Positions 1 through 35,490 of a stretch of 35,490 nucleotides of DNA are shown piece after piece (the first letter of the stretch is position 1; every line of letters begins with the position of its first letter). The DNA is from a virus. Its lineage: Duplodnaviria; Caudoviricetes. The DNA lies in the IMG/VR virus record IMGVR_UViG_3300028586_000746, positions 1-35,490 of that record; one strand, given 5' to 3'. Position numbers and translations under genes: made by a program. Below the pieces are notes generated by a model. That model searched no databases. It was not told the DNA's origin and worked only from the letters and a program-made list of their open reading frames with translations.

Positions 1-648
1 CTACTGCACCTGCACCAAAGTCAGCGTATTACCGAACACGGCGCCGGTATCGATGTAATGCACGTTACCGGCATCCAGCACCTTATCCAGCGGCGTATGG
101 CCGAAGTAAAAGGCATCAGCGCCTGCGATATCGCGCACAACGCCGCGCTGGATTTCACCAATGCGCGCCCGGCTCCAGACCACCTGCTGTTCATCCACCG
201 GCTGATCATAAGCATAATGATCGGCGGGATAATCGGCGTGCGCCACCACCACCACTCGCTCACCAAGTTGCAGGTGCACTATCAGCGGCAGTTTCGAGCA
301 GCGCTTCAAAGCATGCCGCGCCGACACCATCGCCGCGCCTTTCATGCTCCAGAACCAGTTGCCGCCGTTGCGTTGCCACATTTCGCGTGAGCCGCCCGCT
401 AACGCCTGCAGCGCCATCTCCTCATGATTGCCGCGCACGCTGCGAAACCAGGGTGCATCCAACAGCCGCAGGCAGCCAAGGCTGTCTGGCCCGCGGTCAA
501 TCAAATCGCCGACTGACACCAACAAATCCTTTTCGATATCAAAACCCTGCGCAATAAGCTGCGCATCCAGCAGGCTACGACAGCCGTGCAGATCGCCGAC
601 AATATAGATGTGTCGCCAGTGTTGACCGTTAAGCATTTGATACAGCAT
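1..648 (-). CDS. pphA: Serine/threonine protein phosphatase 1 (PPP metallophosphoesterase), host gene
   Basis: Motifs GDLHG, GDLIDRGPDS, RGNHE, FGHT, IDTGAVFG; adjacent to the SdsR locus as in enterobacteria. Confidence 0.9.
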   Translation of the reverse strand: MLYQMLNGQHWRHIYIVGDLHGCRSLLDAQLIAQGFDIEKDLLVSVGDLIDRGPDSLGCLRLLDAPWFRSVRGNHEEMALQALAGGSREMWQRNGGNWFWSMKGAAMVSARHALKRCSKLPLIVHLQLGERVVVVAHADYPADHYAYDQPVDEQQVVWSRARIGEIQRGVVRDIAGADAFYFGHTPLDKVLDAGNVHYIDTGAVFGNTLTLVQVQ

Positions 649-954
649 GTCTTGAGCCTGCGCAGGATAATGAATGATGAAGATGACGTCGGGAATATGC
701 GCTTTACACTAAAGCAAAGTATCGCCAGCGCAACTGCGTCCGGCCCGTTCAACGTGCTGCTGGCGGCCATTAAAGGGGCGATCATCCATACCTGCCGATA
801 AGCAAAGCCTTATCCGGCGCGGCCTGGCACGGCATTAGCCGATCCAGTTATCACTTTGCCTGGCATCTCACTATCAGAATTTGCCGCATAGATCACAGTG
901 TGGAAACTTAGCCCCTGGCGGTTGACAACTGGCTGGAAAATCTACGCCCCTCTT

Positions 955-961
955 CTACAGT
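955..961 (+). promoter_or_regulatory. Sigma-S-type -10 element (C-TACAGT) of sdsR
   Basis: CTACAGT ends 7 nt before the predicted sRNA start at 968; a C at -13 is an RpoS hallmark and SdsR is RpoS-dependent. Confidence 0.55.
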
Positions 962-967
962 TTAGCT

Positions 968-1066
968 GTAAGGCGAAGACGCCTGCGTAATGCCAACTTT
1001 TAGCGCACGGCTCACCAAGAGCCATTTCCCTGGACCGGATACAGGAATCGTATTCGGTCTTTTTTT
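968..1066 (+). ncRNA. sdsR: SdsR (RyeB) small RNA; the antisense SraC/RyeA overlaps it in related species
   Basis: Contains the conserved SdsR core TAATGCCAACTTTTAGCGCACGGCTC...CAAGAGCCATTTCCCTGGACCG and terminator GACCGGATAC-AGGAATC-GTATTCGGTC-T7. Confidence 0.9.
1043..1066 (+). other. Probable prophage att core (3' end of sdsR)
   Basis: The 3' ~23 bp of ryeB/sdsR is a known integration hotspot; sequence turns AT-rich immediately after and the integrase stop is 70 bp away; no second copy in the window. Confidence 0.7.
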
Positions 1067-1078
1067 GTTCGCCATTAT

Positions 1079-1172
1079 AAAACAGTAACTTATATTAAAA
1101 ACAATCACTTAACGCTTATCCTCTTCTACTGTCTTCTACCCTGCCTGAACCTCCGCCGCCATTTTGCCGCCA
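1079..1172. promoter_or_regulatory. att-arm region: IHF-like repeats and integrase arm-type direct repeats
   Basis: AAAACAGTAACTTA / AAAACAATCACTTA repeat (reverse resembles IHF TAAnnnnTTGATW); TCTTCTAC x2 at 10-bp spacing; GCCGCCA x2 at 1155 and 1166. Confidence 0.45.
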
Positions 1173-2200
1173 CTCTTTTTCGCCATGATCGCCAGAGGAT
1201 TGCAGTGCACAGCATCCTCTAAATGACTTGGCGCAAAGTGCGCGTAGCGCATCGTCACGCGTATATCTGAGTGGCCAAGAATACGTTGCAACACCAGAAT
1301 GTTGCCTCCGGCCATCATAAAGTGACTCGCGAAGCTGTGGCGCAGTACATGGCTCATTTGCCCTTCCGGCAATTCAATACCGGCAAGGCGAATTACTCGG
1401 TAGAACTGTCGGTAACATTCAGCAAAAAACCGCCCTTCTTTTGTGCTGAGCTGTTGATAGAGATCGTCGCTAATAGGAACTGTGCGGTTCTTTTTGCCTT
1501 TGGTATTGATGAAGGTAATTTTGCCAGGCGAGAGCTGCGTAGATTTGAGGTTAGCCGCTTCACTCCAGCGGCAACCGGTCGAAAGGCAAACTTTGATGAT
1601 GAGAGTGAGGTCTGGATTGCCGTGCAGTTCACAAGCAGCAAAGAGCTTTTCAATCTGACTTTCTGTTAGCCAGGCCATCTCTTTTTCTGGCTGGTCGAAC
1701 TCACGGATATTCTTCAGCGGGTTGGGAAAATTGATCTCGCCGAGTCGTTCCAGCTCATTGAATAAAGCGCGCAAGAAGGCATGTTCGCAGTTGATGGTTC
1801 CTGCTGATACCTGTAGGGATTTCTGGCTGGTCTTATATCCGTTTGCAATCAGTCCCTGCATACGACGATCGCGATAGTGGGCCCAATCGCGGGCGGTGAT
1901 AGTGGATGCGATGGGGTTACCCATGCCATTGCAGATGATGTTGAGCTTACCGAGTCGCCCTTTCTTATCACTTAATGAACAGCCGTGTAGCTTGTACCAG
2001 AGATCTATTAGTTCACTTAGCTTTCGAGTATCTTCTTTATCAGCCAGCCACGGCTTCGCTTTGGTTTCTTCCTGTGTGTACTTCTCGAACGCGATGGCTT
2101 CAGCGCGAGTTTTAAATTGCCTCCTGACCCGCTTGCCTTCTCGCCCGTTGAGATAGCATTCACATAACCACTTCCCTGTACTTAGCTTTCTGATCGCCAT
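1136..2200 (-). CDS. int: Tyrosine recombinase phage integrase (186/HP1-like), 354 aa
   Basis: TGCRWSE, KGKK, HVLRHSFASH, LGHSDIRVTMRYAH catalytic motifs; start re-assigned to MAIRKLSTGKW at 2200. Confidence 0.93.
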   Translation of the reverse strand: MAIRKLSTGKWLCECYLNGREGKRVRRQFKTRAEAIAFEKYTQEETKAKPWLADKEDTRKLSELIDLWYKLHGCSLSDKKGRLGKLNIICNGMGNPIASTITARDWAHYRDRRMQGLIANGYKTSQKSLQVSAGTINCEHAFLRALFNELERLGEINFPNPLKNIREFDQPEKEMAWLTESQIEKLFAACELHGNPDLTLIIKVCLSTGCRWSEAANLKSTQLSPGKITFINTKGKKNRTVPISDDLYQQLSTKEGRFFAECYRQFYRVIRLAGIELPEGQMSHVLRHSFASHFMMAGGNILVLQRILGHSDIRVTMRYAHFAPSHLEDAVHCNPLAIMAKKSGGKMAAEVQAG

Positions 2201-2221
2201 AATGCCCCCGGCAAAAGGGCA

Positions 2222-2250
2222 AAAATACTGTATATAATAACAGTTATCAA
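2222..2250 (-). promoter_or_regulatory. int promoter with LexA (SOS) box between -35 and -10
   Basis: Minus strand TTGATA-ACTGTTATTATATACAG-TATTTT; CTG-N10-CAG at 2228-2243. Confidence 0.75.
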
Positions 2251-2276
2251 TGTTTATTCGGTTGAAAACATACATG

Positions 2277-2299
2277 AAAAAGCCCGCATTTGCGGGCTT
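2277..2299 (-). terminator. Intrinsic terminator after ogr
   Basis: Minus strand AAGCCCGCA-AA-TGCGGGCTTTTT. Confidence 0.75.
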
Positions 2300-2301
2300 A
2301 A

Positions 2302-2520
2302 TTAGTGCAGCAGAGAGGGTTGCCTTTCGTGGCTGGTAAAGAGCGGCACCTTATTAACTGTCCCCGGTGAGACAATCATTGCTGCCACTGACTCATGAGT
2401 TTTGAAGGTGCAGCTGCAATTGATGTTTTGGCACTGGTGATAACGCTCTTTGGTTTCTTTAGAAATATAGCGGCTGCTCTTAGCGTGAGCGGCGGTCTGG
2501 CACAGCGGGCAATGCATCAT
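2302..2520 (-). CDS. ogr: Ogr/Delta-family zinc-finger late transcription activator, 72 aa
   Basis: MMHCPLC...RYHQCQNINCSCTF C4 motif; AGGA RBS upstream of 2520. Confidence 0.93.
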   Translation of the reverse strand: MMHCPLCQTAAHAKSSRYISKETKERYHQCQNINCSCTFKTHESVAAMIVSPGTVNKVPLFTSHERQPSLLH

Positions 2521-2591
2521 TGTGTTTATTCCTGAAGCAAACAGGTCGGAAGATGTTTGCATTTTAATAACCAAACTTGATATTGCAAACT

Positions 2592-3779
2592 TTAGTTTGC
2601 TTTTTCATCATCAATTTCTTCATCGTCGCTTTCAGCCTGATATTCCACATCAGAAAGCAGCACCTCAAAATCCAGCGTCGTCGTGTAGCCGCTGCCGTTC
2701 AGGCTGTGCGTGACCTTGCTGATAAGCCACGGCTGCGCATCGATAACCGACTTAAACCCGCTCACCTGCACCGGCGTCTCCGGGAACAGGTCGGCCCGTC
2801 CCATCGCCAGCGTAACCGAGAACTCCGCAACGCCGCGCTGCAGCCTGTCCCACTTTGCCTTTGCGGCCCGCATGGCGGCCGCTTTAGTGGCGTAAACCGT
2901 GGTCAGCGTAAAGACGTTATCCTCGCTGCCCGCCAGATAGTCGCCTTCTTTTGCCTCGGGCGTTTTGGTGGTGGTCGCCTTCTTTTTCTTCGCGGCCGGA
3001 TGCTCCAGCGCACGCAGGTGCTTCTCTTTCGGCCTGCGTTTGAGCTTCACCTTTTTCGGCTTCGGGTCTTTGGTATGCAGCCAGCTGGCCGACACGCCGG
3101 TGTAGGCGCCACGGTCGGCAATGCTGAAGCTGTGCCGGTCGCCGTCCTGGCGGGTGAGGGTCAGCTGCGGGATCGGCTTGCCGCTGACGGTTACGCCGTT
3201 GCCGGGGCGCAGGAACAGCAGTCGCCCGGCCTTTACCGCCGCCACCGCGCCGTACAGCGTGGCCAGCCGTGTCAGAAAGCTGGCGTCGGTTTCCTGTGTC
3301 TGGTCGATGTGTGCCACCGTCATCCGGGCAAAGCCTTCAGCCAGCTGAGGTGTGAGTCTGTTGCGCTCGGCTATCTGCTTCACCACCTCGCCCAGCGTGG
3401 TGTCGTGATACGACACCTCCCGGCGTGAATTGAGCGTACCGCGAAAGTCGGCGCTGCGGGCGCGGATGGTCAGGGTATCCGGCGCGCCGTGGTGCTCCAC
3501 CTCATCAACCGTGAATTCGCCCTTGCCGGTGAGCGGCTGTCCCTTCCAGCCGAGGAACAGCTTCAGCACCGCGCCGCGCACCGGCATCGCCAGCTGGCCG
3601 TCGGCGTCGTCCAGCTCGATGTCCAGCTGGTCGGCCTCAAAGCCGCGGTTATCGGTGAGCGTCAGCGACAGCAGGCGCGCGCGAAGGTTGCCCGTGACGT
3701 CCTTTGCGTTCACCGTCAGCATAAAGTCGGGCGCCAGCTGCGCCCCGGCCTGCATCGGCAGGCTGCTGATGCCCGTCAT
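2592..3779 (-). CDS. D: Tail/baseplate hub protein (late control D)
   Basis: LTDNRGFEADQLDIELDD, HIDQTQETD motifs; synteny. Confidence 0.9.
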   Translation of the reverse strand: MTGISSLPMQAGAQLAPDFMLTVNAKDVTGNLRARLLSLTLTDNRGFEADQLDIELDDADGQLAMPVRGAVLKLFLGWKGQPLTGKGEFTVDEVEHHGAPDTLTIRARSADFRGTLNSRREVSYHDTTLGEVVKQIAERNRLTPQLAEGFARMTVAHIDQTQETDASFLTRLATLYGAVAAVKAGRLLFLRPGNGVTVSGKPIPQLTLTRQDGDRHSFSIADRGAYTGVSASWLHTKDPKPKKVKLKRRPKEKHLRALEHPAAKKKKATTTKTPEAKEGDYLAGSEDNVFTLTTVYATKAAAMRAAKAKWDRLQRGVAEFSVTLAMGRADLFPETPVQVSGFKSVIDAQPWLISKVTHSLNGSGYTTTLDFEVLLSDVEYQAESDDEEIDDEKAN

Positions 3780-4303
3780 GATAAAAACCCGCCCACGGAT
3801 GAAATCAGATTGCCCGCCGCCGACTGCGCGCTGCTGATGGCCGACGTGACCTGGCCCGGCAGATTACCGGCGCCGCTTATCAGCCCGTCGGCCTGCTTTT
3901 TCAGGTCGCCGAACATGGCGGTCAGCGACTCGTCCACGCGCTTCAGGTTCAGGGTGAACAGGATTTTCCTGGCGCTGCCGTCGCAGAAAAACTCGCTGTG
4001 CGTGGTCGCGTAGTTCTCCACCACGTACATGCCGAAGATGGTGCCGTTACCGCCAATCAGCGGCCACGCCCGGCCCTCGTCGGCCAGCAGCTTAAGCGTG
4101 AGCAGCGAGACGGCGCCGCCGGTAATTTCCGGGCGCAGCTCGCCCGACAGCGTAATTTTCTCATCGCCCACGCCGGTAAACTGTGCCGACGCCCGCTGGC
4201 CAACGCGGCTGTTGGTCGGCCAGCGGTAATCGATGCTCTGCTGCAGCTCCGCATAGGGCAGCGTCTGGCGCATAAACGGCATCATGCCGTAAATCATCAT
4301 CAT
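3776..4303 (-). CDS. U: Tail tube initiator protein GpU
   Basis: RWPTNSRVGQR, GRAWPLIGGNGTIFGMYV; synteny. Confidence 0.88.
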   Translation of the reverse strand: MMMIYGMMPFMRQTLPYAELQQSIDYRWPTNSRVGQRASAQFTGVGDEKITLSGELRPEITGGAVSLLTLKLLADEGRAWPLIGGNGTIFGMYVVENYATTHSEFFCDGSARKILFTLNLKRVDESLTAMFGDLKKQADGLISGAGNLPGQVTSAISSAQSAAGNLISSVGGFLS

Positions 4304-4305
4304 GT

Positions 4306-6744
4306 TTATTCCCATCCCATTTTACTGCGCTGCTGTGCCTGCCGGTTGCGCTGCTCACGCGCCTGATGCTCTGCCATCAGCGCCAGCGCGTCGTCTCTGG
4401 TCATGCCCGGATGCATGTTGATTTCATACTGGTAGCTGTTCTGGCTCTGGTCGCTGTAACCGGGATTTGCGGCGGGCGTGATCACCGGCCTGTACGGCGC
4501 GCCGGTAGCGTTCAGGCTCTGCTGCAGGCCGCCCGGCGCCGCGTCGTCATGCTCCGGAATTTTGTCCTTCAGGCCGTCCGATTTGGTGTCGATTATGCCG
4601 AGCTTGTCCAGCACCCAGTCGATGCCGCTGCGCAGCTGGTCCAGCGCCTGCCCCGGAATCTTCAGCGCGTCGGCCAGCATGTTGCCGAACCTTTTACCCA
4701 TGTCTCCGGCGGTGGCCAGCTCCGCCTGCGTGGATTTCACCGGCTCCAGCAGCTTTCCAAACCAGTCCCACAGCGCCTTAACCTTTTCCGTCACCCAGTC
4801 AAACACCGGCTTCAGCGTGCCGAACGACTCGCCGATCGGCCCCATCGCGGCGGCGAAGCCCTCCGCCACGCCCGCGATAAAGACACTTATCGGCTCCCAG
4901 TATTTGCGGATGAGCAGCGCCCCGGCCACGATGGCGGCGGCAACGGCCACCACGGGCAGCGTTATCAGCCCGAGCGCGCCGGTAATGGCGCCGCCCGCAA
5001 TGCTGAATCCGGTGGCCAGCAGCCCGGCCCCGGCGATGATGGCGTTAATGCCCGCCATCACCGGCCACGCAATCAGCCCAATGGCGCCCAGCACGCCCAC
5101 GAAAATCAGCCCGGCCACGGCCGCTCTGGCGATGCCGCCAGCCAGCTCGGGGTTGGCCTGTATCCATTTATCCACCGTCAGCAAAAATGCGGTGGTGTCC
5201 TGCGTCAGCTGGCGCAGGGTGCCGTCGAGCTGGTCATAAAGGTCGGTGCCGATGGCCTCCTGCGCCGACTGCAGTTCTTTAAAGTCGCCGCCGAGGTTGT
5301 CCTGCTGCACCTTAACCAGCGCGCCCGTACTGCCGTCCGACTGCTGAAAGGTTTTCGTCAGGTCGTCCAGCAGCCCGCTTGTGGCACCCTTCATCAGCGT
5401 GACCGCCGAGGAGGCGGCCTCTTCGCCGAAGATGGTCTTCAGGTACTCCGCCTGCTGCGCCGTGCCGAGCTTATTTTTCTCAAAGGATTTCTGCATTTCC
5501 TTAAGGATGGTGAAGAACGGTCGCATGTTTCCCTTACTGTCCGCGGTCTTCACGCCCAGCTCTTTAATCGCCTTGAACGCCTCGCCGGTCGGCGCCTGCA
5601 CGCGCAGCAGCATGGCGCGCACGCCCGTCCCGGCCATGCTGCCGGTGGTGCCCTCCTTCGCCAGCGCGCCGATCATCGCCGTGGTCTGCTCGACGCTCAC
5701 GCCCGCGTTTTTCGCCACCGGGGCGATGTAGGTCAGGGCGTCGTTGAGGCCGTCGAAGTCCGCCGCCGTTTTGTTCAGCGTTGCCGATATCACGTCGCCC
5801 AGGTGCGCCACCTGGCTGTTGGCGAGGCCGAAGGCGTTTTTGGTGCTCATCAGCAGCCTGGCGCTTTCTTCCATCGTCCGGTTGTTGGCCAGCGACATGT
5901 TGAGCGTGACCGGCGTTGCCGCCCTGATGTCGTCAACCGTGCCGCCCGACTTGGCGATGATGATCTGCGCCTGCGCGGCGTCGTTGGCCGACGCGGCGGT
6001 GTTGTCGCCGATGCTGCGCGCCTGCGTCCTCAGCGACTGAAATTCGGGCGAGGCTTTATCCACGCCGAGCGTGGCCTGCAGCGTGGAGTTGGCCAGCGCA
6101 AAGTCGTAGCCGGGACGCAGCACTGACGACGCTGCCACGGCGCCCACGGTGGCCGCCCCGACACCGGCCGCGCCGACGTTGCGCACGCCCGCGGACAGCG
6201 CCTGCCCGCGGCGGTAGCGCTCGCTGATGTGGTTCAGCCTTTCCTGCTGCTGGTTCAGGCGCTGCAGTTCCTGCCGCTGGCGGCTCAGGCTCAGCGTGGC
6301 CTGCGCGGCCTCGCTTCTCAGGCGCTGCTGCTCGCTGCTCAGCCTGCGGGTGGAAATGCCCGCGGCGTTCAGCGCCTCACGCTGCTGCTGCACGCTCAGG
6401 CGCAGGCTGTTGGTTTTGGTCTGCAGGGCGGCGGCGGCCTGCCGGGCCTTCTCCAGCTCCCGCGCCTGCGCCGCCGTGGGGCGGGCGGTGCTCCTGAAGG
6501 CCACCGCGAGCGCGGCCGCCTCGTCTTTCGCGTTCTTCAGCTTCTGCTGCGTCACGGCAAGCTGGCTGCTTGTCCGCCGGAATCCGTCGATTTTTGACGC
6601 CTGCGCGTCCAGCTGCTTCAACCGGTCCTGTGTCTCGCGGATGCCGCCCGACAGCCGGGTGGTTTCGTTGCGGATGGCCTTAAACGGGCGCGTCGCCTGG
6701 TCTACCGCCTTCAGCAGCACCTGCAGCTTAAGGTTATTGCTCAT
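4306..6744 (-). CDS. T: Tail tape measure protein
   Basis: 812 aa, Ala/Gln-rich coiled coil plus TP901-type core and hydrophobic segment; follows E/E'. Confidence 0.92.
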   Translation of the reverse strand: MSNNLKLQVLLKAVDQATRPFKAIRNETTRLSGGIRETQDRLKQLDAQASKIDGFRRTSSQLAVTQQKLKNAKDEAAALAVAFRSTARPTAAQARELEKARQAAAALQTKTNSLRLSVQQQREALNAAGISTRRLSSEQQRLRSEAAQATLSLSRQRQELQRLNQQQERLNHISERYRRGQALSAGVRNVGAAGVGAATVGAVAASSVLRPGYDFALANSTLQATLGVDKASPEFQSLRTQARSIGDNTAASANDAAQAQIIIAKSGGTVDDIRAATPVTLNMSLANNRTMEESARLLMSTKNAFGLANSQVAHLGDVISATLNKTAADFDGLNDALTYIAPVAKNAGVSVEQTTAMIGALAKEGTTGSMAGTGVRAMLLRVQAPTGEAFKAIKELGVKTADSKGNMRPFFTILKEMQKSFEKNKLGTAQQAEYLKTIFGEEAASSAVTLMKGATSGLLDDLTKTFQQSDGSTGALVKVQQDNLGGDFKELQSAQEAIGTDLYDQLDGTLRQLTQDTTAFLLTVDKWIQANPELAGGIARAAVAGLIFVGVLGAIGLIAWPVMAGINAIIAGAGLLATGFSIAGGAITGALGLITLPVVAVAAAIVAGALLIRKYWEPISVFIAGVAEGFAAAMGPIGESFGTLKPVFDWVTEKVKALWDWFGKLLEPVKSTQAELATAGDMGKRFGNMLADALKIPGQALDQLRSGIDWVLDKLGIIDTKSDGLKDKIPEHDDAAPGGLQQSLNATGAPYRPVITPAANPGYSDQSQNSYQYEINMHPGMTRDDALALMAEHQAREQRNRQAQQRSKMGWE

Positions 6745-6919
6745 CGGTTTTTGCTCCGCTGCGGATCAGCGCCTGATGCCGCCAGTCGAGCAGCTCGGCC
6801 AGCGGCATGGCGTACATTTCAGAGGGGGGCCAGTGAAACACGGTGGCCACGTCGGCCATCAGGTCGCTGACCGTCAGGCCGCCGGGCCAGCTCAGTCGTC
6901 CGACTTCGGCGACAAAAAA
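6734..6919 (-). CDS. GpE' extension of tail assembly chaperone, reached by -1 frameshift
   Basis: -1 frame encodes LMADVATVFHWPPSEM (GpE' signature) directly after slippery TTTTTTG at 6913-6919. Confidence 0.85.
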   Translation of the reverse strand, partial: FFVAEVGRLSWPGGLTVSDLMADVATVFHWPPSEMYAMPLAELLDWRHQALIRSGAKTDEQ

Positions 6920-7170
6920 CCGATCACCTTCCCGGCCAGCGCAATCAGGTCGGCCGGGTCGAGGGCGTTGCACTCCGCTTTGGTCAGCGCCGGGACGGTG
7001 ATGCGCGGCAGCACGGTGATCAGCGCGTCCACGTCGGAGCCTGCGAGGTCGGCCAGCCGCACGCCGCGCAGCGCGCCCGCGTTGGGTTTAATCAGCTCCA
7101 GCTGCGTGATGTCGGACTCGCCGCGCTTCAAGGGAAATTCCAGTACCACGACGTTTTCTTTCTGTTCCAT
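6892..7170 (-). CDS. E: Tail assembly chaperone GpE
   Basis: KPNAGALRGVRL, LDPADLIALAGKVIGFL; synteny. Confidence 0.9.
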   Translation of the reverse strand: MEQKENVVVLEFPLKRGESDITQLELIKPNAGALRGVRLADLAGSDVDALITVLPRITVPALTKAECNALDPADLIALAGKVIGFLSPKSDD

Positions 7171-7227
7171 GTTGTCTGTCTCTATGTTCAGTTGATTACT
7201 GGCCAGCGGCGGGCGCTGGCGTCGGGT

Positions 7228-7740
7228 TTACATCAGGCCGATGTTTTTGCGGCGCTGCTCCAGCCGGTCAACGCCGCCGACCTTCTCCACCATGTTGATG
7301 GTGTCGATTTCAATCAGCTCTTTGCCGTTCCACGTCAGTTTGAAATAGGTGTTTTTGGTGGTGATTTTGGTTTCGGTATCCTCGCCGGTTTTGGCCTCGC
7401 CAAAGTCAAACGCCTGATGCCGTCCGCGCACCTCGATCTCGACGGCAATTTCCTCGCCGGTGTCGTCGCGCTGGTAGGAGCCGGTAAAGCGCAGCGGCAC
7501 GTTAGCCGAGGCGCCCCACTGCGTCAGCACCAGGTCGTCCATGCCGCCGATGCTCCATTCCATATCCAGCGCGTCGTCGTCCAGGCCGTTATCGATGTGC
7601 GCGGCGCCGTTCATGCCGCCCCCCCGGAACGGGTCGAGCTTGCGCGACAGCTTCGGCAGGGTCACGGCGGTGACCACGCCCTGATAGCTGTTCGAGTCGT
7701 TGAAAAGGTTCATTGCCTTCAGTTTTCTTGGCAGTGCCAT
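7228..7740 (-). CDS. FII: Major tail tube protein
   Basis: MALPRKLK...FRGGGMNGA, IEIDTINMVE. Confidence 0.93.
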   Translation of the reverse strand: MALPRKLKAMNLFNDSNSYQGVVTAVTLPKLSRKLDPFRGGGMNGAAHIDNGLDDDALDMEWSIGGMDDLVLTQWGASANVPLRFTGSYQRDDTGEEIAVEIEVRGRHQAFDFGEAKTGEDTETKITTKNTYFKLTWNGKELIEIDTINMVEKVGGVDRLEQRRKNIGLM

Positions 7741-7752
7741 TTATCCGGCTCC

Positions 7753-8922
7753 TCAGCTGTTAACGGATGCGGCGAAGGTCGCCAGGTATTTGTCGGTGAT
7801 GCGCTGGCGCAGGGTCAGGTCTTCCAGCGGCGGCACCGGCGTGTAGTCGTAGTCAATCGACAGCCTGCCCGCCTTCAGCGTGTCCTTGTCGTTGGCCGTG
7901 TCGTCGTACCAGCAGGACGCGCCCAGCAGATAACCGGCGCTGACCAGCTCGCGGAATTTGGCGTTGATACCCGCGATAATCTCGCGCACCAGTACCGGCG
8001 TCAGCGGCCTGTCGTTCGCCCACATGTGCGCCTCCGCCATCGTGTCGGCCAGCACCTGCGCCGTGCGGGTGTAGTTCTCAAACTGAAACAGCGGATCGTC
8101 GCTGCAGGTGCGGTTGCCCCAGAAGCGGAAGCCGTCCTTACGGATAAGGGTGGTGACGCACGCCTGATTGAGCAGGTCGGCGTCGGTGCCGGTCTGCTGC
8201 AAATCCCAGAACACGCCCGCCGAAATGCCGGTGACGCCGTTCACGCCGACGTTGGACAGGGTTTTGTGCCAGCCGGTGTCGTTGTCGATTCTGGCGCGCA
8301 GGCCGAGCGCACGCGCCGTGGCGTATGCGGTTTCGGATTGGTTGGCCGTGGTGTTCCAGGCGAGGAAGTCCGGCCAGACAACCATCAGCTCGCGCTGGCT
8401 GAAGTTGTCGCGGTATTTCATGGCGTCGGAAATGGTTTTGCAGTTCCAGGCGGAGACGTAGGCAAAGGCGCGCAGCTGCTGCGCGATGCTGGCCAGCGAC
8501 GTCGCCACCTCCAGCGAATCCAGCCCCGGCACGCCGAGAATGCGCGGCTTGACGTCGAGCTGCGTCTGCGCGGAAAGCAGCGCCTTCATGCCGGTGTACT
8601 GGCCGTTCTCGTCGGTGGTGCCGATGATGTTGGAAATGGTCTCCGCGTCGGTGGCGCCTTCGGCCACGCGCACCACCACGGTCACGGGTTTGGCCTGGTC
8701 AGCGATGGCCTGCAGGGCGCTGGCCAGCGTGCCTTTTTTACCGGCCCTGCCGATGGCCGACAGCACGTTGGTCAGCAGCACCGGCGTGTTGAGCGGGAAC
8801 GCCGCGGCGTCGGCATCATCTGCAGTGCAGACCATGCCAACGATGGCGGTTGAGACGGTGGAAATGGTGCGCGTGCCGTCGTTGATTTCGACGACACGGA
8901 CACCGTGATGATAATCAGACAT
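7753..8922 (-). CDS. FI: Contractile tail sheath protein
   Basis: [36 protein letters not shown]; GGAG RBS before 8922. Confidence 0.95.
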
Positions 8923-8989
8923 CTGATGCACTCCGTGTTATGGGTGCGCTCAGATTGTCAGCTCAGGGAAAGGGATGCATGCGCTTGCG

Positions 8990-9010
8990 GTTTGCTGAGT
9001 GATGGCACAA
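8990..9010 (-). promoter_or_regulatory. Putative Ogr-dependent late promoter upstream element (PF)
   Basis: TTGTGCCATCACTCAGCAAAC, 30 bp before a GACAAT -10; similar motif upstream of V and P. Confidence 0.5.
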
Positions 9011-9085
9011 CAAACTCATTGCCTGTACATCATTCAGTGGCTTAAATAGCTGGCTTATAACACAAAGATGCTGAGTGAGGCCTTT

Positions 9086-9331
9086 ATGCAGATCGAAGAG
9101 CATGATTATTATTTTACACGCGGCAGCGACGTAATAAGGGATGGCATGTTTTTGGAAGTATCACGGGACGCAGAAAGTGGAACTGAGCTGGTTGCAGAAG
9201 TATTTTTTTCAGATATCACGCTTAACTACACGCTGACTTGCTTTATGGAAGACGTTCCACTGGAGCTTATTGAGGAGCTGATCAGGCAGGCCAAAATTCG
9301 GCTTCCCCCGGTTAATGAGAGCAATGGTTAA
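9086..9331 (+). CDS. Small acidic moron protein of unknown function, 81 aa
   Basis: GAGG RBS then ATG at 9086; opposite strand to late genes, in the slot between G and FI; followed by a hairpin. Confidence 0.7.
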   Translation: MQIEEHDYYFTRGSDVIRDGMFLEVSRDAESGTELVAEVFFSDITLNYTLTCFMEDVPLELIEELIRQAKIRLPPVNESNG

Positions 9332-9347
9332 TCTGCAAATTAAGCTA

Positions 9348-9365
9348 CCCCCTTCTAAAAGGGGG
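9348..9365. terminator. Hairpin between the convergent moron and G
   Basis: CCCCCTT-CTAA-AAGGGGG. Confidence 0.5.
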
Positions 9366-9371
9366 ATAGAT

Positions 9372-9962
9372 TTACGCAGGCAATGCTGGCCAGTTGATGT
9401 TGGGGGCACCTGATATATCTGTTGTCTGTACCGCCTGAATATATTTCATCCATGCGGTCAGCGAGGCTTTATCGTCGTCGGTGATCATGTCGAGGCGCAG
9501 CTGCGTCTGCCATGCCTGGGTCACACTATTCGCTTCGTTAATCAGCGCTGCCTGCTGTTTCTCTGCGGCTTCAATATCTGCCGCATTCTGTGCAGCTGCA
9601 TCCGTCACCCATTTGCTGCCGTCCCAATTATCCCAGGCGGTAGCCGGTTTCAGCGGGGTGGTGTCGGCAGGATAGTCACCCGGCTCCGTCAGTAATACGG
9701 GCGAACCGTCGGCGATTGCGTAGACCGTTTCGCCCCGGTGATCGGCGACGACCAACCACCTGCCATCGCGGTAAATTGCCACGCTGCCAGTTTTACCGGC
9801 AGGCGGCGCAACGGTACAGGCACTCCCCGGCAGGCCAACTCCCTGCATAAGATACTCATCAGACGCGCCGGTAAACTCACCGCTTTTGCCGTCAAAGTTA
9901 TAAACCGTCAGCGTGCCGGCCGATGTTGCCAGCCCGTTTTTATCAAGCGTTACCTTTGTCAT
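9372..9962 (-). CDS. G: Tail fibre assembly chaperone (Tfa/GpG type)
   Basis: GVGLPGSAC, VADHRGETVY, WMKYIQAV...INWP motifs. Confidence 0.88.
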   Translation of the reverse strand: MTKVTLDKNGLATSAGTLTVYNFDGKSGEFTGASDEYLMQGVGLPGSACTVAPPAGKTGSVAIYRDGRWLVVADHRGETVYAIADGSPVLLTEPGDYPADTTPLKPATAWDNWDGSKWVTDAAAQNAADIEAAEKQQAALINEANSVTQAWQTQLRLDMITDDDKASLTAWMKYIQAVQTTDISGAPNINWPALPA

Positions 9963-11044
9963 TATGCTGCTCTCACAATGTAGTTTAATGCCACGTTACG
10001 TGGCCTAAATTCGCTTGCGGTAGGCACCTGTCGGGACGCGTCCATTACGGATGTCATACCTTGGGTAGCGGGAACCCCGGCCTGAGGAGCAAGAACAGTA
10101 CCCGGGTCTAATGCTAAGTTGAAGAAAACACCTGACGAATTGCCGCGAAATGCGTAGAAGTTTGATCCCATCACTTGCCCCGTCAGGTTGCGCATCGCAT
10201 CTCCCTGCGTGGTGCCGATTCCGCGTCCTGCATCTGCCCCGCGCGCATCATCCCATCCGCGAATAAACTCACCGCGCAAATCAAGTAGTTTCAGAGCCGG
10301 ATAAACTTTTGCCAGTACGGGGTAAGCCGTCGCGCTGAATGATGCACCGTTGCATTTCAGCCAGCCCTCCGGGGGCTTCGCCGTTGGCCACGGGACAGGG
10401 ACGCCAACAGGTACGGCAGAGCCTTCGCCTAAACCAAGGTTTTTGAGAAGTTCAGCAACCAGCCCGGCATCCCTGATTTCGGCCAGCGCGCTGGCCGTCT
10501 GCAGGTACTGGCCGTGCGGATTGTCTGCGGCAACATGTTTACCCATCAGACTGTCGGCGTAGTCCTTCACCTCGATCACGGCATTGTCCACGTATTTACG
10601 CGTTGCCAGCACCACGGACGGGTCGATTTTAAGCGTCACGGCGGTGGTGCTGTTCACGATGAGGATCATGCGCACGGTCTGCGTGCGGCCGCTGCCCTCC
10701 TGCAGCTGCGGCTTGTAGGTCTCCGCGCAGTTGGCCACCGCAAGCAGCACGCCGTCGGCATCAAACAGACCGATTTCGCGTATCCAGAAACCACCCTCAC
10801 TTTCGGGAATAATCTGCTCGGCAATAATCTGGCTGCTGTTGGCGGCATCCACCGTCAGCGAGTTAAGTGGCGCCCGGCGCTTTTCACCGATGAGCCTGGT
10901 CTGCGAGGCGTCAGGCGTGGGCAGCGTGCCGCCGCCGTCGCCCAGGGCCATTTCGGTGATCTGCAGCTTTGTGCCGAGCGCGGTGGCGTTGGCCAGCTTC
11001 GCGGCGCCCTGGCTGGTCAGCAGGGCAAAGTATTTAGTCGTCAT
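9962..11044 (-). CDS. H: Tail fibre protein (short, 360 aa)
   Basis: P2 H anchor (GGFWIREIGLFD, YKPQLQEGSGR), collar domain PVGVPVPWP...GWLKCNG...RGEFIRGWD, C-terminal RPRNVALNYIVRA. Confidence 0.92.
   Translation of the reverse strand: MTTKYFALLTSQGAAKLANATALGTKLQITEMALGDGGGTLPTPDASQTRLIGEKRRAPLNSLTVDAANSSQIIAEQIIPESEGGFWIREIGLFDADGVLLAVANCAETYKPQLQEGSGRTQTVRMILIVNSTTAVTLKIDPSVVLATRKYVDNAVIEVKDYADSLMGKHVAADNPHGQYLQTASALAEIRDAGLVAELLKNLGLGEGSAVPVGVPVPWPTAKPPEGWLKCNGASFSATAYPVLAKVYPALKLLDLRGEFIRGWDDARGADAGRGIGTTQGDAMRNLTGQVMGSNFYAFRGNSSGVFFNLALDPGTVLAPQAGVPATQGMTSVMDASRQVPTASEFRPRNVALNYIVRAA
10424..10449. other. hix/gix/pix-like DNA invertase crossover site
   Basis: TTCGCCTAAACCAAGGTTTTTGAGAA, 21/26 identical to hixL as I recall it (TTCTTGAAAACCAAGGTTTTTGATAA). 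Confidence 0.65.
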
Positions 11045-11649
11045 GCTCTCACTTCCGTCAGGTCAATAAGATGGACCGCCGCGCCGGTATAACCGGAGCC
11101 GCCAGCGGTGATGATTTCGGGCGTGTACGGGTAAACGGTCAGCTCGTCGCCGCTGTAGCAGGCGGCGGCCGTCGGCAGCCCGCCGGTGGAATCAAGATTG
11201 ATGGACAGGCCGATAAGGTGGCGACTGCACGGCCTGGCATCTGCTATCAGCCGCTCCAGCTCGTTATACATCTCTTCGGTAATGCCGGTATCCAGCACGC
11301 CCACGTCCAGGCGAAACGTGCCGGGCACGTCGTCGGTTTTCCACCATTCAATAATGCGGATAAGGTAGCCGAGCGGCTCCACCACGCGCCGGATTGAGCC
11401 GATGGTGCCCTTGTGCCGGTGAACGTATTCCGACGCGGCCACCACGGCGCGTTTGGTGCTTTCGCTCCAGCCGGAATCCCAGCGGTCAACCGACCACGCC
11501 CACGCCAGATACGGCAGCAGCTCCGCCGGGCAGTCCTGTGCGCTCCAGAGCCTGCGCAGTGGCACGGGAAGTGTTTCAATCATGGCGCAGGCTTCGGCGG
11601 CGGCTACCTCCAGCGCCGACGAGCCAGCCGGCAGCAGGCGATCACTCAT
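11041..11649 (-). CDS. I: Baseplate/tail protein I
   Basis: LLPYLAWAWSVDRWD, HRHKGT; start at MSDRLLP. Confidence 0.92.
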   Translation of the reverse strand: MSDRLLPAGSSALEVAAAEACAMIETLPVPLRRLWSAQDCPAELLPYLAWAWSVDRWDSGWSESTKRAVVAASEYVHRHKGTIGSIRRVVEPLGYLIRIIEWWKTDDVPGTFRLDVGVLDTGITEEMYNELERLIADARPCSRHLIGLSINLDSTGGLPTAAACYSGDELTVYPYTPEIITAGGSGYTGAAVHLIDLTEVRA

Positions 11650-12550
11650 CCGAACCCCCGACCACGATGCGGTAGCCGGTGCAGTATGCGGCCTGCGTTT
11701 TATCCAGCACCACATCCTGAGCGGGTGCTGCCAGCTCGACGCGCTGTACGCCCTCAACGTGCAGCGCGGCATACAGCGCCGACCGGCGGATGTCACGGCC
11801 TAGCCGGGCCTGCGCCGTCACGAACGCGGCAAGCCTGGCTTCTGCGGCGGCGCGCACCGGCTCCGCCTCCGGTCCGGGATACAGGTAAAGCGTCGCGTCA
11901 ATCGCATAGTCCACGATAGCAGCCGACTGCACGGTGACGCGGTCGGCAACCGGCCGCACGTCCTCATCGTTCAGCACGCTGTCCACCGCGGCCAGCAGGT
12001 CAGCGGCGGCAACGCCGTTGCCCTCACGCGACAGCACGGTAATGGTGACGCAGGCGGGCGACGGGCTGATGGCCGAGGCATCCGCCACGCGGCCGTCGGC
12101 GCTTTTCGCGTGATACTCATAGGCGCCGGTCGGCCCGGCCACGCTTAAGCCTTCAAACGCGGCGGCGATGCGCATGCGAAAATCATCGTTGCTTTCCATC
12201 ACGGCGGCGACGGGCGGAATGGCCGACGCGTCGCCGGGCGTCAGCGTCAGGCGGGTTACGCCGTTATTGGCCCCGAGCTGGTCCAGATCGCCGTCGCGCG
12301 CCCACGCCACCATGACGGCTTTGGCCGCCTCGTTGATGCGCTGGCGCAGGATTACCTCACGATAGGCGTTCTCCTGCAGCAGCTTCACCACCGGCTCGGA
12401 CTCCAGCGCCAGCGTGCGCACAATGGCGTCCTGCCGGTCAGCCGGATAAAGTGAAATCAGCGTGGCCTTGCGCTCGGCCAGCAGGGTTTCATAGTCCAGC
12501 GTTTCCACCACGTCGGGCGCGGGCAGCTGGCTCAGGTCGATAGTTGCCAT
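11642..12550 (-). CDS. J: Baseplate assembly protein J
   Basis: MATIDLSQLPAP, LSVAGPTGAYEYHA, DVRPVADRV. Confidence 0.93.
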   Translation of the reverse strand: MATIDLSQLPAPDVVETLDYETLLAERKATLISLYPADRQDAIVRTLALESEPVVKLLQENAYREVILRQRINEAAKAVMVAWARDGDLDQLGANNGVTRLTLTPGDASAIPPVAAVMESNDDFRMRIAAAFEGLSVAGPTGAYEYHAKSADGRVADASAISPSPACVTITVLSREGNGVAAADLLAAVDSVLNDEDVRPVADRVTVQSAAIVDYAIDATLYLYPGPEAEPVRAAAEARLAAFVTAQARLGRDIRRSALYAALHVEGVQRVELAAPAQDVVLDKTQAAYCTGYRIVVGGSDE

Positions 12551-12554
12551 AGTT

Positions 12555-12902
12555 TCAGCTCACAGGAACGGTCAGGGAAAAATCCTGCGCGGTGTCGGTG
12601 CGGCTGCCGGTGATTTCCACCACCATGCCGCCGTCAAACGCGGATTCGTAACGGATGCCGGTCAGCTTCAGGCGCGGCTCCCACTGCAAGATCGCCATGT
12701 AGCAGGCCGACATAATCTGCAGGCGCAGCGCCGTATTCTGCGGCTGGTCGATAAGGGCGGACAGCAGCGAGCCATAGCTGCGGCGCATTACCCTGGTGCC
12801 AACCGGCGTCAGGAGAATGTCGCGCACCGACTGCCGGATATGGTCAAGGTCTGACACCGCCGCACCGGTCTCGCGACTCATACCGGTATATTTAGCGGTC
12901 AT
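12555..12902 (-). CDS. W: Baseplate wedge protein W (gp25-like)
   Basis: HIRQSVRDILLTPVGTRVMRRSYGS, WEPRL. Confidence 0.93.
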   Translation of the reverse strand: MTAKYTGMSRETGAAVSDLDHIRQSVRDILLTPVGTRVMRRSYGSLLSALIDQPQNTALRLQIMSACYMAILQWEPRLKLTGIRYESAFDGGMVVEITGSRTDTAQDFSLTVPVS

Positions 12903-13483
12903 AGCGGCCCCCCCGTCTGGCCACCGCTGTCGCCAGGGTGTTTATGGGTGTGCAGCACCGTGCCGTTGGATGAGAGGCTGCCGCCGCTGTGCGTGATGTC
13001 GCCGTACATCTTGCCGCCTTCGGTGACTTCGAGCGTGGCGGTTTTCAGAAGCTCGGTGCACTCCACCTCCGGCGAGTCGAGCAGGATTTTTACGGCGGCT
13101 TTGATGGTTGCGGTCTGGATGCCTTCCGCCTTCAGCGCGCCCGTTTCCGGCTCGTACTCGATTACCGCGCCGTCCGGGAAAGACCAGTGCAGCGCATCAG
13201 CCGAGGCTGACGGCGCCGGATTGTTGTCAGAAAAAATGCCGGGTAATACAAAGCCGGTATCCAGCTCTCCACCAATGCACAGGACAAGCACCTGCTCACC
13301 GATCGATGGCGCATTCCAGGAGCATGTCTTACCGGCACGGGCGGTCAGCCAGTGCAGCCAGGTTGTGGTGTTATTTCCCGTCGCCACGCGGCAGGTGCCG
13401 TCGGTGAGATTTACCTCGGCGACGGTGCCAATGCGGATCAGGTTGCGCAGCAAGCGCAGGATTTCTGGGAGTTGTTCGTTCAT
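12899..13483 (-). CDS. V: Baseplate spike protein V
   Basis: NLIRIGTVAEV, APSIGEQV, C-terminal HTHKH iron-binding motif. Confidence 0.93.
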   Translation of the reverse strand: MNEQLPEILRLLRNLIRIGTVAEVNLTDGTCRVATGNNTTTWLHWLTARAGKTCSWNAPSIGEQVLVLCIGGELDTGFVLPGIFSDNNPAPSASADALHWSFPDGAVIEYEPETGALKAEGIQTATIKAAVKILLDSPEVECTELLKTATLEVTEGGKMYGDITHSGGSLSSNGTVLHTHKHPGDSGGQTGGPL

Positions 13484-13524
13484 GATTTAGATTTTATTTT
13501 TCTTACGAGCTAAAGCTAACTGAA

Positions 13525-13545
13525 CCTGTTTGCCTGATGATGAGC
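13525..13545 (-). promoter_or_regulatory. Putative late promoter upstream element (PV)
   Basis: GCTCATCATCAGGCAAACAGG, 31 bp from GCAAAC to -10 TAAAAT; start codon at the expected +1 (leaderless, as for P2 V). Confidence 0.5.
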
Positions 13546-13571
13546 AAGCACACAACACAATGACAAATTGC

Positions 13572-13600
13572 TTGAATTAAAATCAGCAGAGAAGTAAATT
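13572..13600 (+). promoter_or_regulatory. Putative sigma70 promoter of the ParA-SAS operon
   Basis: TTGAAT-17bp-TAAATT, then AAGGAG RBS. Confidence 0.4.
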
Positions 13601-13633
13601 GCTTATAAGATTATTCTTAAACAAGGAGCGACC

Positions 13634-14737
13634 ATGAATATAATTTCAATTTTCAATAATAAAGGTGGAGTTGGAAAATCAACGTTAACCTACCATTTAG
13701 GCTCAGCATTAAGTGAGATGGGAAAGAAAGTTTTATTAGTTGATTTAGATCCGCAGTCAAATTTAACTTTATATGGCCTTTCCGAACCTGAATTGGAATC
13801 AATTTGGGAAAAGGAAGATGCTTTTATAGATGATTTCTCTTCAGCAAAAAAATCTATGTCGCCAAAGGATTTCGAAAACTATCAAAAAAGCTTTCACTCG
13901 ATACACTATCTTCTTAAACCAGTTGAGGACGGTGAGTCGGATGAAACTCACCTGGCTGCTCCGGTCATGCTTAATGATAATCTCGGACTTTTGCCGGGGC
14001 GTCTTACATTGCACATGTTTGAAAGCAAAATAGCTAAACAATGGAGTGAAGCATTTTTAGGTGAACCGCAAGCAATTAGAACTGTTACAGCCATAAGAAA
14101 AAAATGTGAGGACTATGCAAAGGAATTTAATTTTGAAATAGTTCTGATAGACACATCACCAAGTTTAAGTGCCTTAAATAAGGTTATAATATCGACATCG
14201 GATTGTTTCATAATCCCCTGCGCCCCAGATATGTTTTCAGACTATGGGATAAGAAACATAGGCAACTCTTTAAAGGTTTGGAGCAAAGAACTGCAAACTA
14301 TGATCTCTTTATTAAATGATACTAAGAGAGATTATTTCCCCAAAAAATTTGTCAAACTATTAGGCTATACAATTTATAACGCAAGAAAACGTTCAGATGC
14401 TCAGAACGGTTTGAAAATAGCGGCGGCCCATGCTAATCATGCAAAAAAACTTCCAGAAACCATTAAGAATTTCGTTCCAGAAGAATGCTATGATTTTTTA
14501 GCTGATGATGCTATATTTAAATCTATCGGTGAAAACGCTCTCATCCATAGCCATAACACATATCCTGCAAGCTCTCAAAAATATAAGCTCCCTATGTGGA
14601 AAGTTCCGGAAAGCCCTATGCTTGATGATAGTGATATTGGTACTATTAAAGCATCTGCAAAAGATTATAGAGCGACGAGAGATAGCTATATTAGTTTTGC
14701 GGAGGATGTATTAAAAAGATTGGAGGCGTTGAAATGA
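13634..14737 (+). CDS. ParA/MinD-family (deviant Walker A) ATPase, 367 aa
   Basis: NNKGGVGKST, VLLVDLDPQSNLT, IVLIDTSPSL; AT-rich cargo. Confidence 0.9.
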   Translation: MNIISIFNNKGGVGKSTLTYHLGSALSEMGKKVLLVDLDPQSNLTLYGLSEPELESIWEKEDAFIDDFSSAKKSMSPKDFENYQKSFHSIHYLLKPVEDGESDETHLAAPVMLNDNLGLLPGRLTLHMFESKIAKQWSEAFLGEPQAIRTVTAIRKKCEDYAKEFNFEIVLIDTSPSLSALNKVIISTSDCFIIPCAPDMFSDYGIRNIGNSLKVWSKELQTMISLLNDTKRDYFPKKFVKLLGYTIYNARKRSDAQNGLKIAAAHANHAKKLPETIKNFVPEECYDFLADDAIFKSIGENALIHSHNTYPASSQKYKLPMWKVPESPMLDDSDIGTIKASAKDYRATRDSYISFAEDVLKRLEALK

Positions 14738-15423
14738 ATGACTTAAACGCACCACATATAAATAATTGCATTGACCATATAAACAATAACATTCATCTTT
14801 ATGAGCTATTTAATGACAAAATAATATCCATAATAACTCGTGATAAAAGATTAAAGAGTCTGATTCATAGCTTTAAAAATAGATTTAAAGATGAGCAGCA
14901 CCTACGGAAGAAAATAATAAGAAAGAACTTAGAGGATCTAGAGCGCCCTGTTGAAGAACAGGTTGGTCCAATTACACCTCAAAATATCATGAATCGCATT
15001 ACAGACATTTGCGGTGTTAGGGTTATACATCTTTATCAAGCCCAATTTGACGGCATTCATCAAGCCATAATGGATTATGTAGGACAGGGCGAGATATTTT
15101 TGTACGAACAACCCAAAGCATACACTTGGGATCCGGAGTACAGAGAGTCTTTCAGCGCATTAGGTTTGAACTCTATACTGCGCGGGAGTTTATACACAAG
15201 CGTTCATTATGTAGTCAGACCTAGGGCGGATAGTGATGTTACTTGTGAAATACAAGTTAGAACATTATTTGAAGAGGCCTGGGGCGAGATTGATCACACT
15301 TTAAATTATCCGACTGAAACTAATAATGTTGCAGTCCAAGAGCAGTTAAAAGTTTTAGCTAGAATTGTAGGTGCAGGAACAAGATTATCTAATGCCATTT
15401 TTAAGACATCTGAAGCAAGCTAG
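14734..15423 (+). CDS. RelA/SpoT-domain small alarmone synthetase-like nucleotidyltransferase, 229 aa
   Basis: RFKDEQHLRKKIIRK, TDICGVRV, YTSVHY, EIQVRTLFEEAWGEIDHTLNY; ATGA overlap with the ATPase gene. Confidence 0.88.
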   Translation: MNDLNAPHINNCIDHINNNIHLYELFNDKIISIITRDKRLKSLIHSFKNRFKDEQHLRKKIIRKNLEDLERPVEEQVGPITPQNIMNRITDICGVRVIHLYQAQFDGIHQAIMDYVGQGEIFLYEQPKAYTWDPEYRESFSALGLNSILRGSLYTSVHYVVRPRADSDVTCEIQVRTLFEEAWGEIDHTLNYPTETNNVAVQEQLKVLARIVGAGTRLSNAIFKTSEAS

Positions 15424-15431
15424 ACCACCAA

Positions 15432-15453
15432 TAAGGCACCATCCGGTGCCTTA
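15432..15453. terminator. Hairpin between the convergent SAS gene and S
   Basis: TAAGGCACC-ATCC-GGTGCCTTA followed by ATTTTT. Confidence 0.65.
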
Positions 15454-15903
15454 ATTTTTCATTAATGCCATAAGTAATAACTCTTCAATAGTTAATCTAT
15501 CCATTTCATTTAATCCCAGCAACGGCCGCTCATCATATGGCACCTCTTTCGCACCGCGTGCCGGGCGGTCGCGCAGCCCGTAATGATGCACCCGCGCCAT
15601 GCGCTGTACCTTGCCAACAAACTCCACGCTGGCCTCGCTGTTGGTGGCTTTTGCCTTCATGTACTTCGCGGTGCGCAGCTTCACGAACATCTCACGCTTT
15701 ACCCGACCTTTTTTCTTCCGTACCGGCTCCGCACGCCGGGGCTTGAACGGCGTGCCGTCCGGCGCCTGCTGGCGTTTGATGTTCTGTTGCTGGCTGGCGC
15801 GCAGGCGTTTTGCAATGGCTCTGGCCATCTCCTTTTGCGCGGGCGGCTCAAGGTTGTTAATCAGGGCGCCCAGCCGTTCGGCAAAGCTCTCCAGCGGCCT
15901 CAT
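15451..15903 (-). CDS. S: Tail completion / virion morphogenesis protein S
   Basis: QQAPDGTPFKPR, ARVHHYGLRDR, RPLLG. Confidence 0.9.
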   Translation of the reverse strand: MRPLESFAERLGALINNLEPPAQKEMARAIAKRLRASQQQNIKRQQAPDGTPFKPRRAEPVRKKKGRVKREMFVKLRTAKYMKAKATNSEASVEFVGKVQRMARVHHYGLRDRPARGAKEVPYDERPLLGLNEMDRLTIEELLLMALMKN

Positions 15904-16367
15904 GGCTGCCGCTCGCTGACCAGCTCACCCTTAACGAACAGCCGGAGCGGCCGCGCATCATCAACCGGCGCCGGGTTCTCGTTCAGGTGGGTGACGTGCA
16001 GGGCGCCGCCCTCCTGCTTCACCAGCACGCGCTCGGTCAGCTGCAGGTCAATGCTGATGTCGCACAGCGTGTCGCTGATGATGTCCGCCTTGAAGGTGAA
16101 GCCGGTGCGGCGCTTCTCCTCCGTGGCCATGATGTCGGGCTGGTTTTCGCGCAGCCAGGCCAGCACCGGCACCATCACCAGGTCGATGTCGTCGCCGTAG
16201 TCGGTGATCACCAGGTTCAGCTGATACTGGTACTCAAACGACAGCGAGCTGGCCAGCGTCGAGGCCAGCCGCCCGGCGTCGATAAACATGTTCAGGCTGT
16301 CAGGGTTTCGCTGCAGCAGCGGCACGCTGTCGGTCAGCGCCCGGCGCAGCTGGTTCGGTTTCAGCAT
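15900..16367 (-). CDS. R: Tail completion protein R
   Basis: MLKPNQLRRAL, SLSFEYQY, WLRENQPD, LTERV. Confidence 0.92.
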   Translation of the reverse strand: MLKPNQLRRALTDSVPLLQRNPDSLNMFIDAGRLASTLASSLSFEYQYQLNLVITDYGDDIDLVMVPVLAWLRENQPDIMATEEKRRTGFTFKADIISDTLCDISIDLQLTERVLVKQEGGALHVTHLNENPAPVDDARPLRLFVKGELVSERQP

Positions 16368-16620
16368 CGTGTTCCTCCTGGCATTCCCTGATGATTTCCA
16401 CCTGCAGCCCGCACGACGCGAGCGCGGCCTCCAGCTGCCGGTTATCCGCCGCCAGATCGCCCTGCGTCAGCAGGCTGTTTCCCGGCAGCGGGCAGCTTGT
16501 CACGCGTGCACAGCCAGTCCAGATAATCGCGGGCGTTGCTGAAGGCGGGACGGCCGTGCAGCCGGATAACGTCAGCAGGCAGGGCAGCAGCAGTCCAGTT
16601 ACGTAAAGCCGGATTGGCAT
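16300..16620 (-). CDS. lysC: Outer-membrane spanin lipoprotein (Rz1-like)
   Basis: Signal peptide with lipobox LSGC, GCARVTSCPLP; overlaps the lysB 3' end. Confidence 0.8.
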   Translation of the reverse strand: MPIRLYVTGLLLPCLLTLSGCTAVPPSATPAIIWTGCARVTSCPLPGNSLLTQGDLAADNRQLEAALASCGLQVEIIRECQEEHDAETEPAAPGADRQRAAAAAKP

Positions 16621-16888
16621 CGGTTTCCCTCTGTATGGTCAGTTCACGGTTCAGCGCGCCGGTGCTGGCGCGCCCCTGCTGCAGGCGCAGCGTGGCCTCG
16701 CGTTTCTGGCTGGCCTTCGCGTCGGCGTTCAGCCGGGCTATGGTCCTGTCCCGGCTCTCAATGCCCGCCGACAGCGTGCCGATGATGCGCTGCGCGTCGC
16801 CGAGTTCGCCCGTTACGGCGCCGAGCCGCCAGCCGGTCAGGCAGAGCGCGGCGAGCAGCACGGCCAGCACGGTCACAAACAGGCGCAT
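16442..16888 (-). CDS. lysB: Inner-membrane spanin (Rz-like)
   Basis: N-terminal TM, coiled coil, WTAAALPADVIRL. Confidence 0.85.
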   Translation of the reverse strand: MRLFVTVLAVLLAALCLTGWRLGAVTGELGDAQRIIGTLSAGIESRDRTIARLNADAKASQKREATLRLQQGRASTGALNRELTIQRETDANPALRNWTAAALPADVIRLHGRPAFSNARDYLDWLCTRDKLPAAGKQPADAGRSGGG

Positions 16889-17397
16889 CACGCCGCCCCC
16901 TTGAGGCACCAGGCCATTTCACGCTGGCGCCGGTTATCCAGCCCCGGCGTGAACGCGCCTTTCACGTACACCCAGCGCGGCAGCTGCAGGCAGGCGGCGC
17001 GCCACTGGCCGCGGTTGATAAAGGTCGCCAGCGTCGAGGCGCAGGCGGCGCGCACGCCGACGTTGAAGGCAAACGACACCACCGCGTCGTACACCTGCGG
17101 CGGCATGTCGCGGCGCATGCAGGCGTCAATCCCGCGTTCGACGCGCATCACGTCGTACGCCAGGTTTACCGCCGCCTGCCTTTCGGTTATCCGGCTGTGC
17201 GGCGTGACGCCTGCGGTGTGCCCGATGCCGCTGGTCCACACTCCGGCGCTGCACTGATAGGCCGAGGTGCGGCACCCCTCGGCGTCGGCGATCAGCTGCA
17301 GCCCGGCCTCCGAGGTGCGCAGGGTTTTAAACTGCGGCAGCAGCGCGGCGATGGCCAGCACGGCGGCGACGGCACAGCGCTTAGCGGTCTGGCTCAA
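16888..17397 (-). CDS. SAR endolysin, GH24 lysozyme of P1 Lyz type
   Basis: Weakly hydrophobic N-terminus with Cys8; AEGCRTSAYQCSAGVWT = E-8x-C-5x-T triad; SFAFNVG; TTG start with GGGGG RBS. Confidence 0.88.
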   Translation of the reverse strand: MSQTAKRCAVAAVLAIAALLPQFKTLRTSEAGLQLIADAEGCRTSAYQCSAGVWTSGIGHTAGVTPHSRITERQAAVNLAYDVMRVERGIDACMRRDMPPQVYDAVVSFAFNVGVRAACASTLATFINRGQWRAACLQLPRWVYVKGAFTPGLDNRRQREMAWCLKGAA

Positions 17398-17611
17398 GGT
17401 TCACCCCCTGCGTACTCCGGCGCTGCAGCTCAAAGGTCTTGCGGCGGTAGTGCCAGTTGATAAAGAACGTGGCCACGTTGGTGACCAGCGTCACCACGGC
17501 CACGCCGGAACCGACCATAAAGGCGATGTCCTGCGGCGTGTGGCGGCCGAACCACATCAGAACGAGGCCAATCAGGTAGTTAATCAGCGAGCTGACTTTC
17601 TCCATTTTCAT
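17381..17611 (-). CDS. Holin (HP1-family-like) with Met-Lys-Met dual start
   Basis: Small, two hydrophobic segments, INWHYRRK tail, directly upstream of the endolysin. Confidence 0.8.
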   Translation of the reverse strand: MKMEKVSSLINYLIGLVLMWFGRHTPQDIAFMVGSGVAVVTLVTNVATFFINWHYRRKTFELQRRSTQGVNLEPDR

Positions 17612-17814
17612 TAGTCCCACAGGTTAACGGTTTCAGCCGCCGGGGCGTCCGGCAGGTCGTGCAGCGTCACTCCGCAGCCGTGAGGCAGCACGGCGCCGCT
17701 TTCTGCCAGCCCCGGATTGGCCGCGTAGACCCGCTCGACCACCTGCTGCGTGCGCCCGTAATGGCGCCAGCAGATGTCGTCCACGGTGTCACCCTGCTGC
17801 GCGATAACCCTCAT
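17611..17814 (-). CDS. X: Tail protein X (LysM-like)
   Basis: AQQGDTVDDICWRHYG, ANPGLA, VNLWD; 67 aa. Confidence 0.92.
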   Translation of the reverse strand: MRVIAQQGDTVDDICWRHYGRTQQVVERVYAANPGLAESGAVLPHGCGVTLHDLPDAPAAETVNLWD

Positions 17815-18284
17815 CACAGCAGGCTCACGATGCAGCCCGGCCGGTCGCCGATGCGGCTGATGCTGAAGCGGGCGTCGCGCCAGTATTCGTCGGCGCTGGC
17901 CTCCACCTCTCCGGCCTTTTTGCCGCCGCTGGCGTCATAGCCGCGGTAGCGCTCGACGATTTCCGCCGAGGTGAGGGCGCCGACGGCGGCGAGGTAGTGC
18001 GATATTTTTTCGCTCTCGCCGTCGAGGCGCTCCGCGGGCACCTCGGCCAGCGTCCCGAAGCCCGCCGCCATCTGCGCGGCGCGCCAGTCGTACAGCTCGG
18101 CGTTCACTTCTGAAATCGCCGTTTTCACCGCGAGGCGCAGGCGCTGCGCGGTCACGGTGCCCTCATAGCGCAGCGACTCCCTGAGCTGCTGAAGGTCGAC
18201 GTCAGGCCAGAAAAACGTGTTCTTTACCGGCGGCTCGGCGCTTTCTGCCGGTCGCGGGGCGGGGATAACTACCGTTGCGTTCAT
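17814..18284 (-). CDS. L: Head completion/stabilisation protein L
   Basis: NTFFWPDVDL, ERYRGYDAS, WRDARFSISRI. Confidence 0.9.
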   Translation of the reverse strand: MNATVVIPAPRPAESAEPPVKNTFFWPDVDLQQLRESLRYEGTVTAQRLRLAVKTAISEVNAELYDWRAAQMAAGFGTLAEVPAERLDGESEKISHYLAAVGALTSAEIVERYRGYDASGGKKAGEVEASADEYWRDARFSISRIGDRPGCIVSLL

Positions 18285-18373
18285 AGTTGGCCTTTGAATA
18301 GGTGGGCGGTGGAGGACGACGCAGACGCTGAAAGCGCATTGCCGTCCTGCCGCCCGGCGCGGGGCGCGTTCTG

Positions 18374-19042
18374 TCAGCGGCGGGCTGCTGCCTGTTTTTT
18401 CATTTCAGTGGCCAGCCGCTCTATGTCCTTGACGACGCCGCAGCGGTCATGCAGCTGCAGCGCCCGTGTTAAGTGGCTCATCGCCTCCTGAGTCCTGCCC
18501 GCATCGCGAAGCGCATACCCGGTGATTTTGTGCAGCTTGGCGCGCACCTGGTCCGGCATGTCTTCGGATTCCGTCAGCGCAAGGGTGGCCAGCAGCGGCT
18601 CAATATCGACCGGCGCCTTTGCCGTCCAGGCGCGGGTCGCGGCGCTGGCCACCTCCTCGGCGAGCAGGTAGGCCGTGGCGTCACGCTTAAAGCCGTCGGG
18701 CGGCACCAGCCCGTGCGTCAGGGCGTACCGGGCAATCTCCAGCGCGCCCGGCACGTCGCCCGCGTCCAGCCGCCAGATCATGACGGTCATCAGCACGGCG
18801 TCCTGTGCGCCCCTGCCCCGGCTCAGCACGCCCGACACCCACGGCAGGTACTCCGGCAGCATCTGCTGCTTGAGTTCCGCCTTGCGCTCGGTTGAGCGCA
18901 CCTTTTTCAGGCGGCGCCTGTCGTCGTTGAGCTTCATCAGCATCAGCTCGTAGCCGCTGGCGTGGCGCAGCGGGTTGTCGGCCTTCTGCGAGGCATCAAT
19001 GGCCTGCTGGCGCATGCGGTGACGTCGGGCAGGACTCAACAT
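18374..19042 (-). CDS. M: Terminase small (endonuclease) subunit M
   Basis: MLSPARRH, VMIWRLDAGD, DMPDQVRAKLHK, GVVKDIERL. Confidence 0.92.
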   Translation of the reverse strand: MLSPARRHRMRQQAIDASQKADNPLRHASGYELMLMKLNDDRRRLKKVRSTERKAELKQQMLPEYLPWVSGVLSRGRGAQDAVLMTVMIWRLDAGDVPGALEIARYALTHGLVPPDGFKRDATAYLLAEEVASAATRAWTAKAPVDIEPLLATLALTESEDMPDQVRAKLHKITGYALRDAGRTQEAMSHLTRALQLHDRCGVVKDIERLATEMKKQAAARR

Positions 19043-19045
19043 GCG

Positions 19046-20122
19046 TTACGCCTCCGGGGTGGCCGCTTGTGGCGCCTTCACGGTCGTGAAGTCACCCAGC
19101 ACGATATTTTCAATCAGGCATCCGGCCGCGTAGTCCTCGATCACGTAGTCCTCGTTAATCGATTCGTAGTTTTCGATGCGGTCGCGCTTCGGCACCTCGT
19201 CGATCATCCGGCGGTGGGTGCCCTCCTGGAAATAAATCGACAGGTTATCGAGACGGGTAACCATCAGGGCGTCGGCCGGGAAGTACGGCACGCGCACCGC
19301 GGGCAGGTTGCCGATGCGCTTCTGGCTGATGATCAGGTCGGCGGCCAGCGCCTCGGTGTTCGCCTGAGACTGATTGACCAGCGGGAAGTACTTGTCGGCC
19401 AGCAGCTGACGGCCGCAGATCACAACCAGCTCCGGGTCTTCCTGATACCACGGCTCAATCAGGGTGTTGGTGCTGTCCATCACCAGCGCGTCGAGGTTGG
19501 CGTAGTCGCCGCCCCTGCCGATGCGGACCGTCTCCGAGACCACGCTGCCGTCGTCGGCCAGCACCCTGCTCAGCACGCGTTCCGGGGCGTGGTCGCGGTA
19601 CTTCTGCAGCCAGCCCACGGCCACGTCCTGCAGCATCGGATACTTGGCGCGGTTTGAGGTTTTGGCGCGCTGCACGCCGTTAAAGCCGATCATGATGCGG
19701 TCAAGGCTCTGCCGCTTCACGATGGCGTCGCGCAGGCGGCTCTGAAAGTCCTCATAGCGCGCCCACAGGTCGAGCGTGTTGTAGCGAATGTGAAAGTCGT
19801 AGTTGACCTGCACGCACTCGTAGCCGTTGCTGTCCAGCGCAGCAAAGTCGGCGGTTTCGCGCTCGTCGCCGCCCGCCGTGTCGGTGGTGCTGGCAATCGA
19901 GCCGCTCACGCCGATGCCGATTTTCTCGCCCTTCATTTCGGAGACCGGCACGACGTTGATGCGGGTCAGGAAGTCGGACGACTCCTGCACGCGGTTCATC
20001 AGCGTCTGCGTCACCGACGGCTCGACGGTGAATTTCTTGTTCATGTCGTCGGCCTCAATGCCGTTCAGCTCGGCGAGGCGGGACATAAAGGCGTTAAATT
20101 TAAAGCGGGTGTTCTTACGCAT
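19046..20122 (-). CDS. N: Major capsid protein N (P2 family)
   Basis: KFTVEPSVTQTL, LDRIMIGFNG, PMLQDVAVGWLQK, LDNLSIY. Confidence 0.95.
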   Translation of the reverse strand: MRKNTRFKFNAFMSRLAELNGIEADDMNKKFTVEPSVTQTLMNRVQESSDFLTRINVVPVSEMKGEKIGIGVSGSIASTTDTAGGDERETADFAALDSNGYECVQVNYDFHIRYNTLDLWARYEDFQSRLRDAIVKRQSLDRIMIGFNGVQRAKTSNRAKYPMLQDVAVGWLQKYRDHAPERVLSRVLADDGSVVSETVRIGRGGDYANLDALVMDSTNTLIEPWYQEDPELVVICGRQLLADKYFPLVNQSQANTEALAADLIISQKRIGNLPAVRVPYFPADALMVTRLDNLSIYFQEGTHRRMIDEVPKRDRIENYESINEDYVIEDYAAGCLIENIVLGDFTTVKAPQAATPEA

Positions 20123-20170
20123 GTTAGGGCGTTCCTGTTCTGTGGAGGTGTGGTTTCAGGCGGCGCCTGA

Positions 20171-21016
20171 TTAGCAGTCGGTCTGCGTCCCGGCCTTCGG
20201 GTCGCTGCCGGTTGCGGCCGGTCGGCGGCTGAAGCTGCCGTCGGTGGTTTCGAGCTGGCCCTGCAGCGCGGCAAACGCGGCGCGGTCTTCCCCGGCCTGC
20301 TGCTCGATGGCCTCAAGGCGTCCGGTCAGTGCGCTTTCCAGCGCGGACAGCTTTTGCGCCTGGCTCTCCGCGTTCAGCTGCACCTGCTCCGCCACGGCCG
20401 TCACCGCCGCGCCAACGTCGGCAAACTGCTCGCCGCTGGCCTTTTTCTGGCCGGTGAACATGGCGGAAATGCGCGCCAGCAGGGACGGCGCCGGGTCGGC
20501 CACGTCCTCAAACTCGATCACGGTCTCTTCGGCGGCGGTGAACAGGTTGCCCCTGTCCTGCTTGCGGGACGCCAGCGGGTTAGCCTTTGCGGTGGCGCTG
20601 AAGCTCAGAATTTCGGTGCCGAGGCTCGCCGGGTCGTCGGTCACGGCGAGGCCAACCAGGTACGCCTCGCCGGTGTCGGCAAACGTCGGGTTGACCTCAA
20701 TCGAGGTGTAAATTTTCTGGCGGGACCGGGTCAGCTCCACCAGTTCCGGCGTCGGGTCAATCCAGCCGAAAAGCGCCAGCTTTCCCTTCAGCGCACCGTC
20801 GGCAATTTCCTCAGCCTCAACGGCGGTCACGTCGCCAAAGCGGCGGAAGGTGCTGTCGGCGGCGTAGCCGCGGATGTGCTCCATGTTGATGCGGGCGCCG
20901 TAAACCGCAGGGTCGTAGTTCGCGGCCATCTGCGAGATCCAGTCGCGCGAAATCTCGCGGCCGTCGGTGGTTGCGCCTTCAACTGCGATGCGAAAACGCT
21001 TTGCTTTAGTTGCCAT
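20171..21016 (-). CDS. O: Capsid scaffolding protein/protease O
   Basis: FRIAVEGATTDGR, YLVGLAVTDDPASLGTE. Confidence 0.94.
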   Translation of the reverse strand: MATKAKRFRIAVEGATTDGREISRDWISQMAANYDPAVYGARINMEHIRGYAADSTFRRFGDVTAVEAEEIADGALKGKLALFGWIDPTPELVELTRSRQKIYTSIEVNPTFADTGEAYLVGLAVTDDPASLGTEILSFSATAKANPLASRKQDRGNLFTAAEETVIEFEDVADPAPSLLARISAMFTGQKKASGEQFADVGAAVTAVAEQVQLNAESQAQKLSALESALTGRLEAIEQQAGEDRAAFAALQGQLETTDGSFSRRPAATGSDPKAGTQTDC

Positions 21017-21098
21017 TAATCAGGCTCCGGTCAGTGGGTTGGTTCAGGTCGGGGCCAGTTTCTCCGCCCCGCTCCTTTCCCTCAACGAAAGCCAGCCC

Positions 21099-21119
21099 GC
21101 TCAGCCCTCAGCAAACAGG
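21099..21119 (+). promoter_or_regulatory. Putative late promoter upstream element (PP)
   Basis: GCTCAGCCCTCAGCAAACAGG, 32 bp from GCAAAC to -10 TAGCCT. Confidence 0.5.
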
Positions 21120-21161
21120 GACCGCGGGCGCGGCGTTTTGGCCACCGGTAGCCTTATGGCC

Positions 21162-22925
21162 ATGAACATGACACCGACAACCACCATCAGCGATCCGCGC
21201 CGTCAGGCCGCGCTGCTTTACTGGCAGGGATATTCCGTGCGCCAGATTGCGGAGACGCTCAAACAGAAAACGCCGACCGTGCAGAGCTGGAAGCTGCGCG
21301 ACGCGTGGGACGACGTTGCGCCCATCAGTCGCGTGGAGTTCAGCCTGGAGGCGCGGCTTACGCAGCTCATTCTTAAGGACGTCAAGGGGGGAAGTGACTA
21401 CAAGGAGATCGACCTGCTCGGCCGACAGATTGAGCGGCTGGCCCGCGTGGAGCGCTACCGCAGCTCGGGCAACGAGGCGGATTTAAATCCCAACGTGCGC
21501 AACCGCAACCGGGGCGAGCGCCAGCCGGTCGTGAAAAACGAGTTCAGCGAGGAGCAGACCGCCAGGCTGACCGGGCTGTTTATGGACGCCTGCTTTGAGT
21601 ACCAGCTCAACTGGCACCGCGCCGGGCTGGCGCACCGCATCCGCAACATCCTCAAGTCGCGCCAGATTGGGGCCACGTTCTACTTTGCCCGCGAGGCGCT
21701 GATTGATGCGCTGACCACCGGCCGCAACCAGATATTTCTCTCCGCCAGCAAGGCGCAGGCGCACGTCTTTAAAAACTACATCATCGACTTTGCCCGGCAG
21801 GTTGACGTTGACCTGAAGGGCGATCCGATTGTGCTGCCGAACGGCGCCCGCCTGATATTTCTCGGCACCAACGTGCGCACCGCGCAGAGCTACACCGGCA
21901 ACCTGTACCTAGATGAATATTTCTGGATACCGAAGTTTCAGGAGCTGCGCAAGGTGGCCAGCGGCATGTCGCTGCACAAGAAGTGGCGCACCACCTATTT
22001 TTCCACCCCGTCGAGCCTGTCGCACAGCGCCTATCCGTTCTGGTCGGGCGCGCTGTTTAACAAGGGGCGCAGCAGTAAGGAAGACCGGATCGAAATTGAC
22101 CTGTCGCACTCGCACCTGGCGAAAGGCGCGCTGTGCGACGACGGCCAGTGGCGCCAGATTGTCACGGTCGAGGACGCGCTGACCGGCGGCTGTAACCTGT
22201 TTGACATTAACCAGCTGCAGCTTGAGTACGGCCCGTCGGAGTACGACAACCTGCTGATGTGCGAGTTTGTGGACGACGAGGCGAGCGTGTTCCCGTTCAA
22301 AGAGCTGCAGACCTGCATGATCGACAGCCTGGAGGAGTGGGAAGACTTCAATCCGTACGCCCTGCGCCCGTTTGAGTACCGGCCGGTGTGGATTGGTTAC
22401 GATCCGTCACACACCGGGGACAGCGCGGGCTGCGCCGTAATTGCGCCGCCGGTCGTGGCGGGCGGCAAGTTTCGCGTGCTGGAGCGCCATCAGTGGCGCG
22501 GCATGGACTTCGCCGCGCAGGCGAAATCGATTGAGGAGCTGACGCGCAAGTACACCGTGGAGTATATCGGCGTGGACGCCACCGGCATCGGCCAGGGCGT
22601 TTTTCAGCTGGTCCGCCAGTTCTTCCCTGCCGCACGGGAAATCCGCTATTCGCCCGAGGTGAAGACCGCGATGGTGCTGAAGGCAAAGGACACCATCGGC
22701 AGCGGCCGCCTGGAGTACGACGCCGGGCACACCGACATCACGCAGTCGTTTATGGCCATTCGCAAGACCATGACCGCCAGCGGCAACCGCTCCACCTATG
22801 AGGCCAGCCGCAGCGAGGACGCCAGCCACGCCGACGTCGCCTGGGCGATTATGCACGCCCTACTCAATGAACCGCTGACCGCCGCCAGCGGCGGCGCCAA
22901 CCCTTCAATTCTGGAATTTTACTGA
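21162..22925 (+). CDS. P: Terminase large (ATPase) subunit P
   Basis: LKSRQIGAT Walker A, LYLDEYFW Walker B, GYDPS nuclease motif, HADVAWA; start could be 21156, 21162 or 21168. Confidence 0.94.
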   Translation: MNMTPTTTISDPRRQAALLYWQGYSVRQIAETLKQKTPTVQSWKLRDAWDDVAPISRVEFSLEARLTQLILKDVKGGSDYKEIDLLGRQIERLARVERYRSSGNEADLNPNVRNRNRGERQPVVKNEFSEEQTARLTGLFMDACFEYQLNWHRAGLAHRIRNILKSRQIGATFYFAREALIDALTTGRNQIFLSASKAQAHVFKNYIIDFARQVDVDLKGDPIVLPNGARLIFLGTNVRTAQSYTGNLYLDEYFWIPKFQELRKVASGMSLHKKWRTTYFSTPSSLSHSAYPFWSGALFNKGRSSKEDRIEIDLSHSHLAKGALCDDGQWRQIVTVEDALTGGCNLFDINQLQLEYGPSEYDNLLMCEFVDDEASVFPFKELQTCMIDSLEEWEDFNPYALRPFEYRPVWIGYDPSHTGDSAGCAVIAPPVVAGGKFRVLERHQWRGMDFAAQAKSIEELTRKYTVEYIGVDATGIGQGVFQLVRQFFPAAREIRYSPEVKTAMVLKAKDTIGSGRLEYDAGHTDITQSFMAIRKTMTASGNRSTYEASRSEDASHADVAWAIMHALLNEPLTAASGGANPSILEFY

Positions 22926-23965
22926 TGAGCAAACGCAGCCGGAAGGCATACAAAGCACAACCCCAGTCCGCACACCCCGTCGCGCCGCAGCCGGTCGAGG
23001 CGTTCACCTTCGGCGAGCCGACGCCGGTCATGGATAAGCGCGACATTCTGGATTACGCGGAGTGCATCGGCAACGGCCGCTGGTACGAGCCGCCGGTCAG
23101 TTTTCACGGGCTGGCCAAGAGCCTGCGATCGGCCGTTCATCACAGCTCGCCGATTTACGTGAAGCGCAATATTCTGGCCTCAACGTTTATCCCCCACCCG
23201 ATAATGAGCCAGCAGGAGTTCAGCAAGTTCGCGCTGGATTACCTGGTGTTTGGCAACGCCTTTGCCGAGCTGCGCCGCAATGGCCTCGGCAGGCCGCTCC
23301 GGCTGGAGACCACCCCCGCCAAGTTTACCCGCAAGGGGGTTGAGGATGGCGTGTACTGGTTCGTGAACGACTGGAAGGAGCCGCACGAGTTTGCGGCCGG
23401 CAGCGTGTTCCACCTTATCGAACCGGACATTAATCAGGAGCTGTACGGCCTGCCGGAATACCTTAGCGCGCTTAACTCCGCCTGGCTGAATGAGGCGGCG
23501 ACGCTGTTTCGCCGCAAGTATTACCAGAACGGGGCGCACGCGGGTTATATCCTCTACATGACCGACGCGGCGCAGAGCAGCAGCGACGTGGATCGGATGC
23601 GTCAGGCAATGCGCGACACTAAAGGCCTGGGCAATTTCCGCAACCTGTTTATGTACGCCCCGAACGGCAAGCCGGACGGCATCAAAATCCTGCCGCTCAG
23701 CGAGGTGGCCACAAAGGATGATTTCTTTAACATCAAAAAATCCAGCCGGGACGATTTGCTAAGCGCGCACCGTGTGCCGCCTCAGATGATGGGGATTATC
23801 CCGGATAACTCAGGCGGCTTCGGGGATGTGGTGAAGGCGGCGCAGGTTTTTGTAAGAAACGAACTGACACCTCTGCAGGAGCGCCTGAAAGAGTTGAACA
23901 ACTGGTTGGGCGAGGATGTGATCGCTTTCAGACCATATTCATTAGAGATAAATATGTCAAACTAA
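22925..23965 (+). CDS. Q: Portal protein Q (PBSX family)
   Basis: EAFTFGEP, YGLPEY, FRRKYYQNGAHAG, AHRVPPQMMG. Confidence 0.95.
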   Translation: MSKRSRKAYKAQPQSAHPVAPQPVEAFTFGEPTPVMDKRDILDYAECIGNGRWYEPPVSFHGLAKSLRSAVHHSSPIYVKRNILASTFIPHPIMSQQEFSKFALDYLVFGNAFAELRRNGLGRPLRLETTPAKFTRKGVEDGVYWFVNDWKEPHEFAAGSVFHLIEPDINQELYGLPEYLSALNSAWLNEAATLFRRKYYQNGAHAGYILYMTDAAQSSSDVDRMRQAMRDTKGLGNFRNLFMYAPNGKPDGIKILPLSEVATKDDFFNIKKSSRDDLLSAHRVPPQMMGIIPDNSGGFGDVVKAAQVFVRNELTPLQERLKELNNWLGEDVIAFRPYSLEINMSN

Positions 23966-24087
23966 TGATTAGAATCTTCATATTCAATGCACTATCAGCT
24001 TAAATTCAATAATTTTCTAAATGTTTTTACGTTCTGAAAATGAAAATTATTGGATAAGTTTAATCTTTTTAATAAAAACATTAATTT

Positions 24088-24115
24088 AATTCTGGCATAG
24101 TGAGCCAGAATTTTT
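24088..24115 (+). terminator. Intrinsic terminator after the portal gene
   Basis: AATTCTGGC-ATAGTGA-GCCAGAATT then TTT. Confidence 0.6.
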
Positions 24116-24264
24116 AGTGTTTATTTATGCCAACCCTCGAATAAGATTAGCGCTAAATATTAGCGCTAGCTCATCAACGACAGTCATTAAACTCAAAAAA
24201 TTTCTTCACATCAAATCATAGAATCTCAATAAAACCAAACGGATGCGGATCTTATTCATCCATA

Positions 24265-25254
24265 TTAAGAAACCCTGCTCAGTGCTACGCTTACATCCAT
24301 AGCCATACTTGTTATTATTTTCCAATCAAGTGGCCATTCAGCTTCAACCGCACTTTTTTTACGCCTAATCAACCAATAGACAAATATTATTACGCTCTGC
24401 ATATAGAACTTGTTTTTTACAGACTTCTCTTTAATAACATCAACAAGGTATGAATTACCTGCAAGAAACCGTAACAAATCTTCTTCAAGCCTATCATTAA
24501 TTAAATGCTTAAAGGCATCCAAAATAATAATTGTAGAATTTAGCTTAATAGGATCGAGGCCAATTACTTCGATAAAAATTGAGTCTAGAGTTGATTCAAC
24601 ATCCGAAACTTCTTTAGACTCTGTCTTTTTTACAACATCTAAGAAAAATTCATCAGCTGTTTCAATAAATGCCATTGTTTTAGCAACCGTACGAGCAACA
24701 TCCGGTTCGACTAAGGTTTTCTTTTTATATATAGCATCATGTGTTAATTCCGCATAAGCATGCTGAAGTAAAGAGCGAACTTGAACTTCACAAGGTGTAT
24801 TTTCTTTTATTACAACTTTATCAGCAACAATAGCTTGGCAATTTCTTATTATAAAATGATGTGATTGGTAGGTGAAAAGCATAGGGGATAAAATACGTTC
24901 TTCGTTATAATTTCTACATTGTATCGCATTCCAGCCCATGGTCTCAGAGACATGCATAATAACATCGCAAACTTTCTCTGCATCCGTCTGGAGCATCACA
25001 ACAAAACGCACACCCACCTTATCTTCAATATCATCGTAAGGATCCTGATAGTTCTTATTACGATAAAAAGCTTTGTCAATAAGGGAATTGACGTCCTTTA
25101 CACGGTGTTCCACCGGAATTTTAAGAAAATCTTTAAGATCAATATTTAGGTCAGTTCGAAGAGATAAAGATATTGAATCCGAAATAAGCTGCCCCCATGC
25201 ATTATACATGGTTTTTTCAGCACACCAGCGTTCACGGAATTCAATCTCATTCAT
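24265..25254 (-). CDS. RelA/SpoT-domain small alarmone synthetase-like protein with C-terminal extension, 329 aa
   Basis: RVKDVNSLIDK, EDKVGVRF, YQSHHF, EVQVRSLLQHAYAELTHDAIY; TAATG coupling to the upstream gene. Confidence 0.88.
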   Translation of the reverse strand: MNEIEFRERWCAEKTMYNAWGQLISDSISLSLRTDLNIDLKDFLKIPVEHRVKDVNSLIDKAFYRNKNYQDPYDDIEDKVGVRFVVMLQTDAEKVCDVIMHVSETMGWNAIQCRNYNEERILSPMLFTYQSHHFIIRNCQAIVADKVVIKENTPCEVQVRSLLQHAYAELTHDAIYKKKTLVEPDVARTVAKTMAFIETADEFFLDVVKKTESKEVSDVESTLDSIFIEVIGLDPIKLNSTIIILDAFKHLINDRLEEDLLRFLAGNSYLVDVIKEKSVKNKFYMQSVIIFVYWLIRRKKSAVEAEWPLDWKIITSMAMDVSVALSRVS

Positions 25255-26342
25255 TATTGGTCTACAATCTCATCTTTAACAATAATTTTCGTCCAAGTAG
25301 ATTTTTTCCCATTTGTATCAGGTTCCCCTATTACTGTTTCAATAGTGACAAACTCTTCAAATATCTCAGACGGTGCGCTAATACGAATATTCTTACTGAA
25401 TTTTACACGTCTATTTTTCAATTTGCTAGTTATATACTCTATGTCTTTAATAAAAGGGGCAACTTGAAAATTAGCATCCTCAAGATGATTTCTAAAGTTA
25501 TCAATATCATCTGTGGACATATATGCGCCAGCAAATGCCATGGGGTCTATTTTTTGAGATTTTCCTGATTTGAGTTGCGCATAGAGAACGTTGTGCAAAT
25601 CACTACGCTCCTCGTTCGGAATATTCATTTTATTAATAAAACCACACGCAAGCTCAAAGTATGCTTTAGTTGTTCTGGCGCTTGATAATGGGTAATCGCA
25701 CCCTAAAAATGTTTGATAAAAATACTGTGCGGCTGCTTTCCCGTCAGATTTGTCAATCTGATAATCTGATATGTGAACTATCCACTTTTGCGCAAGAGAG
25801 CTATCATTGTCTAAACCTTCTCTTTTAAAAAATCCTGCCGATTTGTAAAGCCTTGTTGATGGTGTAAGTAGGAGTTCCTTAACATGCTTGAGGGATATTA
25901 TTCCAGTACTCGCATCCAGTTTTTTTTCATAACCACTATATAGATCAGCCTTTATAATACCAACAAAGGGTAATTTATTATACTGATATGTGGCGCTGAA
26001 AATGACAATTATGCCGCCAGATATTCCTCTGCGTGTCTGAGCCTTAGACAAATTCTTAGCAATTTCATAGCTGGTAGTAATGAAATTTTTTTCATCGCAG
26101 TCACATAGATTATCAATATAAAATGGCGTACCCCCACTTTTATTGTCTGTGATTACCATCTCAACTGCAGATGAGTCATAGCCGAGAGAGTTATAAATAC
26201 GCTGCTTAAAGTCGCTCAATGCGTCATTATCGAACTTAATGAGTTCTGTACCTTTACCAGGAGGAATTTCTTTACCATCCTCTCCACGGGGAAATACTTG
26301 ATGGATGGCAATTTTATCAATATTCAACTGTACAAAATTCAT
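25254..26342 (-). CDS. NdpA/YejK-like (37-kDa nucleoid-associated) family protein, 362 aa
   Basis: IDKIAIHQV start, ISGGIIVI, GIIKAD, RLYKSAGF, AQYFYQTFLGC...RTTKAYF pattern; start re-assigned to MNFVQL. Confidence 0.65.
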   Translation of the reverse strand: MNFVQLNIDKIAIHQVFPRGEDGKEIPPGKGTELIKFDNDALSDFKQRIYNSLGYDSSAVEMVITDNKSGGTPFYIDNLCDCDEKNFITTSYEIAKNLSKAQTRRGISGGIIVIFSATYQYNKLPFVGIIKADLYSGYEKKLDASTGIISLKHVKELLLTPSTRLYKSAGFFKREGLDNDSSLAQKWIVHISDYQIDKSDGKAAAQYFYQTFLGCDYPLSSARTTKAYFELACGFINKMNIPNEERSDLHNVLYAQLKSGKSQKIDPMAFAGAYMSTDDIDNFRNHLEDANFQVAPFIKDIEYITSKLKNRRVKFSKNIRISAPSEIFEEFVTIETVIGEPDTNGKKSTWTKIIVKDEIVDQ

Positions 26343-26352
26343 AAATAGGCTC

Positions 26353-26814
26353 TTAAATATCAGCAGGTTTTTGAGGAGCTTCAGAGGCAGCGCTATAAAT
26401 TTGCGCCCAATTATCGGTATCTTGTTCCCAAACGGACTGGTAATTTTTAAAAAGTTCTCGCACTCTAGGTAAATGCTCTTCACCATCTTTTAAAATTCTC
26501 AGTTCATTTTCAATACGATACAAGCCAAATAACGTCGATTTTTGCCGCACGTAGAGTTTTTTATAATCAAAAACGACCATCCAGCCATTTACGAGCGTAA
26601 GTACTAAGCCTAGGCAAAGTGCTATATTCTTTTGAGCAACAGTATGTCCAGGCAAGTCTAAACCTACCGTAACAGTAATAGCTGCACTAAAAGCAATAGA
26701 TCCCGCAGTAATCCATTGAAAAAAAAGCTTGTTTGATCTGCACTTAGGTTTGAGCTTTATGATCTTTTCACTGATCATTTCAAGCAGTATCGTTCTCTCT
26801 GATTTATTTGTCAT
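26353..26814 (-). CDS. SLATT/DUF4231-like two-TM membrane protein, 153 aa
   Basis: Two TM helices (FFQWITAGSIAFSAAITVTVGL; IALCLGLVLTLVNGWMVVF) followed by DYKKLYVRQKSTLFGLYRIENEL helix. Confidence 0.65.
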   Translation of the reverse strand: MTNKSERTILLEMISEKIIKLKPKCRSNKLFFQWITAGSIAFSAAITVTVGLDLPGHTVAQKNIALCLGLVLTLVNGWMVVFDYKKLYVRQKSTLFGLYRIENELRILKDGEEHLPRVRELFKNYQSVWEQDTDNWAQIYSAASEAPQKPADI

Positions 26815-26827
26815 AGCGTCCTGAATG

Positions 26828-26950
26828 AATATAAAACTTCCGTTGACTGGGTCAATATGAAAACGATTATGCCATTGATTTCAAATGATTATTTAAATTT
26901 CCCAGATGCGCATGAAGCTTAATCATCACTTCCGCTAATGAAACTGTCAA
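26828..26950 (-). promoter_or_regulatory. Two candidate sigma70 promoters for the SLATT-NdpA-SAS operon
   Basis: TTGACA-17bp-GATGAT (26950-26922) and TTGACC-16bp-TATATT (26855-26828). Confidence 0.45.
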
Positions 26951-27073
26951 TATTTATATCAGTAAATTCCTAAAAATCACCCTCATTTTGCTTATGACTT
27001 TATCTAAAATCCTCCTGTGCGCTTTCATTTTACTCAGCTCAGAGTACTTATGAACATACCTCCTCAGCGCGCA

Positions 27074-27092
27074 ATGCTATCCCCGCCACGCC
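27074..27092 (-). other. cos site (19-nt cohesive end)
   Basis: GGCGTGGCGGGGATAGCAT, close to the 186/P2 cos GGCG(T/A)GGCGGGGAAAGCA(T/C); flanked by ATGCA/CATG-rich tract. Confidence 0.88.
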
Positions 27093-27226
27093 TGCCCGCT
27101 TTATGCATCGCTTTTCATGCAACTGCATGCCCTGCCCGGAGCCTTGCCAGCACTGACGTTTAAAGCGATTTGTGATCCTGTCTGGATCATGCAAAACCAT
27201 GCACGCACATGCGCAGTCATCATATG

Positions 27227-27253
27227 AAAAAAGCCACCTCAAAAAGGTGGCCT
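27227..27253 (-). terminator. Intrinsic terminator after tum
   Basis: Minus strand AGGCCACCT-TTTTG-AGGTGGCTTTTTT. Confidence 0.75.
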
Positions 27254-27281
27254 CAGTCATACAAATCTCTAACGAAAGCAA

Positions 27282-27458
27282 CTATTCGACATGGTAGAAA
27301 ATCTTGTTCTGAAGGGTAGCCGTATCGATAGTTCCAGCCATATCACTAATCATCGACAGTGCCATTTTTAATTCATCTGATTTGCACTGCGCGACAAGTG
27401 ATACATCCGCCACAAATTGAATACGTGCAATAGTCTCGCTTAGTTTATCAATATCCAT
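27282..27458 (-). CDS. tum: Tum-like SOS antirepressor, 58 aa (absent from ORF track)
   Basis: MDIDKLSETIARIQFVADVSLVAQCKSDELKMALSMISDMAGTIDTATLQNKIFYHVE; AGGAGG RBS; LexA box upstream; position after A as in phage 186. Confidence 0.75.
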   Translation of the reverse strand: MDIDKLSETIARIQFVADVSLVAQCKSDELKMALSMISDMAGTIDTATLQNKIFYHVE

Positions 27459-27482
27459 CAGTTGGTTACCTCCTACCTGTAA

Positions 27483-27510
27483 ATAATACTGTATATAACA
27501 ACAGTATCAC
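27483..27510 (-). promoter_or_regulatory. tum promoter with LexA box
   Basis: Minus strand GTGATA-CTGTTGTTATATACAG-TATTAT; CTG-N10-CAG at 27489-27504. Confidence 0.82.
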
Positions 27511-27515
27511 GCAGA

Positions 27516-29864
27516 TTAGGAATCGTAAACATTCGTATGGTTCGGATTAGTCTGAACGCTTATTTGTTGAGCAGGCTTCGTTGTTGAGTGCCTGGCCGCC
27601 AGCGCCTGGAAACGCTCCAGCGGTGACGGTTTTAAGGGCTTGCCTCTGTATAGCTGACCACGGCTGCCGCTCCAGTACGTTTGCCCTCCAATTTTGACAC
27701 CATGCCCACGCATCATGCGTGTTACTTCTCCGGCTGAAAGCCGCATACGTGAGATATCAAAGACAGTAGTTTGTAAGTTCTCCCCTGCTTCGTTGATTGT
27801 GGGCGGGCTCGTTGCTTTTTTATGAGTTGCGGGCTCTTTACTACGTATTCGCGACAGTAGTTTTCGCCGCTCTTTACGTGGTTGCGCCTTTGAAAAGTCG
27901 AATTCTGTACCTGGCTCATCGGCGGGCTTACCTGCTCCCGTACAGTTATTGACAGAACTCCAAGGGGACGCGGACGCGTCCCGAAGTTCAACACCCAAAT
28001 CAACGGCACGCTTCGGCACAATCTTCCACTGTGCGAGGCGGGTTAAAATCGGGGTATCTTCACCAACAGACGTGGCATAAACGCCCTTGATGCGCACAGT
28101 CTCCTCGCCGTACTCGTTGCAGTCTTCGCTTGCCTGATACCAGGTGCGCACGGCCAGCTCATCACGTTTCACGAATGGGCCACCCTGCGCGTTGACGTAT
28201 TCAGCCCACTGCCCGGCATCAGCGGCATCATGCACTGCTGCAAACTCAACACTCAGGCCATGAGCGGTTTCGCTGTCAGCCATGCGGCGCAGTTCACGAT
28301 AAACTGTTACCGGCGCACCACCGACAAACTGAAACTGGCGTATGTGCCAGCGCGCCGCCCAGGCAGAAACGGCCGGGGCGGTTTCTTTCAGCTCTTTGCC
28401 GCTTTCATCGTCCAGCTCGCCGTCGAGTGCATAGCCGTCGATGTTCTTTGAAATGTATTTAGCTACGTAACCAGTGGCGCTGCCTTTCTGCGGATCGATG
28501 GCTTCAGCGTGAAAGCGCGCTTTTCTGGCTTTGTCTGTGGTCAGCTCATGGCCATCTTTTTCAAAAGCGTAAGCCTGGATGATGCTGCGCACGCGCTGCA
28601 CATCTTCAGGGCGCATAAACATCAGCATATGCCAGTGCGGCGTGCCGTCATGGTGTGGCTCGGCAACACGAATGCCAAAGATGCGGATGTCTTCCCGGTG
28701 GAGCTTGGCGCGCACCTTCTGCCAGACGTTGCAAAGGTAACGCTGCGTTTCGGCCGGGCTGGCACCGTCCCATTTACGGTTACGGTGGCCGGTTTTGATT
28801 GTGGCGTGAAAGCGGGCTGGCGCCGTCAGCGTGTAGAACTCGCCAACAAATCCCATTTCATTGCAGATATTTTCAAAGCCACGGATGCGGGTCATCAACT
28901 CGCAGCGACGAATAGCCGGATTGGCCACGCTGCCGTCGTACTTCTCAATCAGGCTGATGCGGTTGCCATCCTCATCTTCAAGCTCCATGCCTTTGAGAAA
29001 CTCGCGGGTACGGCGCTTTTGCTCGCGCCATTCAGATACGGTCATGTTGCTGGCGTAGGGAGTATGTTTCTTGCTGACGTTGGCCAAGGCAATCTGCAGG
29101 TGTTCACGCCACGATGCAGCGACGCGGCGCAGGCGCCCTTTCCACCATTTTTCTGTCTGCATACGCATGATCGCCGGGGTGACTTCTTCCGGGTCAAAAA
29201 GACGTGATGTAACTTTATCCCACAGAGGCGGTGTCTGGTTCAGTTCGCGGGTGATGGTTGCGGCGGCCATATAAACACGGTGCGTATATTTATAATCTGA
29301 CTCATCGCTGGCCTGAGCATGGACCTGCACCATTTCCGCCAGGATAAAATTAGCAATATCGCCAGCCAGCAGATCCACATCTGCGCGAGCCATGTCAGGC
29401 AGCCGGTTATAACGCTTAATCAGCTCCCATAACATCGCTGCTGCATGAGCCGCACCTTGTGGTTTAGCCTGATTACCAGCAAGCATTGTTGCGATGCCGC
29501 GATTCATCTCATTAAGTCGGTATTGAGCGCTGACGCATTCAACTCGTGGCAATGTGCGCTCAACAAAGGTTTTTGCAAAGTACGCATTGGCACGGGCTAT
29601 GCCGTTTGTTTTTTCCAGCTCGCTGATACGCCGTTTTACATCGAGTTGCACGATCGAAGGTTGTACAGCCAGCAGCTGCTGCGCATGCGACAAAGCCGCA
29701 ATCATTTGATCGCGGCGACGCTGTTCGTCATAGGTAAGATAAGGACTGGCAATAGCTTCCCGTGGAATGTTCCACGGGTAAGCGTATTCTTGCTGGCTTT
29801 TAGTTTCAGATTTAGAGTGTCCTCTCTTATCATTTGAGAGAATGGACGATGCCTCAGAAACCAT
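27516..29864 (-). CDS. A: Rolling-circle replication initiator A (HUH endonuclease)
   Basis: FYTLTAPARFH, EPHHDGTPHWHML, GYVAKYISKNIDG. Confidence 0.95.
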   Translation of the reverse strand: MVSEASSILSNDKRGHSKSETKSQQEYAYPWNIPREAIASPYLTYDEQRRRDQMIAALSHAQQLLAVQPSIVQLDVKRRISELEKTNGIARANAYFAKTFVERTLPRVECVSAQYRLNEMNRGIATMLAGNQAKPQGAAHAAAMLWELIKRYNRLPDMARADVDLLAGDIANFILAEMVQVHAQASDESDYKYTHRVYMAAATITRELNQTPPLWDKVTSRLFDPEEVTPAIMRMQTEKWWKGRLRRVAASWREHLQIALANVSKKHTPYASNMTVSEWREQKRRTREFLKGMELEDEDGNRISLIEKYDGSVANPAIRRCELMTRIRGFENICNEMGFVGEFYTLTAPARFHATIKTGHRNRKWDGASPAETQRYLCNVWQKVRAKLHREDIRIFGIRVAEPHHDGTPHWHMLMFMRPEDVQRVRSIIQAYAFEKDGHELTTDKARKARFHAEAIDPQKGSATGYVAKYISKNIDGYALDGELDDESGKELKETAPAVSAWAARWHIRQFQFVGGAPVTVYRELRRMADSETAHGLSVEFAAVHDAADAGQWAEYVNAQGGPFVKRDELAVRTWYQASEDCNEYGEETVRIKGVYATSVGEDTPILTRLAQWKIVPKRAVDLGVELRDASASPWSSVNNCTGAGKPADEPGTEFDFSKAQPRKERRKLLSRIRSKEPATHKKATSPPTINEAGENLQTTVFDISRMRLSAGEVTRMMRGHGVKIGGQTYWSGSRGQLYRGKPLKPSPLERFQALAARHSTTKPAQQISVQTNPNHTNVYDS
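27942..27969 (-). other. Replication origin inside A (predicted nick between 27961 and 27960)
   Basis: GTCCCCTTG/GAGTTCTGTCAATAACTGT resembles P2 ori GCGCCTCG/GAGTCCTGTCAATAAC. Confidence 0.75.
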
Positions 29865-30439
29865 TTACAGACCGCCTTCACTACACGGATCGTATGCATT
29901 TCCCGCTCGACGCGTCTTCACTTCCAAACGCTGCAAAACTTTTATCAGCGACCGACATGTGTGCCGCTTGTGACGCGTTTTTGAATCAGACGCAAAATTA
30001 CGAAGTTGAGCGCTGGCTTCCCGAAAAATCCTGTCGAAATGAGCTTGCTCGTCGTGTGCAATGGAATACCGAAGCAACGTGGCCACATCGCGAAGAGTGG
30101 TTAAAAGTAGTGCTGACCTCATTGAAAAACGTAAGCCAACAATATGAGAACACCCGAGTACGCGGATTCCTTCAGTGGGAGACAGTGGAATCTCTAGAGT
30201 CAGATATTCATATAGCGGTTCAGGCAACAAAGAAGACTGTTGCGTTTTTCCGTAGCGGGGAGAGGCAATTTCTTCCAATGCCGACAGAACTTTTTCTTGT
30301 TCCTGGGCATTTTGGCGAGTTTCTGGCTTCGCTCGTAGCGGGCAATGTTTATCCTCTTTGGTTTGGCCGAGTTGATACGGCTGATACGCCAGGGTGTCGA
30401 GATGGGCAGTATCCGTTATATTCCCCTCGAACAATTTAA
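29849..30439 (+). CDS. Hypothetical antisense ORF (up to 196 aa from ATG 29849)
   Basis: Long open frame with upstream TTCAGA-17bp-TATCAT promoter-like sequence; competes with the minus-strand ORF. Confidence 0.4.
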   Translation: MPQKPFTDRLHYTDRMHFPLDASSLPNAAKLLSATDMCAACDAFLNQTQNYEVERWLPEKSCRNELARRVQWNTEATWPHREEWLKVVLTSLKNVSQQYENTRVRGFLQWETVESLESDIHIAVQATKKTVAFFRSGERQFLPMPTELFLVPGHFGEFLASLVAGNVYPLWFGRVDTADTPGCRDGQYPLYSPRTI

Positions 30440-30476
30440 TTACGGTGTTGGCAGGGCTGTTTGCTGCAAAATTCAT
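29865..30476 (-). CDS. Hypothetical protein, 203 aa, in the early operon
   Basis: Starts 2 nt after the TraR-like stop and its TAA abuts the ATG of A; no motif recognised. Confidence 0.5.
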   Translation of the reverse strand: MNFAANSPANTVIKLFEGNITDTAHLDTLAYQPYQLGQTKEDKHCPLRAKPETRQNAQEQEKVLSALEEIASPRYGKTQQSSLLPEPLYEYLTLEIPLSPTEGIRVLGCSHIVGLRFSMRSALLLTTLRDVATLLRYSIAHDEQAHFDRIFREASAQLRNFASDSKTRHKRHTCRSLIKVLQRLEVKTRRAGNAYDPCSEGGL

Positions 30477-30478
30477 AA

Positions 30479-30700
30479 TTAATGACCTTTGAAGTGAGTA
30501 GCTTTGAGTTCAAATATTTGCTGGCAGCTGACGCAGCGAGTAACACCATAAATAGCCCGGCGCCGCGCTTCTGGTATTGGCGTGTCGCACTCTTCACAAA
30601 AGGAAGCGCTGACCGCCACCGGACGATGAATGATTTGCGCAATGCTACGGGCAAGCACTTCTTCACTGCGTTGTTGCGCCATGTCGATTGCGTCAGCCAT
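30479..30700 (-). CDS. TraR/DksA C4 zinc-finger protein (P2 Orf82-like)
   Basis: MADAIDMAQ (DxxDxA), CEECDTPIPEARR...CVSCQ. Confidence 0.9.
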   Translation of the reverse strand: MADAIDMAQQRSEEVLARSIAQIIHRPVAVSASFCEECDTPIPEARRRAIYGVTRCVSCQQIFELKATHFKGH

Positions 30701-30927
30701 TAGTGCAGCTCCCTTGATTCATTTTCGTAACGCTCTGCTTCGCGGCGAATCAGTTCGGCGGCTTCAATGCCGTTTAACCCTTGCTGATGAACATGCACAG
30801 CCAACTCTGCCAGGCGTGCAGATACAACCAATGCACGATCTCTGCGTTCTTCACTGCGGGCTTTATTCAGCATTGCGGTCATTGCTTCCACATCAGCGGT
30901 GTAATAATGGGTTTCGATATTTCGCAT
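30700..30927 (-). CDS. P2-like early protein (DUF2732-like)
   Basis: LNKARSEER...RLAELA...EAAELIRREA pattern; GGAGAG RBS; synteny. Confidence 0.75.
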   Translation of the reverse strand: MRNIETHYYTADVEAMTAMLNKARSEERRDRALVVSARLAELAVHVHQQGLNGIEAAELIRREAERYENESRELH

Positions 30928-30996
30928 TTAACTCTCTCCAGTTTTAGGCAAAACAATGCCCGACGGGTTTACGTCAATTATTTCGATACGGGCTAT

Positions 30997-31380
30997 TTAA
31001 TCAGGCAGAAAACAATCCGCAGTTGAGAACCGATGCGGCAGGATATTTCCCCAGCGCACTATTTTATTCATGGCAATGATGATTAACTCTCGGCGCTTTT
31101 CATCAAAATACTCGAACGGCCGGCCAATCTCGTCTTGCTTAAAAGTACCCGGCTGTTCTCGGTTTGCCAGTGTCAAAACACAGAATTTAAACTCGTCATT
31201 CTGGCGATTAAAATATCTCAGAGCCGGATTGCTGTTGTTGTCTCGCATATGTCGCCAGCTTTTCCGAAACTCATCAAAAGTCATCCTTTCAACTTTATCT
31301 ACACGGGCATGTACCAGACGAATTTCGGTAAAAGATGCCGGTGCGTTCTTACCTGTCAGTGCGAGAGCGGCGTTTGCCAT
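30997..31380 (-). CDS. P2-like early protein (DUF5347/gpB-related, tentative)
   Basis: GGGGG RBS, synteny between fil and DUF2732; FEYFDEKRRELIIIAMN segment. Confidence 0.55.
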   Translation of the reverse strand: MANAALALTGKNAPASFTEIRLVHARVDKVERMTFDEFRKSWRHMRDNNSNPALRYFNRQNDEFKFCVLTLANREQPGTFKQDEIGRPFEYFDEKRRELIIIAMNKIVRWGNILPHRFSTADCFLPD

Positions 31381-31382
31381 AT

Positions 31383-31568
31383 TTAACCCCCGATAAAACA
31401 TTTGATGCGCTGTAATACGCTTTGGCGCCTGGTGGACAGTTCACGCAACAACTGCTGCTGATCGTTGCAAGGGTGCCAACGCTTACATGATTTAGTGGCT
31501 ATCCAGCCATGTCCGAAAGGTGGCGACTGATTCTGGCGCTTGAGCAAAGGCGCAATTGAAAAGGACAT
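31383..31568 (-). CDS. fil: Fil-like (DUF2724) small early protein
   Basis: SIAPLLKRQ...GHGWI...KRWHP motif right after cII. Confidence 0.7.
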   Translation of the reverse strand: MSFSIAPLLKRQNQSPPFGHGWIATKSCKRWHPCNDQQQLLRELSTRRQSVLQRIKCFIGG

Positions 31569-31575
31569 AACCACC

Positions 31576-32085
31576 TCAGCTCAGACCGATTGATGCGCCG
31601 AGCCCGCTGATAGCATCAACCGTCGATGCCATAGTGGGATTTGCCTGGATACGGGCCTGTACAGCCAGAGCAGCTAATGTCAGGCAACGAATACCTGTAT
31701 TCACGTTTTGCAGCAAACCGCGTTTGCAGCTCGCAGTCATACGCTCAGTAGATATTGCACCGGCAGCAAGCTGACCGATCTCAGACGTAGCTTTCATGAC
31801 GTAAACGGGAAGGCTTTCAGTGGCCAGCTCATTTACAGCGACTGCTGGCAGGCAGTTAAGCTGCGAAAGCGCGCCATCCATCAGCGACATGTCCTCAGTA
31901 ATGGCAATTAGCGATAGCATCTCTTTAACGGTCAGTTCGTGGAACTGTTCCGGGTTGAGTTTATTGCGCAGCGTCTGCGGTTTAATCCCTGCCCTTTCTG
32001 CCAGCTTTGCCAGGTTGTGTCGGTTAGCAAAATCACGGCATGCATTATCGAAATGCGGATGTGAAGAAAGCTCAAAATCAAACAT
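31576..32085 (-). CDS. cII: 186-type CII lysogeny establishment activator
   Basis: MFDF...HPHFDNAC, QTLRNKLNPEQFHELT; 169 aa. Confidence 0.9.
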   Translation of the reverse strand: MFDFELSSHPHFDNACRDFANRHNLAKLAERAGIKPQTLRNKLNPEQFHELTVKEMLSLIAITEDMSLMDGALSQLNCLPAVAVNELATESLPVYVMKATSEIGQLAAGAISTERMTASCKRGLLQNVNTGIRCLTLAALAVQARIQANPTMASTVDAISGLGASIGLS

Positions 32086-32116
32086 GCTGGAATCCTTTCA
32101 AACTTGCAAAATCAAA

Positions 32117-32518
32117 TTAGGGTTTGATGTAGCGACATTTAAGTGCCTGTTGACGGTTTTTTTCACGCCATGCAGCCACGTTGATAAGGGGATTTCCATG
32201 TTTGGTCATGGTGGTTTCTACAATCTCGCCCGTCTTCTTGTTCTTGCGAGCTTGGGTATAGGTAACAGAGGGTGTTGGTGCCAGAAGGACAACGCCATTG
32301 GCAATCCATTTTTCCAGTACGGACATGCTGATACAGTTGGCCGAGGCGAAATCCTGCTTTGACATGGTGGGTGACGTAGAAAGAGATACAGCTTTCTCTA
32401 CTGCCTCGTTTACCGCTTCACTTAGCGCAGGCATCAGAATAGCCGCTACGCTGGCAATGAAATCTTTGGATTGCACCAAGTCAAATGCGTTCTGGCTGTT
32501 TGCATTTTCAGTATGCAT
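32117..32518 (-). CDS. Cox/Apl-like excisionase-repressor with N-terminal extension
   Basis: First gene of the lytic early operon divergent from cI; winged HTH MSKQDFASANCISMSVLEKWIANG...PLINVAAW. Confidence 0.7.
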   Translation of the reverse strand: MHTENANSQNAFDLVQSKDFIASVAAILMPALSEAVNEAVEKAVSLSTSPTMSKQDFASANCISMSVLEKWIANGVVLLAPTPSVTYTQARKNKKTGEIVETTMTKHGNPLINVAAWREKNRQQALKCRYIKP

Positions 32519-32632
32519 AACGCAATATCTCCTTTTGAGTCGTTGTGTTCTATCGTGTTACATGTGGTGTGCAAACACTTTAGATCGTAAATACGATTCA
32601 GTAAATGATTATTTATCACTTATTGGTGTTTT

Positions 32633-33475
32633 ATGATTCCAGAGAAGGGCAATAGCGCTCAGATTCTCGAAAGGCTTATGTCTTCGTATGGCGTTAACAC
32701 TCAGAAAGAGCTTGCGGTAGCTCTTGATATACCAGCGAACAACATCAGCGGCTGGACTCAGCGAGATAGCGTGCCTGGTAATGCCATTATCAAATGCGCA
32801 TTAGATACAGGCGCTGATCTTCAGTGGCTGATGACAGGTGATCTTGCAAAAGCAAATTTCATTGCTGCACCTTCAGTACGTAAGGGCGCCGCCCTTTATA
32901 AAGAAATCATGTCAAATGGTGGGAAGCCCGTCCTGCGTCGCATCATGGATGCATATGGTTTCACCTTGCAAAAGCAACTTTGTGATTTATTGAATATTTC
33001 TTCTGGCACTGTGAGCACCTGGATTCGGCGGAATTATTTTCCTGGTGACGTAGTCGTCACTTGCGCACTTGATACGGGCGCATCTTTGGCATGGCTTGCA
33101 ACTGGCAAAGGAAGTGAGGAAGCGTTTAATTTTTCAGAAAATAAATTGACTAAAATACCTAAAAAGATTTTAAACGCTGGTTCGTTAGAGGATTGCGGCG
33201 ATTGGTTTTCAGACCTATCTTTTCTTTCTAAAAACCCCATTAGGCCGATATTTGTTGTTGGTAGTCTTAACTCATGGTTAGTAGATACTGCAGTGACAAG
33301 TATCAGCAATGGCCGATGGTTATTAACCATTGACGGTAAATACGATATTTATGATGTATCTTTACTGCCGAAAAGAACCATGACAGTTACAAATAAATTA
33401 GCCAACTTTACTTGTAGCAGCGAGGACATAATTACTATCGGCAAATCAATATTGACATTTAGTTATGATTTCTAA
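32633..33475 (+). CDS. cI: 186-type CI immunity repressor with two tandem HTH domains
   Basis: Two copies of the CI N-domain, each ending CALDTGAxLxWLxTG, plus a C-terminal beta domain (NGRWLLTIDG). Confidence 0.88.
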   Translation: MIPEKGNSAQILERLMSSYGVNTQKELAVALDIPANNISGWTQRDSVPGNAIIKCALDTGADLQWLMTGDLAKANFIAAPSVRKGAALYKEIMSNGGKPVLRRIMDAYGFTLQKQLCDLLNISSGTVSTWIRRNYFPGDVVVTCALDTGASLAWLATGKGSEEAFNFSENKLTKIPKKILNAGSLEDCGDWFSDLSFLSKNPIRPIFVVGSLNSWLVDTAVTSISNGRWLLTIDGKYDIYDVSLLPKRTMTVTNKLANFTCSSEDIITIGKSILTFSYDF

Positions 33476-33489
33476 TTTATGCTATATAA

Positions 33490-33508
33490 CAAGGGGCCAT
33501 GCCCCTTG
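33490..33508. terminator. Hairpin between convergent cI and DUF262 genes
   Basis: CAAGGGGC-CAT-GCCCCTTG. Confidence 0.6.
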
Positions 33509-33510
33509 CT

Positions 33511-35490
33511 CTATATATTTAAGCCAATTAACTCAAGATAAAACAATTTACTCTTATCCTTATCTTTTAATATATGAGGTGGACACAGTCCGAGATCCCA
33601 CCGTCTATCCATATATGAAAGTAACTTAACACTCCTTTCTTTTATTTCGTTTGGACCCCATTCTAAAAACTCAGTTATTTCGTTTTCAGAAAAGCATCCA
33701 TATCTAAACCCTCGACTAATTTTTTCTTTAAATATCCTATTTGATAAAGATGAGTTTTTTCTAGTCGAAAGCGGCACTAAATTACCCAAAGCATGCCTAA
33801 ACTGTCTTTTTTCCCGAGTGTTATATTTTATAAACTTCTCAGTCCAATATGGATGACGAGCTCTTTGTGGGTAGATATGTTCGATCGTGATGTAATCTGA
33901 ATCTTTTTCTTTTTTACGGAAAATATCCCAATCAAGTTTTTCTCTTTGTGTTTTCGATTGAGATTGAAGATGATACTCATAATCATATAAAAAATATCTA
34001 ATTCCTTTCCAACTGTAAAAATCCGCATCTTTAAATTTTGTTTGAAAACTTAGAGCGATTGACTTTTGCAATTTATCAACACCATTTTTGAGATCGGTTA
34101 TAACCTCATCAATGCTATTGTTTACTTTGAGTTTTAACGCTAAATTTGAATAATTTACTCTTCCGAAATAATAGGGATCAGAAAGGAAAGTACCGATGAA
34201 TAACCCCCTTTCGATGGAAGCTATTAAAGTAGTAGTCTTACTCTTTTCGACTGGACGGTTTAACATCTCGAGAAGAAGTAACCTAGTATTTTTCCAAGTA
34301 GGAATTTTATTACATCTTGCAATCCATTCTTTTATATCATCAGGGTAGTTGCTTTCATATGGATTATGGATGTTATACCATGTCTGAACAGATTGCTTTA
34401 AACTACTAACATAATTTGCAATAAATTCCGCAGTGACTTCTCTAGTTCTAGATTTATCATTTATCGGTTTAGATGAAAATATATCGTCTATCAGTGCCCT
34501 TTTATGATCATGACTTGAATGAAAAGGTACAAGATCTATTACCAGTTCGCCATCAAAATATATATCTTCCTCTTCTGCTTCATTCTTTAACTCTCTAAAA
34601 TAGAGGTTGTAATGATGGTACAAAAATTCATCATCGTCCAAACGAACTTTCATCCCTTTCCCAAGAAAATGGTACATGGATTTCCAACACTCGTTAATAG
34701 AATGTCTCAATGAGTCTGGATAGAAATCTTCTGTAGGTAACTTTGTTGTAAGGTATATAAGTCTATTTTTTAACAATTCTAAATGTGATAAAACTTTACC
34801 TCTGTTATTCATAGTCTCAAATGCAACAAATGTGTCAATTTCGTCGTCTAGAGAGTATATATTAAAAAGAAAGTGTTGGGTTATTTTAGTGTAAACCTCT
34901 TCCACCTGACTTAATGAGAAATCTTTCATCTGGTCTAGGAAATAATCTTTTGCATTGCTCAAGTTTTGAGTATAAATCGTATTTTCAATTTCTCCTGAAG
35001 CTACTGATGGCTCACCAAATATAACTCTTTTTAGATATTCATAGCTTGGGTTATCTTTGTCATAGCCAAATAAATATGAGCGGGAAGCGTCAGCTGTTTT
35101 TCTTTCATATATGAATTTTTTTCTTATATCTTTTAAATCAGTGTAGTTTAATTGTATTTCGTCCCCCAGAGATTGGCATTTTTCAAGAATTGACTGAAGT
35201 AGAATTATTACAGTTGTGATACGTTGTTGCCCATCAACCACAAAATGAGGTGAGTAATGCCTTGATTTGATAATCCACTCATCCTCAACCCAAGACTCTA
35301 TGCTTTTACTAGGAACATCTTCAAGAGTCAAAACTCCTAAATAATGACTTTTACCTATCTCCAAATGCTGCAGGTCACTCCAAAATTCAGAGACTTCTTT
35401 TGTAGTCCATGCATAACCCCTCTGATAATCAGGGATTCTCAATAATCTCTCAGTAAATATTTTAGATAGTGAAGTTAAATTAGATTCCAA
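33511..35490 (-). CDS. DUF262 + DUF1524/HNH protein (GmrSD/SspE/BrxU-like), start at or beyond the window edge
   Basis: IPDYQRGYAW, VVDGQQRITT, FETMNNRG (DUF262); TIEHIYPQ...LGNLVPL...NSSLSN (HNH). Confidence 0.88.
   Translation of the reverse strand: MESNLTSLSKIFTERLLRIPDYQRGYAWTTKEVSEFWSDLQHLEIGKSHYLGVLTLEDVPSKSIESWVEDEWIIKSRHYSPHFVVDGQQRITTVIILLQSILEKCQSLGDEIQLNYTDLKDIRKKFIYERKTADASRSYLFGYDKDNPSYEYLKRVIFGEPSVASGEIENTIYTQNLSNAKDYFLDQMKDFSLSQVEEVYTKITQHFLFNIYSLDDEIDTFVAFETMNNRGKVLSHLELLKNRLIYLTTKLPTEDFYPDSLRHSINECWKSMYHFLGKGMKVRLDDDEFLYHHYNLYFRELKNEAEEEDIYFDGELVIDLVPFHSSHDHKRALIDDIFSSKPINDKSRTREVTAEFIANYVSSLKQSVQTWYNIHNPYESNYPDDIKEWIARCNKIPTWKNTRLLLLEMLNRPVEKSKTTTLIASIERGLFIGTFLSDPYYFGRVNYSNLALKLKVNNSIDEVITDLKNGVDKLQKSIALSFQTKFKDADFYSWKGIRYFLYDYEYHLQSQSKTQREKLDWDIFRKKEKDSDYITIEHIYPQRARHPYWTEKFIKYNTREKRQFRHALGNLVPLSTRKNSSLSNRIFKEKISRGFRYGCFSENEITEFLEWGPNEIKERSVKLLSYMDRRWDLGLCPPHILKDKDKSKLFYLELIGLNI

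Follow-up and report, generated by a model that had tools for sequence, protein, structure and literature searches.

In this work, a three-gene operon of a P2-like prophage was identified, by sequence comparison, as a member of the SLATT-bearing subset of type I PANGU, and the system is therefore already described and belongs to a published family (Li et al., 10.64898/2026.04.06.716658). We hypothesize, with a probability of about 0.8, that this operon, a homologue of type I PANGU preceded by a SLATT gene, acts through abortive infection to protect the lysogen. Three observations on the SLATT gene are new here: 17 SLATT-bearing rows form a clade without any loss of the gene, this SLATT family is seldom found away from PANGU, and the genes also occur in a second order. 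Clade, linkage and second order suggest a real third component with a putative role. The initial annotation had proposed an anti-phage operon whose small alarmone synthetase is under the control of a DNA-sensing YejK-like protein and may poison the cell through its product, and had not recognized it as a named system. The defence operon, the control by the sensor and the poisoning agree with the type I PANGU results in the main text of the preprint (10.64898/2026.04.06.716658), whereas the claim of novelty falls, as the YejK-like protein and the synthetase together are type I PANGU, and so does an autoinhibition of the CapRel type.

Prophage locus and operon structure

The window, i.e., the whole stretch of 35,490 nt that was analysed, is a P2-like prophage in which three AT-rich genes on the minus strand lie between the portal gene and gene A. 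The first gene encodes a SLATT-family protein with two transmembrane segments (153 aa; 26353..26814), an accessory gene of a type I PANGU subset. The second encodes a YejK/NA37-like nucleoid-associated protein homologous to Pag1A (362 aa, 40.9 kDa; 25254..26342), and the third a GRel-type small alarmone synthetase homologous to Pag1B (329 aa; 24265..25254). The longest open reading frame of the YejK-like gene starts at 26486, yet the alignments of its homologues begin at the ATG at 26342. The tight packing and AT-richness reported in the initial annotation are evident in the sequence, with a gap of 10 nt between the SLATT and YejK-like genes, a TAATG overlap between the YejK-like and synthetase genes, and GC contents of 0.377, 0.363 and 0.354, respectively, vs. 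0.539 for the whole window.

The left border of this interval is the portal gene (gpQ; 22925..23965, plus strand; Pfam Phage_portal, E 8e-21) and the right border is the replication gene A (27516..29864, minus strand; Pfam Phage_GPA, E 3e-124). A minus-strand sequence at 27074..27092, which we take to be the cos-like site of the P2-like prophage, has three mismatches to a 19-nt P2 cos motif, with 0.03 such sites expected by chance. The earlier placement of the operon between the portal gene and cos was thus correct, and the interval between gpA and the portal gene is a known defence hotspot of P2 (PMC9122126). Several contigs of one DNA run are common over the cos-proximal stretch (27060-27129) and split at about 27060-27067, a divergence that marks the edge of the hotspot.

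On the other hand, the promoters that had been ascribed to the genes themselves were not borne out. Promoter-like sites in the region did not exceed chance (15 vs. 13.5 ± 4.5 in shuffles), and the same applies to the candidates upstream of SLATT, among them a candidate sigma-70 promoter at 26828..26855 (minus strand) with 10 of 12 consensus matches. A pattern scan gave six terminator-like hairpins vs. 2.3 ± 1.6 in shuffles, including one downstream of the synthetase gene (24148..24168, minus strand). Two short contigs of one RNA run extend across gene junctions, but one contig was also found on a structural gene of the control stretch; since this leaves DNA carry-over possible, the RNA contigs were not used as evidence of expression.

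The same prophage holds other AT-rich cargo. A second synthetase module on the plus strand (13634-15423) consists of genes for a ParA-like ATPase of 367 aa (AAA_31, E 5e-30) and a RelA/SpoT protein of 229 aa, the latter a distant relative of the PANGU enzyme, and the module is similar to the ParA-effector (Tox-RelA) systems predicted in 10.64898/2026.10.19.760177. A GmrSD-like type IV restriction gene (659 aa; 33511-35490, minus strand), which is also AT-rich and adjoins the CI repressor gene, represents a third defence cargo.

Similarity of the sensor and the synthetase to type I PANGU

Type I PANGU consists of the YejK-like sensor Pag1A and the GRel toxSAS Pag1B, whose N-terminal domain is catalytic and whose C-terminal domain is the DMK domain, and versions from F. 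futtsuensis, P. aeruginosa and E. coli were tested (10.64898/2026.04.06.716658). According to the main text of that preprint, nucleoid-resident Pag1A is freed upon degradation of the genome by phage nucleases, and the freed sensor dismantles an inactive Pag1B tetramer to give an active 2:1 complex that makes pppGpp. Neither Pag1B by itself nor its catalytic domain in isolation is active, and Pag1A is an activator; defence needs both genes and is abolished by Y129A, and the T4 escape mutants involve EndoII (10.64898/2026.04.06.716658). A SLATT gene in several type I operons is stated there in two mentions of the main text, its role not being tested (10.64898/2026.04.06.716658).

The synthetase of the window matches Pfam RelA_SpoT above the cutoff (E 3.1e-14). 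It was predicted (pLDDT 88) to consist of a synthetase domain (about 1-211), with SAS1/SAS2 as the top fold matches, and an all-helical C-terminal domain equivalent to DMK (about 214-329). This agrees with the complete synthetase motifs and the C-terminal extension of over 100 aa that had been reported earlier, the helical domain having about 115 aa. The tested Pag1B was traced via one homologue with all seven residues named in the preprint: WP_028108748.1 of Ferrimonas futtsuensis, a protein included in the cluster, carries 7/7 of them at the published numbers. The window enzyme is 32% identical to WP_028108748.1 from end to end (340 columns, E 5e-54). Its Tyr129 is aligned to the catalytic G-loop Tyr129 of Pag1B, and the columns of the synthetase motifs are common to both. 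Furthermore, R51, K53, D78, R83, Y129, H133, E156, Q158, H165, E169 and H172 are identical in the window enzyme and Pag1B-Ff, and these 11 residues are invariant or nearly so across 100 unique homologues. The masses of the synthetase (38.2 kDa) and the sensor (40.9 kDa) are close to those given for the P. aeruginosa pair (37.5 and 40.6 kDa). A PDB sequence search with the enzyme returned generic synthetases only, and a single match, distant and partial, was found in an annotated phage collection.

The sensor matches Pfam NA37 above the cutoff (E 2.6e-13), and E. coli YejK (9BE2, E 9e-12) was the sole Foldseek match below E 0.001 to its model (pLDDT 85). A sequence search of the PDB gave no relative of the sensor under E 0.01, and the PANGU structure 9UFP did not come up as a match when the PDB copies were searched by sequence and fold with both proteins. 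As a proxy for the Ferrimonas sensor we used the nucleoid-associated protein of L089, which is closely related to the tested Ferrimonas system and has an enzyme 57% identical to the Ferrimonas one; the window sensor is 29% identical to this protein. Through the proxy, the basic pore residues K200, R203 and K204, with which Pag1A-Ff binds DNA, map to S199, K202 and A203, a segment modelled at pLDDT <50, where K202 is the sole basic match and K198 lies adjacent.

The agreement with type I PANGU thus covers gene order, protein sizes, full-length homology to Pag1B-Ff, Tyr129 and the two-domain enzyme. The window operon differs from the tested systems in that its enzyme occupies a branch of the enzyme tree separate from the Ferrimonas system and most of the named interface residues differ. 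Of the mutated interface residues of Pag1B-Ff, R306 alone is kept (R298), while R258 corresponds to D254 and H314 to E306. The C-terminal domain, which in type I PANGU is an acidic mimic of DNA, is also only mildly acidic here, with a net charge of -3 vs. -11 in Pag1B-Ff (family median, -3) and a pI of 5.44 vs. 4.72. These differences in interface and DNA-binding residues would be compatible with PANGU, given the pair-specific co-evolution that the preprint reports (10.64898/2026.04.06.716658). Another difference lies in the setting: the window operon is located in a P2 prophage hotspot and has a SLATT gene, and neither "prophage" nor "temperate" occurs in the main text of the preprint. In having SLATT it resembles the SLATT-bearing subset of Cluster 1 of the preprint, whose SLATT genes may be of the same family.

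Comparison with other known systems

In type II PANGU, as outlined in the preprint, a nucleoid-associated protein is combined with a transmembrane effector that has a DMK domain, and the adjacency of a YejK-like sensor and a membrane protein is shared with the window operon. However, the window operon includes a synthetase, and its membrane protein is a small SLATT that has no DMK domain. CapRel, a fused toxSAS (PDB 7ZTB), resembles the window enzyme in its RelA/SpoT catalytic fold and in being phage-borne defence, and the initial annotation had drawn on its autoinhibition by the C-terminal domain. This analogy was not upheld. CapRel is an autoinhibited sensor of phage protein that modifies tRNA, whereas GRel is described as an activator-dependent alarmone maker, in which the catalytic domain has no activity alone and the activator is bound by the C-terminal domain. 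CapRel matched the window enzyme only at fold rank 50 (TM 0.37), and the C-terminal domain of the window enzyme aligns with Pag1B's DMK domain, unlike an autoinhibitory antitoxin domain of the CapRel type. A toxSAS toxin-antitoxin or CapRel-like switch, in which the enzyme is kept inhibited, by its C-terminal domain or by the YejK-like protein, up to the binding of a phage protein, has in its favour this common fold and the mechanism of other toxSAS (10.64898/2026.04.06.716658), but it is very improbable given that the 32%-identical Pag1B is inactive alone or as a catalytic domain, that Pag1A activates it, and that the C-terminal domains align.

DRT10 (UG17 RT, ncRNA and SLATT) is similar in that SLATT is coupled to a nucleotide-polymerising enzyme (PMC12632851, 10.64898/2026.04.29.721553), and SLATT is reported to be required there (PMC12632851). 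Its enzyme and signal are different, and the activation of SLATT is speculative in that system as well. The DefensePredictor system DS-1 (NCBIfam NF053868) also uses a YejK-like domain in defence (PMC13092281); the window sensor differs from it, scoring 15.5 bits against the NF053868 cutoff of 330. PADLOC-DB 2.0, a library of 2023, gave weak partial matches only (2TM, E 3e-4; PDC-S33, E 5e-7) and none for the nucleoid-associated protein. In a search of open-access papers and bioRxiv main texts for tests of SLATT in PANGU, the PANGU preprint alone was relevant.

Distribution and inheritance of the SLATT gene

The SLATT protein was identified by NCBIfam SLATT_1 (72.6 bits, cutoff 41), while its match to Pfam DUF4231 remained under the cutoff (E 0.0016), and it has two hydrophobic 19-residue windows, at 34-52 (1.59) and 64-82 (2.28). 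The initial related-locus scans with single proteins yielded one locus each. In the 125 loci from four scans, which include some redundancy, the sensor gene lies directly upstream of the enzyme gene in 122, and in the remaining three the enzyme is at the edge of the locus. Of the enzyme-seeded loci, 102 were scorable, with at least 600 nt upstream of the sensor, at least 500 nt downstream of the enzyme and an unfragmented enzyme; SLATT was present in 16 of them (12/56 genome, 4/46 viral) and absent from 86. For the family as a whole this figure is probably too high, since the queries were drawn from the window's own clade. The question raised earlier, whether the trio or only the pair is conserved, thus has a divided answer: the pair is near-universal and the trio is confined to a minority of loci.

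When SLATT itself was the seed, all 8 loci from the genome and viral scans were trios, seven of them repeating earlier loci. In the metagenome scan the sensor gene was directly downstream in 27 of 28 loci, with the enzyme gene following in 24 and three loci stopping at a contig edge. SLATT matches occurred in 12 of 802 whole genomes (two families), and 12/12 lie beside sensor and enzyme, two of the 12 being centre genomes that had been chosen for carrying SLATT. The sole locus found without sensor or enzyme is L148 (179-625), in which a SLATT relative is followed by unrelated genes. In the loci inspected, SLATT is within about 20 nt of its neighbour gene or overlaps it. The linkage of SLATT to the other two genes in other genomes, on which the initial annotation had made its signalling model depend, is tight inside one clade and also where the genes stand in the second order. 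Besides the window, other P2-like phages, integrative islands of E. coli and a plasmid of Klebsiella carry the trio, which is thus a mobile cassette rather than one specific to P2.

On the enzyme tree, the SLATT label required two changes (118 rows) or three changes (120 rows, with L160 and L158 added) vs. 17-18 when shuffled, and three changes on the sensor tree. The trees are quick and have long branches. Seventeen rows with SLATT, one of them the window, group as a single clade in which no member lacks the gene (SH-aLRT 99 in the 120-row tree; the same split is weaker in the 118-row tree), and the enzymes of its members are about 42-79% identical to the window enzyme. The nearest relatives of the tested enzyme (L089, L126, L158) are without SLATT. 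A single origin of all SLATT-bearing rows was not rejected (AU p 0.13). By comparing SLATT-plus and SLATT-minus systems, no clearly separating alignment columns were found, with two weak ones in the enzyme, one in the sensor and few origins to compare.

The second gene order, sensor-enzyme-SLATT, is present as an intact operon in L160 (1421-3924) and L167, with SLATT overlapping the stop codon of the enzyme gene; in the text of the preprint we came across nothing on gene order. In L159 (2560-3980; E. coli) there is no sensor gene and the enzyme is split into 218 and 72 aa, while the SLATT, 32% identical to that of the window, is intact; at least 80% of this locus is covered by 5 of 5426 genomes. 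A sensor-less enzyme-SLATT system was considered for L159 and rejected, as comparison with L160 shows L159 to be a decayed copy of a sensor-enzyme-SLATT operon that is intact there.

Some loci hold further candidate defence genes. Extra synthetase-like ORFs adjoin the trio in L019/L064, L144 and L172, which hints at clusters of alarmone-based defence genes. In an Ancylobacter locus (L001, 6033-9856), the genes behind a two-gene PANGU, one long and one for a P-loop ATPase, have the look of a further defence operon.

Proposed mechanism and the role of SLATT

By homology to the tested system, the YejK-like dimer would clamp long chromosomal DNA and would be released when a lytic phage degrades the host genome. 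The released sensor may then bind the synthetase, inactive until then, at its C-terminal domain, and the resulting complex would convert ATP and GTP into AMP and pppGpp, so that transcription and translation halt. That pppGpp is the product is assumed from the 32% identity. SLATT is not needed for this core mechanism because it is absent from most members of the family. We infer from its linkage that SLATT may serve as an accessory membrane effector downstream of activation and thus as a second kill route, a part of the explanation to which we give slightly less than even odds. This role is favoured since the clade keeps SLATT without loss, both gene orders have it packed into the operon, and DRT10 requires a SLATT protein.

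Clustering on the tree is evidence of inheritance and not of function, and SLATT could instead be a passenger or a captured stand-alone defence gene that is co-inherited without mechanistic coupling. The common ancestry reflected in the clustering, including the single origin that was not rejected, is consistent with such a gene. Moreover, SLATT distances track those of its partners less (rho 0.62) than the sensor and enzyme distances track each other (0.93), SLATT remains intact in L159 despite the absent sensor and the split enzyme, and L148 has SLATT without the pair. Against a passenger, SLATT lies within about 20 nt of its neighbour or overlaps it in the loci inspected, is kept in the second order as well, and is inside a PANGU operon in each of the 12 matches in 802 genomes; we regard this explanation as possible but doubtful.

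The initial annotation had also proposed that the product of the synthetase signals to the membrane protein. The alarmone would then be mainly a second messenger gating SLATT pores as in CBASS, and SLATT would be required for defence; such a PANGU subtype of three parts, with (pp)pGpp from the sensor-activated GRel directly gating a SLATT membrane pore, appears unlikely to us. It would explain the absence of SLATT loss from 17 clade members with enzymes as far apart as about 42-79% identity to that of the window, as well as the joining of SLATT to the operon in two orders, and it parallels the requirement for SLATT in DRT10 (PMC12632851). The basic and aromatic residues that are invariant in SLATT beside the membrane helices (K22, K24, K29, K86, R90, K92, W129 and W136) could bind a polyanion, as judged within this SLATT family. 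Against gating by the alarmone, two-gene PANGU is reported to protect already, by direct toxicity, the active-site columns are alike in SLATT-plus and SLATT-minus enzymes, and no nucleotide-binding domain was detected in SLATT. If this subtype existed, the alarmone would be an immune second messenger and the SLATT effector family would have a defined ligand.

It is quite unlikely that SLATT is a regulator that, at the membrane, tethers or damps either the enzyme or the sensor and so limits self-activation, e.g., during prophage induction. A precedent exists in type II PANGU, where the sensor is described as binding a membrane protein directly, and the C-terminal domain of the enzyme is less acidic here than in Pag1B-Ff; for the rest, this role is conjecture. 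However, SLATT (153 aa, pI 9.1) is without an acidic domain like DMK, two-gene systems are reported to be non-toxic without SLATT, and SLATT-minus systems are common in viral contigs (42/46).

With abortive infection by the sensor-activated synthetase as the preferred explanation, and SLATT as its putative effector, the operon is an ordinary member of PANGU. Its value is that of a compact prophage-borne test case for the role of SLATT in type I PANGU. Material for this question comes from natural versions with two or three genes, from both gene orders and from a copy in decay. The locus also bears on what activates SLATT proteins at all.
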